In this document: piece by piece, positions 1 through 64,000 of the stretch
How the letters are laid out: each line of letters starts with the position of its first letter
How positions within the stretch are numbered: position 1 is the stretch's first letter
The notes under the pieces: generated by a model
What the model saw: the letters and a program-made list of their open reading frames with translations, nothing else
The model's database searches: none
What the model was told of the DNA's origin: nothing
Origin: an uncultured Acidobacteriota bacterium
GTDB lineage: Bacteria > Acidobacteriota > Thermoanaerobaculia > UBA5066 > DATFVB01
Assembly: GCA_963813155.1 (NCBI GenBank)
Contig: CAWEYG010000002.1
Coordinates: 288,001-352,000, forward strand
DNA: 64,000 nt
Direction: 5' to 3'
Translations under genes and position numbers: made by a program

Positions 1-338
1 AGCACGAGACAGGCGGAAAAGAAAACGGCCGCCGCCGCGAAATCGACGCCCGACGCCGCGTTCCGCGCCGCGAACGTCCAGAGAATCGCGTTCGCGAGCT
101 CGATCGCCGGGTACCTCGCGGAAATCGGCGCGCGGCAATCGCGGCACTTTCCGGCGAGCAGGGCCCACGACAGAACCGGAACGTTGTCCCGCGCCCGGAT
201 CGGAGCGCCGCAGGCGGGACACCGCGAACCGGGAAAGACGATCGACCTCCCCCGCGGGATCCGGTGAATGCACACGTTCAGGAAGCTCCCCACGAGCAGG
301 CCCGAGATCGCCGCGAAGAGGACGAAAATCGGGCTCAT
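1..338 (-). CDS. pilD: Type IV prepilin peptidase (A24), 5' part; runs off the window start
   Basis: Manual translation from ATG at 338: [77 protein letters not shown]. Has GSFLNV and two CxxC motifs; ATGA overlap with the upstream gene's stop. Confidence 0.95.
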
Positions 339-2480
339 CGGGATTCCGTCGTCGCGCTCGCGAAACGACGCCGACCGACGAGGACGAGGAGCACGAGCCC
401 GGAGCAGGCCGCCCCGGCGTAGAACGGCCACGGCCGATACACCCAGAGGACCCTGTGGTCGCCCCCGGGGACGAGCACGGCGGAAAAGACTCCGTTCGCC
501 TTTTCGATCTCCGTCGGTCGCCCGTCGATCGACGCGCGCCACCACGGATCCCACGACATCGGGAGATAGAGCCAGGCGTCGCGCGACAGCGTGACGGAAT
601 ACTCGATGCGTTCGGGAGTCCGGGCGAGCGTCGAGGCGAGCGCGACGTTGCCCGGCGGGAGCCGCGCTCCGGCTTCGATGGACAGGCGGCGGCCCGAGCT
701 CACGGTGAGCACGCGGCGGAAATCGACGCCGCCGGAGGCGATTTCCTTCAAGGCGGCGAGCGAGTCGCCTTCGGCCCGGTCTCGAAAGAAAAACGTCGCT
801 CCGGCCAGCGGGTCGGGAACCAGAACGCGGGCCATCTTCTCCCCGCGCGGAAAGCGGACTTCGCCGCAGCCGGAGATCGCCGCCAGCGGCAGGAAGTCCT
901 TCAGGCCCGTCAAGGACTGCATGAAGACCTGCTGCGAGCGGTTCGGCAGGGCGGCCGCCGTTCGCGCCTTCGCGATGCCGAAGGGAAGGTTCGAGTATCC
1001 GGACAGGGAATCGACCTGCCGGCGCACCCTTCCCGTTTCGTCCGGCAGGGCGCGGCTGGCCCATCCCGAAAGAATCTCGTCCTCCGACGTCAGGACCTTT
1101 CCGCGCGGGGGCAGCGGCTTTCCGAGAAGAGCCGCGAGATCCGCCGTTCGCGACAACGGCAGCGCCGAAGCGGCGAGATGCGCGGCTGCGAACAGCGACG
1201 CGATCGCCGCGAAAAATCCTCTCCGCGCCGGAGAACGGTCCCAGGCGACGAGCGCGAGACCGATGCCGAGCCCCGCGACCGTCGCGCGCCCGGCGGGATC
1301 CGGGCCCGCGAGAAAAATCCCCAGTCCGGCCGAGGCGAGCGCGAGAACACCGGCGAAGACTCTCGTCCGGCCGGAAATCGCGAACCGAAGACCCTCGAGC
1401 CCTTCCGCCGCGAGAAGCGCGACAACGAACAGGGTCAGCGCGAAGAGTTTCGACGGGTACCGGAACGGGCCTTCCAGCGGCAGCATCGCGGCCCCGAGGG
1501 CTCCGGCGGCGAGGGCCGCCCAGACACGCCGTTCCCGCGTTCGCTCCGGCAGCGCGAACGCCGCCAGGCCGAGCAGCGCGATCGGCAGAGAAACGTAGAT
1601 CGTCTGGAGGTACCCGGCTCCCGCGGGCAGCCAGGGCCAATTCGAAAGCGACGGGGCGGTCACGCTCCCCGCGACCTGTCGAATCGTCATCTGGCCGGGC
1701 CACACCGACGATCGGCGCCGCGCGTGAACGAGGGTATCCAGAACGGGAAGAACCTGGACGGCGGCGAGAACGGCGCCGGACCCCGCGGCCCATGCGAAGA
1801 GCCCCCAGCGGCGCCGGCGCACCCGGCCGGTCTCGAGCTGCTCGACGGTCTTCGCGCTTCCATTCGAACAGAAAGATCACGGCCGAAAGAACCAGACCGA
1901 ACAGGGCCATCTCGGGGCTTCCCGCGAGCACGGCGGCCGCGAGGGAAAACGCGAAAGCCGCGCGCTGCCGGCGGGTCGTCAGGCCCAGTTGCGCCGCCCA
2001 GGCCATCGCCGGGATCCACGCGAACCCCGCGAAGTGATTCCAAAGAGCGGACATCGAGACGGCGCCCCCGGACAGGGCGTAGACCGCGCTTCCCAGGACT
2101 GCCGACGGCCGACTCAGGGCGCGGGCCCGAAGGAACCCGAGAAAGCAGAGATCCGCGACGAGGAAATGAAAGAGCAGAAAGGCTCCCGTGGCAACGGCCG
2201 CGTTCCGCGCGAGAAACAGCCAGGCGGGCGGATAGAAGATCTCGTTCTGGCCGTCTCCGATCCACGACTCGCCGTTGCCGGAAAGCGGATTCCAGAGCGG
2301 GAGCGAACCCGCGCGCAAGCGCGCCGCCGTGTAGACGTGCGAGGGAAAGAAAAAGTCGCTCTGATCCCGAAACGTCGGCACCCGGTCGCGGCGGAACGCG
2401 CCCCAGACGAAGCACAGAGCGAGAAGCGCCGGCGCGAGCGAGGCCGCTGCCCCCAACGACCATTTCCGGGAAGGTTGCAC
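335..2480 (-). CDS. YfhO-like GT-C membrane glycosyltransferase, frameshifted near 1830
   Basis: N-terminus from GTG 2480 ([10 protein letters not shown]...[10 protein letters not shown]...IFYP) and C-terminal YfhO motif [35 protein letters not shown] in ORF 335..1822; many hydrophobic segments. Confidence 0.8.
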
Positions 2481-2520
2481 GAACGGATTCTAAGGTCGAA
2501 CCATCCTATACTCGCCGGGA

Positions 2521-4188
2521 ATGTTCGCGAGGACGGTCGTCCGGAGGTTTCTCTTCCACGCGGCCGTCTTCCTCGTCGCGTGGCCGCTCGCCTCGACGGT
2601 CGCCGCGACTCTCGACTTGAAATCCCAGCCGATGACGTCGCGGCTGCCGTGGCTCGCCACTTTCGGCATGCTGTGCCGGGCGCAACCGCTCCTCCTGAGC
2701 GAGTGGCTTTTCGTCGGGTTTCTCGGTGCGATCGCGTCGACGGCTCTGTTCTCCGTTCTGTCGTGGCGCCCGGAGCCGGACACGCCCGCGCTCGTGACCA
2801 GCATGGAGCCGGTTCTCCTGATGGCGGCTGCCGTCGCCGGCGTCGCGACCGAGTTTCCCGCCGTTCTCGCGCACCCGTTTCTTCGGAGCCTTCGGCCCGT
2901 CCCGGTTCGGCTGGCCATCGCGATCCTCGTCGTGCTGTCGGCGGCGCTGTTCGCGCTCCTGGGCGCACGACTCGCCGGGCCGCGAAGGAGTGTCGTCTGG
3001 CTCGTGGCCGGCCTGTCGACCGTCGCCCTCGCCGCCGCTCTTTCGCGGACACCGGCCGGCCGGCGGTCCGGAAATCCCGCCCGGCAATCGATTGCCTTGC
3101 TGGGCATCGACTCGCTTTCGCAGAGCGACGATCTCGGGCCGATGCGCCGCCTCGCGGGAGATCACGGGGGAAGCTTCTTCACGAGCGCGGTGACGACCGG
3201 AGTCGTGACGAATGCCGTCTGGGGCTCCGTCCTTCAGCATCGACCCATTCGCGAAACCGGGACGTGGACGATTTTTCTGACGGCAGACTGGAGATCCGTG
3301 CCCTACAACCTCGTCCGGGAGGCTCATCGCGCCGGCTGGACGACAGTCTCGTACTTCTCAGACCAGTTCACGTCCTATATCGGGGACGACGCCGGCTTCG
3401 ACGTCGACCGAAGCGGGCCAAAGGGCTGGCTTCAGCTCGCGACCACGACACTCAAACAGAACAGCGTTTTTCTCGCCGCCGCTCTCCCGCGGCTTCCGGA
3501 GCTCCCCGGCGCCCGCACGCCCCGGAACCAGTCGGGAACGTTCGCGTTCGACGTCGACGCCGAGCTCGACGATTTCTTCCGCTGCCCGGCGGCGGCCGGA
3601 AAATGCTTTTCCGCGGGGCACCTCGATTACCTCCACCAGCCGCTCTACCCCCGGTTCGACGAGCTGACGCCCGCGCAGCGCGGGATCGTTCTCGCGTCGC
3701 CCGTCAGCGCGGTCGAAGACCTGAGCTTCGACTGGCGTTATCCGGCGATCGAGGGCGACGCGCTCGGCCTGTACGGATGGAAGGTGCGACACGTTCAGGA
3801 GGTCGTCCGGCGCGCCGTCGAGCGCTCCCGATTCCTCGCGCCGGGCGCCGGCAACCGGCTCGTCGTCTTTTCGGATCATGGAAGCCGAAAAGATCTGACC
3901 GCGCAGAATCTCGGCAACCCGATGTATTGGAACGTCCTGCTCGCGACATTCGGCTCGCCCGCGCGGGAACCGGCCCTGCCGATCTCGCTCCTCGAGATTC
4001 CCCGGCTCCTCGGGTTCCCGGATGCGACACGTCCCCTGCCGGATTCGCCGGCCGTCGACTACGCCGACGTGGACGAAAAAGACGTCCCGATGCTGACGCC
4101 CTACTTCTCCAGCGACGGGCGCATCTTCCTCAGCCCGAGCGCGCTTGCCCGGATCCGGCCGCGAATGGAGACGTTTCGGCCCTACTAG
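2521..4188 (+). CDS. Membrane-anchored sulfatase/alkaline-phosphatase superfamily protein
   Basis: N-terminal hydrophobic helices, then IALLGIDSL and VVFSDHG motifs. Confidence 0.75.
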   Translation: MFARTVVRRFLFHAAVFLVAWPLASTVAATLDLKSQPMTSRLPWLATFGMLCRAQPLLLSEWLFVGFLGAIASTALFSVLSWRPEPDTPALVTSMEPVLLMAAAVAGVATEFPAVLAHPFLRSLRPVPVRLAIAILVVLSAALFALLGARLAGPRRSVVWLVAGLSTVALAAALSRTPAGRRSGNPARQSIALLGIDSLSQSDDLGPMRRLAGDHGGSFFTSAVTTGVVTNAVWGSVLQHRPIRETGTWTIFLTADWRSVPYNLVREAHRAGWTTVSYFSDQFTSYIGDDAGFDVDRSGPKGWLQLATTTLKQNSVFLAAALPRLPELPGARTPRNQSGTFAFDVDAELDDFFRCPAAAGKCFSAGHLDYLHQPLYPRFDELTPAQRGIVLASPVSAVEDLSFDWRYPAIEGDALGLYGWKVRHVQEVVRRAVERSRFLAPGAGNRLVVFSDHGSRKDLTAQNLGNPMYWNVLLATFGSPAREPALPISLLEIPRLLGFPDATRPLPDSPAVDYADVDEKDVPMLTPYFSSDGRIFLSPSALARIRPRMETFRPY

Positions 4189-4194
4189 TTCTGT

Positions 4195-4695
4195 CTAGTT
4201 CTGTGGTCCGTCCGGGTACTGCACGAAGCTTCCGTTCGAATAGATGATGTCGTTGTTGAAATTCGTCGTCGTGCCGCACCTGATGGAGGACGGGTCTCCG
4301 TCGGAAATTCCGTCCCGTCCGAACGAGCTGATGTTGTACTCGAAACTCTGATTGTCGACCCCGTAGTGCAGGAAATTTCTCCAACCGTCGGTGAACGGCG
4401 GCTGGATGTACGTGGGCCGAAGAAAAGTGAACGAGTCCGAGCTCAGGGTCACGTTCGCGGAGGGAACGGTCGACGGACACGCCGCCGTCGGGTACGTGCT
4501 GTTGTCCGCGTTGTACGTCTCGACCGCGGTCGCGAGCGTGCGAATGTCCGCCATTGTGCGCTTCTGCTTGCCCCTCTGAAGCGCGTTCAGCAGATTCGGA
4601 ATCGCGATCGCCGCGAGAATCCCGATGATCGCAATGACAACCAGGAGCTCGATCAGTGTGAAGCCTCTTGCGAGGCGATTTCGCCCAAGAGCCAT
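4195..4695 (-). CDS. Type IV pilin / GspG-like pilin 1
   Basis: G|FTLIELLVVIAIIGILAAIAIP prepilin motif; GspG-like DGW..Y and SFGRDG; GGAGGAG RBS before ATG 4695. Confidence 0.93.
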   Translation of the reverse strand: MALGRNRLARGFTLIELLVVIAIIGILAAIAIPNLLNALQRGKQKRTMADIRTLATAVETYNADNSTYPTAACPSTVPSANVTLSSDSFTFLRPTYIQPPFTDGWRNFLHYGVDNQSFEYNISSFGRDGISDGDPSSIRCGTTTNFNNDIIYSNGSFVQYPDGPQN

Positions 4696-4746
4696 GATTC
4701 TCCTCCTCCCTAAGACCAACATTCCGACATCCCGGGAGAATCATTC

Positions 4747-4762
4747 TGCAATCCATGGACCA
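4747..4762 (-). promoter_or_regulatory. Sigma54 (-24/-12) promoter of pilin 1
   Basis: TGGTCCATGGATTGCA on the minus strand: GG-N10-GC with TTGC. Confidence 0.75.
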
Positions 4763-4874
4763 AGAATCTGAATCCAAGTATCTGCAAAACAATGAGTTCC
4801 AGCACGCAGAAAACGGGGAACTGACAAGTCTTTGCAGTCGAGGACAGAGACGGCACTTTGAAGACGAATCGGAC

Positions 4875-4902
4875 AAAAAAAAGGCCGGCCTCTCGGCCGG
4901 CC
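4875..4902 (-). terminator. Intrinsic terminator after pilin 2
   Basis: GGCCGGCC-4 nt loop-GGCCGGCC followed by a T8 tract on the minus strand. Confidence 0.85.
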
Positions 4903-4922
4903 CCTTTCAAGCTCGTCGCAGA

Positions 4923-5438
4923 TCAGTGCTGGGGACCGTCCGGATACGCGATGAACGTGCCGTTGGAGTAGACGATGTCCGCGTTGAAGTCCGTCGTCGT
5001 TCCGCAATTCGACCCGTCGGAGGACGGCGCCGAAGGGCCCGCCGCTCCGTCCCGGCCCTGGACTCGATCGTGTACGACTGGCCAAGGGCGCGGCCGCGCC
5101 GTACAGAAGGGGCTTCTGCCAGCCGTCCTGGAACGGGGGCTGAGCAATGTAGGTCGGCTTCAAAAGCGTGAACGATCCGGACTCGACGGCCGTTGCGGCA
5201 GCGGGAACGTCGGGCAGGTCGTCGCCGTCGGGTACTGGTTGTTGTCGACGTTGTACGACTCGATCGCGATCGCCAGATTTCGAATGTCTGACATCGTGCG
5301 CTTCTGCTTGCCGCGCTGAAGAGCGTTGAGAAGATTCGGGATCGCAATGGCGGCCAGAATGCCGATGATCGCGATCACGATGAGCAGCTCGATCAGCGTA
5401 AATCCAGCTGCTCTCTTTCGAAGACGGTTCAAATTCAT
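4923..5438 (-). CDS. Type IV pilin / GspG-like pilin 2, paralog of pilin 1, frameshifted
   Basis: G|FTLIELLIVIAIIGILAAIAIPNLLNALQRGKQKRTM, then KPTYIAQPPFQDGW and CGTTTDFNADIVYSNGTFIAYPDGPQH in other frames; colinear with pilin 1. Confidence 0.88.
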
Positions 5439-5468
5439 ACTTCCTCCTTACGAAGCTACCTCTGCATT

Positions 5469-5484
5469 AGCAAGTTCCAGACCA
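5469..5484 (-). promoter_or_regulatory. Sigma54 (-24/-12) promoter of pilin 2
   Basis: TGGTCTGGAACTTGCT: GG-N10-GC, 30 nt upstream of the ATG; IHF-like TTTCAATCAGTTA at 5510-5522. Confidence 0.75.
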
Positions 5485-5555
5485 TCTCAAAACGAAAAAG
5501 CACGTTGTTTTTCAATCAGTTACAGCATCGAAAGTGAACCTGGCGACGATTTTTG

Positions 5556-7003
5556 TCAACGACTCGACGGCCGAGGTCGATTTTCTGTCAATTCCTGCGC
5601 CTCCTCGAAAAGCACTTCTCGCATGACGTTCAGACCTCTCGTGTAGAACGGCAGAAAGATCCGCTCGTCGTTTCCGTGACGCCTCGCCGCATCGAGCGGA
5701 TCGATCTGAAACGGCGTGAATCCGTAAGCCGCGACGCCCCGCTTTCGAAATTCGACGGAAGTCGTCCCGGAAAAAGAGTTCACGAGCGGGATCATCGGCA
5801 GCCCGGGGGAGACGGCCTCGAGGACCCGTCGGATCGCCTCCGTGTCCGGGGTCGGATAGGGGGAGGCGATCCCGGCCGGTCCGCACAGCGCGAGGCTCAC
5901 GCGAGCACCGCGCGTTTCGAATCCGCTCGATGAGCCGGTCGAAATACGGTTTCGGGTCGACGCCGAGCGGGAGCGAGACCATCGCGACGCTGCCAAACTT
6001 GTAGCCGCCGGAAAACTCCGGCAGAAGTTTCGCTTCGAACGGGGGCTGTTGCCACGCCCCGCCCGTCACGAGGCTCAGGTTCTGGTACGGAATCCATTTC
6101 GCGACTTCCGGCAGCTTCAGCAGCTCCGGGTGCCGAAACGCGTTCGCGAAGAACGGCGGCCGAAACTCCGACACCGCGTCGAAATACATGTTGAGCGCCG
6201 GCGCCGGCGGCACGTAAAGGCCGAGGCTCTCGAACGCCGGCTCGGGCCGGAGCGCCGCCGGGTCATCGGCCCCGAGGATCGCGTACGCCATCCCTCCCTG
6301 CGCGATCTCGATTCCGACGTAGCGCGGCGTGCCGGCGACGACTTCTTCGTAGCCCTCCTTCGTTCAGGACCAGCTCGACGCCCGAGAGAACGTCCGGCCG
6401 GTGCTCGTAGATCCAGGAAACACCGTCGGTGCCGCCGAGCTCCTCTCCGCACTCCGCGAGGAAGATGACGTCCCGACCGGGCACGAGGCCGGAGCGGAAG
6501 AGATCCCTGTAGGCGAGGAGCTGCGAGATCGCGATCGACTTCATGTCGTACGACCCGCGGCCATAGAGGTAGCTTTTCTCGATCGTTCCCCCGAACGGCG
6601 GCTTCGTCCAGAGCGACGAAGCCACGGGAACGACGTCGATGTGGTTGAGGAGAAGAATCGCCCTTCCCTCCGAGCGGCCCCGGATCCGCGAGTACAGATT
6701 GCAGCGATCCTTTTCGGGACAGATCAATTCCGAGGGAATGCCCTCGCAGTCGAGAAATGCCTTGAGAAATTCCGCTCCCGGCCTCTCGCGCCCCGGCGGG
6801 TTCCTCGTGTCGACGCGAACATAATCCCGCAGCAACCGAATCGATTCCTCCTCGAGCCAGCGAGCGGGCGTCCTCGCGATCTCCGGCTGCCACTCGGGCA
6901 ACTTCAGAGACTGCGCCGGGGATTCGACTCTCCGGCACGAGACCGCGAACAGGGAAAGGACGGCAACCGAAGCGGTGGCGATGATCTTCGAAATGTTGTT
7001 CAT
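5556..7003 (-). CDS. M20/M25/M40 metallopeptidase, probable lipoprotein, frameshifted
   Basis: LLLNHIDVVP, YGRGSYDMKS, ECGEE and C-terminal HGNDERI spread over three frames; lipobox-like LFAVSC. Confidence 0.85.
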
Positions 7004-9330
7004 GCCGTTTTCGCCTCCCGGCAGAGAAAAAGGAGAAGGACCCCGCCCGCGATCGAGATCGCGGGCCCCGCGAGTCCGCCCGGCAGCTGCTCGCGGATCG
7101 AAACTTCATGAGAGCCGGCCGGGATCGCGATCGAGCTCAGGCAGAGGTCCGCCGGATCCACGGACACGGGGCTCCCGTCCACGGTCGCCGAACGAAACGG
7201 GAAGGGGGACCTGGGAAAGACGAGCCGGGACGGGCCCGGCGTCCGGGTCCGAGCGACGATGGAGTCCGGACCGTTGTGCTGGATCGCGAGAGATCCGCCC
7301 GAGAGGTCCGACTCCGCCGACCGGCCCGTTTCGACGACGGTCTCGGTGCGGAAGTCGACGCTCCGGCCGTGGATCCGCTCGTACGCGGCGCCGACACCCT
7401 CCACCTCGATCACTCTTCTCGCGAACCGAAAATTCGGAAGCGCGGAAGGGTTCAGCACGACCCACTCCTGGCCAATCGCTTTTGCGGCCGCCGGGAAGGC
7501 GATCGGGATTCTTCCGCGCTCGACGATCGCGGCCCGCGCCGAGTAGGCGCCCAGAAAGTCCCGGACTCCCGGCCATGTTCCGGAGTCGCGATAGATCTCC
7601 CTTCGAACGAGCTCGACCCGGTAGAAATCCGACACATCGTAGTCCTGATTCAAGGAGTAGAACGTCCCGAACGCGGCTCCGACGTCGCTCCGCAGAGAGT
7701 CCTGGGCTCTCTGAACTCCCGATCGACCCGAGTCTCCGGAGCTCAGGTAGTACTCCTCGAGGGGCAGGAACCCGAATCGGCCGTACCCCTGAAGCCGCGC
7801 GACCGCGCGAGCGGCCGGGGGAGGCGTGAAGATGGTCGCGTCGGAAGACGTTCCGACCGAGCGCCACCGCAACACGGCGAGGTCGGCGACCGAGAAGACG
7901 AAGATCGCGCCGAGCGCGAGCCCGCGGCGGAACGAAGACCAGACGATCATCAGGCCAAGCGCCGCCCAGAGGCCGGCGGATTCGATCAGCATCCGCGGCA
8001 GCTCGCGGGCGCCGGAGGCGCCATTCCGGAGAGTGGCCGACCAGTGCCGATCGATGAACGCGGCGAGCTCGGCCGGTCTCGAAATCGCGGCGAGGCCGGC
8101 CGCAGCCAGCAGAAGCGCGACCGCAAAGGCTCCGGCCGCGAAGCGGGACCGCTCCCCCGATCGAAGCGAGTCGAACGCGAGCCCCCCCAGGAGCGCGATC
8201 CCGAGCGTCGCCCCGGCCATGAGCTTTTCCGGATATCGGAGGGGAATCGGAGAGGATGCCGAGAGCCAGCTCTCCGGCAGAAAAGAGCCGGCCGCCGAAA
8301 CCGCGAAGGAAAACGCCGTGATGCCGTACACGAACAGCCGGCGGCCGCGGGGAGGGCGAAAGAACAGGAGAGCCGCTGCCGCGAGAACGCCGGGAAACAG
8401 AGTCTGAAAGAATCCGGCAGTCTTGTTGCTCCAGAGCGATTCTCCCCACACGTGGGGGGACGAAGCGGCATTGCCGAACGGAAACGGAAGGACCATCTCC
8501 AGGAGACGCCACGGCGACACCGACCACGTGACCGCCGCGCGCAGCGGAAAACGTCCGAGCGCGCGAACCGTGTGGGGAACGAAGAGAAGCGCGGGAACGA
8601 TCTGGATTCCGGCGAGCAGAAATCCCGGAAGAGAGGCCAGAAACAGAGCTCCGACCCGCCGGAGACCCTCCGAGCTTCGCGACTCCTGCAGGACGAGGAG
8701 GATCGCGCCGACGAAGGCGAGACCCGCGGTGAAAACGTCTCCCACGAGGAGATCGACGCCCCAGATCGCCGCGAAGAGAGCCGCGCTTCGGCCCGTCTTC
8801 CGGTCCGCGAACCGGGCGGCCGCCCAGAGGATCCAGGGGAGCAGGGCCAGGCCCGGAAGAAAATCCGGGTAGACGATTTCCGAAAGTGCGGGGCCGCTTC
8901 CCGCATAGAGCGCGCCCGTGAGCATCGCCGAAGTCGAAGAAATGCCGAAGAGGCGCGCCAGAAAGAAGGCCCCGACGCCCGCGAGCCAGAGGTGAAACAC
9001 CGGAAAGAGCTTGAACGAAACCCGGAACGGCAGCGCCGCCATCGCGATTCGCACCGGATAGAAGACGCCGGTGTTGGGGTTTGCCGCCAGCGGCCTGCCG
9101 AAGGAGACCTCGGGCAGGATCAGCGGAATTCTCCCCTGCTGCCAGGAATCGTGGACGGCTTTTTCGATCGGAAGGAAGAACGGCACCATGTCCCGGCTCG
9201 CGAAGGTTTTCCGGACCAGCAGCGGATCCGCGAACAGCGCGAGCAACACTCCCGCGAAACCGAGGGAGAACCAGAGCCCGGACCGCCGTTGGAGGAATTC
9301 CCCTCGATTCTCGCCGGAGAGCGCAAACAT
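7000..9330 (-). CDS. YfhO-like GT-C membrane glycosyltransferase
   Basis: SRDMVPFFLP...GRPLAANPNTGVFYP, LRYPEK, and C-terminal ATVDG...IPAGSHEV; polytopic. Confidence 0.8.
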   Translation of the reverse strand: MFALSGENRGEFLQRRSGLWFSLGFAGVLLALFADPLLVRKTFASRDMVPFFLPIEKAVHDSWQQGRIPLILPEVSFGRPLAANPNTGVFYPVRIAMAALPFRVSFKLFPVFHLWLAGVGAFFLARLFGISSTSAMLTGALYAGSGPALSEIVYPDFLPGLALLPWILWAAARFADRKTGRSAALFAAIWGVDLLVGDVFTAGLAFVGAILLVLQESRSSEGLRRVGALFLASLPGFLLAGIQIVPALLFVPHTVRALGRFPLRAAVTWSVSPWRLLEMVLPFPFGNAASSPHVWGESLWSNKTAGFFQTLFPGVLAAAALLFFRPPRGRRLFVYGITAFSFAVSAAGSFLPESWLSASSPIPLRYPEKLMAGATLGIALLGGLAFDSLRSGERSRFAAGAFAVALLLAAAGLAAISRPAELAAFIDRHWSATLRNGASGARELPRMLIESAGLWAALGLMIVWSSFRRGLALGAIFVFSVADLAVLRWRSVGTSSDATIFTPPPAARAVARLQGYGRFGFLPLEEYYLSSGDSGRSGVQRAQDSLRSDVGAAFGTFYSLNQDYDVSDFYRVELVRREIYRDSGTWPGVRDFLGAYSARAAIVERGRIPIAFPAAAKAIGQEWVVLNPSALPNFRFARRVIEVEGVGAAYERIHGRSVDFRTETVVETGRSAESDLSGGSLAIQHNGPDSIVARTRTPGPSRLVFPRSPFPFRSATVDGSPVSVDPADLCLSSIAIPAGSHEVSIREQLPGGLAGPAISIAGGVLLLFLCREAKTA

Positions 9331-9361
9331 GCTGGCGCCGATGATAATAGAGGACCGAGAG

Positions 9362-10771
9362 ATGGCCACGAAACTCGATCGCCCGGCGGCGGCCCTCGCG
9401 GGCGGGATTCTCGTCCTTCGGGCGATCTCGCTCGCCCGGCGGCCGCTGTGGTTCGACGAGATCTTCACGCAATGGATCGCGCGGAAGTCTCCCTCTCGAA
9501 TCGTCGAGAGCCTTCGTCTCGACTCGGGACCGCCGCTCTTCTACTTCCTCGCCCACCCTCTCGTTCGCGCGGGAGAGCTCCTTCGGTTCGATCCGGCGGC
9601 GCGGATTCTCTCCTTCCTGGCGATCGGTCTCCTCTTCGCCGCGATCCGGCCGCGATATTCGGGCGGACCGAGGTTCGCGGTCCTGCTCGCGGCGTCTCCC
9701 CTGATGTTCTTCTACTCCGGAGAGGCCCGGCAGTACGCGCTTCTCGCCGCCGTCTCCTTCGTCCTGTTCCTCGCGGCCCTGCGCGCGCGCGACGAGTGGA
9801 CGCCCCGGCTCTGCGCGGCGCTTGCGGCCGCCGCCCTTCCCTGGATCCACTACCTCGGCGTCTTCGTCGTCGCCGGGTCCGTGATCCTTTGCCTGGCCCG
9901 GAAGAGACGCGTCGGCGCGATACTTCAAGTCGCCGGAGCGAGCCTGTTTCTGGTCTGGGCTCCGATCGCCCGGGCCCAGCCGCCGCTTTCGCTCTCCTGG
10001 AACGTCTCCGCGGCTTCTTCCGTGCGCGTCTTCGCGGCGTTCGGATTCTGGGGGGATTCGCTTCCGTATTTTTCCGGCTGGCGGACGCCCGCGGCCTGGG
10101 CCGGAATCGCCCTGGGGGTCGCCCTTCTCCTGACCGCCGCCGCGAACGCACGGAAGTCCCGCGCGGTCCGCGACGCGCTCGCGTTCTCGATCCTTCCCCT
10201 GCTCCTCGTCCTTCTCGCAAGCCGGGTCCGCCCCGTTTACTTTCCCGGCCGGACGGAAATGGCGACTCTCCCCGTCGCACTGTGGGCCCTCGCGCGGGCT
10301 TCGCGCCGCTCGCGCGCGGTCAACGTTCTGACGCTCGCCGCCGCGATCGGAGGCTTCGCGGTGATCGCGGGATCTTTTCTTCGACCGGCGGGCCCGTTTC
10401 CGTACTCGGAAACGGCGAAATTCCTGGCGGCACGCTGCCGGCCCGGCGACGTCGTCGTCGCGGCCGACGCGAACTACCTGCCCCTGCGGCTCGAAAAGGA
10501 TCGGGCAGCGCTCGCCGCGCCGCTTGTCGGGCTGCCGCTCGAACTGGAGTCGCACCCGGGTTGGTTCGAGCCGATCGATCCTTCGAAAATCGACGGCGAG
10601 GCGGCCCGGCTGAGGCACCGGATCGCCGCCGTGCCGCCCGGCGGCCGCGTCGAGCTCGCGATTCCGCCGGACCCCGCCCTGCGCGATCTGGCCCAACGAA
10701 GCCTGGAGAGCGGAGCGAGACGAGTTCTTCGCCCGCCGGCGGGCTACGCGATCCTCGAAGTCGATCGCTGA
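9362..10771 (+). CDS. GT-C glycosyltransferase (PMT/ArnT-like)
   Basis: [22 protein letters not shown] and HYLG motifs; polytopic. Confidence 0.8.
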
Positions 10772-12189
10772 CCCGGCGCCGCTTCGGCCGGTGAGGACGG
10801 CTTTCGCCCGATCGCCAGAAGCGACATCCCGTACGACGGGGGATTCCCGGTCTCGGCCTCGAGGAAAGGCTTGAGAAGAGCGAAGAGTCGGAGCTGGCCC
10901 TTCGGCAGCACGCGGCGCCGGAGAATCCGCGAGTTCAAGTACCAGCCGAAGACCCCGGGCCGGTTCAGGAACCTCACGTCTTCGATCTGAAATCCGGCCT
11001 GTTGCAGTTTGGACTCCAGCTCCGGCCGCGAATATCGGCGAAAGTGGTGCAGCTCCCGATCCAGCGTGCCGTAGAGCCGGGGCATCGCCGGGACGAGCAG
11101 GATCAGCCGGCCGCCCGGCCGCAGGACCTCCTGGATCTGCGAAAGGGTGGTGCGGTCGTCTTCGATGTGCTCGAGGACGTTCGAGCAGATCGTGGTGTCC
11201 AGGCGCTCGCCGAGAAGGTCTTCGATCTCGGGCGGGTCGAGGGGAAACTTGAGCGAGCCGACCCGCACCCCCGGGTGGTCGCGAAACGTGTTGCGCAGGG
11301 TCTCGCACGCGACGGGATCCAGGTCGGTCGCGATCACGCGCTCGCGGTCGGCGAAGTATTTCGTTAAATTTCCGAACCCCGAGCCGATCTCCAGGATCCG
11401 TGCTCCCAGGTGCTCGCGGAAGAATCCATAGAGCCACCGGTTGTAGAAGTCGAGCTTCGCCATCCGCGCGAGAGTGACGTGTCCGACGTTGCGGGGGTCT
11501 TCGACTTCCCGAAAACGGAATTTCAGCATCGTCCAGACGGCCGAGACGGCGTCGCGAAACCCGATCTTCTTTCCCTCCTCGTAGGTCCGGCCGTAATAGG
11601 AAATCGGGACCTCGTACACGCGATAGCCCCGGCGGGCGATTTTCGCGGTGATTTCGGGCTCCATGCCGAAGCGGGGGGATTCGAGGCGGATCGACTGGAT
11701 GACTTCCCGGCGGAAAACCTTGTAACAGGTCTCCATGTCGGTCAGGTTCAGATTTGTGAGCATGTTCGAAAGAAACGTGAGGAACCGGTTGCCGACGGTG
11801 TGCCAGAAATACAGGACTCGCCGCTCTCCTCCGCCGAGAAACCTCGAGCCGTACACGACGTCGGCGCGTCCCGTCTCGATCGGATGGATCAGCCGGGGAT
11901 AGTCGGCCGGGTCGTATTCGAGGTCGGCGTCCTGGATCAGCACGAGATCGCCCTTCGCCTCGAGGAACCCGCGAGCGATCGCCGTTCCCTTCCCGCCGTT
12001 CTGCTCCTGGAAGAAAACGCGCACGCCGTCGCGGCCCTCCAGCTCCTTCAGGATCTCTCGCGTGCCGTCGGTGGACCCGTCGTCGATGATGAGGATCTCC
12101 TTGTCGATCGGGACCGCGACGACGCGCGAGACGATCTCGCGGATCGTCGCCGCTTCGTTGTAAGCCGGGATCACGACGGAGAGCTTCAC
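10744..12189 (-). CDS. Polyprenol-phosphate GT2 glycosyltransferase fused to a class I SAM methyltransferase
   Basis: [32 protein letters not shown], then ILEIGSGFG and NVLEHIEDD; GTG start at 12189. Confidence 0.9.
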
Positions 12190-12219
12190 GCGCGGAGAAT
12201 ATCTCAGAGATAATCGGCC

Positions 12220-14215
12220 ATGCTGTTCGCCGCGCCCCGCCGCGGATTCTGGATCGGCCTGGGCGCCGTCGTTCTCCTCGCCCTCGCCGTGCGGCTGACG
12301 GCCGAGAAGAGCCTGCGGGAGACCGCGCCGGCCCGATTCGTCTCCCCCGATTGCCTCTACCACATGCGCCGGGCTCGATTCGCCGTGGCCCACTTTCCCC
12401 GGATTCTCTTCTTCGACCCGACGATCGACTATCCCTCCGGAGCCGTCTCGATCTGGCCGCCCCTTTTCGATCTCGCGCTCGCGCTTCCGGCACGGGCGCT
12501 CATCGGACCGGCCGCATCGCGCCTCCAGATCGAACGACTCGCTTCCCTGGTTCCCCCGGTTCTCGGGGCGCTCGCCGTCGCCGCGGCGGCTCTCCTCGCC
12601 GGAAGAATCCGGCGGGGCTACGCCCTTCCGGCGGCCGCCTTCGTCGCGCTGTGCGGCGCCCACGTCCAGTACTCGCAATACGGCCACACGGATCAGCACG
12701 TCGCGGAATCTCTCACGAGCCTCGTCGCGATCGCCCTGTTCGTCCGGGCGCGCGAGAAACCCGGCATCGCGCGCGAAGCCCTCGCCGCGGCGGGTCTCGC
12801 CGCCGCCGTGCTGACGTGGCAGGGCGCGATCTGCTGGGCCGCCATGATCGCCGCCGTTCTCGCCTTCGACGCGTTTCGCGCGCGGAGCTCGAGCGTTGCC
12901 CGCGCCGCGGCGATCGTCCTCGGAGGGTCGGCCGCCGTCACGGGCGCGGGCGTCGCATTCTGGCTCGCCGGCGACTCGCTGCCTTTCACGTTCATCTCGT
13001 TCGGCTGGTTTCATCCGGCGTTTCTCCTCGCCCTCGCGACGTGCACGATCGCGATCTCCATCGCCGCGGACGCGCTTCGCCGCAGGGCCGGAAGCCGCGC
13101 GGCCCTGCTCGCAAGGGTGGCGGCCGTTCTCGCCGGTGCCCTTGTTCTGGGCAGCCGCGCGGGCGACCTCCTCCGGGGGCTTCTGGGCGGCATCGGTCAC
13201 GTGACGATCCAAAGCAGCGCGAGAATGGCGAGGGGCGGCTACACCTCCACTCCGCGCGAGTTCCTCCAACAGGTGTTCGAAGCGCGCCCGTTGCTGGCTG
13301 ACGGACTCCGTCTTCCCGTCGACGCTCTCTCGATCGCGTTTTTTCTGATTCCGGTCCCCCTCTTCATCTGGGTTGCCCGCGCCTTGGCGAGGCCCGCGGC
13401 GGGAAATGCACGGGGCCCTGGCGGGATGGGGAAGCTCTGACCCTCTTTCTCGCGCTCGCGCAGCGATTGAACATCTATTACGCCGCGCCGCTCGCCGCGA
13501 TCGCCGCGCTCGAGACGGGCCGCCAGGCGGCGGTGCGGCTCCGGTTCCGCCTCCGTCGCCGCGGGACCAGCCGGAAAGATCTGGCCGGCCGCGGCCGCGG
13601 GTGCGCTCGCGCTGGCCGTCGCGGCGACGCTTCTCCCGGGACTGCGCCGGCAGATCGCAACGCGATACGAGCCCGGAGACGATCTCATCCGGACGCTCGA
13701 CGAGGCGCGCTCCCGGCTCCCGCACGCCGTGGACATCTACGACTCCCGCTTCCTGCCGCCGCGCCGCCCGGTGCCGGAGCTCGCCGGCGCGGAAGCCTTT
13801 CTCGCTCCCTGGTCGCTCGGCCATTTCGTGACCTATTACGCCGAGATGCCCGTCGTCGCGGACAATTTCGGATACGGCTTCACCGACTCGATCCGCTTCT
13901 TCCTCTCGGAGGACGAGGAAGAGGCGGCCGCCCTCGCCCGGTCGCGGCGGGTCCGGTGGATCCTGGCGACGGACCTGCTGCCGAAAATGAACGACTACGC
14001 GAAAGTCGCCGGCCGCGCCCCCTCGGTCGAGCTCACGCCGGCGGGACCGCGGCTGACTCCCGCTTACTTTCGCACCCTGCAGCACCGCCTCTACGACGAG
14101 GACGGAGCGCGGCGCCGAACCCCTCGCGCACTTCCGGCTCGTCTATGCGTCCCGGACCGGCATCCGCCGTTTCGGGCGATTTCTCGCCCAATGGAAGATC
14201 TTCGAATTTCGATGA
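12220..14215 (+). CDS. STT3/AglB-like oligosaccharyltransferase, several frameshifts
   Basis: [21 protein letters not shown]...[47 protein letters not shown] at the WWDYG position, and C-terminal [10 protein letters not shown]...WKIFEFR* with TGA at 14213-14215. Confidence 0.82.
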
Positions 14216-15857
14216 CTCGGAGCGCTTTCAGGGTTACGGGAGCGCGATCGAGCGCGATCCGGAGCTCGCGAATGTCGTCCGGGCTCCGCGCCTCCGAGGC
14301 GAGCTTGCGCAACTCCAGGCGGTGCGGATCGAGCGAGGTAAAGCTCTCGAGCAATCGAGCGCGCAGGACGCGCTCCGAAAACCTGCCCTCCGGCGGCCGG
14401 CCGACGAACAGGAGCGCGAAAAGGAGCGCTCCCCCCGAGACGGCGAGCGCGACTCGAACGGAGTCGCGAAACGCCGGCCAGAGAGCGGCAGCCGCGGCAG
14501 CGAGCGTCACCGCCGCGCCGACCGCCAGGTTCGCGGGCCCCGAACCCAGCAGCGAAGGAGCGATCCATCCCCGGGAAAGCCAGAACGCCGAATAGAAGCG
14601 AAGTCCCGCGTCCGGCTCGTGGGGAAGAAACCAGAACGTCGCGGTGGAGAAGAGGAACAATAGCGCGGAGTAGACCACCGCCGCGGCCGCGATCCAGGTC
14701 CAGAGCCCCGGCGGCTCCCCGGCCTCCCGAGGCTCCCCGAGCGCCGCAAGCGGCCAGAACGCGAGCAGAACCGCCGGAACGAGGTACCGCGAACCGAGCG
14801 CCCATCCTCCATGCCAGTTTTCGTATCCGGTCATGACGACGAAGAAGAGGGCCGACGCCCCGAGACCGACCGCGGCGGCGCGGGAGCGTCCCGCGGGGCG
14901 CATCAGCGCGATCGGAAGCAGCAGCAGGATCGGGGACTCGAACACCAGGCCGCGGCTCTCGGAGAAAAGGTATCGAAGCGCGATACCGGCGTTCGGCGCG
15001 AGAAACCCGAAAAAGGCGTGGGACAGCGTCGTGTGCGCGCGGTACCACTCGTAGCCGTACGACAGTTTCCAGGGGCTGCCGAAGCAGGACGCGTTGTAAA
15101 CGCCGAGAAGAGCCGCGGGAGGAACTCCTCCGGCGGCGAATGCCGCGGCGCGCTTCCAGCTCCTCCGCGCGGCGCCGACGAGCAGGACGGCGACGACGAC
15201 GAAGACGGGGAACTCCGAGATCACGGCCCAGCCCGCGAGCAGGCCCGCGAGCGCCGCGCGCCCGTGCGAGCCCGGCTCCTCGTCGAGAAGCTCGAAGGCG
15301 ATGTAGAGGAGCGCGGCCGACCACGCGTGGGAAAAGAACGAGCGCGCGTAGACGATCAGCGGCGTTCCGAACGCGGCGGCGAAAAGGACGAGCGCCCCGG
15401 TCCGTCCGCCCGGCGAGATTTTTCTCGTTCTTCGCCCGAACAGCGCGAGCGCGATGATCACGGACAGGGAAACCGTCGAGAGCCGAAGCAAATAGAGCAT
15501 CAGCTGCATGTTGGAACGGTCCGCGGGGCCGAGAAAGATCCGGAACAGGAGGTAGAACGGAAGAGCCGCGAAGGAGAGACCGGGAGCTTTGTTGGAATAG
15601 ACATGACCGTTGAAATCCGCCCGGTCTTCGTGGGTCCCGAACTTCGCGAGCTCCTGATCGATCGCGAAAGTCCCGCGATCCGCCATCGACACCACGAGGT
15701 CGAATCGACTAAACTCGTTCGGACTCTGTGAAAACTCGCCGCCCCCGCGGGGCGGAAACAGGTTGACGAAGAAGACCGTGACGAGCAGAAAGGCCCCGAG
15801 CACGACCCGCGAGGCTCGCTCGTCCGCAGTTCCCCTCCAGCGCGTCATGGAGCTCAT
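14091..15857 (-). CDS. Polytopic GT-C-like membrane protein
   Basis: NEFSRFDL...YSNKAPG, RSFFSH and [12 protein letters not shown] motifs; many TM segments; exact 3' end uncertain. Confidence 0.7.
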
Positions 15858-15875
15858 CTTCTCAAGATTTCGAGC

Positions 15876-16628
15876 ATGACGATACCCGAGACGCCGCGCG
15901 GCCGGAAGGTCGTCGTCGTCATGCCGGCCTACAACGCCGAGCGAACGCTCGAACGCACGCTCGCCGACATTCCGCATGAATGGGTCGACGAGATCATCCT
16001 CGTCGACGACGCCTCTCGCGACGGCACCGTCGCGCTGGCCCGAAAGCTCGGGCTGCGGGTCGTCGTCCACGACCGGAATCGGGGCTACGGCGCGAACCAG
16101 AAAACGTGTTATCGCGAGGCGCTGGCCGCGGGCGCCGACGTCGTCGTGATGATCCACCCCGATCACCAGTACGACCCGCGGGTTCTCCCGGACCTCGTTC
16201 GACCCATCCTCGCGGAGGAATCGGACGCCGTGTTCGGAAGCCGGATGCTCGGCGGTCGAACGCTCGAGGGGGGAATGCCCCGGTGGAAGTACTACGCCAA
16301 CGTTTTCCTGACGGCCTGCGCGAACGTCGCGTTTCTTCGATATTTCACGGAGATCCACAGCGGCCTGCGCGCCTACTCGAGCCGCTACCTTCGCTCCATT
16401 GCGCTCGAGAAAAATTCGAACGATTTCATCTTCGACACCGAGATCATCGCGCAGGGAGTCGCCCGACATATGCGGTTTCGCGAGATTCCGATCGAGACGC
16501 GCTACTTCGACGAGGCCTCGCAGATCAACTTCCGCCGCTCCCTCCGATACGGGCTCTCGATCCTCTGGGTGCTGTTCAAGTTCAAGCTCAACTCCTGGGG
16601 AATCTGGCGAAGCGCGATCTTTCGGTGA
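15876..16628 (+). CDS. DPM1-like GT2 polyprenol-phosphate glycosyltransferase
   Basis: VVMPAYNAE, VDDASRDGT, GYGANQK, HPDHQY and FDTEII. Confidence 0.92.
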   Translation: MTIPETPRGRKVVVVMPAYNAERTLERTLADIPHEWVDEIILVDDASRDGTVALARKLGLRVVVHDRNRGYGANQKTCYREALAAGADVVVMIHPDHQYDPRVLPDLVRPILAEESDAVFGSRMLGGRTLEGGMPRWKYYANVFLTACANVAFLRYFTEIHSGLRAYSSRYLRSIALEKNSNDFIFDTEIIAQGVARHMRFREIPIETRYFDEASQINFRRSLRYGLSILWVLFKFKLNSWGIWRSAIFR

Positions 16629-19027
16629 ACCGCTCGCGCTGGCTCCCGTTTCTGGCGATCGGCGCTTTTCTCTCCCCGCTTCTGCCCGAGCTCGCCGGCG
16701 CCCGGCTGCTCGCGTTTCGGGATGCGTTCATCACGCACTTTCCGATTCAAACCTTCAGCCTCGCGCTGGAGCGTTCGGGCCAGGTTCCTTTTCTCAACCT
16801 CGGCGCCTCCAACGTCGAGCCGCTCCTCGCGAACCCGAATACCGTCACGCTCTACCCGACTCACGTCCTGTTTCACCTGTTCCCCCCCGCCGCCGCGTTC
16901 AACCTGCATCTCCTGCTGCACGTCGTGTGGGCGTTCTTCGGAGCGGCGGCGCTGAGCCGACGGCTCGGTTCGGGAAGGCGCGCGGCGTGGATCGGAGGCG
17001 CGGCGTACGCGTTCTCGGGGCCGTTCCTCTCGTACGGAGCGGCGTTCGCAAATGCCGCGGCCGCGGCCGCCTGGGCTCCGTGGGCGATCTCCGAGGCCCT
17101 GCGCCTCGGCCGCGCGATTCGCGCCGGCCAGGCGGCGCGCTCCGGCAAGGCCGCGCTCGCGGTCGGAATCGCCCTCGGTCTCCAGATCCTCGCGGGCGAA
17201 CCGGCGGTCTCGGCCTGGACCGGCGTCGCCGTCGTGGCCTGCTCCCTCGCCGCCTCCCGGGGCTCGATTCTCCGCCTGGCGGGCGCCGGCCTCGCGGCGG
17301 GCGCGACGGCCGCCGCGCTCGCGGCCCCGCAGGTCCTCTCGACCGCGGCCGCGATCCCGTACTCGTTTCGGGGAGAGCACCTCTTCTCGCGAGCCCAGTT
17401 CGACGCGGCCGCGAACCTGCCGCTTCGGGCGCTCGAATCGCTTTTTCCCCTCGTGTTCGGCGAGCCCCGCCCGCTGATTTCCGGCGCGTTCTGGGGATAC
17501 CGCGCGTTCGATTCTCTGCAGCCCTACCTCTATTCGATGAATTTCGGGCTCGCCGGCGCGATTCTGGTCGTCTCGGCGCTGGCAAGCCGGTCGTTCCGCT
17601 CGTCGCGGACAGTGCTCGCGCTGTTCGCGGCGGCTGCGCTTTTCGGCTTGCTGAGCTTCGGCTTCCGGACGCCGCTGTTCGAGATTCTCTACGCCATGAA
17701 GCCGCTGCGGCACTTCCGGTACCCGGTCAAATTCGCGATTCCGGCGGTGCTGTTCGGATCCGTGCTCGTTTCTCTCGCGACCCGAGAGGCGATCGACGCG
17801 GAAAGAGCTCCGCGGACGCTGCGATACGTCTCGGCCGCAGTGGCGGCGGCGCTGGCCGCGACATTCGGCGCAATCGCCCTCGCACCGCAGATCCTGACTC
17901 GCGTTCTCCAATCGCAGCTTTCCGGGCTTGCCGCGCCTCCCGAGGCGATCCTGTCCGGCGTGGCCCGAACGCTCCGGCGCGATTGCCTCTTCGGGCTCGC
18001 GGCGCTCGTCGTGCTCCTCCTCGCGGCTTCGGCGCAGCGCCGGGCCTGGCGGGCGGGCGGTTTTCTCGCTGCCACCCTGCTCTGTCTCCTTCCGTCCGGA
18101 TCGCGGCTCTTCGTCTCCGTTCCGACGTCCCCATACCTGGCCCGGCCTCCGCTCGCGGACCTCGTCGCCGGCCGAGGCCGGTTATGGGTAGCTCCGATTT
18201 CGGAGTTCGCGGTCGCGAAATTCGGAACGTCGCATCGGTTTCCGAACGACGACGTCTCCGACCTGATCGTCGCCGGCCGCCAGGAGATCTGGCCCCTGAC
18301 CGCGCTTCCGGACGGAGCCGCGTATGCGTTCGACGCCGATCCCGACGGCTCGTACGGGTTTCTGGACCGCGCCATGAGGGAGGCGCTCTCCTCCGCGGGC
18401 GCCGAAGCCCGCAGCCGGATCCTGAGAAACGCGTCCGTGGCCTTCTACCTCTCGGCGAAGCCCGAACCGTTGCCCGGGTACATTCCGTTCGCCCGCCAGC
18501 AGGTCTTCGGACGAACGCTGTTTCTCTTTCAGGCCCTGGATCCCGTTCCGGCCGTCCGATGCGCCGAGCGCGTCTTCTCCCGATCGTCGCTCTCGGGGGC
18601 GATCGAGCTCGTCGAGTCCCCGCGGTTCGATCCGGCCCGCGACGCCATTCTCCGGGGGTCCGACCGCGACCCGCCCGCTGCTTCGGCCGCGGCGCAAGGA
18701 GTCTCGGCGATCCGTCTCAACGCGAGCGGGCTCTCGGCCGAAGTCGACGCTTCCGCCTCGGGAGTCGTCGTGTTCGCGGCGACGTATTTCCGCTACTGGC
18801 GCGCCGCTGTCGACGGAGTTCGCGCGGACGTCGAGATCGCCAACGGCGAGTTCTCCGGCGTCCGCGTCCCGCCGGGACGCCACCGGGTCGAGCTCTTCTA
18901 CGACGCCCGGCCGTTCCTCGCGGGGAGTCTCGGGTCGGCGGCGTTTCTCGCCGTCTCTCTCATCCTCGCCCCGGTGTTCGCGTTTCGAGCGCGGAAGCGA
19001 CGGTCCCTGCCCTCCCCGGCAGCGTGA
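16625..19027 (+). CDS. YfhO-like GT-C membrane glycosyltransferase
   Basis: GTG overlapping the GT2 stop; FRDAFITHFP...PLLANPN, FRYPVKF, YWRAAVDG...ANGEFSGVRVPPGRHRVELFY. Confidence 0.82.
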   Translation: MNRSRWLPFLAIGAFLSPLLPELAGARLLAFRDAFITHFPIQTFSLALERSGQVPFLNLGASNVEPLLANPNTVTLYPTHVLFHLFPPAAAFNLHLLLHVVWAFFGAAALSRRLGSGRRAAWIGGAAYAFSGPFLSYGAAFANAAAAAAWAPWAISEALRLGRAIRAGQAARSGKAALAVGIALGLQILAGEPAVSAWTGVAVVACSLAASRGSILRLAGAGLAAGATAAALAAPQVLSTAAAIPYSFRGEHLFSRAQFDAAANLPLRALESLFPLVFGEPRPLISGAFWGYRAFDSLQPYLYSMNFGLAGAILVVSALASRSFRSSRTVLALFAAAALFGLLSFGFRTPLFEILYAMKPLRHFRYPVKFAIPAVLFGSVLVSLATREAIDAERAPRTLRYVSAAVAAALAATFGAIALAPQILTRVLQSQLSGLAAPPEAILSGVARTLRRDCLFGLAALVVLLLAASAQRRAWRAGGFLAATLLCLLPSGSRLFVSVPTSPYLARPPLADLVAGRGRLWVAPISEFAVAKFGTSHRFPNDDVSDLIVAGRQEIWPLTALPDGAAYAFDADPDGSYGFLDRAMREALSSAGAEARSRILRNASVAFYLSAKPEPLPGYIPFARQQVFGRTLFLFQALDPVPAVRCAERVFSRSSLSGAIELVESPRFDPARDAILRGSDRDPPAASAAAQGVSAIRLNASGLSAEVDASASGVVVFAATYFRYWRAAVDGVRADVEIANGEFSGVRVPPGRHRVELFYDARPFLAGSLGSAAFLAVSLILAPVFAFRARKRRSLPSPAA

Positions 19028-19874
19028 TCCTTCCGATCGGCCGCTCTGGCAAGTCCTCTTTCGAGCGGGCTTCCCGGCCGAAGACCTCGAGCGGAACGAA
19101 GTCCGCGCCTCGTTCGCGCCAGGCGGCGAGCAGCCGGCCGAACCACTCGAGGTAGGGTCCCCCTTCGACCTCCGAGTGGATCGTGTGAACGGCCCCGTCG
19201 CGAGCCAGACCGCCGTAGAACGACAGCAAGGAATCGGCCGAGCGGGAGCGCGGATCGCCGATCGTCTCGTCGAGGGTAGGCAGGGTCGTGGGAATCTCCG
19301 GAATCCCCGATGCGACGCCGCCGAAGACGGGGCGGAATGGCGCGCCCTCCCGCGTGTCGGACGTGTACAGGAGGGGATACGTCTCGCGGACGGCGAGGTA
19401 GTCGTCGGACACGGTCCATCCGGCGCACGCGGACGAAGCGGCCGGCCGTCCGAAGATCGACTTGAAGGTCTCCATCGCCCGCCCGTATTCCCGGGCGATC
19501 CTGTCCGGAGGCCAGCGGGCGAGCCCGTCGTGCCACGAAACGTGGTCCCAGGCATGAACGCCGACTTCGTGCCCCGCCGCGCCCGCCGAACGGATCTGAT
19601 CTCGCGCGAAGCGGGAAATCTCCGGAGCCGGGAGGAGCGTCCCCGAAAGCATCGTGCGCACCGGGTAGAGCGACGGAGCCCGCGAGCGAAGCATTTTCCG
19701 GAGAAAGCCGCGCCGCGTGAACACCCGCAGGGCCGCGCGGCCCGACCGATCCGGCCCCAGGGAAAAGAAGAACGTCGCTCGAATCCGATGCTCGTCGAAC
19801 AGGCGCATCAGCCGCGGCACGCCGTCGCGCGTGCCGATCGCCGTGTCGCAGTCGACCTTCAAAGCGATCCGCAT
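18960..19874 (-). CDS. arnD: Undecaprenyl-phosphate-Ara4FN deformylase (ArnD-like polysaccharide deacetylase)
   Basis: LKVDCDT..GTRDGVP, ATFFFSLGPDRSGR, HEVGVHAWDH, PTTLPTLDE, HTIHSEVEG. Confidence 0.88.
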   Translation of the reverse strand: MRIALKVDCDTAIGTRDGVPRLMRLFDEHRIRATFFFSLGPDRSGRAALRVFTRRGFLRKMLRSRAPSLYPVRTMLSGTLLPAPEISRFARDQIRSAGAAGHEVGVHAWDHVSWHDGLARWPPDRIAREYGRAMETFKSIFGRPAASSACAGWTVSDDYLAVRETYPLLYTSDTREGAPFRPVFGGVASGIPEIPTTLPTLDETIGDPRSRSADSLLSFYGGLARDGAVHTIHSEVEGGPYLEWFGRLLAAWRERGADFVPLEVFGREARSKEDLPERPIGRITLPGRAGTVASALETRTPGRG

Positions 19875-19900
19875 CGTCGAAGGCAGGATATCCTCGCATC

Positions 19901-22175
19901 GTGTTCGGAAAGAAGAAATCGGCGGAGCCGTCGACGATCGGCCGTTACCGGGTCCGCCGCCGAATCGGCGAGGGCGGCATGGGAATCGTCTACGCCGCGG
20001 AAGACGAGCGCCTCGGCCGAAACGTCGCGATCAAGAAGCTGCATCGCGAGAGCCAGGATCCGAGCGCCCGCGAGCGGCTCTGGCGGGAGGCGCGCGCCGC
20101 CGCGAGCGTCAACCACCCCAACATCTGCCAGGTCTACGAGATCGCCGAGGAGGAAGGCGAGCCCTACATCGTCATGGAGCTGCTCGAGGGGGAATCGCTC
20201 GGGACGAGGATGACGGCCGGCGCGCTGCCCCTGGCCGAATCGGTTTCCATCCTCCTGGAGGTTCTCAACGGACTCGAAGCTCTTCACCGCGCGGGCTTCC
20301 TGCACCGCGACCTGAAGCCGTCGAACATTCATCTGACCCGCAACGGCGTGAAGCTCCTCGATTTCGGGCTCGCCCGGCGGCACGCCGGCTCGTCGGACGG
20401 AGCGGGCATCTCGGCCGTCGATCTCACGGCGACCGGAATCCTCGTCGGAACGCCCCGATACATGTCCCCGGAGCAGGCGCGGAGCGAGCCCGTCGGCGCG
20501 CGGAACCGACATTTTCGCCGCCGGCGCGATTCTCTTCGAAATGATCTCCGGAAAGCCCGCCTTCGGCGGACGAACGCCGGTGGAGGTTTTCCAATCGATC
20601 CTGAACGAGCAGCCCCCGGCTCTCGGAGGGTCGCCGACGATCGTCGCCGTCGACCAGGTGATTCGCAGGGCGCTGGCGAAGAAGAGCGCGGATCGCCACC
20701 CGTCCGCCGCCGCGATGGCCGACGCGCTCCGGGCCGCCCTGCTCGCGGAAGAGTCGACACCGTCGAACGTCGTCGTGGCGCGCCCCATGACGCGGCTGAT
20801 CGTGCTTCCGTTCCGAATCCTTCGCAGCGATCCGGAGACCGATTTTCTTTCCTTCAGCCTTCCGGACGCGATCAGCTCCTCGCTCTCCGGCTTGAGCACT
20901 CTCGTCGTCCGTTCGAGCCTGGCCGCGGCGCGCTACGCCGGCGCGCCCGACCTGAAGACGATCGCGGCCGAGATGGACGTCGACGTCGTCCTGACGGGAT
21001 CGCTCCTGAGAGCCGGCGACCGCCTGCGCGTGACCGTGCAGCTCGTGGAAGCGCCGGGAGGCGCAGTCCGATGGTCGCAGACCTCGGAAGTCGCCCTCGA
21101 CGACATCTTCCGGCTGCAGGACGGGATCGTGCGCGAGACGCTGCAGTCCCTCGCGCTGCCGCTGACCTCGCGGGAGCGCAATCTTCTCGGCAACGACATT
21201 CCCGCGACGGCGCGCGCGTACGAGTTCTATCTGCGGGCCAACCAGCTCGCCAACGACACGGCGAACTGGCGGCTGGCGGGCGACCTCTACCGCGAGTGCC
21301 TGCGGGAAGACTCCGACTACGCGCCGGCGTGGGCGCGCCTCGGAAGGATTCTCCGGCTCCTCGCGAAATTCTTTCCCCAGGAGCACGGTCGCCTGCTTCC
21401 GGAAGCCGAGCAGGCGTTCGAACGAGCCCTCGCGCTCAATCCGGACCTTTCCCTCGCGCACAACTACTTTTCGCAGTTCGAGGTGGAAGAGGGCCGGCCG
21501 GCCGACGCGTTGAAGCGGCTTCTGACGAGGGCGGCCCCGGGGAGCAGCGATCCCGAGATCTACACGGGACTCGTGCACGTCCTGCGCTACTGCGGGTTTC
21601 TCGAAGCCTCGGTCGCCGCGGACGCGTGCGCGCGCCGGCTCGACCCGGCCGTGCGGACGAGCGTCGGGTTCACCTACTTCATGCTCGGCGAGAACGAGAA
21701 GGCGCTCTCGTTCGACACCGGCCTCGTTCAGTTTCCCAAGCTCTTCGCTCTCGTCGCCCTCGGCCGAATTCCGGAAGCGCTCGCCGGCTATCGCGAAGTC
21801 GTCGATCGGGTGGACGGCGTCGGCCAATTGCTTTGCCGGACTCAGATCGCGGCGCTGGAGGGAAACCGGGACCTGTGCCGGGAGTTGCTCGCGCAGTCGC
21901 GGGAGGTCTCCTTCCGCGATCCGGAGGGCCGCTATCTCCTCGCGCGAACGTACGCGTTCGTGGGGGAAGAAGAGCCCGCTCTCGAGATTCTGGGCGGCGT
22001 CGTCGACACGGGGTTTTTCTGCGTGCCGGCGTTCATGAAAGACGCCTGGCTCGACCCGGTGCGCGCGAACCCGAAATTCGCGGAGATCGTCCACCGCGCC
22101 GAAGCTCTCCAGCGCGCGGCCGCGGTTGTCTATTCCGAATCGCACGGCGAGCGACTGCTCGGGCCCGCGAGGTAG
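19901..22175 (+). CDS. Ser/Thr protein kinase with TolB-like and TPR domains, frameshifted near 20500
   Basis: IGEGGMGIVY, VAIK, HRDLKPSN, DFGLA, GTPRYMSPEQ; continues in ORF 20541..22175 with VLPFR and TPR-like helices. Confidence 0.9.
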
Positions 22176-22395
22176 GGCCGTGGCTCCGGCCCCTAGATCC
22201 GATCCTTCTTTTCCCGAAGCTTTCAGACTCGAATGCCTGTCCCCTTTTCCCGGGACCCGCGATAGGAAGCGTGGGGGTATGATTTTCGCGATGCTCTTCC
22301 GCCTAACGCAGATCGTCCTAGTCCGACACCCCGGCGGCCCTCTTTCCTCTATCGGGGGACACCCCCTTGCGTCTAATCACATGTTCGGCGGCTAA

Positions 22396-22945
22396 ATGAA
22401 GGTTCTCGCCGTCGTTTCGGCTGTGACTTTCTTGGCAGGTCAAATCATGGCCCAGGAGGCGGCCTCGTCACATAAGGTTTGCTGGCCGTTACATTTTGCC
22501 GGGTTGACCGTTGGCTTTACCACCGATTCTGAAATGCGGCGTCTCCTAGGCGACGGCCTTTTCCGAAAGGACGAGGGTGACTCAGGCGGGCGCGTCTTCA
22601 TCGACAAGGGTCGGAAAGCCACGCTTCATGCCCGATGCTATACCGATAAGGTGATCGGGGACCTCACCCTCTCCGTCGGCGTAGATCCCGGGCTCTCGAG
22701 GACTGAGCAAAGAAAGGCAGTTAGTCCCCACTTCGACCACGTGAAGGGTTTGGCAACTGGCATGCCCTTAACCTTGGAACCACTAAGGCAGAGGTTCTTA
22801 AGAATCTCGGTCCGCCCGAGAATGGCAACGAGACCAATGAATGGCGATACACACGGAATGTTCTTGCGAGATCGAGAATGGCTTTACGATTACTTTTGCT
22901 AAGGACCACATTGTACGGATATACCTTGAAGCGCCATCAGGTTAA
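22396..22945 (+). CDS. Hypothetical exported protein, lower GC, probably frameshifted; SmpA/BamE-like C-terminal motif
   Basis: Signal peptide MKVLAVVSAVTFLAG; the alternate frame after about 22745 reads LNLGTTKAEVLKNLGPPENGNETNEWRY; likely stop TAA at 22943-22945. Confidence 0.5.
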
Positions 22946-23002
22946 GCCGCACAACATAGAGTTAGAGTTGTGATCCGGCTGGCCTATGCTCCTGCTTAGA
23001 TG

Positions 23003-23025
23003 ATGACAATGTATTACAATGTCAT
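23003..23025. promoter_or_regulatory. Palindromic operator upstream of the toxin-antitoxin pair
   Basis: ATGACAATGTA-T-TACAATGTCAT, an inverted repeat with one mismatch, overlapping a TACAAT -10. Confidence 0.7.
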
Positions 23026-23039
23026 ACAGAGGTGAAACC

Positions 23040-23261
23040 ATGGCGAAGGCGATTTCCGTGCGCCTGTCCGATCGAGATCTGAAATCGGTCGAAAAACTCG
23101 CGAAAGCGAACGAACGGTCGCGCTCCTACATCATTCAAAAAGCCGTCGAAACCTACGTAGCCGAAGAAGGAGACTACCGCCTCGCCCTCGATCGGCTTCG
23201 CGATGCGAAGGATGAGGTCATCAGTTCGCGCGAGCTCAGGCGCCGACTCAAAGCTCGATAG
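23040..23261 (+). CDS. Ribbon-helix-helix type II antitoxin (RelB/CopG-like)
   Basis: MAKAISVRLSDRDLKSVEKLAKANERSRSYIIQKAVETYV; GAGGTG RBS; directly upstream of the toxin. Confidence 0.88.
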   Translation: MAKAISVRLSDRDLKSVEKLAKANERSRSYIIQKAVETYVAEEGDYRLALDRLRDAKDEVISSRELRRRLKAR

Positions 23262-23267
23262 CGCCCG

Positions 23268-23531
23268 GTGAAGATCGCATACAAGGCTTCGGTCGAGAGC
23301 GATCTCAAGGGCCTGGACAAGCAGTCCGCTCTCCGAATTCTCGGGCAACTCGAGAAAAAGCTCACAACCGGACATCGTTCCCGAATGGCGATGAGAGGCG
23401 AGTTCGCCGGGCTCTATCGCCTCCGTTTCGGAAAGTACCGAGTGATCTATATTCCCGCGGGAGACGGGTTTCTCATCCTCCGCGTCGGGCATCGCAAAGA
23501 CGTATATCGGAAAGGGCCGCCGGCTCGTTGA
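23268..23531 (+). CDS. RelE/ParE family toxin
   Basis: 87 aa basic protein with GLYRLRFGKYRVIY...ILRVGHRKDVY. Confidence 0.92.
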   Translation: MKIAYKASVESDLKGLDKQSALRILGQLEKKLTTGHRSRMAMRGEFAGLYRLRFGKYRVIYIPAGDGFLILRVGHRKDVYRKGPPAR

Positions 23532-23537
23532 CGGATC

Positions 23538-24566
23538 CTACGGAACCGCCGGCTTTCTTCCCGTCAGGTAGAAGTCGAGCGTCAGCTTGAGCGCGGTGTC
23601 GAAGTCGATCTTCGGCTCCCAGCCGAGAATCTCCTTCGCGCGGCGAATCGAGGGGACGCGCGTCGCGATGTCCTGGTAGCCGGGACCGTAGTAGTCGGCC
23701 GCGCTCACCTCGATGATCTCCGCCTTTTTCCCGATCTCTTCGTAGCCCGGATACGTCGTCACGGCCGCCTTCAGCTTTTCGGCGAGCTCGCGGATGGAGA
23801 TGTCGCTCGCGGGGTTGCCGAGGTTGAAGATCCCGCCGTTCGCCTTCTCTTCGTTTCCGATGATGCGCATCAGGCCTTCGATGCCGTCGCTGATGTAGGT
23901 GAACGATCGTCTCTGCGAGCCGCCGTCGACCAACTTGATCGGCTCGCCGTACAGGATGTTGTGGAGAAACTGCGTGAGCACGCGCGACGAACCCTCTTTC
24001 GGGGAGTCCACGTTGTCGAGGTTCGGGCCGAACCAGTTGAACGGCCGAAACAGCGTGAACCGAAGGCCGTGACCCGAGCCGTAGGCCCAGATCACCCGGT
24101 CGAGCAGCTGCTTGCTGCACGAGTAGATCCACCGCTGTTTCTGGATCGGTCCGTACACGAAATTCGAGCTCTCCTCGTCGAACTCGGCGTCGGGACACAT
24201 CCCGTAGACCTCGGAAGTCGACGGAAACACGACGCGCTTCTTGTACCGCACCGCCTGCTTGATGATCCGGAGGTTCTCTTCGAAGTCGAGCTCGAACACG
24301 GCGATCGGCTGCTTGACGTAGGTGGCCGGCGTCGCGATCGCGACGAGCGGAAGCACGACGTCGCATTTCTTGACGTGGTACTCGATCCATTCCTTGTTGA
24401 TCGCGATGTCGCCCTCGAGGAATTGAAACCGCCGGTCGGCGAGAAACGGCTCGATCTTGTCGCTCGACATGTCGAGCCCGTAGACCTGCCAGTCGGTCGT
24501 CGTCAGGATGCGTTCCGTCAACGCGTTCCCGATGAACCCGTTGACGCCCAGAATCAGGACTTTCAT
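23538..24566 (-). CDS. arnA: UDP-glucuronate oxidase/decarboxylase (ArnA C-terminal domain as a separate gene)
   Basis: MKVLILGVNGFIG, EWIEYHVKKCDVVLPLVAIATP, STSEVYG, RWIYSCSKQLLDRVIWAYG, RPFNWFGP. Confidence 0.93.
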   Translation of the reverse strand: MKVLILGVNGFIGNALTERILTTTDWQVYGLDMSSDKIEPFLADRRFQFLEGDIAINKEWIEYHVKKCDVVLPLVAIATPATYVKQPIAVFELDFEENLRIIKQAVRYKKRVVFPSTSEVYGMCPDAEFDEESSNFVYGPIQKQRWIYSCSKQLLDRVIWAYGSGHGLRFTLFRPFNWFGPNLDNVDSPKEGSSRVLTQFLHNILYGEPIKLVDGGSQRRSFTYISDGIEGLMRIIGNEEKANGGIFNLGNPASDISIRELAEKLKAAVTTYPGYEEIGKKAEIIEVSAADYYGPGYQDIATRVPSIRRAKEILGWEPKIDFDTALKLTLDFYLTGRKPAVP

Positions 24567-24571
24567 TTCTT

Positions 24572-25514
24572 TCAGCTGCCCGCCTTCGGGTCGGGAGAAT
24601 ACACCGAATGCGCGCGGATCCACTGGGCCGCCGTCATTTCGGGACCTCCCTCCGGCTGCAGGACGATCACCTCGATGAAGCGGTCGTCTCCGCAGCAGAC
24701 GAAGAGGCGGTTCTCCTGGACGAACGGCTGGCCCGGGTACGCATCGTGCGCGGCGAGGCCCGGCAGCAGCGTTTTCCAGATCCACGTCTTCTCCGGGAGC
24801 GCGTCCGTGAACGCGCCCGGGAAAGGATGCGTCACCGCCCGGACGAGATCGTGGACGCGTTTGGCGGACTGGCTCCAGTCGATCTTTCCGTCTTCCGGAG
24901 TTCGACGTCCCCGCGAAAACGCCTGCGACGGGTCCTGCGGACGCCGCGGGGCCGTCCCGGCCTTCAGCGCGGGAAACTGGCGCGCCAGAACCTTGACCGC
25001 GGCGGCGACGACTTTTTTCTGGACTTCGATCGCCGTTTCATCGGGGCCGATCGACACGGCTTCGGACATCGACGATGTCGCCCGCGTCGGCGCTCCCGGT
25101 CATGTGGTGGAGCGTCGCGCCCGTCTCGGTCGCGCCTTCCAGGACCGCCCAGTTCACCGGCGCCCGTCCTCGATATTTCGGCAAGAGGGCACCGTGCATG
25201 TTGAACGCCCCCAGCCGCGGAAGGTGGAGAATCTCGCGGGGAAGAATCTCCCGATAGTAGAAGGAGAAGATCAGATCGGGACGCAAGGCCGCGACCTTCC
25301 GAAGCTCGCCCGGATCTTTCCAATCGACGTCCGGGAACGCGGGCACGCCGTGCTCCTGGCAGAGGCGCACGACCGAAGGAGGCCAGGCCGCGGGCGGAAC
25401 CGGATCCGAGTAGGTGTAGCAGCCCACGACGTGCTCTCCGCTGTCGAGCAGATACCGGAGGCACTCGTGCCCGACGTCGGAATACGCGAAAACGAGGATT
25501 CTCGTGTCGCTCAT
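24572..25514 (-). CDS. arnA: UDP-Ara4N formyltransferase (ArnA N-terminal domain as a separate gene), frameshifted near 25065
   Basis: VFAYSDVG, FSFYYR, NMHGALLPKYRGRAPVNW, DAGDIV, then RRTPEDGKIDW...VRAVTHPFPGAF. Confidence 0.88.
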
Positions 25515-26497
25515 GCGGGACCGCCCGCGGCGGCGCTCTTCCCCGGGGTCTCTTCCGGCGAGCTCAATCCCGCGCTTCCGTGGATTCGGCGAATGGAGAA
25601 ACGGGGCCGGCGTCGCACTTCCTGGTAGATCCTGCCGATGTATTCGCCGACGATTCCGAGGCCGGCGAGGACGACGCCCAGCACCGTGAAGAGGATCGCA
25701 AAGAGGGTGAAGACCCCTTCCACCTCCGCGCCGACGATCAGGCGTCGAATCCCGAGGAAAATGCCGAACCCGATGCCGCCGGCGGCAACGACGAACCCGA
25801 ACAGCGTGAAGATCTGGAGGGGCACGACCGAGAAGCCCGTCATCAGGTCGAAGTTCAGGCGGACGAGCCGGTAGAGCGAGTACTTCGAGACGCCGGCCGC
25901 GCGCTCCGCGTGCTCCACGTCGACCTCGGTCGGCCGGCGCGCAAACGACTGCGCGAGCGCGGGAATGAACGTCGCGTTCTCCTCGCAGGCGTTGATCTCT
26001 TCCACGACGTCCCGCGAGTACGCCCGCAGCATGCAGCCGTAGTCGGAAAGCTTCATTCCCGTGATCGCGCCGGTCACGCGATTGACCATCCGCGAGGCGG
26101 CCTTTCGAAAGAAGGAATCGTGACGGTCGCGGCGAACTCCGCCGACGACGTCGTGCCCCTCGTCGATCCTCGCAAGGAGCTTCGGAATCTCTTCCGGCGG
26201 GTTCTGAAGGTCGGCGTCAAGCGTCACGACGACGTCGCCCCGGGACTGCTGAAACGCGGCCAGGATCGCGGGATGCTGGCCGAAGTTCCGAGCGAGCTCG
26301 AGCACCCGAACGGTTCCCGCGTGGGCCTCCGCGAAGGCCTTCAGGATCGCGAGAGATCCGTCGCGGCTGCCGTCGTCGACGAAGAGGACTTCGTAGCGGC
26401 GGCCGGTCGAATCGAGCACGGGCAGGAGCCGCGGGAGCAGCGCCGGGAGATTCTCCTCTTCGTTGTAGACGGGAATCACGACGGAGATCGATTTCAT
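25511..26497 (-). CDS. arnC: Undecaprenyl-phosphate Ara4FN transferase (GT2)
   Basis: SVVIPVYNEEENL, RNFGQHPAI, LDADLQNPPEEIP, DYGCMLRAY, two TM helices, GEYIGRIY. Confidence 0.9.
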   Translation of the reverse strand: MKSISVVIPVYNEEENLPALLPRLLPVLDSTGRRYEVLFVDDGSRDGSLAILKAFAEAHAGTVRVLELARNFGQHPAILAAFQQSRGDVVVTLDADLQNPPEEIPKLLARIDEGHDVVGGVRRDRHDSFFRKAASRMVNRVTGAITGMKLSDYGCMLRAYSRDVVEEINACEENATFIPALAQSFARRPTEVDVEHAERAAGVSKYSLYRLVRLNFDLMTGFSVVPLQIFTLFGFVVAAGGIGFGIFLGIRRLIVGAEVEGVFTLFAILFTVLGVVLAGLGIVGEYIGRIYQEVRRRPRFSIRRIHGSAGLSSPEETPGKSAAAGGPA

Positions 26498-26554
26498 GGC
26501 TGCGGCGTCAATCGTAACGCAAGTGCCGGTCGGAGTAAGATTCGCGAGCCGAAA

Positions 26555-28090
26555 ATGACTCGCCGCTGGATTCTCCCCGCCGTTTTCGCGTGCCTCGGCG
26601 CCTCCGGCGCCGTCCGCGCGGCGGCGGACTCCGTCTCGGCCGCGCGATCCTACCGTGCCTCGCACGAGACGGAGATCGTCCGCGAGCTCGCGAATCTCCT
26701 CCAGATTCCCAACCGAGCGTCCGATGCCCCGAACATCGAGAAGAATGCCGCCGCCGTGTCGGCGCTCTACCGCAAACGGGGGTTTTCCGTGCGGCTGCTC
26801 GGCGTGGAAGGAGCTCCCCCGGTAGTTTTCGCTTCGAAGGATTTTCCCGGTGCGAAAAAGACGGTGACCTTCTATGCGCACTACGACGGCCAGCCGGTCG
26901 ATCCGAAGCAGTGGAGCGGCGATCCCTTCCGCGCGATCCTTCGGGACCGGCCTCTCGAAGAGGGCGGGCGCGAGATCGCGTGGCCGGGTCCGGGTTCTCC
27001 CTGGAACCCCGAGTGGAGGCTCTACGGACGCTCCGCGGGGGACGACAAGGCGCCCATCGTCGGGTTCCTCGCCGCGCTCGACGCGCTTCGGGAGGCGGGA
27101 ATTCGCCCTTCCGTCAACCTTCGATTCTTCTTCGAGGGCGAGGAGGAGGCGGGATCCCCCCACCTGCGGCGAGATCCTGTCGAAATACGCGGCCGAATTC
27201 CGGACGGACGGATGGATTCTTTGCGACGGCCCCGTCCACCAGAGCCGCCGGCCCCAGCTGTTCTTCGGCGCGCGCGGCGTGACGGGCCTGGAATTGACGG
27301 TCTACGGTCCGAACCGCGGCCTGCACAGCGGCCACTATGGCAACTGGGCGCCGAACCCGATTGTCCGGTTGACGCACCTTCTCGATGCGATGCGCGGCGA
27401 AGACGGGAGGATTCTCATCCCCGGCTTCGAGAGCGACGTTCGGCCGCTATCCGAGCGCCGAGAAGAGCGCGATTGCGGCCGTTCCGTCAGTCGAGAAGGA
27501 TCTCGAAAGGGAGTTCGGGTTTTCCGAACCGGAATCCCGAGACTCGCTCGTCGCGGTCATTCATCGACCCGCCCTGAACGTCCGCGGGATTTCGGCCGGA
27601 CAGGTCGGAGCTCAGGCCGCGAACGTCATCCTGCCGGAAGCGACGGCCTCGATCGACTTTCGCCTCGTGCCGGACGAGACGCCGGAAAGCGTCCGGGCGA
27701 GAGTCGAGGCGTTCGTCGAGAGCCTCGGATATTTCGTCGTTCGCGCGGCTCCCGACGCCGCCACCCGGGCGGCGCACGCGAAGATCGCGAAGCTCGATTG
27801 GGAAGCCGGATATCCTCCGGCGCGAACGTCGATGGACCTGCCCTTTTCCGAAAGCCGTGATCGCCGCGGCAGAGCGCGCGGCGGGACGGGAAGTCGTCAA
27901 GATGCCGTCGCTCGGCGGCAGCATCCCGATGTACCTCTTCCAGAATTTCCAGAACGGGGGGCCGACGCCGGTCGTCGGGGTGCCGGTCGCGAACCACGAT
28001 GACAACCAGCATTCGGCCAACGAGAACCTGCGAATCCGCAACCTCTGGGACGCGATCGAGCTCTACGCGGCGCTTTTTACGGGACTCTAG
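26555..28090 (+). CDS. Exported M20 peptidase, several frameshifts
   Basis: Signal peptide; FYAHYDGQP, YGRSAGDDK, EGEEEAGS, LHSGHYG, NQHSANEN. Confidence 0.85.
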
Positions 28091-29373
28091 GACCTCACCC
28101 CCGGGGGGTGAGGGTTCTGCCACTTCTCCGGAATCGGATTTCCCGCGCGCTCGCTGTCCCACGCCACCGAAGCGATCCACCACCGCGTTCCGTCGAAGTA
28201 GAGATCGATGGAGTTGACGCCCCGCGCGAACACCGGGCCGTCCTTCGTCCTTCGGGACTCGTACGTCGAAAAGACGTGAGCGAGGTTGCCGAACCGTTCG
28301 ACGGACCGGTGGATCTCCGTCTCGAAGAACCCGTCCCGGACCATCGCGTCGTTGGACCGCTCAACGTACTCGGCATGGTCCATCACGAGCGCGTACGGCT
28401 TCGAGCCGGTGACTCCGGTCGCGATCTGGCGCGCGCCCGGCAGGTAGAGCGTGCGGTCGCGGTCCCACTGGCGCGGCTCACCCGCTTCGCCGGAGATGAC
28501 GTCGTAGAAGGCCGCCAGAATTCCGTCGAGAGTCTCGACGTCGCGCGGGTCCCCCGGCTCGGCGCCGGGAAGAAGCCCCCCGCGGAGTTTCTGAAGCTCC
28601 TCCTCGAGCTGTCTTTGCTTCGTGACGTCGCGGAAGCTCCAGACTCGGCCCACGATCTGGTCCCCGATTTTCTGGGGACGCGAATAGCGCTCGAAGACGC
28701 GCCCATCGACGAACGTCAACCAGTCGTAACTCTGCCCGTCGGGCTCGCCGTAGATCTGCCGGACCTTCTTCAGGAACCGATCCGGATGCTTCAATTGCGG
28801 GAGAATGTGCTCGCGCAGCCGTTCGGCGTCGAGGGACAGCACGATGTCCTGAGGGATTCCCCACATCTCGACCGTCTTGCGGTTGAAATCGACGAGATTC
28901 CCCTCCAGATCGACGATCAGGATTCCGTCCGCCGTCGCGTCGAGCGCCGCCCGAAGCCGCGACGCGGCCCGGGAGAGCTCCTTCCCGGTACGCACGAGAT
29001 CGGTGATGTCGCGAAAGCTCCACACGCGGCCGGCGCTGCGGCCGCCGAGCCTCCGCGGCTTCGACCGCCTTTCGAACCAGCGGCCGTCCTTGAACTCCAG
29101 GGTGTCGAAGCTGTCGGAATCCGGCGCCGAGTAGAGCTCCATCACCTTCGTGACGAAGCTTCCGGGGTCCTTCAACTGGTCGAGCACGAACGCGACGGCC
29201 TGGTCGTCGTTGCGGCTCTCGGCAATGGCCGGAGGGATTTTCCACATCTCGATGAACTGCTGGTTGAACGTGACGATCTTTCCGTCGCCGTCGGTCACGA
29301 GAATTCCGTCGGCCGTCGCGTCGAGCGTGGCGTTCAGCAGAGAGCTGAGCTCTTCCAGGGAATTGTCGGGCAG
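28087..29373 (-). CDS. Tandem PAS domains fused to an NTF2/SnoaL-like domain
   Basis: Two LDATADGIL...FN...MW...RVWSFRD(I/V)T repeats, then FYDVISG...GFFETEIHR...AHVFSTYESR...GVNSI. The frame extends upstream to a CTG at 29373 behind GGAGG. Confidence 0.8.
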   Translation of the reverse strand: MPDNSLEELSSLLNATLDATADGILVTDGDGKIVTFNQQFIEMWKIPPAIAESRNDDQAVAFVLDQLKDPGSFVTKVMELYSAPDSDSFDTLEFKDGRWFERRSKPRRLGGRSAGRVWSFRDITDLVRTGKELSRAASRLRAALDATADGILIVDLEGNLVDFNRKTVEMWGIPQDIVLSLDAERLREHILPQLKHPDRFLKKVRQIYGEPDGQSYDWLTFVDGRVFERYSRPQKIGDQIVGRVWSFRDVTKQRQLEEELQKLRGGLLPGAEPGDPRDVETLDGILAAFYDVISGEAGEPRQWDRDRTLYLPGARQIATGVTGSKPYALVMDHAEYVERSNDAMVRDGFFETEIHRSVERFGNLAHVFSTYESRRTKDGPVFARGVNSIDLYFDGTRWWIASVAWDSERAGNPIPEKWQNPHPPGVRS

Positions 29374-29410
29374 GAGAACGCCTCCAGGGGAGAATCCTAT
29401 CCCGGAGACG

Positions 29411-29436
29411 AAAAGGCCGCCCGCGAGGGCGGCCTT
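29411..29436 (-). terminator. Intrinsic terminator
   Basis: AAGGCCGCCC-GCGA-GGGCGGCCTT hairpin with a T run on the minus strand. Confidence 0.75.
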
Positions 29437-29463
29437 CCAGGGAAAATCGAGTTGATCGACGCG

Positions 29464-30018
29464 TCAGACCGGAGGCGGCGGCGGAACCTCTTCCGGCGGA
29501 GTCGCCGTCGAAGTCGCCGGGGCGGGCGTCGTGGTCGGGATCGGAGCCGGAGCCACGGGAGCCGTGATCGGCACGGGCGCCAGCTGAGGAGGAGCGACCG
29601 CCGGAGCGGGCGACGAAGGCACGGGCGTCTCGGTCACGATCGTCCGGCCATGCGAGGGGGCCTTCTTCTTCACGGCCGGCCGGCGCTCGGAAACCGCGGG
29701 AGCCGTTTCGACGGCGGACTTCTCCGCTGTCGGAGCAGCGGCAGGCGCTTCGGGCGCCGACAGGACGGCTGCGGGCGCCGCGGCATTCGCCGTGGCATCT
29801 ACCGGGGGAGGAACCGACTGCGCGGCCTGCGACGTCGTTGAAGTCTCGGTCGTGACGCCGCTGGTGTTGGGCTGACTCTTCTGCATCGCGACCGCGAGCG
29901 CGACGAGGCCCGCGAAAACCAGGAGGACAATGAGAAAAATCTTGGCTCGCTTCGTCCCGGAGTGGTCCGGCTCTTCCCGGGCATCGGCGAAGAGCGAGTG
30001 ATCATAAGTCTGGTCCAT
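29464..30018 (-). CDS. Single-pass membrane protein with a Pro/Ala/Thr-rich tail
   Basis: GGAGG RBS, MDQTYD..., one TM helix IFLIVLLVFAGLVALAV, low-complexity tail, followed by a terminator. Confidence 0.7.
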   Translation of the reverse strand: MDQTYDHSLFADAREEPDHSGTKRAKIFLIVLLVFAGLVALAVAMQKSQPNTSGVTTETSTTSQAAQSVPPPVDATANAAAPAAVLSAPEAPAAAPTAEKSAVETAPAVSERRPAVKKKAPSHGRTIVTETPVPSSPAPAVAPPQLAPVPITAPVAPAPIPTTTPAPATSTATPPEEVPPPPPV

Positions 30019-30067
30019 TTCGACCTCCGCCGGGAGAAATTGCAAGAACGGGGCCAGAACCGTCGAA

Positions 30068-31513
30068 TCAGGAACTTCGCGAGGCGAACGCTTCGGTTGC
30101 CGCGGCGCGAATGTCCTCGATCGCTTCACGCATCCGGTCGAGGTGCGTGCGGAACGAGATCACGCAGATTCGGACGACGAACTTTCCGTTGACGGTCGTG
30201 CCGGTGAGGTACACGCGCTTCTTCGCGTTGACGCGGCCGAGAAAATCTCGATTGAGGAGGTTCGCCTCCTCCTCGCCGGCCCCGGGCCGGGAAATCCGGA
30301 ACGCCACGATGGAGAGCTGCGGCTCCGCGACGATCTCGACGCCCGGAATCTTCTTCAGCTCCGCGCACGCCCAGCTCGCGAGCTCGAGCTTTTCCGCGAG
30401 CGCGTGGCGAAACGCGCCGAGTCCATGCATCTTCACCGGCAGCCAGACCCGCAGTCCCCGCCAGTCCCGGGAAAGCTCCGGGGACAGCTCGCAGAAGTCG
30501 ACGAACTCTTCCTCTTTCTGCATCGCGGGCAGGTACTCCGCGCCGACCGCATGCGCGCGCTTGAGAGCGGCGCCGTCGCGAACCAGGAGCGAGCCCGTTC
30601 CGTACGGAAGGAAAAGGCCCTTGTGCGGGTCGAGCACGATGGAATCCGCGCGCCCGATCCCCCGCAACGCCCGGCGGCCCTCTTCCGCCAGGAGAAAGAA
30701 ACCGCCGTACGCGCCGTCCACGTGGAACCAGACCTTTTCGCGCCCGCACAGATCGGCCAGGGCGTCGAGATCGTCCACCGCCCCGGTGTTCGTCGTTCCC
30801 GCGCTCCCGACGACGAGAAAGGGCGAGAAACCGGACGCGCGATCGCGGGCGATCGACTTGCCCAGCTCGTCGAGCCGGATGCGGAACGAATCGTCTGACG
30901 GAATCTCGCGGACGTTGGCCTCGGGAAAACCCGCGAGGATCGCGGCCTTCCGAACCGAATGGTGGGTCTGGTCGGACGTGTAGATCGTGCCCTGAAGAAA
31001 GTTCTCCGGAAGCCGCGCGCGGCGCGCGGTCACGATCGCGGAGAAATTCGCGAGCGAGCCGCCGCTCGTCAGGATCCCGCGCGCCGACGGCGGATAGCCG
31101 ACGATCTCGCAGAACCAGGACACGACGTTCGCTTCGATTTGCGCCAGACCGGGGGCCGCGGCCCAGACGCCGACGTAGCGGTTCGTGCAGTCGGCGATCA
31201 GGTCCGCGACGGCCGACTGGAGGAGCCCTCCGCCCGGGATGTAGGCCAGGTAACCGGGGCCGGCGGTGTTGAAGCTCGTCGGGATGACCCTGTCGAACAA
31301 CAGGTCGAACAGCTCTTTCGGGGCCGTTCCGGACTCGGGCGCCGCGCGCTCCATCAGGGATCGCGCGAGCTCCGGCCCGGCCTCGGTATTCCACGAGGGC
31401 TGCTGCGGGAGGGAATCGACGTGCGTCGCGATCCGGGCGAGCGCATCCTCGACGAGCCGTCTCAGGCCGGCGGAGGAGAGCTCCAGGTCGCGGTGGGCGG
31501 CGGGCTCGCGCAT
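30068..31513 (-). CDS. Group II PLP-dependent amino-acid decarboxylase
   Basis: TSGGSLAN, HHSVRKA, AGTTNTGAVD, WFHVDGAYGG, DPHK (PLP lysine). Confidence 0.92.
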   Translation of the reverse strand: MREPAAHRDLELSSAGLRRLVEDALARIATHVDSLPQQPSWNTEAGPELARSLMERAAPESGTAPKELFDLLFDRVIPTSFNTAGPGYLAYIPGGGLLQSAVADLIADCTNRYVGVWAAAPGLAQIEANVVSWFCEIVGYPPSARGILTSGGSLANFSAIVTARRARLPENFLQGTIYTSDQTHHSVRKAAILAGFPEANVREIPSDDSFRIRLDELGKSIARDRASGFSPFLVVGSAGTTNTGAVDDLDALADLCGREKVWFHVDGAYGGFFLLAEEGRRALRGIGRADSIVLDPHKGLFLPYGTGSLLVRDGAALKRAHAVGAEYLPAMQKEEEFVDFCELSPELSRDWRGLRVWLPVKMHGLGAFRHALAEKLELASWACAELKKIPGVEIVAEPQLSIVAFRISRPGAGEEEANLLNRDFLGRVNAKKRVYLTGTTVNGKFVVRICVISFRTHLDRMREAIEDIRAAATEAFASRSS

Positions 31514-31612
31514 CCGCGCGATCTTATCGCGAGCCTTCGGCCGGCCGACCGAGGCTGCTACGGGTTCACGACCCGGCTCATCGCCGCGACGCCGAGGCCG
31601 GCTTCACCAGCT

Positions 31613-32419
31613 CTACGGGAGTTGCTCTCCTTGAACGAGCGTTTGATGGCCGGCGACGTCGCAGAGAGGTTCGACGGCGATTATTGCTGCCACGACATCG
31701 AACGGCTCGTCACCAACCAGCCGGGCGGTCACGGGGCCGACAAGCCCGGCAAGCGTTGGCTCGGCGAAGACATCAGCGATTATGGCGTTCGATCTCGGGG
31801 CAACGGTGTAGCTCTTTGTGACGGTTCCGGACCCGGTCATGTCAGTGAAGGATGCCACCACGGTCAAGGTTCCGGTACTCGGATTGACGAGATAGAGGTT
31901 GTCCCGATATCGGCCAGGTGACGCTGTGAGCCAGGCAAGATCGACGGCGGTCCCGGGGGAACAGTAATCGGGTACGCCGTGGAGGAGTGCGCCGGCAAGC
32001 GCGTCCCAGAGTCCGCCGCCAAAGTACGGGAGGGCCGGCGGCTGAGTGCTGGGACGCCCTCCATCGTACGCGGTATCCAAGGTCACTTCGGTGTAGAGGC
32101 GAATCGGTTGGTCGCTTGTGAACTCAACCGAAGCAAAGAGTGGACCGATCGGCGTGTCACAGACTCGGTAATCCGCACAAAAAAACGCCCAGTCGGGTAG
32201 GTCGAGAATGCCGTGCGCAGGGACCGTGAAGCTCGTTAGGGCTGGGAATCCCGTACCAATCACGTCCGTGATTGTTACCGACGCGGCCACGGCATTCGGG
32301 TTCCAAACTCTCGTCTCGGTATGCCACGGCCCTGCTGACCCGACGAGGGGTGCATGCGCGGTAAATGCGGCCGCCGCGGCGCACGGAAGAAATACAAGGA
32401 TTCCGATGGCGACACGCAT
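31613..32419 (-). CDS. Hypothetical secreted beta-rich protein, lower GC
   Basis: Signal peptide MRVAIGILVFLPCAAAAA; two similar beta modules (WHTETRVWNP, YRDNLYLVNP). Confidence 0.65.
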   Translation of the reverse strand: MRVAIGILVFLPCAAAAAFTAHAPLVGSAGPWHTETRVWNPNAVAASVTITDVIGTGFPALTSFTVPAHGILDLPDWAFFCADYRVCDTPIGPLFASVEFTSDQPIRLYTEVTLDTAYDGGRPSTQPPALPYFGGGLWDALAGALLHGVPDYCSPGTAVDLAWLTASPGRYRDNLYLVNPSTGTLTVVASFTDMTGSGTVTKSYTVAPRSNAIIADVFAEPTLAGLVGPVTARLVGDEPFDVVAAIIAVEPLCDVAGHQTLVQGEQLP

Positions 32420-32528
32420 CCATGCGATCTTATATCGCCATTGACACCCGGCGAAGGGCGCGCCAAGATCTCTCGCCCGAAGCCTGTCAATTGCCGGCGG
32501 CACTCGGCGACGCCGAAGGAGAGAGCCC

Positions 32529-32804
32529 GTGAAGAAGCGAAATCGCTGGACGAGCCGGCGACAGATCGAGATCGAAACCAGCATGACGACGATCCCGACG
32601 GACGTCATGTCCGAGAACTCGCACGCCGTTCATTCTCATTCGCATTCGCGGTTGAACCGCGACGAGACCGAAAAGCTCACGAGGCTCCGGCGGCAAGGGC
32701 GGCAGGCGGGTCCCGACTCTCCGCCGCCAACTCCGCCGGCGACTCCGCCAACGGCCTCGGCACCGCCGAAACGCCGAGGCTGGCGACGCTTCTTCGGATC
32801 TTGA
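32529..32804 (+). CDS. Possible small hypothetical protein
   Basis: Fills the intergenic gap; Pro-rich with a basic C-terminus (KRRGWRRFFGS); no recognised family. Confidence 0.3.
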   Translation: MKKRNRWTSRRQIEIETSMTTIPTDVMSENSHAVHSHSHSRLNRDETEKLTRLRRQGRQAGPDSPPPTPPATPPTASAPPKRRGWRRFFGS

Positions 32805-32843
32805 CTCTTTGATAGCCTCGTCGCTCGGAAAGTGGAGGTCGGA

Positions 32844-35800
32844 ATGAATCGACTCGGCGTCTTCCTCACCGCCCTGGCTCTCGCTCTCTTCTCCGTCGCG
32901 CCCGCGCGCGCCGCCTCGAAGCCGGAAAAGCCGGCCGAGCCCGAGCCGCAGAGCGAATCGGGCGACTTTCTCCAGAACTTCAAGGTCCGAAACCTCGGAC
33001 CCACGGTCGGCGGCGGGCGCGTGAGCGCCGTCGCCGGAGTCCCGGGCGACCCGAACGTCTACTACGTCGGCGCGGCCGGGGGCGGCGTCTTCAAGACCGT
33101 GGACGGCGGCAACTCCTGGAAGGCGATCTTCGAGAAGGAGCTGACCGCGTCGATCGGGGCAGTCGCGGTGGCTCCATCGAACCCGAACATCGTCTGGGTC
33201 GGAACGGGCGAGGCGAACATCCGCAACGACGCCCTCCCGGGCCGCGGCATCTATCTCTCCTCCGACGCCGGCCAGTCGTGGAAACGCATGGGTCTCGAAA
33301 ACGCCGGGCAGATCTCGACGATCCTCATCGACCCGAACGACCCCCGAACCGTTTTCGCCGGGGTCTTCGGGCACGAGTGGGCTCCCAATTCCGAGCGCGG
33401 CGTCTTTCGGACGACCGACGGGGGCCTGACCTGGTCGAAGGTTCTCTTCGTCAACGACACGACGGGCGTCTGCGATCTCGTGATGGAGCCGGGGAACCCG
33501 CGCGTCCTGTTCGCCGCGATGTGGCACGCGCACCGTCTCCCGTGGGAGCTCGTCAGCGGCGGAGAGGGCAGCGGCCTCTACCGCTCGACCGACGGCGGAT
33601 CGACGTGGAAGAAATTGACGAAGGGCCTTCCGGAAGGCCCCATCGGCCGGATCGCGGTCGCGCAGGCGCCGGCGAACCCCCGCCACGTGTACGCCCTGTC
33701 GAGGCGAAGAAGGGGATGCTCTGGGAGTCGCTCGACCGCGGCGACGAATGGAAGGAAGTCAGCGACAGCAAGGTCCTGAACGCCCGGCCGTTCTATTTCT
33801 CGCGCCTCTTCGTCTCTTCCGAAGACGAGAGAAGGCTCTACTTCCTGTCCTACGAGCTCGTCCAGTCGGACGACGGCGGCAAGACGGCGCGCGCGATCGA
33901 CAAGGGGGTCCACGTGGATCACCACGCGCTCTGGATCGATCCGACGAACCCGTCGCGCATGATCCAGGGCAACGACGGCGGAGCCTACCTCTCGGCGGAC
34001 AAGGGAAGGAGCTGGCGTTACCTGAACAACCTTCCGATCGAGCAGTTCTACATGGTCGCCGCAGACTCCAGCGTCCCGTACAACCTCTGCGGCGGGCTGC
34101 AGGACAACAACGCCTGGTGCGGCCCCTCGAACAGCCTGAGCCGCGGCGGCATCGCCGGCGCCGACTGGTTCGTCACGGCGGGCGGCGACGGAGAGTACGC
34201 GGTGCCCGCGCCGAGCGATCCCTCCATCGTCTATTCCGATTCGCAGAACGGATTTCTCAATCGCCTCGATCTCAAGACGCACCTGAGCCGCTCGATCCGC
34301 CCTTACCCGCAGAGCGTCGGGGAAATGAAGCCCTCCGACCTGAAATACCGGTTCAACTGGACGTCGCCGATCGCGGTTTCCGCGACCGACGCGAACGAGG
34401 TCTACCTCGGCGGCAACGTCCTGTTCCGGTCCCGGGACGGGGGCGGACACTGGGAAGTGATCAGTCCGGACCTGACTCGAAACGACAAGAGCAAACAGGA
34501 AGTCAGCGGCGGCCCGATCGAGCACGACCTGTCCGGCGCCGAATCGTACGGCACGATCATCTCGATCACGATCGCCGAGTCCGACCCGCGAGTCGTGTGG
34601 GTCGGCAGCGACGACGGGCTCGTCCAGGTCACGCGCGACGGCGGAGCGACCTGGACGAACGCGACGAAGAACGTTCCGAAGGCTCCCGAGTGGGCGCGCG
34701 TCTACCAGGTCGGCGTGTCGCCGTTCGACGCCGGGACGGCCTACGCCTCGTTCGACGCGCACATGCTCGACGACAACCGCCCGTACGCGTTCAAGACGAC
34801 GGACTACGGGAAGACCTGGACGTCCATCTCCGCGGGTCTCCCCGCCGACGCGTCCGTGTACGTCGTCCGCGAAGACCCCAATCTCCGGGGGTTTCTCGCG
34901 GCGGGAACGGACCGGGGAGTGTGGTTCTCGCACGACGCCGGCGCTCACTGGCGGCGCCTGCAGGCCGACCTTCCGACGGTGGCCGTCTTCGACCTGAAGT
35001 TCGTTCGACCGACGCGCGATCTCGTCCTGGCGACCCACGGGCGCGGGATTTTCGTGCTCGACAACATCACTCCTCTCGAAGAGCTCTCTCCCGCCGTCGA
35101 GTCGAGCGCGTTCCACCTCTTCTCGGCGCGGCCGGCGACGCTCTTTCACCACTGGGGCCGCGGCGGATTCGGCAAGGACCCGACGGCTTCGCCGAACCCT
35201 CCCGACGGAGTGGAGATCGACTACTTCCTCAAGTCCGAGATCAAGAGCGAGGATTCGAAGGACGAGAATCCGCGCAACAAGAAGACCCCCGTCAAGATCG
35301 TCGTGACCGACGCGCAGGGAAGGCCCGTCGCGACGAAATACGGGGAATCGAAGCAGGGGTTGAATCGATTCGTCTGGAACATGCGGTACGACGGTCCGAA
35401 GGACCTGACTTTCGAAAAACAGCCGCCCCCGAGCGAATTCTTCGAGCGCGGCGTCGGACCCCACGTCCTTCCCGGTACCTACAAGATCACCGTGACGGTC
35501 AAGGGAGAGTCCCGAAGCACAACGGCGGAGGCACTCGCCGACCCGAGGCTCAAGCTCGACCCCGCGGAATTCCGCGAAGAAGTTCGCGCGGGCCTCGAAG
35601 CGAGAAACGAGCTCTCGGCCCTGAACGACGCCCTGAACCGCACCGACGGCCTTCAAAAACAGTTGAAGTCGATCGAAGGGATGCTCAAGAGCGACGAGAG
35701 CGAACCGAAGCCGGCGAAATACGCGCCCGTCCTCGACGCGGCGACGGCTCTTGAGAAGACGCTCAAGACCTTCAAAGACAGCGTTTACAACTCCGAGAGG

Positions 35801-36079
35801 CAGTCCGACGTCGGTCTCGATTTCGTCCACTACCTGTCGCGTTTTCAGGATGAACTGTCGGGGCTCGAGCGCGAGCTCGTCTCCGCCTACGCCGAGCCTC
35901 CGAACGAGGTCATCAAGGGCGAGATTGCGGCAAGGCGCAAGGATCTCGACGAGGTCCTCGGCCGGTGGGAACGAATTCGCGAGACCGACGTTCCGGCGTT
36001 CAACAAAATCGCCCAGGCGAACGGAGCTCCGACGGTGTTCGCCGGAGAGAAGATCACCGTGGAGGAGCCGAAGCTCTGA
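32844..36079 (+). CDS. Exported VPS10/sortilin-like BNR-repeat protein, frameshifted near 33700
   Basis: RNLGP..GGRV, many S/T-x-D-G-G-x-T/S-W Asp-boxes, GGLQDNN, RFNWTSPI, LATHGRG. Confidence 0.9.
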
Positions 36080-36082
36080 ACC

Positions 36083-36826
36083 TCACCCCTTGAGCTTCGC
36101 GACGAGCTCTCCGATCCGACGCTGCGCCGCGGGCGAAAACCAGAGGTCGATCCACTGCCGGGAGTCTTCCCTCCGCGCCCGCTCCGACCGCTCGACGGCC
36201 GACGCGCGAATCAAACGTTTCGATTCGGCGAAGGCCTCCCGGGGAATGGAAGCGAGTTGCCGGGCCCTTTCGACCGCGCGCCCTTCGAGCTCCGGCTCGG
36301 CGACGACCTCGTCGACGAGCCCGGCCGCGAGGGCCTGCTCGGGCGAGTAGAGAGGCCCCTCGAGGATCGTCCGCTCGAACATTCCGGGAGCGAGCCGCCC
36401 CCGGAAGGTCTCGACCACGAACGCCGGCAGGGCGAGGCCGAGTTGGGTCTCGTTCAGGCCGATTTTGAAGCTCCCCTGCGCCATCACGCGGGCGTCCGAC
36501 TGGAAAGCGAGGACGCAGCCCCCCGCGATCGCGTGGCCGTTGATCGCGGCGACGACCGGGGCCGGAAAGGAGAAGAGCCGCATCATCGATCCGTGGAGCG
36601 CCTCGTAGATCTCCTCGATCCGGGCGCGGTCCAGCGGCGCGAGGAAAGGAAGGTCGAGGCCTCCGGAGAAAAAACTCCTCGCGCCGATGAAGACGAGGGC
36701 CCCGGCATCTTTCGCGTCCGCCATGCCCTTTTCGAGCCCCGCGAAGAATTCCGGGTTCATCGCGTTGGCCTTGCCGTCGTCCATCCGGAGGACGGCGATT
36801 TCGCCTTTTCTCTCGACTCGAATCAT
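36083..36826 (-). CDS. Enoyl-CoA hydratase/isomerase family protein
   Basis: KANAM, FSGGLDL, VAAINGHAIAGG, IGLNE, GLVDEVV. Confidence 0.92.
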   Translation of the reverse strand: MIRVERKGEIAVLRMDDGKANAMNPEFFAGLEKGMADAKDAGALVFIGARSFFSGGLDLPFLAPLDRARIEEIYEALHGSMMRLFSFPAPVVAAINGHAIAGGCVLAFQSDARVMAQGSFKIGLNETQLGLALPAFVVETFRGRLAPGMFERTILEGPLYSPEQALAAGLVDEVVAEPELEGRAVERARQLASIPREAFAESKRLIRASAVERSERARREDSRQWIDLWFSPAAQRRIGELVAKLKG

Positions 36827-36891
36827 GGCCGGATCATACTGGCGAGTCCGTTGGCGCGCATCGTGCAAAATGCTCTCAAAAGGAGGCCGCG

Positions 36892-37611
36892 ATGAATCCA
36901 CCCCTGTCCCGACGGTCGATGCTCACACGGTCGTTGATGCTCGGAGTCGCCGCCGCGGCACCCGGACTGGCCCGATCGGCGACGGGTCCGAAGAAGAACG
37001 ACGAACCGGAGGTCACGGCGACCGAAGACCTGATGCGCGAGCACGGAATTCTGCGCCGGATCCTCCTGGCCTATCGCGAGACGGCGGCAGGGCTCCGGCG
37101 GGGAGGGTCGCGGGTCGATCCCGCGGCGCTGCGCGACGCCGCGACGCTCTTTCGGACTTTTGGCGAGGAATACCACGAGAAGCTGCTCGAGGAACAAAAC
37201 ATCTTTCCCGTCGTTCGCAAGCGCGGCGGAGAGGCCGCGCGCCTCGTCGACGTCCTGCTCGCGCAGCACCAGCGGGGGCGCGAGATCACCGATTTCATCC
37301 TCTTGAAGGTTCGCGCCGGAAAAATCGGCGCCTCGGCGCCGATTCTCGCCGCGACGCTCGACGCCTTCGACCGCATGTACGAGAATCACGCCGCGCGCGA
37401 GGACACGATCGTCTTCCCGGAATGGAAGCGCGCGTTCTCGCCGAAAGCGCTCGACGAAAAGGCGGACGAGTTCGAGGACATCGAGCGGCGGATGTTCGGC
37501 AAGGACGGCTTTGACGACGCCGAGAAAAAAATCTCCCGAATCGAAGGCATCCTCGGGCTCTCCGATCTCGCGCAATTCACCGCCCCGGCGCCGCCGCGAA
37601 CGGCCACCTAG
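36892..37611 (+). CDS. Hemerythrin (HHE) domain protein with a Tat signal
   Basis: SRRSML twin-arginine signal; LMREH, YHEKLLEE..FP, QHQRGR, HAARED..FP. Confidence 0.85.
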   Translation: MNPPLSRRSMLTRSLMLGVAAAAPGLARSATGPKKNDEPEVTATEDLMREHGILRRILLAYRETAAGLRRGGSRVDPAALRDAATLFRTFGEEYHEKLLEEQNIFPVVRKRGGEAARLVDVLLAQHQRGREITDFILLKVRAGKIGASAPILAATLDAFDRMYENHAAREDTIVFPEWKRAFSPKALDEKADEFEDIERRMFGKDGFDDAEKKISRIEGILGLSDLAQFTAPAPPRTAT

Positions 37612-37627
37612 GCCGCGCGGGAATCGA

Positions 37628-38851
37628 TCAGCCGTGCGTGTGGCCGGCGTGTCCTTCGCCGTGCGACCCGAACCGCACCCGCAGGAACCCGTGGACCGAG
37701 ACCGGATGCGCGCCGTACACGGAGTCGAGCTTCGAAGAGAACCGGTAAACGGTCGCATCGGCGCCCAGCCCCGTCTCGAGACCGGAGAGCCAGTCGATAT
37801 CCCGGACGAATCCCAGCGTCGCGGCCTGCACGGACGTGCGCCGGGGCGCCACGTCGTCGGGACGCTGGACTTTGTTCCGCAGCTCGTACAGGTCGCGGTC
37901 GACCGATTCGGCCCTTCCGTAGAGAAAGTTCTTTTCGCCGAACTTCCAGGTGAGCTCGAAGAGGTTTCCCCACTCCGGCCCGGTCGGGGTCTGGTTCTTT
38001 CCGGCGCCGAGAGTCGCCGCGACGAAACCGCCCGAGGTCGAAACCTGATATTGAATCGACCCGGTCGTGCGCGTCTGGTTTCCGCTCTCGAGTTTTTCCG
38101 GATGCTCGAGGTGGCCCGAAGAAAACTGAACCGACAGCTCCGGCGTCGGACGGATCCACAATCGCCCCGAATACGAGTCGATTCTTCCCTGCTCGATGTC
38201 CCATCGGTTTTCGTCCGGCTCGCGGCCGTGGAACGCCGAGGCTTCGAGCGTGAAGATCGAAGGGTTCCACGACACGGACACGACGTCCGCCGCGATGTGG
38301 GTCGAATCCTGGTTGTGGTGGGACAGGGGCGCCGTCGGGTTTTCGGACGCCGAAAGCCGGTGGGGGTAGGCTTCCGGCCCGAGCGCCGGCTCCCCGATCG
38401 GCGCGACATAAAGCCGAATTTTTCCGGCGGCGCCGAGCTCTTTCGCCCATGCGGCCGCGAGCTGAACGAAGAGGTCGTGGGGGTGCTGGCGGTCGACGAG
38501 CAGAGTGTTGTGGTACGTCTCGCCCCGTTGAAACAGCTCGCTCGAACCCCGGGCCGGGATCGTCGCGGGCTCCAGCGTGAAGGTTCCCAGAAGAGAAAGC
38601 TCCCCGCCCGCCCAGGCGCGGCTCGCGACGAACATGAAATGGTTCTGCGACTCGAACTCCCGGCCGCCGGAAGGGCCGCCCTGCCGGTTGCCGTTCAGGA
38701 ATGCGTAGCCGTGCATCATCGTCGCCCAGTGATCCGTCGGGGACGAAGATTCCATTGCCCCCATCGAGCTCATGTCGTGAGGAGCTTCCTGCGCGGCCGC
38801 GAAACCCGCCCCGAGCAGGCACGTTGCAATTACCGCGGATGAGATCCTCAT
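37628..38851 (-). CDS. Exported His/Met-rich protein, putative outer-membrane beta-barrel
   Basis: Signal peptide, HDMSSM, DRQHPHD, HHNQDSTH, C-terminal HGEGHAGHTHG; amphipathic beta strands. Confidence 0.7.
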   Translation of the reverse strand: MRISSAVIATCLLGAGFAAAQEAPHDMSSMGAMESSSPTDHWATMMHGYAFLNGNRQGGPSGGREFESQNHFMFVASRAWAGGELSLLGTFTLEPATIPARGSSELFQRGETYHNTLLVDRQHPHDLFVQLAAAWAKELGAAGKIRLYVAPIGEPALGPEAYPHRLSASENPTAPLSHHNQDSTHIAADVVSVSWNPSIFTLEASAFHGREPDENRWDIEQGRIDSYSGRLWIRPTPELSVQFSSGHLEHPEKLESGNQTRTTGSIQYQVSTSGGFVAATLGAGKNQTPTGPEWGNLFELTWKFGEKNFLYGRAESVDRDLYELRNKVQRPDDVAPRRTSVQAATLGFVRDIDWLSGLETGLGADATVYRFSSKLDSVYGAHPVSVHGFLRVRFGSHGEGHAGHTHG

Positions 38852-39383
38852 TCGGCCGGCATCTTAACGACTCCCGCCCTTCCAAGATCGCGCCGAGGCC
38901 ACCGCGACCGGGCCGTCGCGCGGCCCGGCGCCGCTTCCGGCCCGGGCAAACGGCGGGCGACCAGCGCCTCCAGCAGACCGGCGCGCTTGCCCTCTCCGGC
39001 CTTCGCGAGCCTCCGGTCCCAGTCGGCGATGACGCTCTCCAGGTCCGAGCGCAACGAGGAGAGCGCGCGGATCTCGCCGCGCAAGCATTCGAGCTTCTCG
39101 CCGGCCAGCCGGCGAACATCCCGGCACGGAGCGCCGCCCGAATCGCGCACGCGCAGAATGGACGCGAGCTCGGACACGGAAAACCCGATCGAGAACGCCA
39201 CCCGAATGAGCCGCACGCGCGATATCGGCCTCGGGGGAATACCGGCGGTATCCGTTCGCTCCGCGGCGCGGAACCGGAAGCAGGCCCCGGCGCTCATAAA
39301 AGCGAAGTGAATCCTTGCTGATCCCGGCCAGCTGCGCGAGCTGCGCCGGCTCGCAGGAAGACCTTCTCCGGCTCCGATGTCAT
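38848..39383 (-). CDS. MerR-family transcriptional regulator, frameshifted
   Basis: Reconstructed LAQLAGISKDSLRFYERRGLLP..RGANGYRRY, then RVRLIR...GFSVSEL...APCRDV. Confidence 0.85.
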
Positions 39384-39425
39384 TCCAGCTCTGAAACCCC
39401 GTTCACGGCCTTCAGATTCCCCAAT

Positions 39426-39968
39426 TCATCGTGCGCCCTCGATTGCCGTCGGATCTCCCGTCTCGTGATCGGCGATCTGGAACCGAAGAAAGTCGTGAAT
39501 CGCGTCGAGCGCGTCGGCATCGCGGGTCGAAAGACGGACCCGGGCGCCGCCCGCGATCTCCTCGTAACGATATTCGATCGCGTTCTGGTGCCGCTTCATC
39601 GTCGAGACTCCCGGAGGAACGGTGTCGTGAACGAACATCGGAATGGCGAAGTCTCCTTCGGCGAAAGCCTTCGCGATGTGCGTCAGATGCATCCGGATCT
39701 GATCCCGGCTCCCGGCGTCGGACGGATCTTTCGCGGTGACTTCGATCGATCCGCCCTCCGCGGACAGCCGAAAATGATGCGTCGTCTTTTCGTGCGAGAA
39801 CCCCATCCCCTGGTCTCCCCGGGTCTGAACTCCCTTCGAGTGTTCGTGCGTCTTCACGTCTCCGCTCTTGTTCATCATCGGACAATCGGTCATGTCTCCG
39901 CCGAAGGCGCCGAGTGCGATTCCGAGCACGACTCCCGCGATCGCCGGAACCTGGAATTTGTTTTTCAT
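39426..39968 (-). CDS. Exported hypothetical protein, His/Met-containing, putative metal binding
   Basis: Signal peptide, CPMM, HEH, GMGFSHEKTTHHF, HDFLRFQIADH. Confidence 0.75.
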   Translation of the reverse strand: MKNKFQVPAIAGVVLGIALGAFGGDMTDCPMMNKSGDVKTHEHSKGVQTRGDQGMGFSHEKTTHHFRLSAEGGSIEVTAKDPSDAGSRDQIRMHLTHIAKAFAEGDFAIPMFVHDTVPPGVSTMKRHQNAIEYRYEEIAGGARVRLSTRDADALDAIHDFLRFQIADHETGDPTAIEGAR

Positions 39969-40031
39969 GATGCATCTCCCCGTCGTCGACGCTTCCGCGA
40001 AATTGCGGAGAAGCGGAACGACGCGAGCGGG

Positions 40032-40063
40032 AATGTACAGGGTGGAACGGGTTCCGCAGTCAA
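40032..40063 (-). promoter_or_regulatory. MerR-type promoter with an elongated 20-bp spacer and central dyad
   Basis: TTGACT-GCGGAACCCGTTCCACCCTG-TACATT; dyad GGAAC-CC-GTTCC lies in the spacer. Confidence 0.8.
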
Positions 40064-40079
40064 GGGCTACAATTCACCC

Positions 40080-40391
40080 ATGCCGAACGACCGTCTCGAA
40101 CAGCTCGAAAAACTCCGACAGGCCGATCCCTCCAACACGCTGACGCTGTACATGATCGTCAACGAGCTCTACAAGAGCGAGCGCTGGGAGGAGGTCGTGA
40201 ACGCGGCCCGCGACTACCTTTCGAAGGCGAGCGACGAGGGCTCGGCCTACCGGCTCCTCGCCCACTCGCTCGACCGTCTCGGCCGTCGGGCCGAAGCGAA
40301 GGCGGCTTTCCTCGAGGGAGCGGCCGTCGCGGAATCGCATCGCCACACCGGAATGGCCGATGAATTCCGCGAGGCTGCCGCCTCGCTCTGA
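40080..40391 (+). CDS. Small TPR-like protein
   Basis: MPNDRLEQL...DPSNTLTLYMIVNELY...AYRLLAHSLDRLGRRAEAKAAF. Confidence 0.8.
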   Translation: MPNDRLEQLEKLRQADPSNTLTLYMIVNELYKSERWEEVVNAARDYLSKASDEGSAYRLLAHSLDRLGRRAEAKAAFLEGAAVAESHRHTGMADEFREAAASL

Positions 40392-40453
40392 AGGATTTCC
40401 GCTCCCCGTTTGAGCACGATTTTTGCGTCTCAAGAACGGCGAAAGGAGCGACG

Positions 40454-40654
40454 ATGCCGAGAAAAAGCTCGAGCGGGAGAAAGTACGGCCGCGTAGCCTC
40501 GAAGAAGGTCGAAAGGGCGATGCACGAACGGAAACAGGGAAAGCTTCGATCCGGCGGCTCCGGCAAGAAAGTGACGAGCCGAAAGCAGGCGATCGCGATC
40601 GGCCTTTCGGAAGCCCGGCGCGCGGGCGCAAAGGTCCCGAGCAAGAAAAGGTGA
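40454..40654 (+). CDS. Small basic protein (DUF6496-like)
   Basis: KKVERAMHERKQGKLRSG.SGKKVTSRKQAIAIGLSEAR; AAGGAG RBS. Confidence 0.85.
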   Translation: MPRKSSSGRKYGRVASKKVERAMHERKQGKLRSGGSGKKVTSRKQAIAIGLSEARRAGAKVPSKKR

Positions 40655-40719
40655 CTCTTCCCGGGTGAGAAGGCCCCTGTTCCATTAGACTCGCGCACCG
40701 GCCGAGGCCGAATGGAACG

Positions 40720-41532
40720 ATGAACCTCTCTCGATTGCCCGCGCCCCTGATCGACTTCGCGCGGTTCGCCCGAACCGCGGCGCTCCGGGCCTGCGGGCCC
40801 GTGGAGCGGTGTTTCCGCGAGAAAGGGCTGCCCCCCCTGTGGCTTCGCCGGCACACCGGGCCCGTCGCGAATTTCTCGCGAAGCGCCCGGGACACGGCGG
40901 ACCTGATCTCGCGGCTCTCGCTTCTCGCGCCCGGCGCCGTCGTCCTCGACGCCGGATGCGGGGCGGGCGCGGCTGCCCTCGAGCTCCAGAAAGCGCTCGG
41001 AGGCGGGGGAAAATACATCGGTTTCGACGTGCACGCGCCGTCGATCCGCTGGTGCCGAAAGCGATTCCGCGGCGACCCGCGCTTTCGGTTCGAAATCGCC
41101 GAGGTTCGCACTCCGTTCAGCCGCAGGTCCTCCGGAAGCGCCCGAGAGCTCCGCTTTCCGGCCCCCGACGAAACCTGCGATCTCGTCCTCGCGAAATCGC
41201 TGTTCACCCATCTGCTCGCGCCGGAAGCCGCCGCCTATCTTCGGGAGATCGAGCGCGTTCTCGCCCCGGGCGGCCGAGCGCTCGTCACGGCGTTCCTGTT
41301 CGACCCGGCGGGCGACGTTCCCGCGTTTCCGTTTTCAAGCGGGGAGGGCTCGCAGAAGTGGAAAATCCGGAGCCGTCCCCACGCGGCAGTCGCCTTCTCC
41401 CGGCCCTTCTTCGAGACGATGATCTCGCAGGCCGGCCTTCGAGTGGAAAGAAGCATCGAAGGCTTCTACCCGGGAACCTCCGCGGTTCCCGTCGGCCAGG
41501 ACATGCTCGTGCTCGCGGGCGAAGCTTCCTAG
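40720..41532 (+). CDS. Class I SAM-dependent methyltransferase
   Basis: VLDAGCGAG, SLFTHL, RVLAPGG. Confidence 0.88.
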   Translation: MNLSRLPAPLIDFARFARTAALRACGPVERCFREKGLPPLWLRRHTGPVANFSRSARDTADLISRLSLLAPGAVVLDAGCGAGAAALELQKALGGGGKYIGFDVHAPSIRWCRKRFRGDPRFRFEIAEVRTPFSRRSSGSARELRFPAPDETCDLVLAKSLFTHLLAPEAAAYLREIERVLAPGGRALVTAFLFDPAGDVPAFPFSSGEGSQKWKIRSRPHAAVAFSRPFFETMISQAGLRVERSIEGFYPGTSAVPVGQDMLVLAGEAS

Positions 41533-41540
41533 CGTGCCGT

Positions 41541-42131
41541 TCAAAGAAGCTTTCCATCGCCCGGAGTGTCGATGTCGAGCGCACCCGCCGGAAAGTCGAT
41601 CGCCGCCACGGGGATGCCCGCCGACCGAAGGAGAGCACGCGCCCCCTCGTCGCCCGTCAGCGCTTCGAGCCGTTCGAAGAGGGAGTGGGAAAAAATCGCG
41701 GGAGGACCGAGAACGCCCTCGTAGCGGCACGCCGCGGCGGGTTCCGGCCCGCGGGCATATCGGCCCGCGAGCGAGCGGAGCAATCCCTCGTCGACGAGCG
41801 GCTGGTCGGCGAGAAAGATCAATACCGCTTCGGCCCGCGGAGCCGCGGACCGGACTCGGGCAAGGCCCGCGCGGATCGACGACGACATCCCTTCGCTCCA
41901 TCGGGGATTGACGACGACCTCGGCCCCCGACCCCTCGAGCTCCGGCAGGATCGCCTCGAAAGACGACCCGAGGACGACGACGCCCGGCCGGAAGCCCGAC
42001 GCGAGAGCGGTGTCCGCGGCACGTCGAACGAGCGACTTTCCCTCGATTCGGCGCAGCTGCTTGGGCGACCCATGGCGGCGGGACTCGCCCGCCGCGAGCA
42101 CGATCGACGCGATTTCGACGTCGCTCGCCAT
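41541..42131 (-). CDS. MocA/MobA-like nucleotidyltransferase
   Basis: VLAAGESRRHGSPKQL, GMSSSI, LADQP, GDEGAR, DIDTP. Confidence 0.9.
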   Translation of the reverse strand: MASDVEIASIVLAAGESRRHGSPKQLRRIEGKSLVRRAADTALASGFRPGVVVLGSSFEAILPELEGSGAEVVVNPRWSEGMSSSIRAGLARVRSAAPRAEAVLIFLADQPLVDEGLLRSLAGRYARGPEPAAACRYEGVLGPPAIFSHSLFERLEALTGDEGARALLRSAGIPVAAIDFPAGALDIDTPGDGKLL

Positions 42132-42220
42132 GCGAGGAGTCTGCCACAGAGAGCCGGGAGCGAGCCCGATCCCGCGGATCGGCGGAAACCTTCGGCGCCG
42201 GCCCGCGTAACAGGACAGAC

Positions 42221-43141
42221 ATGGAGAAGTGGCCCCCGGGCTTCGAATATCGGCGCGTTTTCGAAAGCGCGGCCGTAGGGATCTCCCGCTGGCGCTGCCA
42301 GGGCGCGCCTCCCCGGCTCGGCGCGGAGCGCTCCCAGCCGAGCGCAATGATCGTATTCATGCACAAGGGAAATTTCCGGGTCCATTCCTCCGCCGGGATC
42401 GGGCTCCTCGACTGCACGCGCGTGGGATTCTTCAACCCCCGCGTTCCCTTCCAGTCCGCACACCCGTTTGGCGTGCGCGATTCCGGGTGCGATCTCGCGG
42501 TGCGTCCCGACGTGCTCGCGGAGATCCTCGCGAGGTACGACCCCTCGGCGGCGGATCGGCCGGAGCTCCCGTTCCGCTTCGGGTCCGGACCCTGCGAGCC
42601 CCGGACTTTCCTGCTGCACCGGATCCTCGTTCGCAAGGTCGCGCTCGGAGAGCCGATCGACGACCTGGAGATCGAGGAGATTGCGCTGCATCTCGCCGAC
42701 CGCGTCGCCCGGGCCGCGTTCGAGGATTGGGAAGTGAAGGCGGCGCCGCGCGCGACCGCCCGCGAGCGCGACGAGGCGGAGGAGCTGCGCGGAATCCTCT
42801 CGAGCCAACCGGGCCATCGCCATGCCCTCGACGGCCTCTCCCGCCGCCTCGAGTCGACTCCATTCCGGCTCTGCCGCTCGTTTCGGGCCGCCACCGGTAC
42901 GACGATCCATCGATACCTGACCCATCTGCGGCTCCAGCAAGCGCTCGGACGCCTCGCGGACGGCGCCCCCGACCTCACGAGCCTCGCCTTCGACCTCGGC
43001 TTTTCCAGTCACAGCCACTTCACCTCGGTCTTTCGGAAGCACCTGGGCATGTCTCCCGACGAGGTTCGGCGCGCGTCGAGGGGACGGGACCTCCCCTCCC
43101 TGGGGTCCCGCTTCGCTCCGACAGCCGCCGCGAGAAACTGA
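42221..43141 (+). CDS. AraC-family transcriptional regulator
   Basis: C-terminal double HTH: FRLCRSFRAATG...LAFDLGFSSHSHFTSVFRKHLGMSP. Confidence 0.93.
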   Translation: MEKWPPGFEYRRVFESAAVGISRWRCQGAPPRLGAERSQPSAMIVFMHKGNFRVHSSAGIGLLDCTRVGFFNPRVPFQSAHPFGVRDSGCDLAVRPDVLAEILARYDPSAADRPELPFRFGSGPCEPRTFLLHRILVRKVALGEPIDDLEIEEIALHLADRVARAAFEDWEVKAAPRATARERDEAEELRGILSSQPGHRHALDGLSRRLESTPFRLCRSFRAATGTTIHRYLTHLRLQQALGRLADGAPDLTSLAFDLGFSSHSHFTSVFRKHLGMSPDEVRRASRGRDLPSLGSRFAPTAAARN

Positions 43142-43150
43142 ACGGCAAAG

Positions 43151-44104
43151 CTATCTCGGTGAACCCTCCAAAGTGCGCTCGAACCGGATTCGCCGATTCT
43201 TCACATCGAGCGTGACCACGAAATCGCGGAGAACCTCATATCCGAGATTGGCGATCGAGGAGTCGGCGCCCGATCGCACATCCGCAAACGACACCTCGGG
43301 CATATCGAGCCTGAACTGACCGAGCTCGATCCGCCCCTTGACCTTCGCATGCAGGATCGGGGACTCGCCCATATAGGTCTTCGCCGTTCCCGCCTCCTTC
43401 GGCTCGGAATCGAGGGGAACCTCCTGGATCAACTTCGAGGGAAGCACCAGGCCATGGCCTGATCCCGTGTCGAGGTGGGCGCGAATCTCTCGGCCGGCCA
43501 CACGGATCGGAACCGTCGGCAGAGGAGAGTCCTCCGGATAATCGAAGACTCTTCGGGAATCGGAGCGCGCGAGCTCTCCCTTCCGAATCCGAATGAGCTT
43601 TCGGGGATAGTCGAAGGTCAGCAGGTAGCCGGGAAAGCTGGAACCCGACAGGACGCCGGGCGGCATGTTCTCGCCCTTCAACGGGCTGCCCGAGGAGGCG
43701 GCCGCCGTCAAACCCCGAATCACGATTTGTCCGATGCGCAGCTCCGCGATGGAGAGAATGGCGTGTGCGGGCCCTCCGGCCGGGGACATCCCCACAATAT
43801 CCGTCGCCTCCGGCAGGGCGAGCGCTTCCTGCAACCGAGAGTCGATCACGGTCAGCGTGGCGCCCGTGTCGACGATGAAACGAAACGGCCCCTTTCCGTT
43901 GATTTGGACGCTCACGACGGGTCTCCCGCCGAAATCGTCCATGGGGAGAGAGATTCCCTCCGCGGGCACCTCGATGCTTTTCGGGGCCGGAACCGGGCCC
44001 GGGTGGTGCTGGGCATCGCCGCGCCTGGCTTGAGCCAGGAATCCGACGACCGCCACGACAACGATCGAGACCGAAACTCGTTTGACTCCGAGACTCGTCT
44101 TCAT
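43151..44104 (-). CDS. Exported retropepsin-like aspartyl protease with two domains
   Basis: FIVDTGA and AHLDTGS catalytic motifs; NLGYEVLRDF; signal peptide. Confidence 0.88.
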   Translation of the reverse strand: MKTSLGVKRVSVSIVVVAVVGFLAQARRGDAQHHPGPVPAPKSIEVPAEGISLPMDDFGGRPVVSVQINGKGPFRFIVDTGATLTVIDSRLQEALALPEATDIVGMSPAGGPAHAILSIAELRIGQIVIRGLTAAASSGSPLKGENMPPGVLSGSSFPGYLLTFDYPRKLIRIRKGELARSDSRRVFDYPEDSPLPTVPIRVAGREIRAHLDTGSGHGLVLPSKLIQEVPLDSEPKEAGTAKTYMGESPILHAKVKGRIELGQFRLDMPEVSFADVRSGADSSIANLGYEVLRDFVVTLDVKNRRIRFERTLEGSPR

Positions 44105-44155
44105 CGACAGGACCCTCCTTCACTCCCATCGAAGATAGGAGGACGGTTCGAATGC

Positions 44156-44200
44156 CGCTATCAAGTCCCTGCAACCCGCCGCTGCAAGAAGGTGACAGCG
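44156..44200. promoter_or_regulatory. Two divergent copies of a shared 19-bp promoter motif
   Basis: Plus strand 44182-44200 CTGCAAGAAGGTGACAGCG; minus strand 44174-44156 TTGCAGGGACTTGATAGCG; each lies 18-19 nt before a -10-like hexamer. Confidence 0.7.
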
Positions 44201-44247
44201 CGCCCCCGCGCGCCGAGAGTACAAAAGCGGCCGTAAGGAGACTACCG

Positions 44248-45780
44248 ATGAGAAAACTCCTCGCTTTCGTTGTCGTTCTCTTCTGTACTTGGCCCCTCGC
44301 GCACGCGGCGCCCGCATCGCCCGATCCGATCGAAGGAAAGTGGTACGGCGAGGCGGGATTTCCCACGGATCGGATCGCCGTCGGGTTCGAATTCAAACGC
44401 AATGAGAAGGGCGAGCTGAAGGCCTTCCTCTACGAGCCGGTCAATAATTTCTATGGCCTCGAGCTTCCGGGAGTCGTCGACCGGAAGGACGACTCCTACA
44501 CGATCAGCTCCTACGACACGACCCTCACGCTCCACGGCGATGCGCTCGAGGGAACCTATCTCCCGTCGAAGGCCCCCGCGACGCTCCACCGCACCAGGAT
44601 CCTGCCGTCGGATGCGCCGGTGCCGGCCCTCCCGCCGGGACCCGGCCCGAAATGGCGGGCAAAACTCGGGGCGGGAGAGATCTTCGCGCCCGCCGCTGTT
44701 CGCGACGGGATCGCGTACGTCGGCTCCACCAATGGGACTTTCAACGCGATCCGCGAGAGCGACGGCACCTTTGTCTGGATTTTCGCGGCGGGCCGACCGA
44801 TATTCGGGGGAGCCCTGGCGACCGAAGGCCACGTCTTCTTCGTGTGCGACAACGGGTATCTGTTCAAGCTCGACAAGAAGACCGGAAAGGAGTTGTGGCG
44901 GTACGACCTCGGCGACGAGCGCTCGCCCCGAATCCTCTCGCATCAGGTCATCGACACCGTCGAGCCGCGGATCGGCGAATTCGACTGGGAAAACTCTTCG
45001 CCGACGCCGCGGCTCGCCGACGGCGTCCTGTACGTCGGCTCGGGCGACGGAAGCTTCCACGCGGTGGACGCCGAGACCGGGAAACGCGTGTGGCGCTTCG
45101 AGGCGCCCGAGAACGGAAAGCCGCCGGAGTCGCTGCCGTGGGACCCCGAGGGTTCGAACAAGATTCGGACGGACGCGCTCCTCGACGGTCCGCGCGTCGT
45201 CTTCGGAAGCTTCGGCCACAAGCTCCGGGCGCTCGATCGGAAGACCGGCGCGGAGATCTGGCAGAAGGACCTGCGCGCCGAGATCTCGAGCTCCCCGGCG
45301 CTCGTCGACGGCAAGATCGTCGTCGGCAGCCGGGGCGGCGTCCTCTACGCTTTCGAGCCCGAGACGGGGAAGAAGATCTGGGGCATGCTCTTCTGGGGCT
45401 CGGCGATCGAGTCGACGGCAGTGAGCGCCGGGGGAAGCCTGTTCGCGATCGGCGCGTCCGACCTGCGGCGGGTCAGCCTCATCGACGCCAAGGACACCCG
45501 CGTTCTCTGGCGGACCGACGTCTTCGGCCTGCCCTGGCCGCGCCCCGCCGTCTCGGGCGGACGCGTCTTCGCGAGCGCCGTCGGCTACGCGCCGTACCAG
45601 ATGCGGCATCTGGGAAGCTTTACCGCGCTCGATGCCGGGACCGGCCGGATCCTGTGGCGGTGGCCCGCGCCCGTCACCGACGCCCTGGTCAACGGATTCG
45701 GGGCCCCGCCTGTCGTGGACGGCGATCTCGTGATCGTCGGCGGAATGGACGGAACCCTCTACGCATTTCCCGCGGCGTGA
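44248..45780 (+). CDS. Exported PQQ-like (BamB-type) beta-propeller protein
   Basis: AAGGAG RBS, signal peptide, repeated A.D..TGK..W tryptophan-docking motifs. Confidence 0.88.
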   Translation: MRKLLAFVVVLFCTWPLAHAAPASPDPIEGKWYGEAGFPTDRIAVGFEFKRNEKGELKAFLYEPVNNFYGLELPGVVDRKDDSYTISSYDTTLTLHGDALEGTYLPSKAPATLHRTRILPSDAPVPALPPGPGPKWRAKLGAGEIFAPAAVRDGIAYVGSTNGTFNAIRESDGTFVWIFAAGRPIFGGALATEGHVFFVCDNGYLFKLDKKTGKELWRYDLGDERSPRILSHQVIDTVEPRIGEFDWENSSPTPRLADGVLYVGSGDGSFHAVDAETGKRVWRFEAPENGKPPESLPWDPEGSNKIRTDALLDGPRVVFGSFGHKLRALDRKTGAEIWQKDLRAEISSSPALVDGKIVVGSRGGVLYAFEPETGKKIWGMLFWGSAIESTAVSAGGSLFAIGASDLRRVSLIDAKDTRVLWRTDVFGLPWPRPAVSGGRVFASAVGYAPYQMRHLGSFTALDAGTGRILWRWPAPVTDALVNGFGAPPVVDGDLVIVGGMDGTLYAFPAA

Positions 45781-45884
45781 ATCGCACAGAGCGTTGCCGA
45801 TCGGCGAGTGGAGCGATGTCGAAACCGCGTTCGAAATGTTCTAGACCGGCGGCGCGCGGGCGCCGACACTTCGCCCGTGACCGC

Positions 45885-48143
45885 GTGAAAGGATTCTTCG
45901 GGCTCGGGCTCCTGGCTGTGGCGGCGTCGCTCGGCGCTCAGACCACCCCGCCGGCGGACGAACCGCCGATCGCGATCCACCGCGCTCCCGGTCCCATCAC
46001 GATCGACGGCGATCTCTCCGACCCGGGCTGGAAAGACGCGGCGCGCGTCGACACGTTCTGGGAGACACGGCCGGGCGACCAGATCGCGCCGAAGGTCCGG
46101 ACCGTCGGATACCTGACCTTCGACGACCGCGCGCTCTATGTCGCGATCGAATGCGAGGATCCGGAGCCGACAAAAATTCGCGCGCCCTACGTCGACCGCG
46201 ACAACATTTCCGACGACACCGATTACGCGGGAATCCTCCTCGACACCCGGCACGACCGCCGCACGGCAATCGAGTTCTACGCGAACCCGCGGGGCGTCCA
46301 GTACGACGCGCTCACCGACGATTCCTCCGGAACCGAAGACCCGTCGATCGACCTCTTCTGGGATTCCGCCGGCCGCATCAACGACCACGGCTGGACTCTG
46401 GAGATCCGCATTCCCTTTTCGACTCTTCGCTACGACCGAAGCCAGAATCCGGTCTGGGGAATCCAGTTCTACCGGAATTTGACGCGCGAGACGCACTACC
46501 AGTATTTTTCCAACCGCCTTCCCCGCAGTTCGAACTGTTTCATTTGCCACGAGCGCGATCTCGTTGGCCTCGAAGGGCTCCCGTCGGCGGACCACCTCGT
46601 CGTGGCCCCTTACGTTACCGCTACAGAGGAAGGGCGACGCGTGGACGGCAATGACGTCTCCTCCCGGTTCGTCAATCACCCCGTGCGTGGAAACGCGGGC
46701 CTCGACGTCAAGTGGCTCCCCAACGCCAACACCGCGATTGATGGAACGCTCAATCCCGATTTTTCCCAGGTGGAATCGGACGTCGCGCAAATCTCGGTGA
46801 ACAACCGGTTCGCCCTCTTCTATCCGGAGAAGCGGCCCTTCTTCCTCGAAGGCCTCGACCTCTTCTCGACGCCCATTCAAGCCGTCTACACCCGCACGAT
46901 CACGTCGCCGCGCTGGGGGCTCCGGGGAACGGGGAAAATCGACTCGACGAACTACACCCTTCTCGTCACCGAGGACCGCGGCGGCGGTAGCGTGGTCGTC
47001 CCGGGATCACAATCCTCGACGTTCGTCGATCAGGATTTTTCCTCGATCGCGGCGATCGGGCGCGTCCGGCAGGACTTCGGTCGATCGTACGTGAGCTTCC
47101 TCGCGACGGACCGCGAGGTCGAGGGAACCGGCTACAACCGCGTCTTCGGCCCCGATTTCCTGTGGGCGCCCAATGACGGGGATCGGGTGAAGGGCCAATT
47201 CCTCTACTCCCTCTCGCAGACCCCGAACCACCCCGAGCTCTTTTCCGGCTGGACGGGAGAGCACGTGAACGGGCATGCAGCGTACGCGAGTTGGGACCAC
47301 TCGAAACAAAGTTACGAGTGGTGGGTCGACTTCCGCGACCTCTCCGACGGCTTCCGCGCCGACAACGGCTTCGTGCCGCAGGTCGGCTACCGGGAGATCA
47401 GTCCGGGAGCGTTATTGAGATTCAACCCTGCGGCCGGATTCTTCACGCGCCTGACGCCGCTTCTCCTCGAAGACTACACGGCCGACACTTCGGGCAAGAC
47501 CCTGCGTCAGAGGATCTCTCCTGGCATCAACTTCGAGGGGCACCAGAGCCTCCAAGGGGAGATCGACTACCTGTTTTCGACGGAACGGGTCGGCAGCAAG
47601 CTGATCAAGAAGGATTTCGCCTCGATCTCCGTTCAACTCGCTCCGTCCCGCGTGTTCGGACAGGTTTCCGTAATCGGGGAATTGGGCGACCAGATCGACT
47701 ACGCCAACGCGAGGCCGGGCACCGGCGGAAATCTGACCCTCTCCGCCCGATTTCAGCCGCTGGATCACCTGGAACTGCGGTTGAACGAAGCTGTATCGTG
47801 GTTGAACGTCGACGACGAAAACGGGAGCCGGCGGCGGCTTTTCACGGCGGCGGTCCACCGCCTGAAAGCGACTTACAACTTCACGAACCGGACGTTTGTC
47901 CGGGCAATCCTTCAGTACGTGACGGAGGATCGCAACCCGGCTCTTTACACCGAACCGCCGGCGACCCGAAAGGACACCGCCTTCTCGCGCTCACTGCTCT
48001 TCGCCTACAAGCTCAACTGGCAGAGCGTTCTGTTCCTCGGCTACGGAGACAACCAGGCTTTGGACGAACACTACGATCTCACGAGGCGTGACCGGCAGCT
48101 TTTTCTCAAGATCTCGTACGCGTTCCAGGGACTGCGAGGATAA
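45885..48143 (+). CDS. CBM9-like domain plus outer-membrane beta-barrel (DUF5916-like)
   Basis: ITIDGDLSDPGW, WTLEIRIPFSTLRY, LNPDFSQVESD, YPEKRPFFLE, C-terminal LKISYAF. Confidence 0.85.
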   Translation: MKGFFGLGLLAVAASLGAQTTPPADEPPIAIHRAPGPITIDGDLSDPGWKDAARVDTFWETRPGDQIAPKVRTVGYLTFDDRALYVAIECEDPEPTKIRAPYVDRDNISDDTDYAGILLDTRHDRRTAIEFYANPRGVQYDALTDDSSGTEDPSIDLFWDSAGRINDHGWTLEIRIPFSTLRYDRSQNPVWGIQFYRNLTRETHYQYFSNRLPRSSNCFICHERDLVGLEGLPSADHLVVAPYVTATEEGRRVDGNDVSSRFVNHPVRGNAGLDVKWLPNANTAIDGTLNPDFSQVESDVAQISVNNRFALFYPEKRPFFLEGLDLFSTPIQAVYTRTITSPRWGLRGTGKIDSTNYTLLVTEDRGGGSVVVPGSQSSTFVDQDFSSIAAIGRVRQDFGRSYVSFLATDREVEGTGYNRVFGPDFLWAPNDGDRVKGQFLYSLSQTPNHPELFSGWTGEHVNGHAAYASWDHSKQSYEWWVDFRDLSDGFRADNGFVPQVGYREISPGALLRFNPAAGFFTRLTPLLLEDYTADTSGKTLRQRISPGINFEGHQSLQGEIDYLFSTERVGSKLIKKDFASISVQLAPSRVFGQVSVIGELGDQIDYANARPGTGGNLTLSARFQPLDHLELRLNEAVSWLNVDDENGSRRRLFTAAVHRLKATYNFTNRTFVRAILQYVTEDRNPALYTEPPATRKDTAFSRSLLFAYKLNWQSVLFLGYGDNQALDEHYDLTRRDRQLFLKISYAFQGLRG

Positions 48144-48163
48144 GGAGGAAGCCGGGGTTCTCC

Positions 48164-48182
48164 CTGCAAGAAACTGACAGCG
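48164..48182 (+). promoter_or_regulatory. Shared 19-bp promoter motif
   Basis: CTGCAAGAAACTGACAGCG, 19 nt, GATAAT, 6 nt, ATG. Confidence 0.75.
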
Positions 48183-48213
48183 GCCGTCTCGGCCGGCCCC
48201 CGATAATCCGGCC

Positions 48214-50391
48214 ATGAACATTCATTCGAGCCGAAGTCTCTCGCGGATTCTTGCCGTCCTTTCGCTGGCCGGCGCCAGTTCACTGTTCGCCACCCCGGCG
48301 CAGGACAATCCAGCCCGCGAGAATCCCTTCTTCCAGCCGAGCCCGTTGCAGTACCAGGCGCCCGAGTTCGACAAGATCCAGGACGCCGACTACGCGCCCG
48401 CGATCGAGGAAGGGATGAAGCGACAGCTCGCCGAGATCGATGCGATCGCAAACGACCCGGCGCCCGCGACGTTCGAGAACACTCTCGTCGCGATGGAGAA
48501 GTCGGGCCAGCTCCTGGACCGCGTCTCGAAGGTCTTTTTCAACCTGGCGCAGTCGAACACCGACGAAGCGATGCAGAAAATCCGCGCAGACGAAGCGCCG
48601 AAGCTTGCCGCCCACCAGGACTCGATCTACTTGAACCCGAAGCTCTGGGCGCGCGTGAAGTCCCTATGGGACCGCCGTGCGGATCTCGGACTCGACGCCG
48701 AGAGCCGCTACCTGCTCGAGCGGTACCGCAAGAACTTCCTGCGCGCGGGGGCCGAGCTTCCCGCCGACTCGCAGGCGAAGCTTCGCGCGCTGAACGAGGA
48801 GGAAGCGAAGCTCAAGGCCCGTTTCGCGGAGCTCCTGCTTTCCGGGACCAACGCCGCGAGCGTCGTGATTTCCGACCGCCGCGAGCTCGCCGGCCTGACC
48901 GACGCCGAGATCGCCGCCGCGGCGGCGCGCGCCCGGGAGAAGAAGCTCGACGGGAAATGGATGCTCGACCTGCAGAACACGACTCAGCAGCCCGTGCTCG
49001 CGTCCCTGACGAACCGGGCGCTCCGGCAACGGATCCTCCGAGCCTCCGAGCACCGCTCCGACGACGGCGGACCCAACGACACGCGGGCGACGGCTGCGCG
49101 CCTCGCGCAGCTCCGAGCAGCGCGGGCGAAGCTCCTCGGGTTCGCGACGCACGCCGACTACGTCCTCGACGACCAGATGGCCAAGACGCCGGACCACGCC
49201 AGAAAGCTCCTGACCGATATGGTCCCCGCGGCCACCGCGAGAGCCCGGCGCGAGGCGGCCCGGCTCCAGAAGATGATCGGCGCCGGGAAGGGCGGCTTCA
49301 AGCTGGAGGCCGCCGATTGGGAGCTCTACGCCGGCCGCGTTCAGCGCGCCGACTACCAGATCGACGAAAAGGTTTTGAAGCCTTACTTTTCCCTCGACCG
49401 CGTCCTCCAGGACGGCGTCTTCTACGCAGCCAACCGACTCTACGGACTGACATTCCGAGAGCGCAAGGACCTGCCGTTGTACCACCCGGACGTTCGGGTC
49501 TTCGAGGTGTTCGACGCCGACGGCAAGTCGCTCGCGCTCTACTACGGCGACTACTTCCAGCGTCCGAACAAAGGCGGCGGGGCATGGAACGCCGCGTTCG
49601 TCGACCAGAGCTCGCTCTTCGGGACGCATCCGGTCGTCGTCAACGTTCTGAACTTCCCGAAACCGGCGGAAGGAACCCCGGGGCTCCTGGCGTTCGACAA
49701 CGTGACGGTCCTCTTCCACGAGTTCGGCCACGCCCTGCACGCGATGTTTTCGGACATCCGGTACCCCACGCTCTCCTCGACGCCCAACGACTGGGGCGAG
49801 ATGCCGTCGCAGTTCAACGAGCACTGGGCCCTCGACCCGGACGTCCTCGCGCACTACGCCCGGCACGTCGAGACCGGCGCGCCGCTCCCGAACGCGCTCG
49901 CCGAGAAAATCCGCCGTGCGAAGACGTTCAATCAGGGCTACATGACGACGGAGTACCTCGCCGCGGCGCTCCTCGACCTCGCCTGGCACACGCTTCCGGC
50001 GGACGCCCCTCTCCAGAATGTGGACTCCTTCGAGAAATCGGCTCTCTCGCGATTCCACCTCGATTTGCCGGAAGTCCCGCCGCGGTACCGCACGAGCTAT
50101 TTCTCCCACATCTGGGACGCAGAGTACTCGGCGGACTACTACGCGTACCTCTGGAGCGAGGTGATCGACGACGACGCATTCGCGTGGTTCAAAGAGCACG
50201 GCGGACTGACTCGAGAGAACGGCAAGCGCTTCCGGGACATGTTGCTCTCCCGGGAAGGCACGGCCGACGTCGCCGACCTCTACCGCGCCTTCCGGGGGCG
50301 CGATCCCGTCGTCCAGCCTCTCCTCGAAGAGCGCGGCCTCGTCGGAGAGGCTCCCGCGCGCGTTTCGAAGCCACCAGGGATCAAGCGTTGA
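48214..50391 (+). CDS. M3 family peptidyl-dipeptidase (Dcp-like), exported
   Basis: LFHEFGHALH zinc motif, EMPSQFNEHW, YYAYLWSEV; signal peptide. Confidence 0.93.
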   Translation: MNIHSSRSLSRILAVLSLAGASSLFATPAQDNPARENPFFQPSPLQYQAPEFDKIQDADYAPAIEEGMKRQLAEIDAIANDPAPATFENTLVAMEKSGQLLDRVSKVFFNLAQSNTDEAMQKIRADEAPKLAAHQDSIYLNPKLWARVKSLWDRRADLGLDAESRYLLERYRKNFLRAGAELPADSQAKLRALNEEEAKLKARFAELLLSGTNAASVVISDRRELAGLTDAEIAAAAARAREKKLDGKWMLDLQNTTQQPVLASLTNRALRQRILRASEHRSDDGGPNDTRATAARLAQLRAARAKLLGFATHADYVLDDQMAKTPDHARKLLTDMVPAATARARREAARLQKMIGAGKGGFKLEAADWELYAGRVQRADYQIDEKVLKPYFSLDRVLQDGVFYAANRLYGLTFRERKDLPLYHPDVRVFEVFDADGKSLALYYGDYFQRPNKGGGAWNAAFVDQSSLFGTHPVVVNVLNFPKPAEGTPGLLAFDNVTVLFHEFGHALHAMFSDIRYPTLSSTPNDWGEMPSQFNEHWALDPDVLAHYARHVETGAPLPNALAEKIRRAKTFNQGYMTTEYLAAALLDLAWHTLPADAPLQNVDSFEKSALSRFHLDLPEVPPRYRTSYFSHIWDAEYSADYYAYLWSEVIDDDAFAWFKEHGGLTRENGKRFRDMLLSREGTADVADLYRAFRGRDPVVQPLLEERGLVGEAPARVSKPPGIKR

Positions 50392-50424
50392 ACACCCGAT
50401 TCGTTTCCGGCGCGATGTTCACCC

Positions 50425-50443
50425 CTGCAAGAACCTGACAGCG
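50425..50443 (+). promoter_or_regulatory. Shared 19-bp promoter motif
   Basis: CTGCAAGAACCTGACAGCG, 18 nt, AATAAT, 6 nt, ATG. Confidence 0.75.
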
Positions 50444-50473
50444 CGGTCTCGCGCGACCCCGAATAATCGCGCC

Positions 50474-52594
50474 ATGAAAATCAAGCCGACGACCTTTCTG
50501 ACGATCTGCCTGCTCGCTCTCGCGCCGTTCGCGCCCGGTGCCTCGAACCGGCGCCCGATCACGGAGTCCGACCTCCTCAAGCTCCGCTGGATCGCCGACC
50601 CGCAGATTTCCCCGGACGGGCGGCAGGTCGCGTACGTTCTCGTGACCGTGAACGAAAAAGACGACGGGTACGACACGTCCCTCTGGACGGTCGCCGCGGC
50701 GGAGGGAGCCGTCCCCCGACCCCTGACTTCCGGCCCGCGGGATTCCGCTCCGCGCTGGTCGCCCGATTCCGGAACGCTAGCGTTTCTTCGCACCGCGGAA
50801 AAGGCGCCGCCGCAGATCTATCTCCTTTCGATGTCCGGCGGCGAGGCGCGCAAACTCACCGACATCCCGAAGGGCGCGTCGGCGCCCGCCTGGTCCCCGG
50901 ATGGGAAGGCGATCGCGTTCACCAGCTCGACGACGGCCGATGACGTCGCCGAGAAAAAATCCCCCCCGGAGCCGGGAAAGAAGAAGAAAAGCGACGTGCA
51001 CGTCGTCACGCAGGCGTTTTACCGGTTGAACGGACTCGGCATTTTCGATCCCTCCGACCACGACCACATCTGGACGGTCGCCGTCGAGACGGGCGGCGAG
51101 CGCCCCGCCGCGGCGAAACCGATCACCTCGGGAAAGTACGACGAAGGCCCCCCCGTGTGGAGCCCGGACGGCGCGAAGATCTACTTCGTCTCCGACCGGG
51201 TGGACGAGTCGTACTACAAGCCCGCCGACGGCAACGTGTACGCCGTCCCCGCGGGCGGGGGCAAAATGGAAACCGTCGTCGACATCGACGGCCCGATCTC
51301 CGACGTGTTCCCCTCTCCGGATGGCCGCCGATGCGCCTTCCACGGCTGGATCAATCCGCCGGCGGCCCGCTCTTACGACAAGGTCGACCTCTTCGTCGCC
51401 GAAAACGGAAAGGCCCGGAACGTGACCGCCGACTTCGACGGCGATTTCACGAACTTCATCGGGTACGACACGCATCCCCCGCGGGGCGGCGGAGACGCGG
51501 AGGCGATCGTGTGGGCCGCGGACGGGTCCTCGTTTCTGGCCGTCGCCACCGAACGGGGAGCCTCGAATCTCGTTCGCATCGACGCGGCGACGGGAAAGCG
51601 CGAAAAGCTGACGACCGGCGAGCACGAGATCGTCGCGTTCAGCGCCACGCCCGACGCCTCCCGGATCGCCCTGACGATCGACGACGGGGCCCACCCGGGC
51701 GAGCTGCACGTCCTCGACATGGCGACCCGGCGACTCGTGCGGCTCACCCGCGAGAACGACCCTCTTCTCGAGACGCTCGACATCTCGATCCCGGAAAAGA
51801 TCGTCTACCCGAGTTTCGACGGCGCGAAAATCGAAGCGTGGGTCGTGAAACCGCCGTCTTTCGATCCGAAGAAGAAGTATCCGCTCATCCTGAACATCCA
51901 CGGCGGCCCGCACATCGAGTACGGCGAAACCTTCTTCCACGAACTTCAGTGGATGGCGGCGAAAGGCTACGTCGTCCTCGCGCCGAACCCGCGGGGCAGC
52001 GCGTCGTACGGCCAGGAGTTCGGAAATTCGGTTCAGTACAAATTTCCGGGCGACGACTACAAGGACCTGATGGCGGGTGTCGACGAGCTCGTGCGCCGCG
52101 GATACATCGACGAAAAGAAGCTCGGGATCACCGGCGGAAGCGGAGGCGGTATCCTGACGAGCTGGGCGATTACGCAGACAAACCGTTTCGCCGCGGCGGT
52201 TTCGCAGCGGTCGATCGGCGATTGGGCTGGCTACTGGTACAGCCTGGATGTTCCGATCTTCAACAAATCGTGGTTTCGGAAGTATCCCTTCGAGGACCCG
52301 GAAGAATACAGCCGGCGTTCTCCCGTGACGTACGTCGAAAAAATCACCACGCCGCTCCTTCTGATCGAGGGCGAAAACGACCTGCGCGCACCGACCAATT
52401 CGGGCGGCGGTGCGATGTTCCGCGCGCTGAAGGCTCTGCACAAGACCACCGCGATGGTGATCTTTCCCGGCGAGACCCACGAGCTCTCGCGCTCGGGAAA
52501 GCCTTCCCACCGCGTCGAGCGCCTGCGGCACATGCTGAACTGGTTCGACAAGTATCTTCAGGGCAAGCCGGTCACGGATTACGACGTTCCCTGA
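50474..52594 (+). CDS. S9 family peptidase (acylaminoacyl/dipeptidyl peptidase), exported
   Basis: WSPDG propeller repeats, IHGGP, GGSGGG nucleophile, GENDLR, ETHEL. Confidence 0.93.
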   Translation: MKIKPTTFLTICLLALAPFAPGASNRRPITESDLLKLRWIADPQISPDGRQVAYVLVTVNEKDDGYDTSLWTVAAAEGAVPRPLTSGPRDSAPRWSPDSGTLAFLRTAEKAPPQIYLLSMSGGEARKLTDIPKGASAPAWSPDGKAIAFTSSTTADDVAEKKSPPEPGKKKKSDVHVVTQAFYRLNGLGIFDPSDHDHIWTVAVETGGERPAAAKPITSGKYDEGPPVWSPDGAKIYFVSDRVDESYYKPADGNVYAVPAGGGKMETVVDIDGPISDVFPSPDGRRCAFHGWINPPAARSYDKVDLFVAENGKARNVTADFDGDFTNFIGYDTHPPRGGGDAEAIVWAADGSSFLAVATERGASNLVRIDAATGKREKLTTGEHEIVAFSATPDASRIALTIDDGAHPGELHVLDMATRRLVRLTRENDPLLETLDISIPEKIVYPSFDGAKIEAWVVKPPSFDPKKKYPLILNIHGGPHIEYGETFFHELQWMAAKGYVVLAPNPRGSASYGQEFGNSVQYKFPGDDYKDLMAGVDELVRRGYIDEKKLGITGGSGGGILTSWAITQTNRFAAAVSQRSIGDWAGYWYSLDVPIFNKSWFRKYPFEDPEEYSRRSPVTYVEKITTPLLLIEGENDLRAPTNSGGGAMFRALKALHKTTAMVIFPGETHELSRSGKPSHRVERLRHMLNWFDKYLQGKPVTDYDVP

Positions 52595-52630
52595 GCGGCG
52601 CGTAAATCCTTCACTCGCAGGGGGGACGGC

Positions 52631-54493
52631 TTACCGGAGCGCGTGTTCCGCGACGCGCCTCACGAGGTCCAGATCCGTCAGCGGCCCCTGCCTTCCCCAG
52701 AAGCGAACGAAGCCACCCCGATCTCCAAACTTCTTGAGCCAGGCGGTCGGCCTTCCGTCCGGGTCGGCGCCAAGGACGGTCAGGGTCCCGGAAGGAAGGA
52801 CCGCGAGGGAACCGAGCCACCATCCCGGCAGGCCCCACTCGGCGCCGTCCCTCGTCGCCACCGAGAACACCTCTTCCGCGGACGCCTTCGGATCCGCGGC
52901 GACTCCGAGAATCCGCGCGGGCGCCCCCGGATCGAAGCCGGTGATCTTGCCGGTTCCGGCTTCGCATTTCAACGCGACGGGAGGGCCTCCCGGCCAGACG
53001 GCGCGGCCCCCGGCGTCGAGATACCGCCGAAACGCGGGAGCGGAGCCCTCCGCCGCGTCCAGGACCTCGGCCGGCAGCGCGTCCGACGCGAATACGACGA
53101 CGCTCGGAGCGCCGTCCTCCGTTCGCGCCCCCAGGAATCCGGGCAGGCTCGCCGCGTCGAGCTCCGTGTAGCCGGCCCCGGCGAGAAGATCGCGGACGGC
53201 GCGTCCGCCACGGAAGTAGTGGCCCGCCGACTTCTCGTCCCAGTAAACCGCCTTCCACGGAACCATCGGCCGGCGGCTTGAAGCGGTCAGGGCGTACACG
53301 AAACCGTCGTCGCTGCCGATGAAGACGAGATCCCCGTCCGCGGACGGAGAGGAGTACACCGAATCGCCAGTGCGGTACCTCCAGAGCTCGCGGCCGGTCG
53401 CCCGGTCGAGGCCGAACACGTTGCCGTCCTCGCAACCGACGTAGAGCGCATCCCCCGCGACGGCCGGCGACGAAATGATCCTCGAAGGCATCGCCACTCG
53501 CCAGCGCTCCTTCCCGGTCCCGATCTCGGCCGCATTGATGAAATATCCGTCCGAGCTCCCGACATACGACACGCCGTCGGAAATCGCCGGCGACGCTTCG
53601 CACCACGCGAGCTCCAGGTGCTCTTTCGTGAACGCGACCGGATGCGCGATCCGCCACAGGAGGCGGCCGGTCTTCGCATCGAGCGCGTACTGGTGCGCAT
53701 CGCGCGACCCGAAAGTGACGATCCCGTCCGACACGGACGCCGAGGACGCGATCGACCGACGGTCGAATCCCGCCTTTTCGGAATCGTTCTTGAACCCTTC
53801 CGTTTCGTATCTCCACCTCAGTTTTCCGGTGGACTCGTCAACCGCGTAGAGCACGCCGTCCGTGCTCCCCTGGTACACGACCTGGCCGCCGACCGCCGGA
53901 GAAGCCCGCAGCCGGCCGCCGGTGCGAAATCGCCACAGAACGGCGCCGGATTCCGCCGAAAGACACGAGAGCGTTCCATCGCCGCCGGCGGCCAGCACCC
54001 GGCCGCCGTCGACGGCAGGCGAGGAAATGATCCACTCATAACCCCAGGAGAAGGGAGCGTCGACGCCCATGGCGAACCGCCACTTCTCTTTTCCCGAGCG
54101 AACGTCCACGGCATAGAGATTGCGGTCGCGGCTCGCGAAGAACGCCGTTTCGTCCGCGATCGCGGCGCTCGAGTCGACCGCTCCGCCGGTCGAGAATCTC
54201 CAGATCTCCCGGCCGGACTTCTCGTCCAGCGCGTACAGGTTCCCGTCTCCGCTCCCGACGAGGACGCGGCCCTCGCTCACCGTCGGGCTCGAGTGGACGG
54301 GCCCAGCCGTCGGAAATCTCCACGCGGCGCCGGCGAGCCGGCGCAGGGGCGACGACGAGTAAACGCCGCGGTGCGACGGCCCGCCGCGAAACGACGACTC
54401 GCCGGAGGCCTCCGCTCCCCTCGTCTCGTTGGCGAAAACCGGCAGGCAAAACATTCCGGCCAGGCACGCCAGGGGGACGAGTCGTATGCGCAT
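52631..54493 (-). CDS. Exported PQQ-like beta-propeller protein with an extra C-terminal domain
   Basis: GGAGG RBS, signal peptide, repeated SSP.V...GS.DG.LYA.D..TG...W. Confidence 0.88.
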   Translation of the reverse strand: MRIRLVPLACLAGMFCLPVFANETRGAEASGESSFRGGPSHRGVYSSSPLRRLAGAAWRFPTAGPVHSSPTVSEGRVLVGSGDGNLYALDEKSGREIWRFSTGGAVDSSAAIADETAFFASRDRNLYAVDVRSGKEKWRFAMGVDAPFSWGYEWIISSPAVDGGRVLAAGGDGTLSCLSAESGAVLWRFRTGGRLRASPAVGGQVVYQGSTDGVLYAVDESTGKLRWRYETEGFKNDSEKAGFDRRSIASSASVSDGIVTFGSRDAHQYALDAKTGRLLWRIAHPVAFTKEHLELAWCEASPAISDGVSYVGSSDGYFINAAEIGTGKERWRVAMPSRIISSPAVAGDALYVGCEDGNVFGLDRATGRELWRYRTGDSVYSSPSADGDLVFIGSDDGFVYALTASSRRPMVPWKAVYWDEKSAGHYFRGGRAVRDLLAGAGYTELDAASLPGFLGARTEDGAPSVVVFASDALPAEVLDAAEGSAPAFRRYLDAGGRAVWPGGPPVALKCEAGTGKITGFDPGAPARILGVAADPKASAEEVFSVATRDGAEWGLPGWWLGSLAVLPSGTLTVLGADPDGRPTAWLKKFGDRGGFVRFWGRQGPLTDLDLVRRVAEHALR

Positions 54494-54669
54494 GAGCACC
54501 TCCTGCCGCCTCCTACGAACTTCGCCGCGGACTGTTCTGAAACCGCAAGATTTCGACAGCGCTGTTTCGCAATCCGGAAACACGAATCGAGATCCGCCGA
54601 TTTGAAGTTCTCGAAGGCGAAGAATTCGCGAACTCCCTCACCTTTCACGGGTTGGCCACCATTCGACGC

Positions 54670-54685
54670 TGGCAGCCACATTGCT
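54670..54685 (+). promoter_or_regulatory. Sigma54 promoter upstream of the TonB-like receptor
   Basis: TGGCAGCCACATTGCT closely matches TGGCAC-N5-TTGCW, in an AT-rich intergenic region. Confidence 0.8.
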
Positions 54686-54831
54686 ATCGTAAGTAGTTGC
54701 AATTGAAGGATTTAATCTTACTTATGTCGTTAATCATTTTCGAATTTATTCAGAAAGGAGGAGTCGGAAAAAGTGTTCCCCGGAAAGATGGAAATTCGCT
54801 GTCTCAACTCGAAAATAAGGAGGGAGATTTC

Positions 54832-57800
54832 ATGAAGGTGTTCAGACTACTCGCCATCTGTCTGATGGCGGCTGTCTTCTCCGCGCCCCTGTTCGGACAG
54901 GGAGCTTCGGCGACGTACGGCAACATTTACGGGAAGGTCTCCGACGAATCGGGCGGCGCGCTGCCCGGCGTGTCGGTGACGCTGTCCGGCGGCGGAGCCG
55001 CGCGGACCGCGACGTCGGGAGGGCAGGGGGAATTCCGATTCCTCAATCTGGCGCCCGGCAACTACACCGTCAAAACGGAGCTCAACGGTTTTTCGACCGT
55101 GGAGCGCACCAACGTGACGGTGAGCCTGGGTTCCAACACGGAGGTCGCGATTCCGATGAAGATCGCCTCGGTGGCGACGACGATCACGGTGTCTTCCGAG
55201 ACGCCGCTGCTCGACACGCGCCGGGTGAGCTCGGGATCGGACTTCACGCAGGACCAGTTGAAGAGCATTCCGACGGCGCGCGACCCCTGGGTCGTTCTCC
55301 AGCAGGTGCCTTCCGTCCAGATCGACCGGGCCAACGTGGCGGGCAGCGAGAGCGGCCAGCAGTCGGTCTACATCGGCAAGGGCGTCGACGCCTCGCAGAA
55401 CGCGTGGCTCGTCGACGGCGTGGCCGTGACGGACATGTCGGCTCTGGGATCGTCCTCGACTTATTATGATTTCGACGCGTTCCAGGAAATGCAGGCAACG
55501 ACGGGCGGATCGGATCCTTCGATCGCGGTCCCGGGCGTCACGCTCAACATGGTCACGAAGCGCGGAACCAACGAAGTGCACGGATCGGCTCGAATCTTCG
55601 ACACCCCGAGCGAGACCGAAGCACGCGCGAACCGCGCCGCGGTCGGGCCGTACAGCTCGACGCTCGGCGGGCCGAGCACGCTCAAGGTCGGCAGCGGTAA
55701 CTCGATCGACCACATCCAGGACTACGGTGTGGAAGCCGGCGGACCAATCTGGGCCGACAAGGCGTGGTTGTGGGGAAGCTACGGACGGGACCAGATCGAT
55801 CTCGTCAAGCTCTCCTCGGCCGCACCCGACCAGACGACCCTCGAGAACTGGGCCGGCAAGTTCAACATTCAGCCGGTCGAGTCCAACTCGGCGACCGCGT
55901 TCTACTTCCGCGGCGACAAGATCAAGCTCGGGCGCACGGCGGTCTCCAACCGCGGCCAGGGCACGGCGTGGAACCAGAGCGGACCGACCGTGATCTGGAA
56001 GGCGGACGATTCGCAGGTCTTCGGGCCGAACCTCGTCCTGAACGCCTCCTACAGCTACGTGCGCGGCGGATTCCATCTCGCTCCGCAGGCGGGTCTCGGG
56101 CCGAACATGGTCCAGGACGCCAACGAAGTGTGGCAAGGGACCTTCTACGACTTCGCCACCTACCGGCCGCAGCACCAGGCGACGGCAAACGCGTCGTACT
56201 TCTTCAACACCGGGTCGATCGGACACGAGCTCAAATTCGGGTTCGGCTACCGCCACATCATCGGCGGCTCGACGACGACCTGGCCCGGCAACCAGGACAT
56301 CAACTACCTGAACTACAACGGCAGCGGCCAGTCATACGTCAACATCCGGCGAAACCTGGCGGTCAACGAGACCATGACCTACTACGACGCCTACATCGGG
56401 GACACGTTGACGGCCAACAATCTGACGGTCAACGTCGGCATCCGCTACGACGACCAGAAGGGCTTCAACGCCGCCTCGGGTGCGCCGGGCAACAGCTCGG
56501 TCTGCGACCCGAGCCAGGCGTTCTCTCTTTCGAATCCCTGCATCCCGGCCCTCAATTATTCCGGAGCCGCAGCGGAGATCCACTTCAAGGACTGGGAACC
56601 CCGCGTGGGACTGACCTACGCCCTCGGCGCCCAGAAGTCCACGCTGCTTCGCGCTTCTTACGCGAGGTATGCGGATCAGTTGGGCTCGGGAAACGTGGCC
56701 TATGACAACCCGCTCGGCTACACGTACATGATCTACCCCTTCACGGACGCGAACCACAACGGCCTCGCAGATCCGGGCGAGCTCGGTGCGGTCTATTCCT
56801 ATACCGGTATCGACCCGAACAATCCGAACAGCCTCATCTCTCCCAACCAGATCGCGCACAACCTGAAGAACACGAAGACCGACGAGTTCATGTTCGGCGT
56901 CGACCACCAGATCCTTCCGGAACTGGTCGCCGGCTTGACCTACACGCACCGCCATCGCTCGGACTACATCACGGGCAACTACATCGGCGTCACGGCGGCG
57001 AACTTCGTGCTCGACCCGAGCCGGAGCGGCAAGAACGCCTATGATCAGCAGGGCAATCTTGTCGGCACAACCGGGAACTATTACGACTTCATCGCCCCGG
57101 CTGGATTCAACGGCGGAGCAATCCTGACCAACGATCCCGGTTACACCACCAACTACAACGGGGTCGAGCTCCAGCTCACGAAGCGCCTTTCCAATCGCTG
57201 GATGATGCACGGTTCCGTCGCGTACACCGACTGGAAGCAGAGCGTCAACGGCGCCAACGGCTGCCTGGCGTCCAACGCCGGCTTGACGAGCTGGAAGGGG
57301 CCCACCAACGTGCTGACCCCGGCGGGATCGAGCTGCGCCGACGGAGGCCAGGTCTACCAGGAATCGCTGGGGTCGGGCTCGAAGGGCGACGTGTTCCTGA
57401 GCTCGAAGTACCAATTCAACGTCAGCGGCCTGTACCAGCTTCCGATGAACTTCAACGTCGCGGCCAACCTGTTCGGCCGCCAGGGCTACCTCATCCCGTA
57501 CTACGCTGCGGTCTCCGGCGGCGACGTGGGCGCCTCTCTCGGTGCGCGCAACGTCATCGTCGGCAACAGCGACGACCACCGCTTGAAGAACCTCTACCAG
57601 CTCGACCTGCGAGCGGAGAAGGTTCTTCCCCTGTTCCAGAAGGCGGACATGACTCTCTCGATCGACATGTTCAACGCCTTGAACAGCGACACGATCCTCC
57701 AGCAGGCAGCGCAGCTCTCCACCACGGCTTGCGGGGCGGCGAACGCCGCCAAGAGCTGCACCGGCAAGGGCAATCGCGTCGAAGAACGCGAGAGCCCGCG

Positions 57801-57834
57801 GGTTCTCCGGTTCGGAGCTCGCCTGAGCTTCTAA
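54832..57834 (+). CDS. TonB-dependent receptor-like outer-membrane protein with an N-terminal carboxypeptidase-regulatory-like domain (Oar type)
   Basis: G.V.DESGGALPGV.V, plug VTKRGTN, C-terminal PRVLRFGARLSF; AAGGAGG RBS. Confidence 0.92.
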   Translation: MKVFRLLAICLMAAVFSAPLFGQGASATYGNIYGKVSDESGGALPGVSVTLSGGGAARTATSGGQGEFRFLNLAPGNYTVKTELNGFSTVERTNVTVSLGSNTEVAIPMKIASVATTITVSSETPLLDTRRVSSGSDFTQDQLKSIPTARDPWVVLQQVPSVQIDRANVAGSESGQQSVYIGKGVDASQNAWLVDGVAVTDMSALGSSSTYYDFDAFQEMQATTGGSDPSIAVPGVTLNMVTKRGTNEVHGSARIFDTPSETEARANRAAVGPYSSTLGGPSTLKVGSGNSIDHIQDYGVEAGGPIWADKAWLWGSYGRDQIDLVKLSSAAPDQTTLENWAGKFNIQPVESNSATAFYFRGDKIKLGRTAVSNRGQGTAWNQSGPTVIWKADDSQVFGPNLVLNASYSYVRGGFHLAPQAGLGPNMVQDANEVWQGTFYDFATYRPQHQATANASYFFNTGSIGHELKFGFGYRHIIGGSTTTWPGNQDINYLNYNGSGQSYVNIRRNLAVNETMTYYDAYIGDTLTANNLTVNVGIRYDDQKGFNAASGAPGNSSVCDPSQAFSLSNPCIPALNYSGAAAEIHFKDWEPRVGLTYALGAQKSTLLRASYARYADQLGSGNVAYDNPLGYTYMIYPFTDANHNGLADPGELGAVYSYTGIDPNNPNSLISPNQIAHNLKNTKTDEFMFGVDHQILPELVAGLTYTHRHRSDYITGNYIGVTAANFVLDPSRSGKNAYDQQGNLVGTTGNYYDFIAPAGFNGGAILTNDPGYTTNYNGVELQLTKRLSNRWMMHGSVAYTDWKQSVNGANGCLASNAGLTSWKGPTNVLTPAGSSCADGGQVYQESLGSGSKGDVFLSSKYQFNVSGLYQLPMNFNVAANLFGRQGYLIPYYAAVSGGDVGASLGARNVIVGNSDDHRLKNLYQLDLRAEKVLPLFQKADMTLSIDMFNALNSDTILQQAAQLSTTACGAANAAKSCTGKGNRVEERESPRVLRFGARLSF

Positions 57835-57855
57835 CTCGTTCCCGGAATTCTCTTC

Positions 57856-57886
57856 GCCCCGCCGGGAAACCGGCGGGGCTTTTTTT
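57856..57886 (+). terminator. Intrinsic terminator
   Basis: GCCCCGCCGG-GAAA-CCGGCGGGGC followed by T7. Confidence 0.92.
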
Positions 57887-57892
57887 CAGCGT

Positions 57893-58225
57893 TCAGCGCG
57901 GAAGGACGGGATCGGGCTCTTCTTCGGACACGGACGGCCGGCCCAGGCCGCGGACCAGCCGCTTGAGATCTCCTTCGTCCTGGACGGACGTCAGATCGAT
58001 CTCGGATTCGATCAGGCCGTCGATCAACGCGCGGACGATGTCGGTTCGCTTGACGATCGCTCCGGTCGACGCGCGAATGTCGGTGATCAGGCGATCCAGG
58101 AAAATGATCTGGCGGTCGTAGAGAACCATCGTGACCCGCGACCATTGATCGAGAAGAGCGGGAGGCCTTCCCCACCGGGGACCGTTGGGGCTCGACACCT
58201 CCGGCCGATCTTTCACCGATTTCAT
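57893..58225 (-). CDS. Small hypothetical protein, possibly ribbon-helix-helix DNA binding
   Basis: GGAGG RBS; GRP, then RVTMVLYDRQIIFLDRL...KRTDIVRALID. Confidence 0.65.
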   Translation of the reverse strand: MKSVKDRPEVSSPNGPRWGRPPALLDQWSRVTMVLYDRQIIFLDRLITDIRASTGAIVKRTDIVRALIDGLIESEIDLTSVQDEGDLKRLVRGLGRPSVSEEEPDPVLPR

Positions 58226-58415
58226 ACCCGCACCTCCCGGAACATTAACGCCATAAATAAGGAACTCGTCCCGCATCCCATGTTTCGGATGGTACGCGTG
58301 GATCTCCCCAACGTGCTATCGAGAAATTGCGCGGGCATTCTTCCAGCGGCGTGCACTCATGAAAGAGTACGCACGCCCCGGGGGAAGGTTTCGCGCCCCG
58401 AAGCCGCCCGCGGAA

Positions 58416-59417
58416 TCAATCGGGCCTCGGAACGCCGGGCAGTTCGAGCCGCGCCCGCAATCCGCCCGCGGGCGAGTCCTCGAGCGAAACGGACCCGCCA
58501 TAGAGGCCGGCGAGATCGCGCACGATCGCGAGACCGAGTCCCGACCCGTCGACCGCTTCGTCCGCCTTCACGCCCCGTTGCAGCACGGCCTCCCGGACGG
58601 AGCGATCGATTCCCGGGCCGTCGTCGTCGACGGCGACGACGAGGGTCTCGCCGGCGAGCGAGGACTCGATCGAAACTCGCGACTTCGCCCACTTGCAGGC
58701 GTTGTCGAGAACGTTGCCGAGCATTTCCTCGAGGTCCTCGCGCCGTCCCCGAAAAGCGTGCCCCCGTTCGATCGACGTCTCGATCGTCAACCCCCTGTGG
58801 GCGTGCAATCGAAGGAGAACCCGGACCAGCCCTTCGACGGGCTCGCGGATCGAGGTCTCTGCCCCGCGCACGCCTCCCGAGGCCGCCGCGCGCGCGTGGG
58901 CGAGGTGATATTCCACCTGGCGTTTCATCCGGTCGACCTGCTGGGCAATCGTCGCGGCGAGCTCGATGCGGCCCTCGGCTTCCAGCCGCTCCGCCTCGTT
59001 GGAGAGCACCGCGAGCGGGGTCTTCAACCCGTGCGCGAGATCGCCGGCCTTTGCATTCGCGGTCTCGACCGCGCGTTCTCCGTGCGCGAGCAGGGCGTTG
59101 AGCTCGTCGACGAGAGGCTGCACCTCGGCCGGATATTCGCCGCCCAGCCGGCTCTCGCGACCCTTCCTCACCCCGGCCAGCCGGAGGCGCAGCCGGTCGA
59201 ATGGAACGAGCGCTCCCCTCACGAACGAGAGTCCTGCCGCCATACACCCTCCGGCGAGAATGAGCAGGATCGCCGTGTGCAGCGCGATCGCGGGCGCCTG
59301 CCAGCGACCGTGGGTCACGGTCAGCGCGACGGCGAGAAGCATCACGAGCCCGATGGTCCAGAGCGCCGCCCCGAAGAGGATGCGGCCGCGCACCGAGGAG
59401 ACAGGAACCTGAATCAA
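58416..59417 (-). CDS. Sensor histidine kinase
   Basis: Two TM helices, LAHGLKTPL, GNVLDNACKW, DDDGPG, GSGLGL. Confidence 0.93.
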   Translation of the reverse strand: MIQVPVSSVRGRILFGAALWTIGLVMLLAVALTVTHGRWQAPAIALHTAILLILAGGCMAAGLSFVRGALVPFDRLRLRLAGVRKGRESRLGGEYPAEVQPLVDELNALLAHGERAVETANAKAGDLAHGLKTPLAVLSNEAERLEAEGRIELAATIAQQVDRMKRQVEYHLAHARAAASGGVRGAETSIREPVEGLVRVLLRLHAHRGLTIETSIERGHAFRGRREDLEEMLGNVLDNACKWAKSRVSIESSLAGETLVVAVDDDGPGIDRSVREAVLQRGVKADEAVDGSGLGLAIVRDLAGLYGGSVSLEDSPAGGLRARLELPGVPRPD

Positions 59418-60100
59418 GAGCTCTTCTCTCCGGAGGACACGCCATCGCTCTTCATCCGGTATCCGAGACCGCGCACGGTCTCGATGACGCCGGCGCCGAG
59501 CTTGCGGCGAAGACGCGCTACGAAAACCTCGATCGTGTTGGAATCGCGATCGGAGTTGAGGGAATAGATGTGGTCCGTCAGCTCGGTCTGGGGCACCGCA
59601 CGCCCGCCGTGGTGCATCAGGTAGGAGAGGACCCGCAGCTCGAGCGCGGTCAACCGGACTTCCTCGCCCCGGAGTGTGACCCTACCCGCGCGAGGGTCGA
59701 GCGTCACCGCGCCGCAGCGGAGCTCGGGAGACGGCAGGCCGCTGGCCCTCCGGATCAGGCTTCGGAGCCGAGCGAGCAGCTCCTCCATTCGAAACGGCTT
59801 CGAGAGGTAATCGTCGGCGCCCGAATCGATCCCCTGGACCTTTTCGGACCAGCTTCCCCGCGCCGTCAGAACCATCACCGGGACCTTCATGCCGGCGTCG
59901 CGCCACCGCCGAAGAATCGTCAGCCCGTCGACCTTCGGGAGGCCGAGGTCGAGCACGACGACGTCGTAGGTTTCGGTCTGCGCGAGAAAATCCGCCTTCT
60001 CGCCGTCCGCCGCGCAGTCCACCGCGTAGCCGTTCTCGCGCAGAGCGGCGGAGAGTTGCTGCGACAGGCGCGCCTCATCCTCGGCGACGAGCGCGCGCAT
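59414..60100 (-). CDS. OmpR-family response regulator
   Basis: VAEDE, VLDLGLP, GADDYLSKPF, IETVRGLGY. Confidence 0.95.
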   Translation of the reverse strand: MRALVAEDEARLSQQLSAALRENGYAVDCAADGEKADFLAQTETYDVVVLDLGLPKVDGLTILRRWRDAGMKVPVMVLTARGSWSEKVQGIDSGADDYLSKPFRMEELLARLRSLIRRASGLPSPELRCGAVTLDPRAGRVTLRGEEVRLTALELRVLSYLMHHGGRAVPQTELTDHIYSLNSDRDSNTIEVFVARLRRKLGAGVIETVRGLGYRMKSDGVSSGEKSS

Positions 60101-60140
60101 CGGATCCTCGTGGCATGGGACGGTTATAGCCCAACCCGGC

Positions 60141-60180
60141 CTGAACGGCGCATGAACGACGCCTTCAGCCGCGGTTCAGC
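60141..60180. promoter_or_regulatory. OmpR-type tandem repeats in the divergent promoter
   Basis: CTGAAC-N5-ATGAAC followed by inverted TTCAG-N6-TTCAG, with 11-bp periodicity. Confidence 0.65.
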
Positions 60181-60217
60181 CTCGAAGGGATACGTTGCCG
60201 CGCAAGGAGGATTATTC

Positions 60218-61141
60218 ATGAAGCTCAAGATCTTTGCCGTCGCGATCGCGCTCGCCGCCGCCGCGTCGGTCTCGAGAAACGCCCGTGCCGCGGGCGACCC
60301 CATTTCCGGCGAGTGGGACGTGACGTTCCGGATCGAGGGAATGACGACGCCCGCGACGTTCAAGTTCGCCCTGTCCGGCGACCGGGTCAGCGGAACCGCG
60401 GACTCCCATCACACGGGCGCGGGAACCGTTCGCGACGGGTCCTGGAAAGACGGCCGGCTCGCGATGACGCTCGACTTCGCGTCGCACGAGTCGATCGTGG
60501 TCACCGGGAGCCTCGAGGGCGAACAGCTGACCGGCGAGTTCCGAACAGAAGGAAGAGTGGGCAAATGGGACGCCCGCAAGAAACGTCCCGGCGAGCACGT
60601 TCACGCAAGCGCCGCGGCCGCGTCGCCGCACTCGGCGCCCCCCAGCCCGTACGCGCCGTACGAGCAGCTCATCGGCGAATGGGACGTCGCTCCCGAAGGC
60701 GGCGGCCCCGCGACGGCGGGCGCGGTCTTCCGGTGGGGTCCGAATCATTCGTACATCTGGACCGCCGGCACGTTGGTTCACGACGGCGTCCAGGAGCCGC
60801 ACTTCGAGGGAATGATGATGTGGAACGGCGTCCACCGGAACCTGGACGCGCTGCTCGTCCTCGACATGCGATACGGCCTCGCACAGGAACAGGGCACCTA
60901 TTCGATCGAGCCCGACGGGACGATCGTGCGCGAAATCACCGCCGTCTTTTCGGAGGGCGTGCAGCCGATGGGGCAGGAGGTCGCCGGCCCGGGCGGCGCG
61001 ACGTCGCGTTTCCGCCAGACGTTCAAGTCGCAGGGGCCGGACCGCTTTGCGACGGCCGTCCTGCGGCAGAGCGGCGACGGGTGGGTCGCCACCTTTCCGG
61101 GAAGCGATCACCTCGTGATGACGCGCCGCTCGAACAGTTAG
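60218..61141 (+). CDS. Exported hypothetical protein with two beta-rich domains
   Basis: AAGGAGG RBS, signal peptide, two 'GEWDV' domain starts. Confidence 0.75.
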   Translation: MKLKIFAVAIALAAAASVSRNARAAGDPISGEWDVTFRIEGMTTPATFKFALSGDRVSGTADSHHTGAGTVRDGSWKDGRLAMTLDFASHESIVVTGSLEGEQLTGEFRTEGRVGKWDARKKRPGEHVHASAAAASPHSAPPSPYAPYEQLIGEWDVAPEGGGPATAGAVFRWGPNHSYIWTAGTLVHDGVQEPHFEGMMMWNGVHRNLDALLVLDMRYGLAQEQGTYSIEPDGTIVREITAVFSEGVQPMGQEVAGPGGATSRFRQTFKSQGPDRFATAVLRQSGDGWVATFPGSDHLVMTRRSNS

Positions 61142-63025
61142 CGCCGAGCGGAAGGCTTCTTTGAGACGAGGGCGGCGAGCGTCGCCTCCGCCTTTTCGTG
61201 GAGATCGGGGGGAGCGCCGTAGAAAGCTCCCGCGGCGCTCCCCTCCCGATCGAAGAGAAAGAGCGTCGGCACGGCGCTCACGTCGCCGAACAGGCCGACC
61301 CGTTCCGGCGTGCCCATCGCAAACGTCAGCGGAACCTTCATCCCGCGCGCGACCTTGCGTACGTCGGCTTCCTCCGATTGGACGGCGAGGGCGAGCACGG
61401 CGATTCGATCGCCGTATTTCTTCTTCAACTCGCCGAGCCAGCCGAGCGTGCTGCGGCAGGGCGGGCACCACGTCGCCCACATCTCGACGATCACCGCGCG
61501 GCCCGCGAGATCTCTTCGCGAAAGGCTGCGTCCCTCCAGATCCGTCCACGATACCGAGGGCAGGCTCGCGGCGGTCTGCATTTTTCCCGGCGCCGCCTCC
61601 GCGCGCGCCGCGTCTTTCTTTCCCACCAGAATCAGGTCGATCATTCGCGAAAGGTCCGCGCGAAAGCGCTCGTGGCTCTCGGCGCTCTTGAACGGAATGT
61701 ATTTGCCGCTCGCCTTCGGATCCATGTTGAAGAAATCCTTCGGCGTGGCCACGAGCACGTCGTCGACGAAGATCACCGGATAGAACGTCACGCCGAAACG
61801 CTTCGCGAGCTCCGACGCGCCGTAGTTTTCCGAAACGAACCGCGCTCTTCCCCGGTAGTCGTGAACGACGCTCTCGGCCAGCAAACTTGCCGGATCGGAG
61901 AGATTTCAGGTGTAGGGCCAGCGAACCAGGGTGACGGTGACCTCGGGCGCGGGCCTCGGCGCAGCGGGCGAAGCGGGTTCGAGGGCGGCGAAGTACCGGG
62001 GAAGGACGTCCCCCGCGATCGCCGCCGCGGCCGGCGCGTCCGCTCCGGGGGCCGCTCCCGCGACCTCGGCCTGCGCGGATTCCAGAAACAAGCGCCCGAG
62101 GGAATCGTCGACCCGTCCCGCGGCGAGACGCGCGTCGAGCTCCCGAAGGCGCGCCGAGAGAACCTCTCGGCCGACGGCCGTTCCGGCTCCGCGCAACAGA
62201 GAGAAACGCTGCGCGGCCTGGAGATAGCGAAGCAGCGCTCCGTACCGCAGTCCGGCCGCGTCGAGCTCGCGCGCCTCCTTCAGCGTCGAGCTGGCGGCGA
62301 TGAACTCGGCGTGCCGGTCGATCGAGGCCGGAGGCCGATAAGCCTCCAGCATCTCGCCCTCCAGGGAATCCAGCTCGGGCCCGAGGCCGCGCACGGAAGG
62401 CGGGTCCGGCCGGACGGCCGGTGAAAGCGTCCGGCTGAACATCACGAACTCCCTCTGCGCCTCCGCGAGGCCGAGATAGAAGAGACCCTGCGAAGGCATC
62501 GTGTTGCGCCCGTATTCGAGGCTGCTGTCGTAGTAAACCCGGACCTGGGAGAGCGCCGCTTCGCCGAGCGCGCGGGCCGCCGCGGGGGCGACCGCGTTCA
62601 GCGCGTCGGAATCGGGCTTCCCGAGAGAGTCGCGCAGGACACCGCCCATGCGCGTCCATTCTGCTTCGAGACCGCGAACATCCTTGACCTCATGCCGCCG
62701 GGGGGCTCTCGACGTAGGTCGCCGCCGCGAGGTAGGCCCTTGCCGAAGCGAGCCGCTGCAGCGCCAGCAAGCGCCGGCCATCGCGCAGCGCCTGCTCCGC
62801 TCCCGCGATCAAGGGCTCGCTCGCGCCCTTGATCTGGATCCACGTCTCGTCCTTCGACGTGTTTTCCCGCAGCAATTTCGACCAGCGCGAGACTTCCCGC
62901 GCGACGGGATCCGCCGGCTCCACGACGCCCGTCGCGGCCATCGACGCGAGCACGATTGCGCCCAGAGCGCCTACGACCGATGCGGCGAACGGGACACCAT
63001 GCAACCGCCGCTTCGCGAATCTCAC
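61138..63025 (-). CDS. Candidate exported selenoprotein: helical domain, thioredoxin-fold domain (UxxS), TlpA-like domain (WCPPC); one frameshift near 62700
   Basis: ORF 61906..62781 ends RWPYT-TGA and continues in frame (NLSDPAS) into ORF 61138..61884; a SECIS-like hairpin follows the TGA; signal peptide in ORF 62690..63025. Confidence 0.72.
61871..61905 (-). promoter_or_regulatory. Putative bacterial SECIS element
   Basis: UGA-AAU-CUCUC-CGAU-CCGGCA-AGUU-UGCUGG-CC-GAGAG; the apical loop begins after 18 nt from the UGA and has G then U. Confidence 0.65.
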
Positions 63026-63056
63026 GGAATCAGCGTGACACAGGAGTCCGCGATTC

Positions 63057-63075
63057 CGCTGTCAAGATCCTGCGC
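63057..63075 (-). promoter_or_regulatory. Shared 19-bp promoter motif
   Basis: GCGCAGGATCTTGACAGCG, 19 nt, CACGCT, 6 nt, GTG start at 63025. Confidence 0.65.
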
Positions 63076-63078
63076 CTC

Positions 63079-63375
63079 CTACCCCCCCGCGATCGCCCCG
63101 ACGATCAGGAACGGCTCGGTCCCCGCCGCGACGGCGTCGGGCAGCGGGGCATCCGGCGAGTCGTGGGACAGGTCCTCGCCGCACGCGAAGAACCGCACGA
63201 AAGGCCGGCGTTTCTCCGTCACGTGATCGCGGATCGTGCCGCGCAGCATCGGGTAGCCGGATTCGAGCGCCGCGAGGACGGATCTCTGGGTCGCGGGGCC
63301 TTCGACCCGAAGCTCCAGTTCTCCGCCGACGCGCGCCAGCTCCCTCAGGTGAGGCGGGATCACGACTCGAATCAT
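63079..63375 (-). CDS. MoaD/ThiS ubiquitin-like protein
   Basis: [14 protein letters not shown]...RRPFVRFF...IVGAIAGG with C-terminal Gly-Gly. Confidence 0.9.
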
Positions 63376-64000
63376 CGAAGTGTCTGAACCTCCACGGACA
63401 GCACCGCCGGAAGGTCCCGGACGATCGGTCCCCAGCTGTCTCCCCCGTCGCGGGAAGCGTAGACCTGCCCTCCGGTAGTCCCGAAGTAGACTCCGCAGGA
63501 ATCGAGAGAGTCGACGGCCATCGCATCGCGCAGCACGTTGACGTAGCAGTCCTTTTGCGGCAGGCCCTTCGTGAGAGCCTCCCATTCGTTGCCGCCCGAA
63601 CGGCTCCGATAGACGCGGAGCTTTCCCTCGGGGGGGAAATGCTCTCCGTCGCTCTTGATGGGGACGACGTACACCGTTTCGGGCTCGTGCGCGTGAACGT
63701 CGACGACGAACCCGAAGTCGGTCGGCAGGTTTCCGCTCACTTCTGTCCAGGAATCTCCCGCGTCGTCGCTCCGAAGGACGTCCCAGTGCTTCTGCATGAA
63801 CAGGACGTTCGGCCGGGAGCGGTGCTGGGCGATCCGGTGCACGCAGTGGCCGACCTCGGCGTTCGGATCGGGGATGTACTGCGAGTGGAGCCCCTTGTTG
63901 ATCGGCTTCCACGTCTTCCCGGCGTCGTCGCTCCGGAACGCGCCCGCGGCCGAGATCGCGACGAAGATCCGGTTCGGATCGGCCGGATCGAGGAGGACCG
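63372..64000 (-). CDS. BNR/Asp-box beta-propeller (sialidase-like) protein, 3' part
   Basis: [25 protein letters not shown] repeats; ATGA overlap with the MoaD-like gene. Confidence 0.88.

Follow-up and report, generated by a model that had tools for sequence, protein, structure and literature searches.

An apparent stop codon that almost certainly encodes selenocysteine joins two predicted genes into one exported three-domain redox protein in Acidobacteriota

The thioredoxin-like domain of Neisseria PilB/MsrAB belongs to a periplasmic fusion in which a TlpA-like domain is combined with a catalytic redox domain. The catalytic domain is recycled in cis by the CxxC of the TlpA-like domain, fed in turn by DsbD/CcdA, and in this respect the protein described here would be a functional analogue, from which it departs by carrying a selenocysteine (Sec)-bearing thioredoxin fold instead of the Msr domain and by a different order of the domains. 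Its C-terminal part shares with TlpA, ResA and CcmG (DsbE) the Redoxin/AhpC-TSA signature, the WCPPC motif, the fold, the export and a CcdA/DsbD-type carrier in the same genome; unlike those proteins, it is the last of three domains in a chain of about 630 residues and does not itself hold Sec.

Thioredoxin-fold selenoproteins are represented in Table 1 of a 2026 review by Prx-like UxxS (cd02970), GPX-like UxxT and arsenate reductase UxxS proteins as well as by a thiol-disulfide isomerase-like UxxC protein (cd02966) and the UGC-containing TlpA family (PMC13188914). Like them, the family presented here has Sec in the place of the nucleophile, at the N-terminal end of alpha1, within a U-x-x-S/C motif, together with homologues that carry Cys instead and a SECIS element within the coding region, whereas that table describes neither its RWPYT-U-NLSDP motif nor its helical domain, nor a further, intact CxxC domain along with these in one chain (PMC13188914). 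The family as a whole is absent from the 119 prokaryotic selenoprotein families of Table 1, and no Pfam or NCBIfam release-20 model matches the helical or the Sec domain, the scans reaching the TlpA domain only. The initial annotation, which was made from the letters of the DNA, had not recognised the architecture as that of a described family. For the recoding signal, the closest described counterpart is the element of the E. coli type: its stem-loop spans nt 15-31, the loop includes G23 and U24, and U17 bulges out of the upper stem on the 5' side (PMC8659212).

The locus lies in the window, by which we mean the whole stretch of 64,000 nucleotides that was analysed (positions 288,001 to 352,000 of contig CAWEYG010000002.1, assembly GCA_963813155.1, from an uncultured Acidobacteriota bacterium). 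On the minus strand, a helical ORF upstream and a TlpA-like ORF downstream flank an in-frame TGA, visible on the plus strand as TCA at 61906-61908. Reading through this codon yields the peptide ...EVTVTLVRWPYT-U-NLSDPASLLAESVVHDYRGRARFVSENYGASELAKRFGVTFYPVIFVD..., and both the TGA and the peptide originally quoted for it were found exactly in the window. The apparent stop almost certainly encodes Sec, so that the two predicted genes are almost certainly one exported three-domain redox protein. The joint reading, namely that one gene encodes an exported selenoprotein, about 628 residues long, with helical, Sec-bearing thioredoxin-fold and TlpA-like domains, that its UGA is recoded by SECIS and SelB and that the protein works by the mechanism proposed further below, is in our judgement very probable. 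The features of the locus are as follows.

Positions 61138 to 63025, minus strand: whole gene in the intact-allele reading, about 628 codons, with a GTG start at 63023-63025 and a TAA stop at 61138-61140.
Positions 62933 to 63025, minus strand: signal peptide of about 31 residues, read by eye, its basic n-region preceding a hydrophobic stretch, VPFAASVVGALGAIVLASMAA.
Position 62693, minus strand: additional base causing a frameshift in the assembly, from comparison with contigs and with protein P0015.
Positions 61954 to 62932, minus strand: predicted all-alpha domain of about 300 residues with some 13-15 helices, from an AlphaFold2 model; no recognised family.
Positions 61618 to 61941, minus strand: Sec thioredoxin-fold domain, predicted order beta1, U, alpha1, beta2, alpha2, cis-Pro position (invariant YP), beta3, beta4, alpha3.
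Positions 61906 to 61908, minus strand: UGA read as Sec in the motif T-U-N-L-S, from the conserved TGA column and Cys in P0003-P0007.
Positions 61878 to 61893, minus strand: putative SECIS upper stem-loop, nt 16-31 (U of UGA = 1), stem CCGGCA/UGCUGG, loop A22 G23 U24 U25.
Positions 61871 to 61902, minus strand: lower stem, nt 7-11 with 34-38, CUCUC/GAGAG, which folds in the window and is poorly conserved.
Positions 61204 to 61569, minus strand: TlpA/ResA-like thioredoxin-fold domain with WCPPC, CPPC codons at 61456-61467, from Pfam and Foldseek.

Conservation of the TGA is the first line of evidence for this reading. The codon had been expected to recur after WPYT, and it does so in every relative that covers the site: it follows RWP[YF][TS] in 77/77 motif-bearing locus rows from Acidobacteriota assemblies and likewise in L150 and L151. 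The gene is present in 17 of 41 close genomes, with TGA within every match and at the same column in 17/17 loci. A class sample holds it in 63 of 401 genomes, where every row covering the site has TGA and three TGA-less rows lie off to one side, and a phylum sample in 23 of 401 genomes, with TGA in 23/23 site-spanning rows and two TGA-less rows N-terminal of the site. Uninformative in the contig scan were L097 (100 N), L100 and L106 (cut off by a contig end, so that they start within the TlpA part) and L104 (matching in the TlpA domain only). Protein alignments extend across the site in both directions and the stretch of about 110 residues past the TGA stays in the same frame and is conserved in every relative, so the locus shows a conserved in-frame UGA with coding homology on both sides, as is generally asked of selenoprotein genes.

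If the TGA were a true stop, the locus would consist of two genes, one for a secreted helical 'hypothetical protein' and one for a TlpA-like protein starting from a TTG at 61884. Public gene calls do divide it in this manner: about 108 of the 120 matches listed are N-terminal halves covering at most 25% of the query region, 7 of the 7 database N-terminal halves examined terminate at ...RWPYT, and TlpA fragments are held as separate entries, which is the splitting by pipelines that had been foreseen. However, the C-terminal halves in the databases begin at varied places, and the downstream gene calls share no conserved start. The conserved residues past the TGA make up the first half of a thioredoxin fold, its beta1 preceding the codon, and the codon itself is TGA throughout the 77 rows, never TAA or TAG. 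Neither of these other stops at the site nor unlinked halves, the patterns that the initial annotation had named as speaking against Sec, were seen among the homologues.

Cys homologues, also looked for on the strength of that annotation, exist at the protein level. P0003-P0007 read RWP[YF][TSK]-C-[NE][LF]SDPA and thus carry Cys at the Sec column, a further general mark of selenoprotein families; these forms are rare, and being continuous proteins in the database gene calls they too argue against a true stop. In a quick tree they are interspersed with the Sec forms, which forces at least three changes. Cys-form DNA was encountered neither in the phylum sample, which contained TGA forms only, nor among the full-length relatives in the genome-contig scan and in one metagenome scan with poor patterns, where only Sec forms appeared. 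P0008, P0010 and P0013 were rejected as read-through forms, because they cross the site only by continuing in another frame.

The second line of evidence comes from the RNA. The hairpin CCGGCA-AGUU-UGCUGG that had been drawn in the first reading is present, its loop beginning 18 nt past the UGA, and the covariation anticipated for it was found, since the element is conserved with one compensatory change. Across 65 distinct sequences, pairing is kept in 98.9% of cells of the helix 16-22/25-31; at pair 18-29, 45 sequences have G-U and 20 have A-U, positions 22 and 25 change jointly (A-U in 50, G-C in 15, never mixed), and G23 and U24 are invariant (65/65). As the contact 22-25 would close a loop of 2 nt, it may be non-canonical. 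None of 500 shuffles reached as high a covariation score, and with the register slid, pairing does not exceed 49.4% of cells, compared with 92.5%. Furthermore, synonymous sites are frozen inside the hairpin: the codon entropy of four conserved four-fold or Leu codons is 0-0.89 bits there and 1.11-1.89 bits in 37 other such columns, and the Ala at +6 is encoded by GCA in 56/56 sequences, whereas GCA is used in 1-4 of 56 at other conserved Ala columns. Pairing, covariation and frozen synonymous sites together indicate that the hairpin is selected at the RNA level, and a SECIS-like stem-loop with conserved loop G/U just 3' of the UGA, another general feature of bacterial selenoprotein genes, is accordingly in place. 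By itself the fold energy in the window is unremarkable (-13.6 kcal/mol, z -1.57, 14 of 200 shuffles folding as well), which would suit two ordinary genes; the weight lies with the comparative evidence. The TTG at which the second gene would start occupies 61882-61884 (nt 25-27) within the 3' arm and is thus buried in the hairpin, as had been pointed out; with the start codon in a hairpin arm and the surrounding synonymous sites frozen, a true stop at 61906-61908 becomes highly improbable, and reading the codon as Sec is by far the better account.

Less of the proposed lower stem has stood. CUCUC/GAGAG does form in the window, but it is weaker than first thought, as its register (7-11/34-38) is paired in 63.7% of cells over the 65 sequences; the other register, 9-11/36-38, reaches 77.4%, and both are poorly kept. 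Compared with the E. coli fdhF-type SECIS, the element is likewise a coding-sequence stem-loop directly 3' of the UGA, at nt 16-31 here versus 15-31 there, with G23 and U24 at the same numbering, and it differs in the lack of a bulged U17, since C17 pairs with G30 in 65/65 sequences (PMC8659212). It also differs in its loop, which is AGUU or GGUC, in the weakly conserved lower stem and in matching no Rfam model, a scan of 61700-62000 having returned nothing at E <= 10. Given its likeness to the E. coli type, the hairpin may nevertheless allow the gene to be expressed in that host.

The genome also resembles E. coli in holding selA, selB, selD and tRNA-Sec, the complete set that the initial annotation had proposed to look for and the machinery that selenoproteins generally require. 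tRNA-Sec scores 71.3 bits and is called SeC(tca) by ARAGORN, and selB (351 bits), selA (456 bits) and selD (332 bits) all exceed their curated cut-offs. selA is found in 77 of 79 genomes carrying the gene and also in 37 of 38 sampled relatives without it (G006, a carrier, left out); as selA is nearly universal in the class, its co-occurrence is necessary but not discriminating. SelB, recruited by the coding-sequence SECIS hairpin at nt 16-31, would together with Sec-tRNA(Sec) decode the UGA at 61906-61908 as Sec, and the comparative evidence combined with the presence of the machinery leads us to infer such SelB-dependent recoding. That the UGA might be decoded without selenium, with Trp or Cys inserted by near-cognate read-through or with TGA reassigned throughout the lineage, could draw on the rare Cys forms, in which Cys can replace Sec functionally. 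Yet TGA is an ordinary stop in these genomes, terminating 8 of the 17 listed homologues, the Sec machinery is complete and the hairpin shows, at the canonical distance, a G23/U24 loop of the SelB type, which leaves decoding of this kind with hardly any likelihood and Sec as the residue to be carried forward.

A single protein of roughly 630 residues, as first proposed, is obtained once one base at 62693 is omitted. As assembled, 61138-63025 is not one open frame, since its N-terminal ORF, at 62690-63025, is in another frame than the main ORF at 61906-62781; relatives run unbroken from the signal peptide through the TlpA domain. The base is absent from an independent contig of run X1 (record 8, 62576-63100, 99% alike, with four other differing letters), and in X3 and X4 the contigs from relatives have a net one base less around 62693. 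In addition, the near-identical database protein P0015 (95% identical in a BLAST match that takes up 25% of the query region) is uninterrupted across the position, reading ...AATYVESPAAGRVKDLRGLEAEW.... The trouble in the reads that had been suspected near 62700 thus turns out to be a one-base frame error or variant at 62693, and among the contig-versus-window differences listed none falls at 61906-61908. The frame break is most likely a one-base assembly error or minor variant and not a property of the family.

The same base could be taken for a genuine frameshift, in which case the selenoprotein family would be real and the copy in the window a true pseudogene, yielding at most a short signal-peptide fragment. 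The N-terminal and main ORFs are indeed out of frame in the assembled window, and the extra base lies outside any long homopolymer and is therefore unlike a classic long-read error. Besides the shorter contigs and the read-through in P0015, however, the gene past the shift is otherwise intact, being free of further stops and retaining the hairpin, the codon for Sec and every invariant residue, so that a pseudogene seems unlikely and the intact allele is the reading adopted for the protein.

With regard to the protein itself, AlphaFold models and Pfam support the domain order that had been put forward, an exported helical part followed by a thioredoxin fold with UxxS and a TlpA domain with CxxC. 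The last of these is the one that profile libraries reach. Pfam scores it as Redoxin (36.1 bits, cut-off 26.6) and AhpC-TSA (35.8 bits, cut-off 26), and Foldseek retrieves ResA, CcmG and TlpA-type structures (4nmu, 1su9 and others) at E 5.7e-8 and TM (target) of 0.83-0.87. A thioredoxin fold with CxxC and a Redoxin/AhpC-TSA profile above cut-off is what defines the TlpA/ResA/DsbE group, while the NCBIfam equivalog and subfamily models stay below theirs (ResA 58.4 vs 170, TlpA 48 vs 230, DsbE 25 vs 123); judged by these scores, the domain is TlpA-like and not an orthologue of any named enzyme. Membership of the UGC-containing TlpA family (WAxxUGC, NF041054) was rejected, as WAxxUGC_long reaches 26.8 bits against a cut-off of 300 and covers the CPPC domain only, which has Cys-Pro-Pro-Cys and no UGA.

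As regards the Sec-bearing domain, the full-length model (pLDDT 85.4, pTM 0.77) places Cys/Sec at the N-terminus of alpha1 in a beta-alpha-beta-alpha-beta-beta-alpha domain, with secondary structure E359-365, C370, H373-385, E391-397, H402-406, E414-417, E420-423 and H448-466. Modelled secondary structure and alignment agree on a predicted thioredoxin topology, C370 standing before H373-385 and the invariant Y412-P413 before E414-417. The motif is U-x-x-S, with U-x-x-C in two relatives. No Pfam or NCBIfam model matches the domain at E <= 0.1-1, and the PDB profile search gives weak hits at E >= 0.03, with PDI and thioredoxin at 0.1-0.5 around the cis-Pro loop. An hhalign comparison with the protein's own TlpA domain is similarly weak, at a probability of 19.8% and over the cis-Pro loop only, and among named ESM clusters thioredoxin families come nearest, at 0.85-0.87, to be read as a lead only. 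Arsenate reductase (TIGR00014) and rhodanese (PF00581) were considered as the family of the domain and are not among its Pfam and NCBIfam matches; Prx-like cd02970 was judged via Pfam AhpC-TSA/Redoxin alone, which cover the CPPC domain and not the Sec domain.

The helical domain is predicted with confidence. AlphaFold2, given 56 sequences, predicts helices only, at pLDDT 94.7 and pTM 0.92. Pfam and NCBIfam yield no match, the best hit of a PDB profile search has E 0.53, and Foldseek finds nothing at E <= 0.001. VIA-align reaches Z up to 10.7 with generic three-helix bundles only, over residues 8-85 and within the range common for helical models, and a three-helix-bundle identity was rejected on these grounds. 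A search of the ESM Atlas led back to truncated N-terminal halves of the family itself. We describe the confidently predicted domain, which has no convincing PDB match, as a new fold.

How such a protein might work can be outlined from its domains. In the periplasm the selenolate would attack an oxidised substrate, be it a disulfide or sulfenate of a client protein or a peroxide, with the helical domain possibly holding the substrate. The resulting Se-S or Se-OH intermediate would be resolved in cis by the CPPC of the TlpA-like domain, and the CPPC re-reduced by a membrane carrier of the CcdA/DsbD type, a candidate for which (180.8 bits) is encoded in the genome. Function, substrate and in-cis recycling are all inferred here from the domains and the genome. 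The more specific proposal, that this uncatalogued family is a self-recycling periplasmic selenoenzyme in which a monoselenol U-x-x-S acts on oxidised envelope proteins or peroxides presented by the helical domain and is regenerated in cis by CPPC via CcdA/DsbD, is a tentative one, and we think it rather doubtful in this exact form. Were it true, the family, being spread through several classes, would perhaps be a main use of selenium in the abundant soil Acidobacteriota.

The family is widespread among soil bacteria. In the databases several hundred copies are cut in two, appearing as a 'hypothetical protein' of about 345-375 residues that ends in ...RWPYT and a 'thioredoxin/TlpA' fragment with an arbitrary start, and recognition of the Sec codon would mend such split entries across a major soil phylum. 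The prokaryotic selenoproteome would at the same time gain a family beyond the 119 tabulated in Table 1 (PMC13188914). Furthermore, with Sec and CxxC in one exported chain alongside what is predicted to be a new helical fold, the protein offers a test case for the cooperation of selenium and sulfur redox centres in the periplasm.

No neighbour genes are conserved across 35 loci, the largest cluster spanning six of them, so the genomic context gives no functional clue; among the neighbours in the window, Pfam recognises a BNR/Sortilin-like protein and a response regulator of the OmpR type, neither of which points to a link. At the N-terminus, residues 1-30 of P0003, the equivalent of the signal peptide, are modelled with a pLDDT under 50, and in some relatives a lipobox-like ...LLAAC takes its place.

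On the forward strand, the triplet TCA at 61906-61908 corresponds to a TGA on the coding (minus) strand, and the region divides into three open reading frames when this TGA is taken as a stop:

62690-63025, minus strand, 111 aa, signal-peptide-like N-terminus
61906-62781, minus strand, 291 aa, C-terminal end ...VTLVRWPYT
61138-61884, minus strand, 248 aa, TTG start, TlpA-like

Reading the TGA through fuses the second and third frames and reproduces the peptide quoted across it in the initial annotation, which had proposed a hidden selenoprotein at this place. The TTG "start" of the TlpA-like frame falls on nt 25-27 of an RNA hairpin (nucleotides counted from the U of UGA as 1). The first and second frames differ in phase, and here the window copy carries a one-base frame error or variant at 62693. 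A contig from sequencing run X1 that spans 62576-63100 has four other letters and lacks one base at 62693, and the X3 and X4 contigs, which belong to a relative about 93% alike, also come out one base shorter overall at that position. Dropping base 62693 joins the N-terminal frame to the main one, giving a protein of about 628 aa; the database protein P0015, whose BLAST match takes in 25% of the query region at 95% identity, likewise runs continuously through the spot. X1 is possibly the window's own source sample, so that its contig does not count as independent biology, yet it demonstrates that the gene also exists in intact form. None of the base differences listed for the run contigs falls at 61906-61908, which lends the TGA slight backing.

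Genome searches with the read-through protein as query showed that the TGA is kept among relatives. Among 41 closely related genomes, of which the own genome is one, 17 contain a match that includes a TGA and continues on either side of it, and in all 17 loci the TGA column is identical, following RWP[YF]T and preceding N[LV]SDPASLL. The gene was present in 63 of 401 genomes of a class sample and in 23 of 401 of a phylum sample, with TGA in every row covering the site; the three class-sample rows without it sit wholly to one side. When one genome was scanned for each species, about 33 further loci emerged, whose MAGs bear the labels Thermoanaerobaculia, Vicinamibacteria, Terriglobia (including Ca. 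Angelobacter, Ca. Acidoferrum and Bryobacteraceae) and Pyrinomonadaceae or, in a few cases, Eisenbacteria, Planctomycetota or Heliomicrobium. Across the loci gathered, TGA occupies the site in 77/77 motif-bearing rows and TAA or TAG, which would have spoken against the proposal, in none, so that the conserved TGA after WPYT with homology on both sides anticipated by the initial annotation is borne out. Two further TGA loci came from metagenome contigs, and four loci are uninformative at the site because of an N run or contig end. These counts include the unpublished genomes G002 and G008; without both, each falls by at most two and nothing else changes. One Thermoanaerobaculia MAG contig carries tandem family copies (L071:148-195 and L071:1934-1981), both with the TGA and a GGUC-loop hairpin.

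The hairpin CCGGCA-AGUU-UGCUGG was located at nt 16-31, as initially described; the lower stem described with it forms in the window (nt 7-11 with 34-38) but is poorly conserved in either register compared. By energy alone the window hairpin is unremarkable, since its fold of -13.6 kcal/mol has a z of -1.57 and 14 of 200 shuffles were as good. The comparative evidence comes from an alignment of 65 different 48-nt segments that begin with the UGA, in which C16, C17, G19, C20, A21, G23, U24, U26, G27, C28, U29 and G30 are invariant. Position 18 is G in 45 and A in 20, either of which pairs with U29, while positions 22 and 25 read A..U in 50 and G..C in 15, with no mixed combination; the change at 22 converts Ser to Gly and that at 25 is a synonymous Leu change. 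Helix pairing holds in 98.9% of cells, none of 500 column shuffles reached the observed covariation score, and sliding the partner by one to three columns lowered pairing from 92.5% to at most 49.4%. As GGUC forms stand on several separate tree branches (e.g. L150 versus L072, L073, L077, L053/54, L057/61 and L085), the 22/25 double change seems to have happened more than once. Constraint at the protein level was controlled for with 41 gene columns holding a conserved four-fold-degenerate residue or Leu: the four that lie inside the hairpin have codon entropies of 0.89, 0, 0.86 and 0 bits, the remaining 37 values of 1.11-1.89 bits. The Ala +6 codon is GCA in 56/56 sequences, whereas conserved Ala columns elsewhere have GCA in 1-4 of 56. 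An Rfam scan of the hairpin region gave no match. According to the review PMC8659212, the E. coli-type element has an upper stem-loop spanning nt 15-31 at a distance of 11 nt from the UGA, a bulged U17, and a loop that contains G23 and U24; the family hairpin matches this geometry, including the loop G23/U24, but lacks the bulged U17.

The Sec machinery that the initial annotation had named is present in full in the window's own genome (3.8 Mb, 23 contigs, 90.8% complete): tRNA-Sec (71.3 bits, gathering score 47; tRNA-SeC with anticodon tca by ARAGORN), selB (351.2 bits, cut-off 242.25), selA (456.5 bits, cut-off 267.9) and selD (331.9 bits, cut-off 125). Because the selD match (G000:C3:921620-922561, locus L018) contains one in-frame TGA, the organism's selenophosphate synthetase is probably itself a selenoprotein. 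selA was found in 77 of 79 genomes carrying the gene, the two exceptions being draft assemblies at 92% completeness, in 700 and 30 contigs. It was also found in 37 of 38 sampled genomes without the gene, a count that excludes the carrier G006; being near-equally common in both groups, selA co-occurrence is consistent with the proposal, not discriminating. The comparative sequence data support 61138-63025 as one gene whose UGA is under selection together with a SelB-type RNA hairpin, in genomes with Sec machinery, and we infer Sec insertion at what is evidently a real but unannotated selenoprotein gene.

When the region surrounding the site was searched against a large protein collection, 452 matches at E <= 0.001 emerged from 5376 candidates. 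Among the 120 matches listed, five site-spanning proteins (P0003-P0007; P0003 621 aa, P0006 673 aa, P0007 575 aa) have Cys at the Sec column, the replacement expected of selenoprotein homologues and foreseen initially. A quick tree, midpoint-rooted, of 56 Sec forms and four Cys forms shows the latter dispersed among the former, and its starred branches require no fewer than three changes, a pattern that, in so quick a tree, would fit repeated Sec-to-Cys replacement. Some 108 of the listed matches, "hypothetical proteins" 325-453 aa long (in most cases roughly 345-375 aa), cover only the part before the site; all seven N-terminal halves retrieved terminate precisely at ...RWPYT, and the C-terminal pieces in the database vary in start residue. 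P0008, P0010 and P0013 cross the site in a different open high-GC frame (...RWSAGPTPETS...), and such chimeric "proteins" represent a second kind of mis-annotation of the family. In the N-terminal halves P0018, P0032 and P0121, a lipobox-like signal (...LLAAC or ...MLAC) replaces the plain signal peptide; part of the family may be lipid-anchored.

Pfam and NCBIfam recognise the C-terminal domain only (Redoxin, AhpC-TSA and Thioredoxin families), with ResA, TlpA and DsbE models scoring far below their cut-offs. For the Cys form P0003, AlphaFold2 (28 sequences, pLDDT 85.4, pTM 0.77) predicted the following regions:

1-30, disordered signal region
38 to 344, helices
359-466, beta-alpha-beta-alpha-beta-beta-alpha domain
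487-620, second thioredoxin fold

In this model the Cys/Sec position (C370) immediately precedes helix 373-385 and the invariant Y412-P413 immediately precedes strand 414-417. Foldseek relates the C-terminal domain to ResA, CcmG, DsbF and TlpA-type structures (E down to 5.7e-8, target TM 0.83-0.87). The helical domain modelled alone (56 sequences) gave a highly confident prediction (pLDDT 94.7, pTM 0.92) and had no convincing relative among solved structures. Links of the Sec domain to thioredoxins by sequence profile are weak; among 35 sequences, 26 of its positions never vary, those of T-L-V-R-W-P..T-U...D-P-A.L-L and Y-P included. Two relatives have U-x-x-C in place of U-x-x-S, which would fit a CxxC-derived redox site; L085:3955-4308 and L094:1741-2094 read U-N-L-C and U-H-L-C, so that the UxxC redox motif is complete in both.

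None of the 119 prokaryotic selenoprotein families tabulated in a 2026 review (PMC13188914, Table 1) has this motif or architecture. The UxxS families of that table (rhodanese form 1, arsenate reductase, Prx-like cd02970) and TlpA-related families (cd02966 UxxC, UGC-containing TlpA) carry Sec in domains not matching the Sec domain described here. Nothing similar appears in main-text passages of the deep-Sep (PMC12013277) and BSepDB (PMC13326102) papers, and a full-text literature search found no paper on such a family. Within the familiar class of thioredoxin-fold selenoproteins, these proteins represent an apparently new family, which combines an uncommon arrangement of three domains with a novel helical domain.

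In the mechanism we propose, Sec would be inserted at UGA 61906-61908, its selenolate would attack a substrate in oxidised form, and resolution of the intermediate would fall, in cis, to the TlpA-like domain's CPPC, which a CcdA/DsbD-type carrier would then re-reduce; one such carrier is encoded in the own genome (180.8 bits). No conserved neighbouring gene was found around 35 family loci, so that gene context is silent on the substrate. Directly upstream in the window, a 97-aa frame on the same strand (63079-63372, minus) ends in ...AIAGG and has no Pfam match; its Gly-Gly end resembles that of ubiquitin-like sulfur carriers. Beyond it, a BNR/Sortilin-Vps10-like gene (63372-63998, minus) extends past the window edge. 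On the other side, a convergent frame of about 300 aa without Pfam match (60245-61141, plus) has its end at 61141 adjoining the selenoprotein gene's stop, and 59414-60100 (minus) encodes an OmpR-type response regulator (Response_reg and Trans_reg_C).
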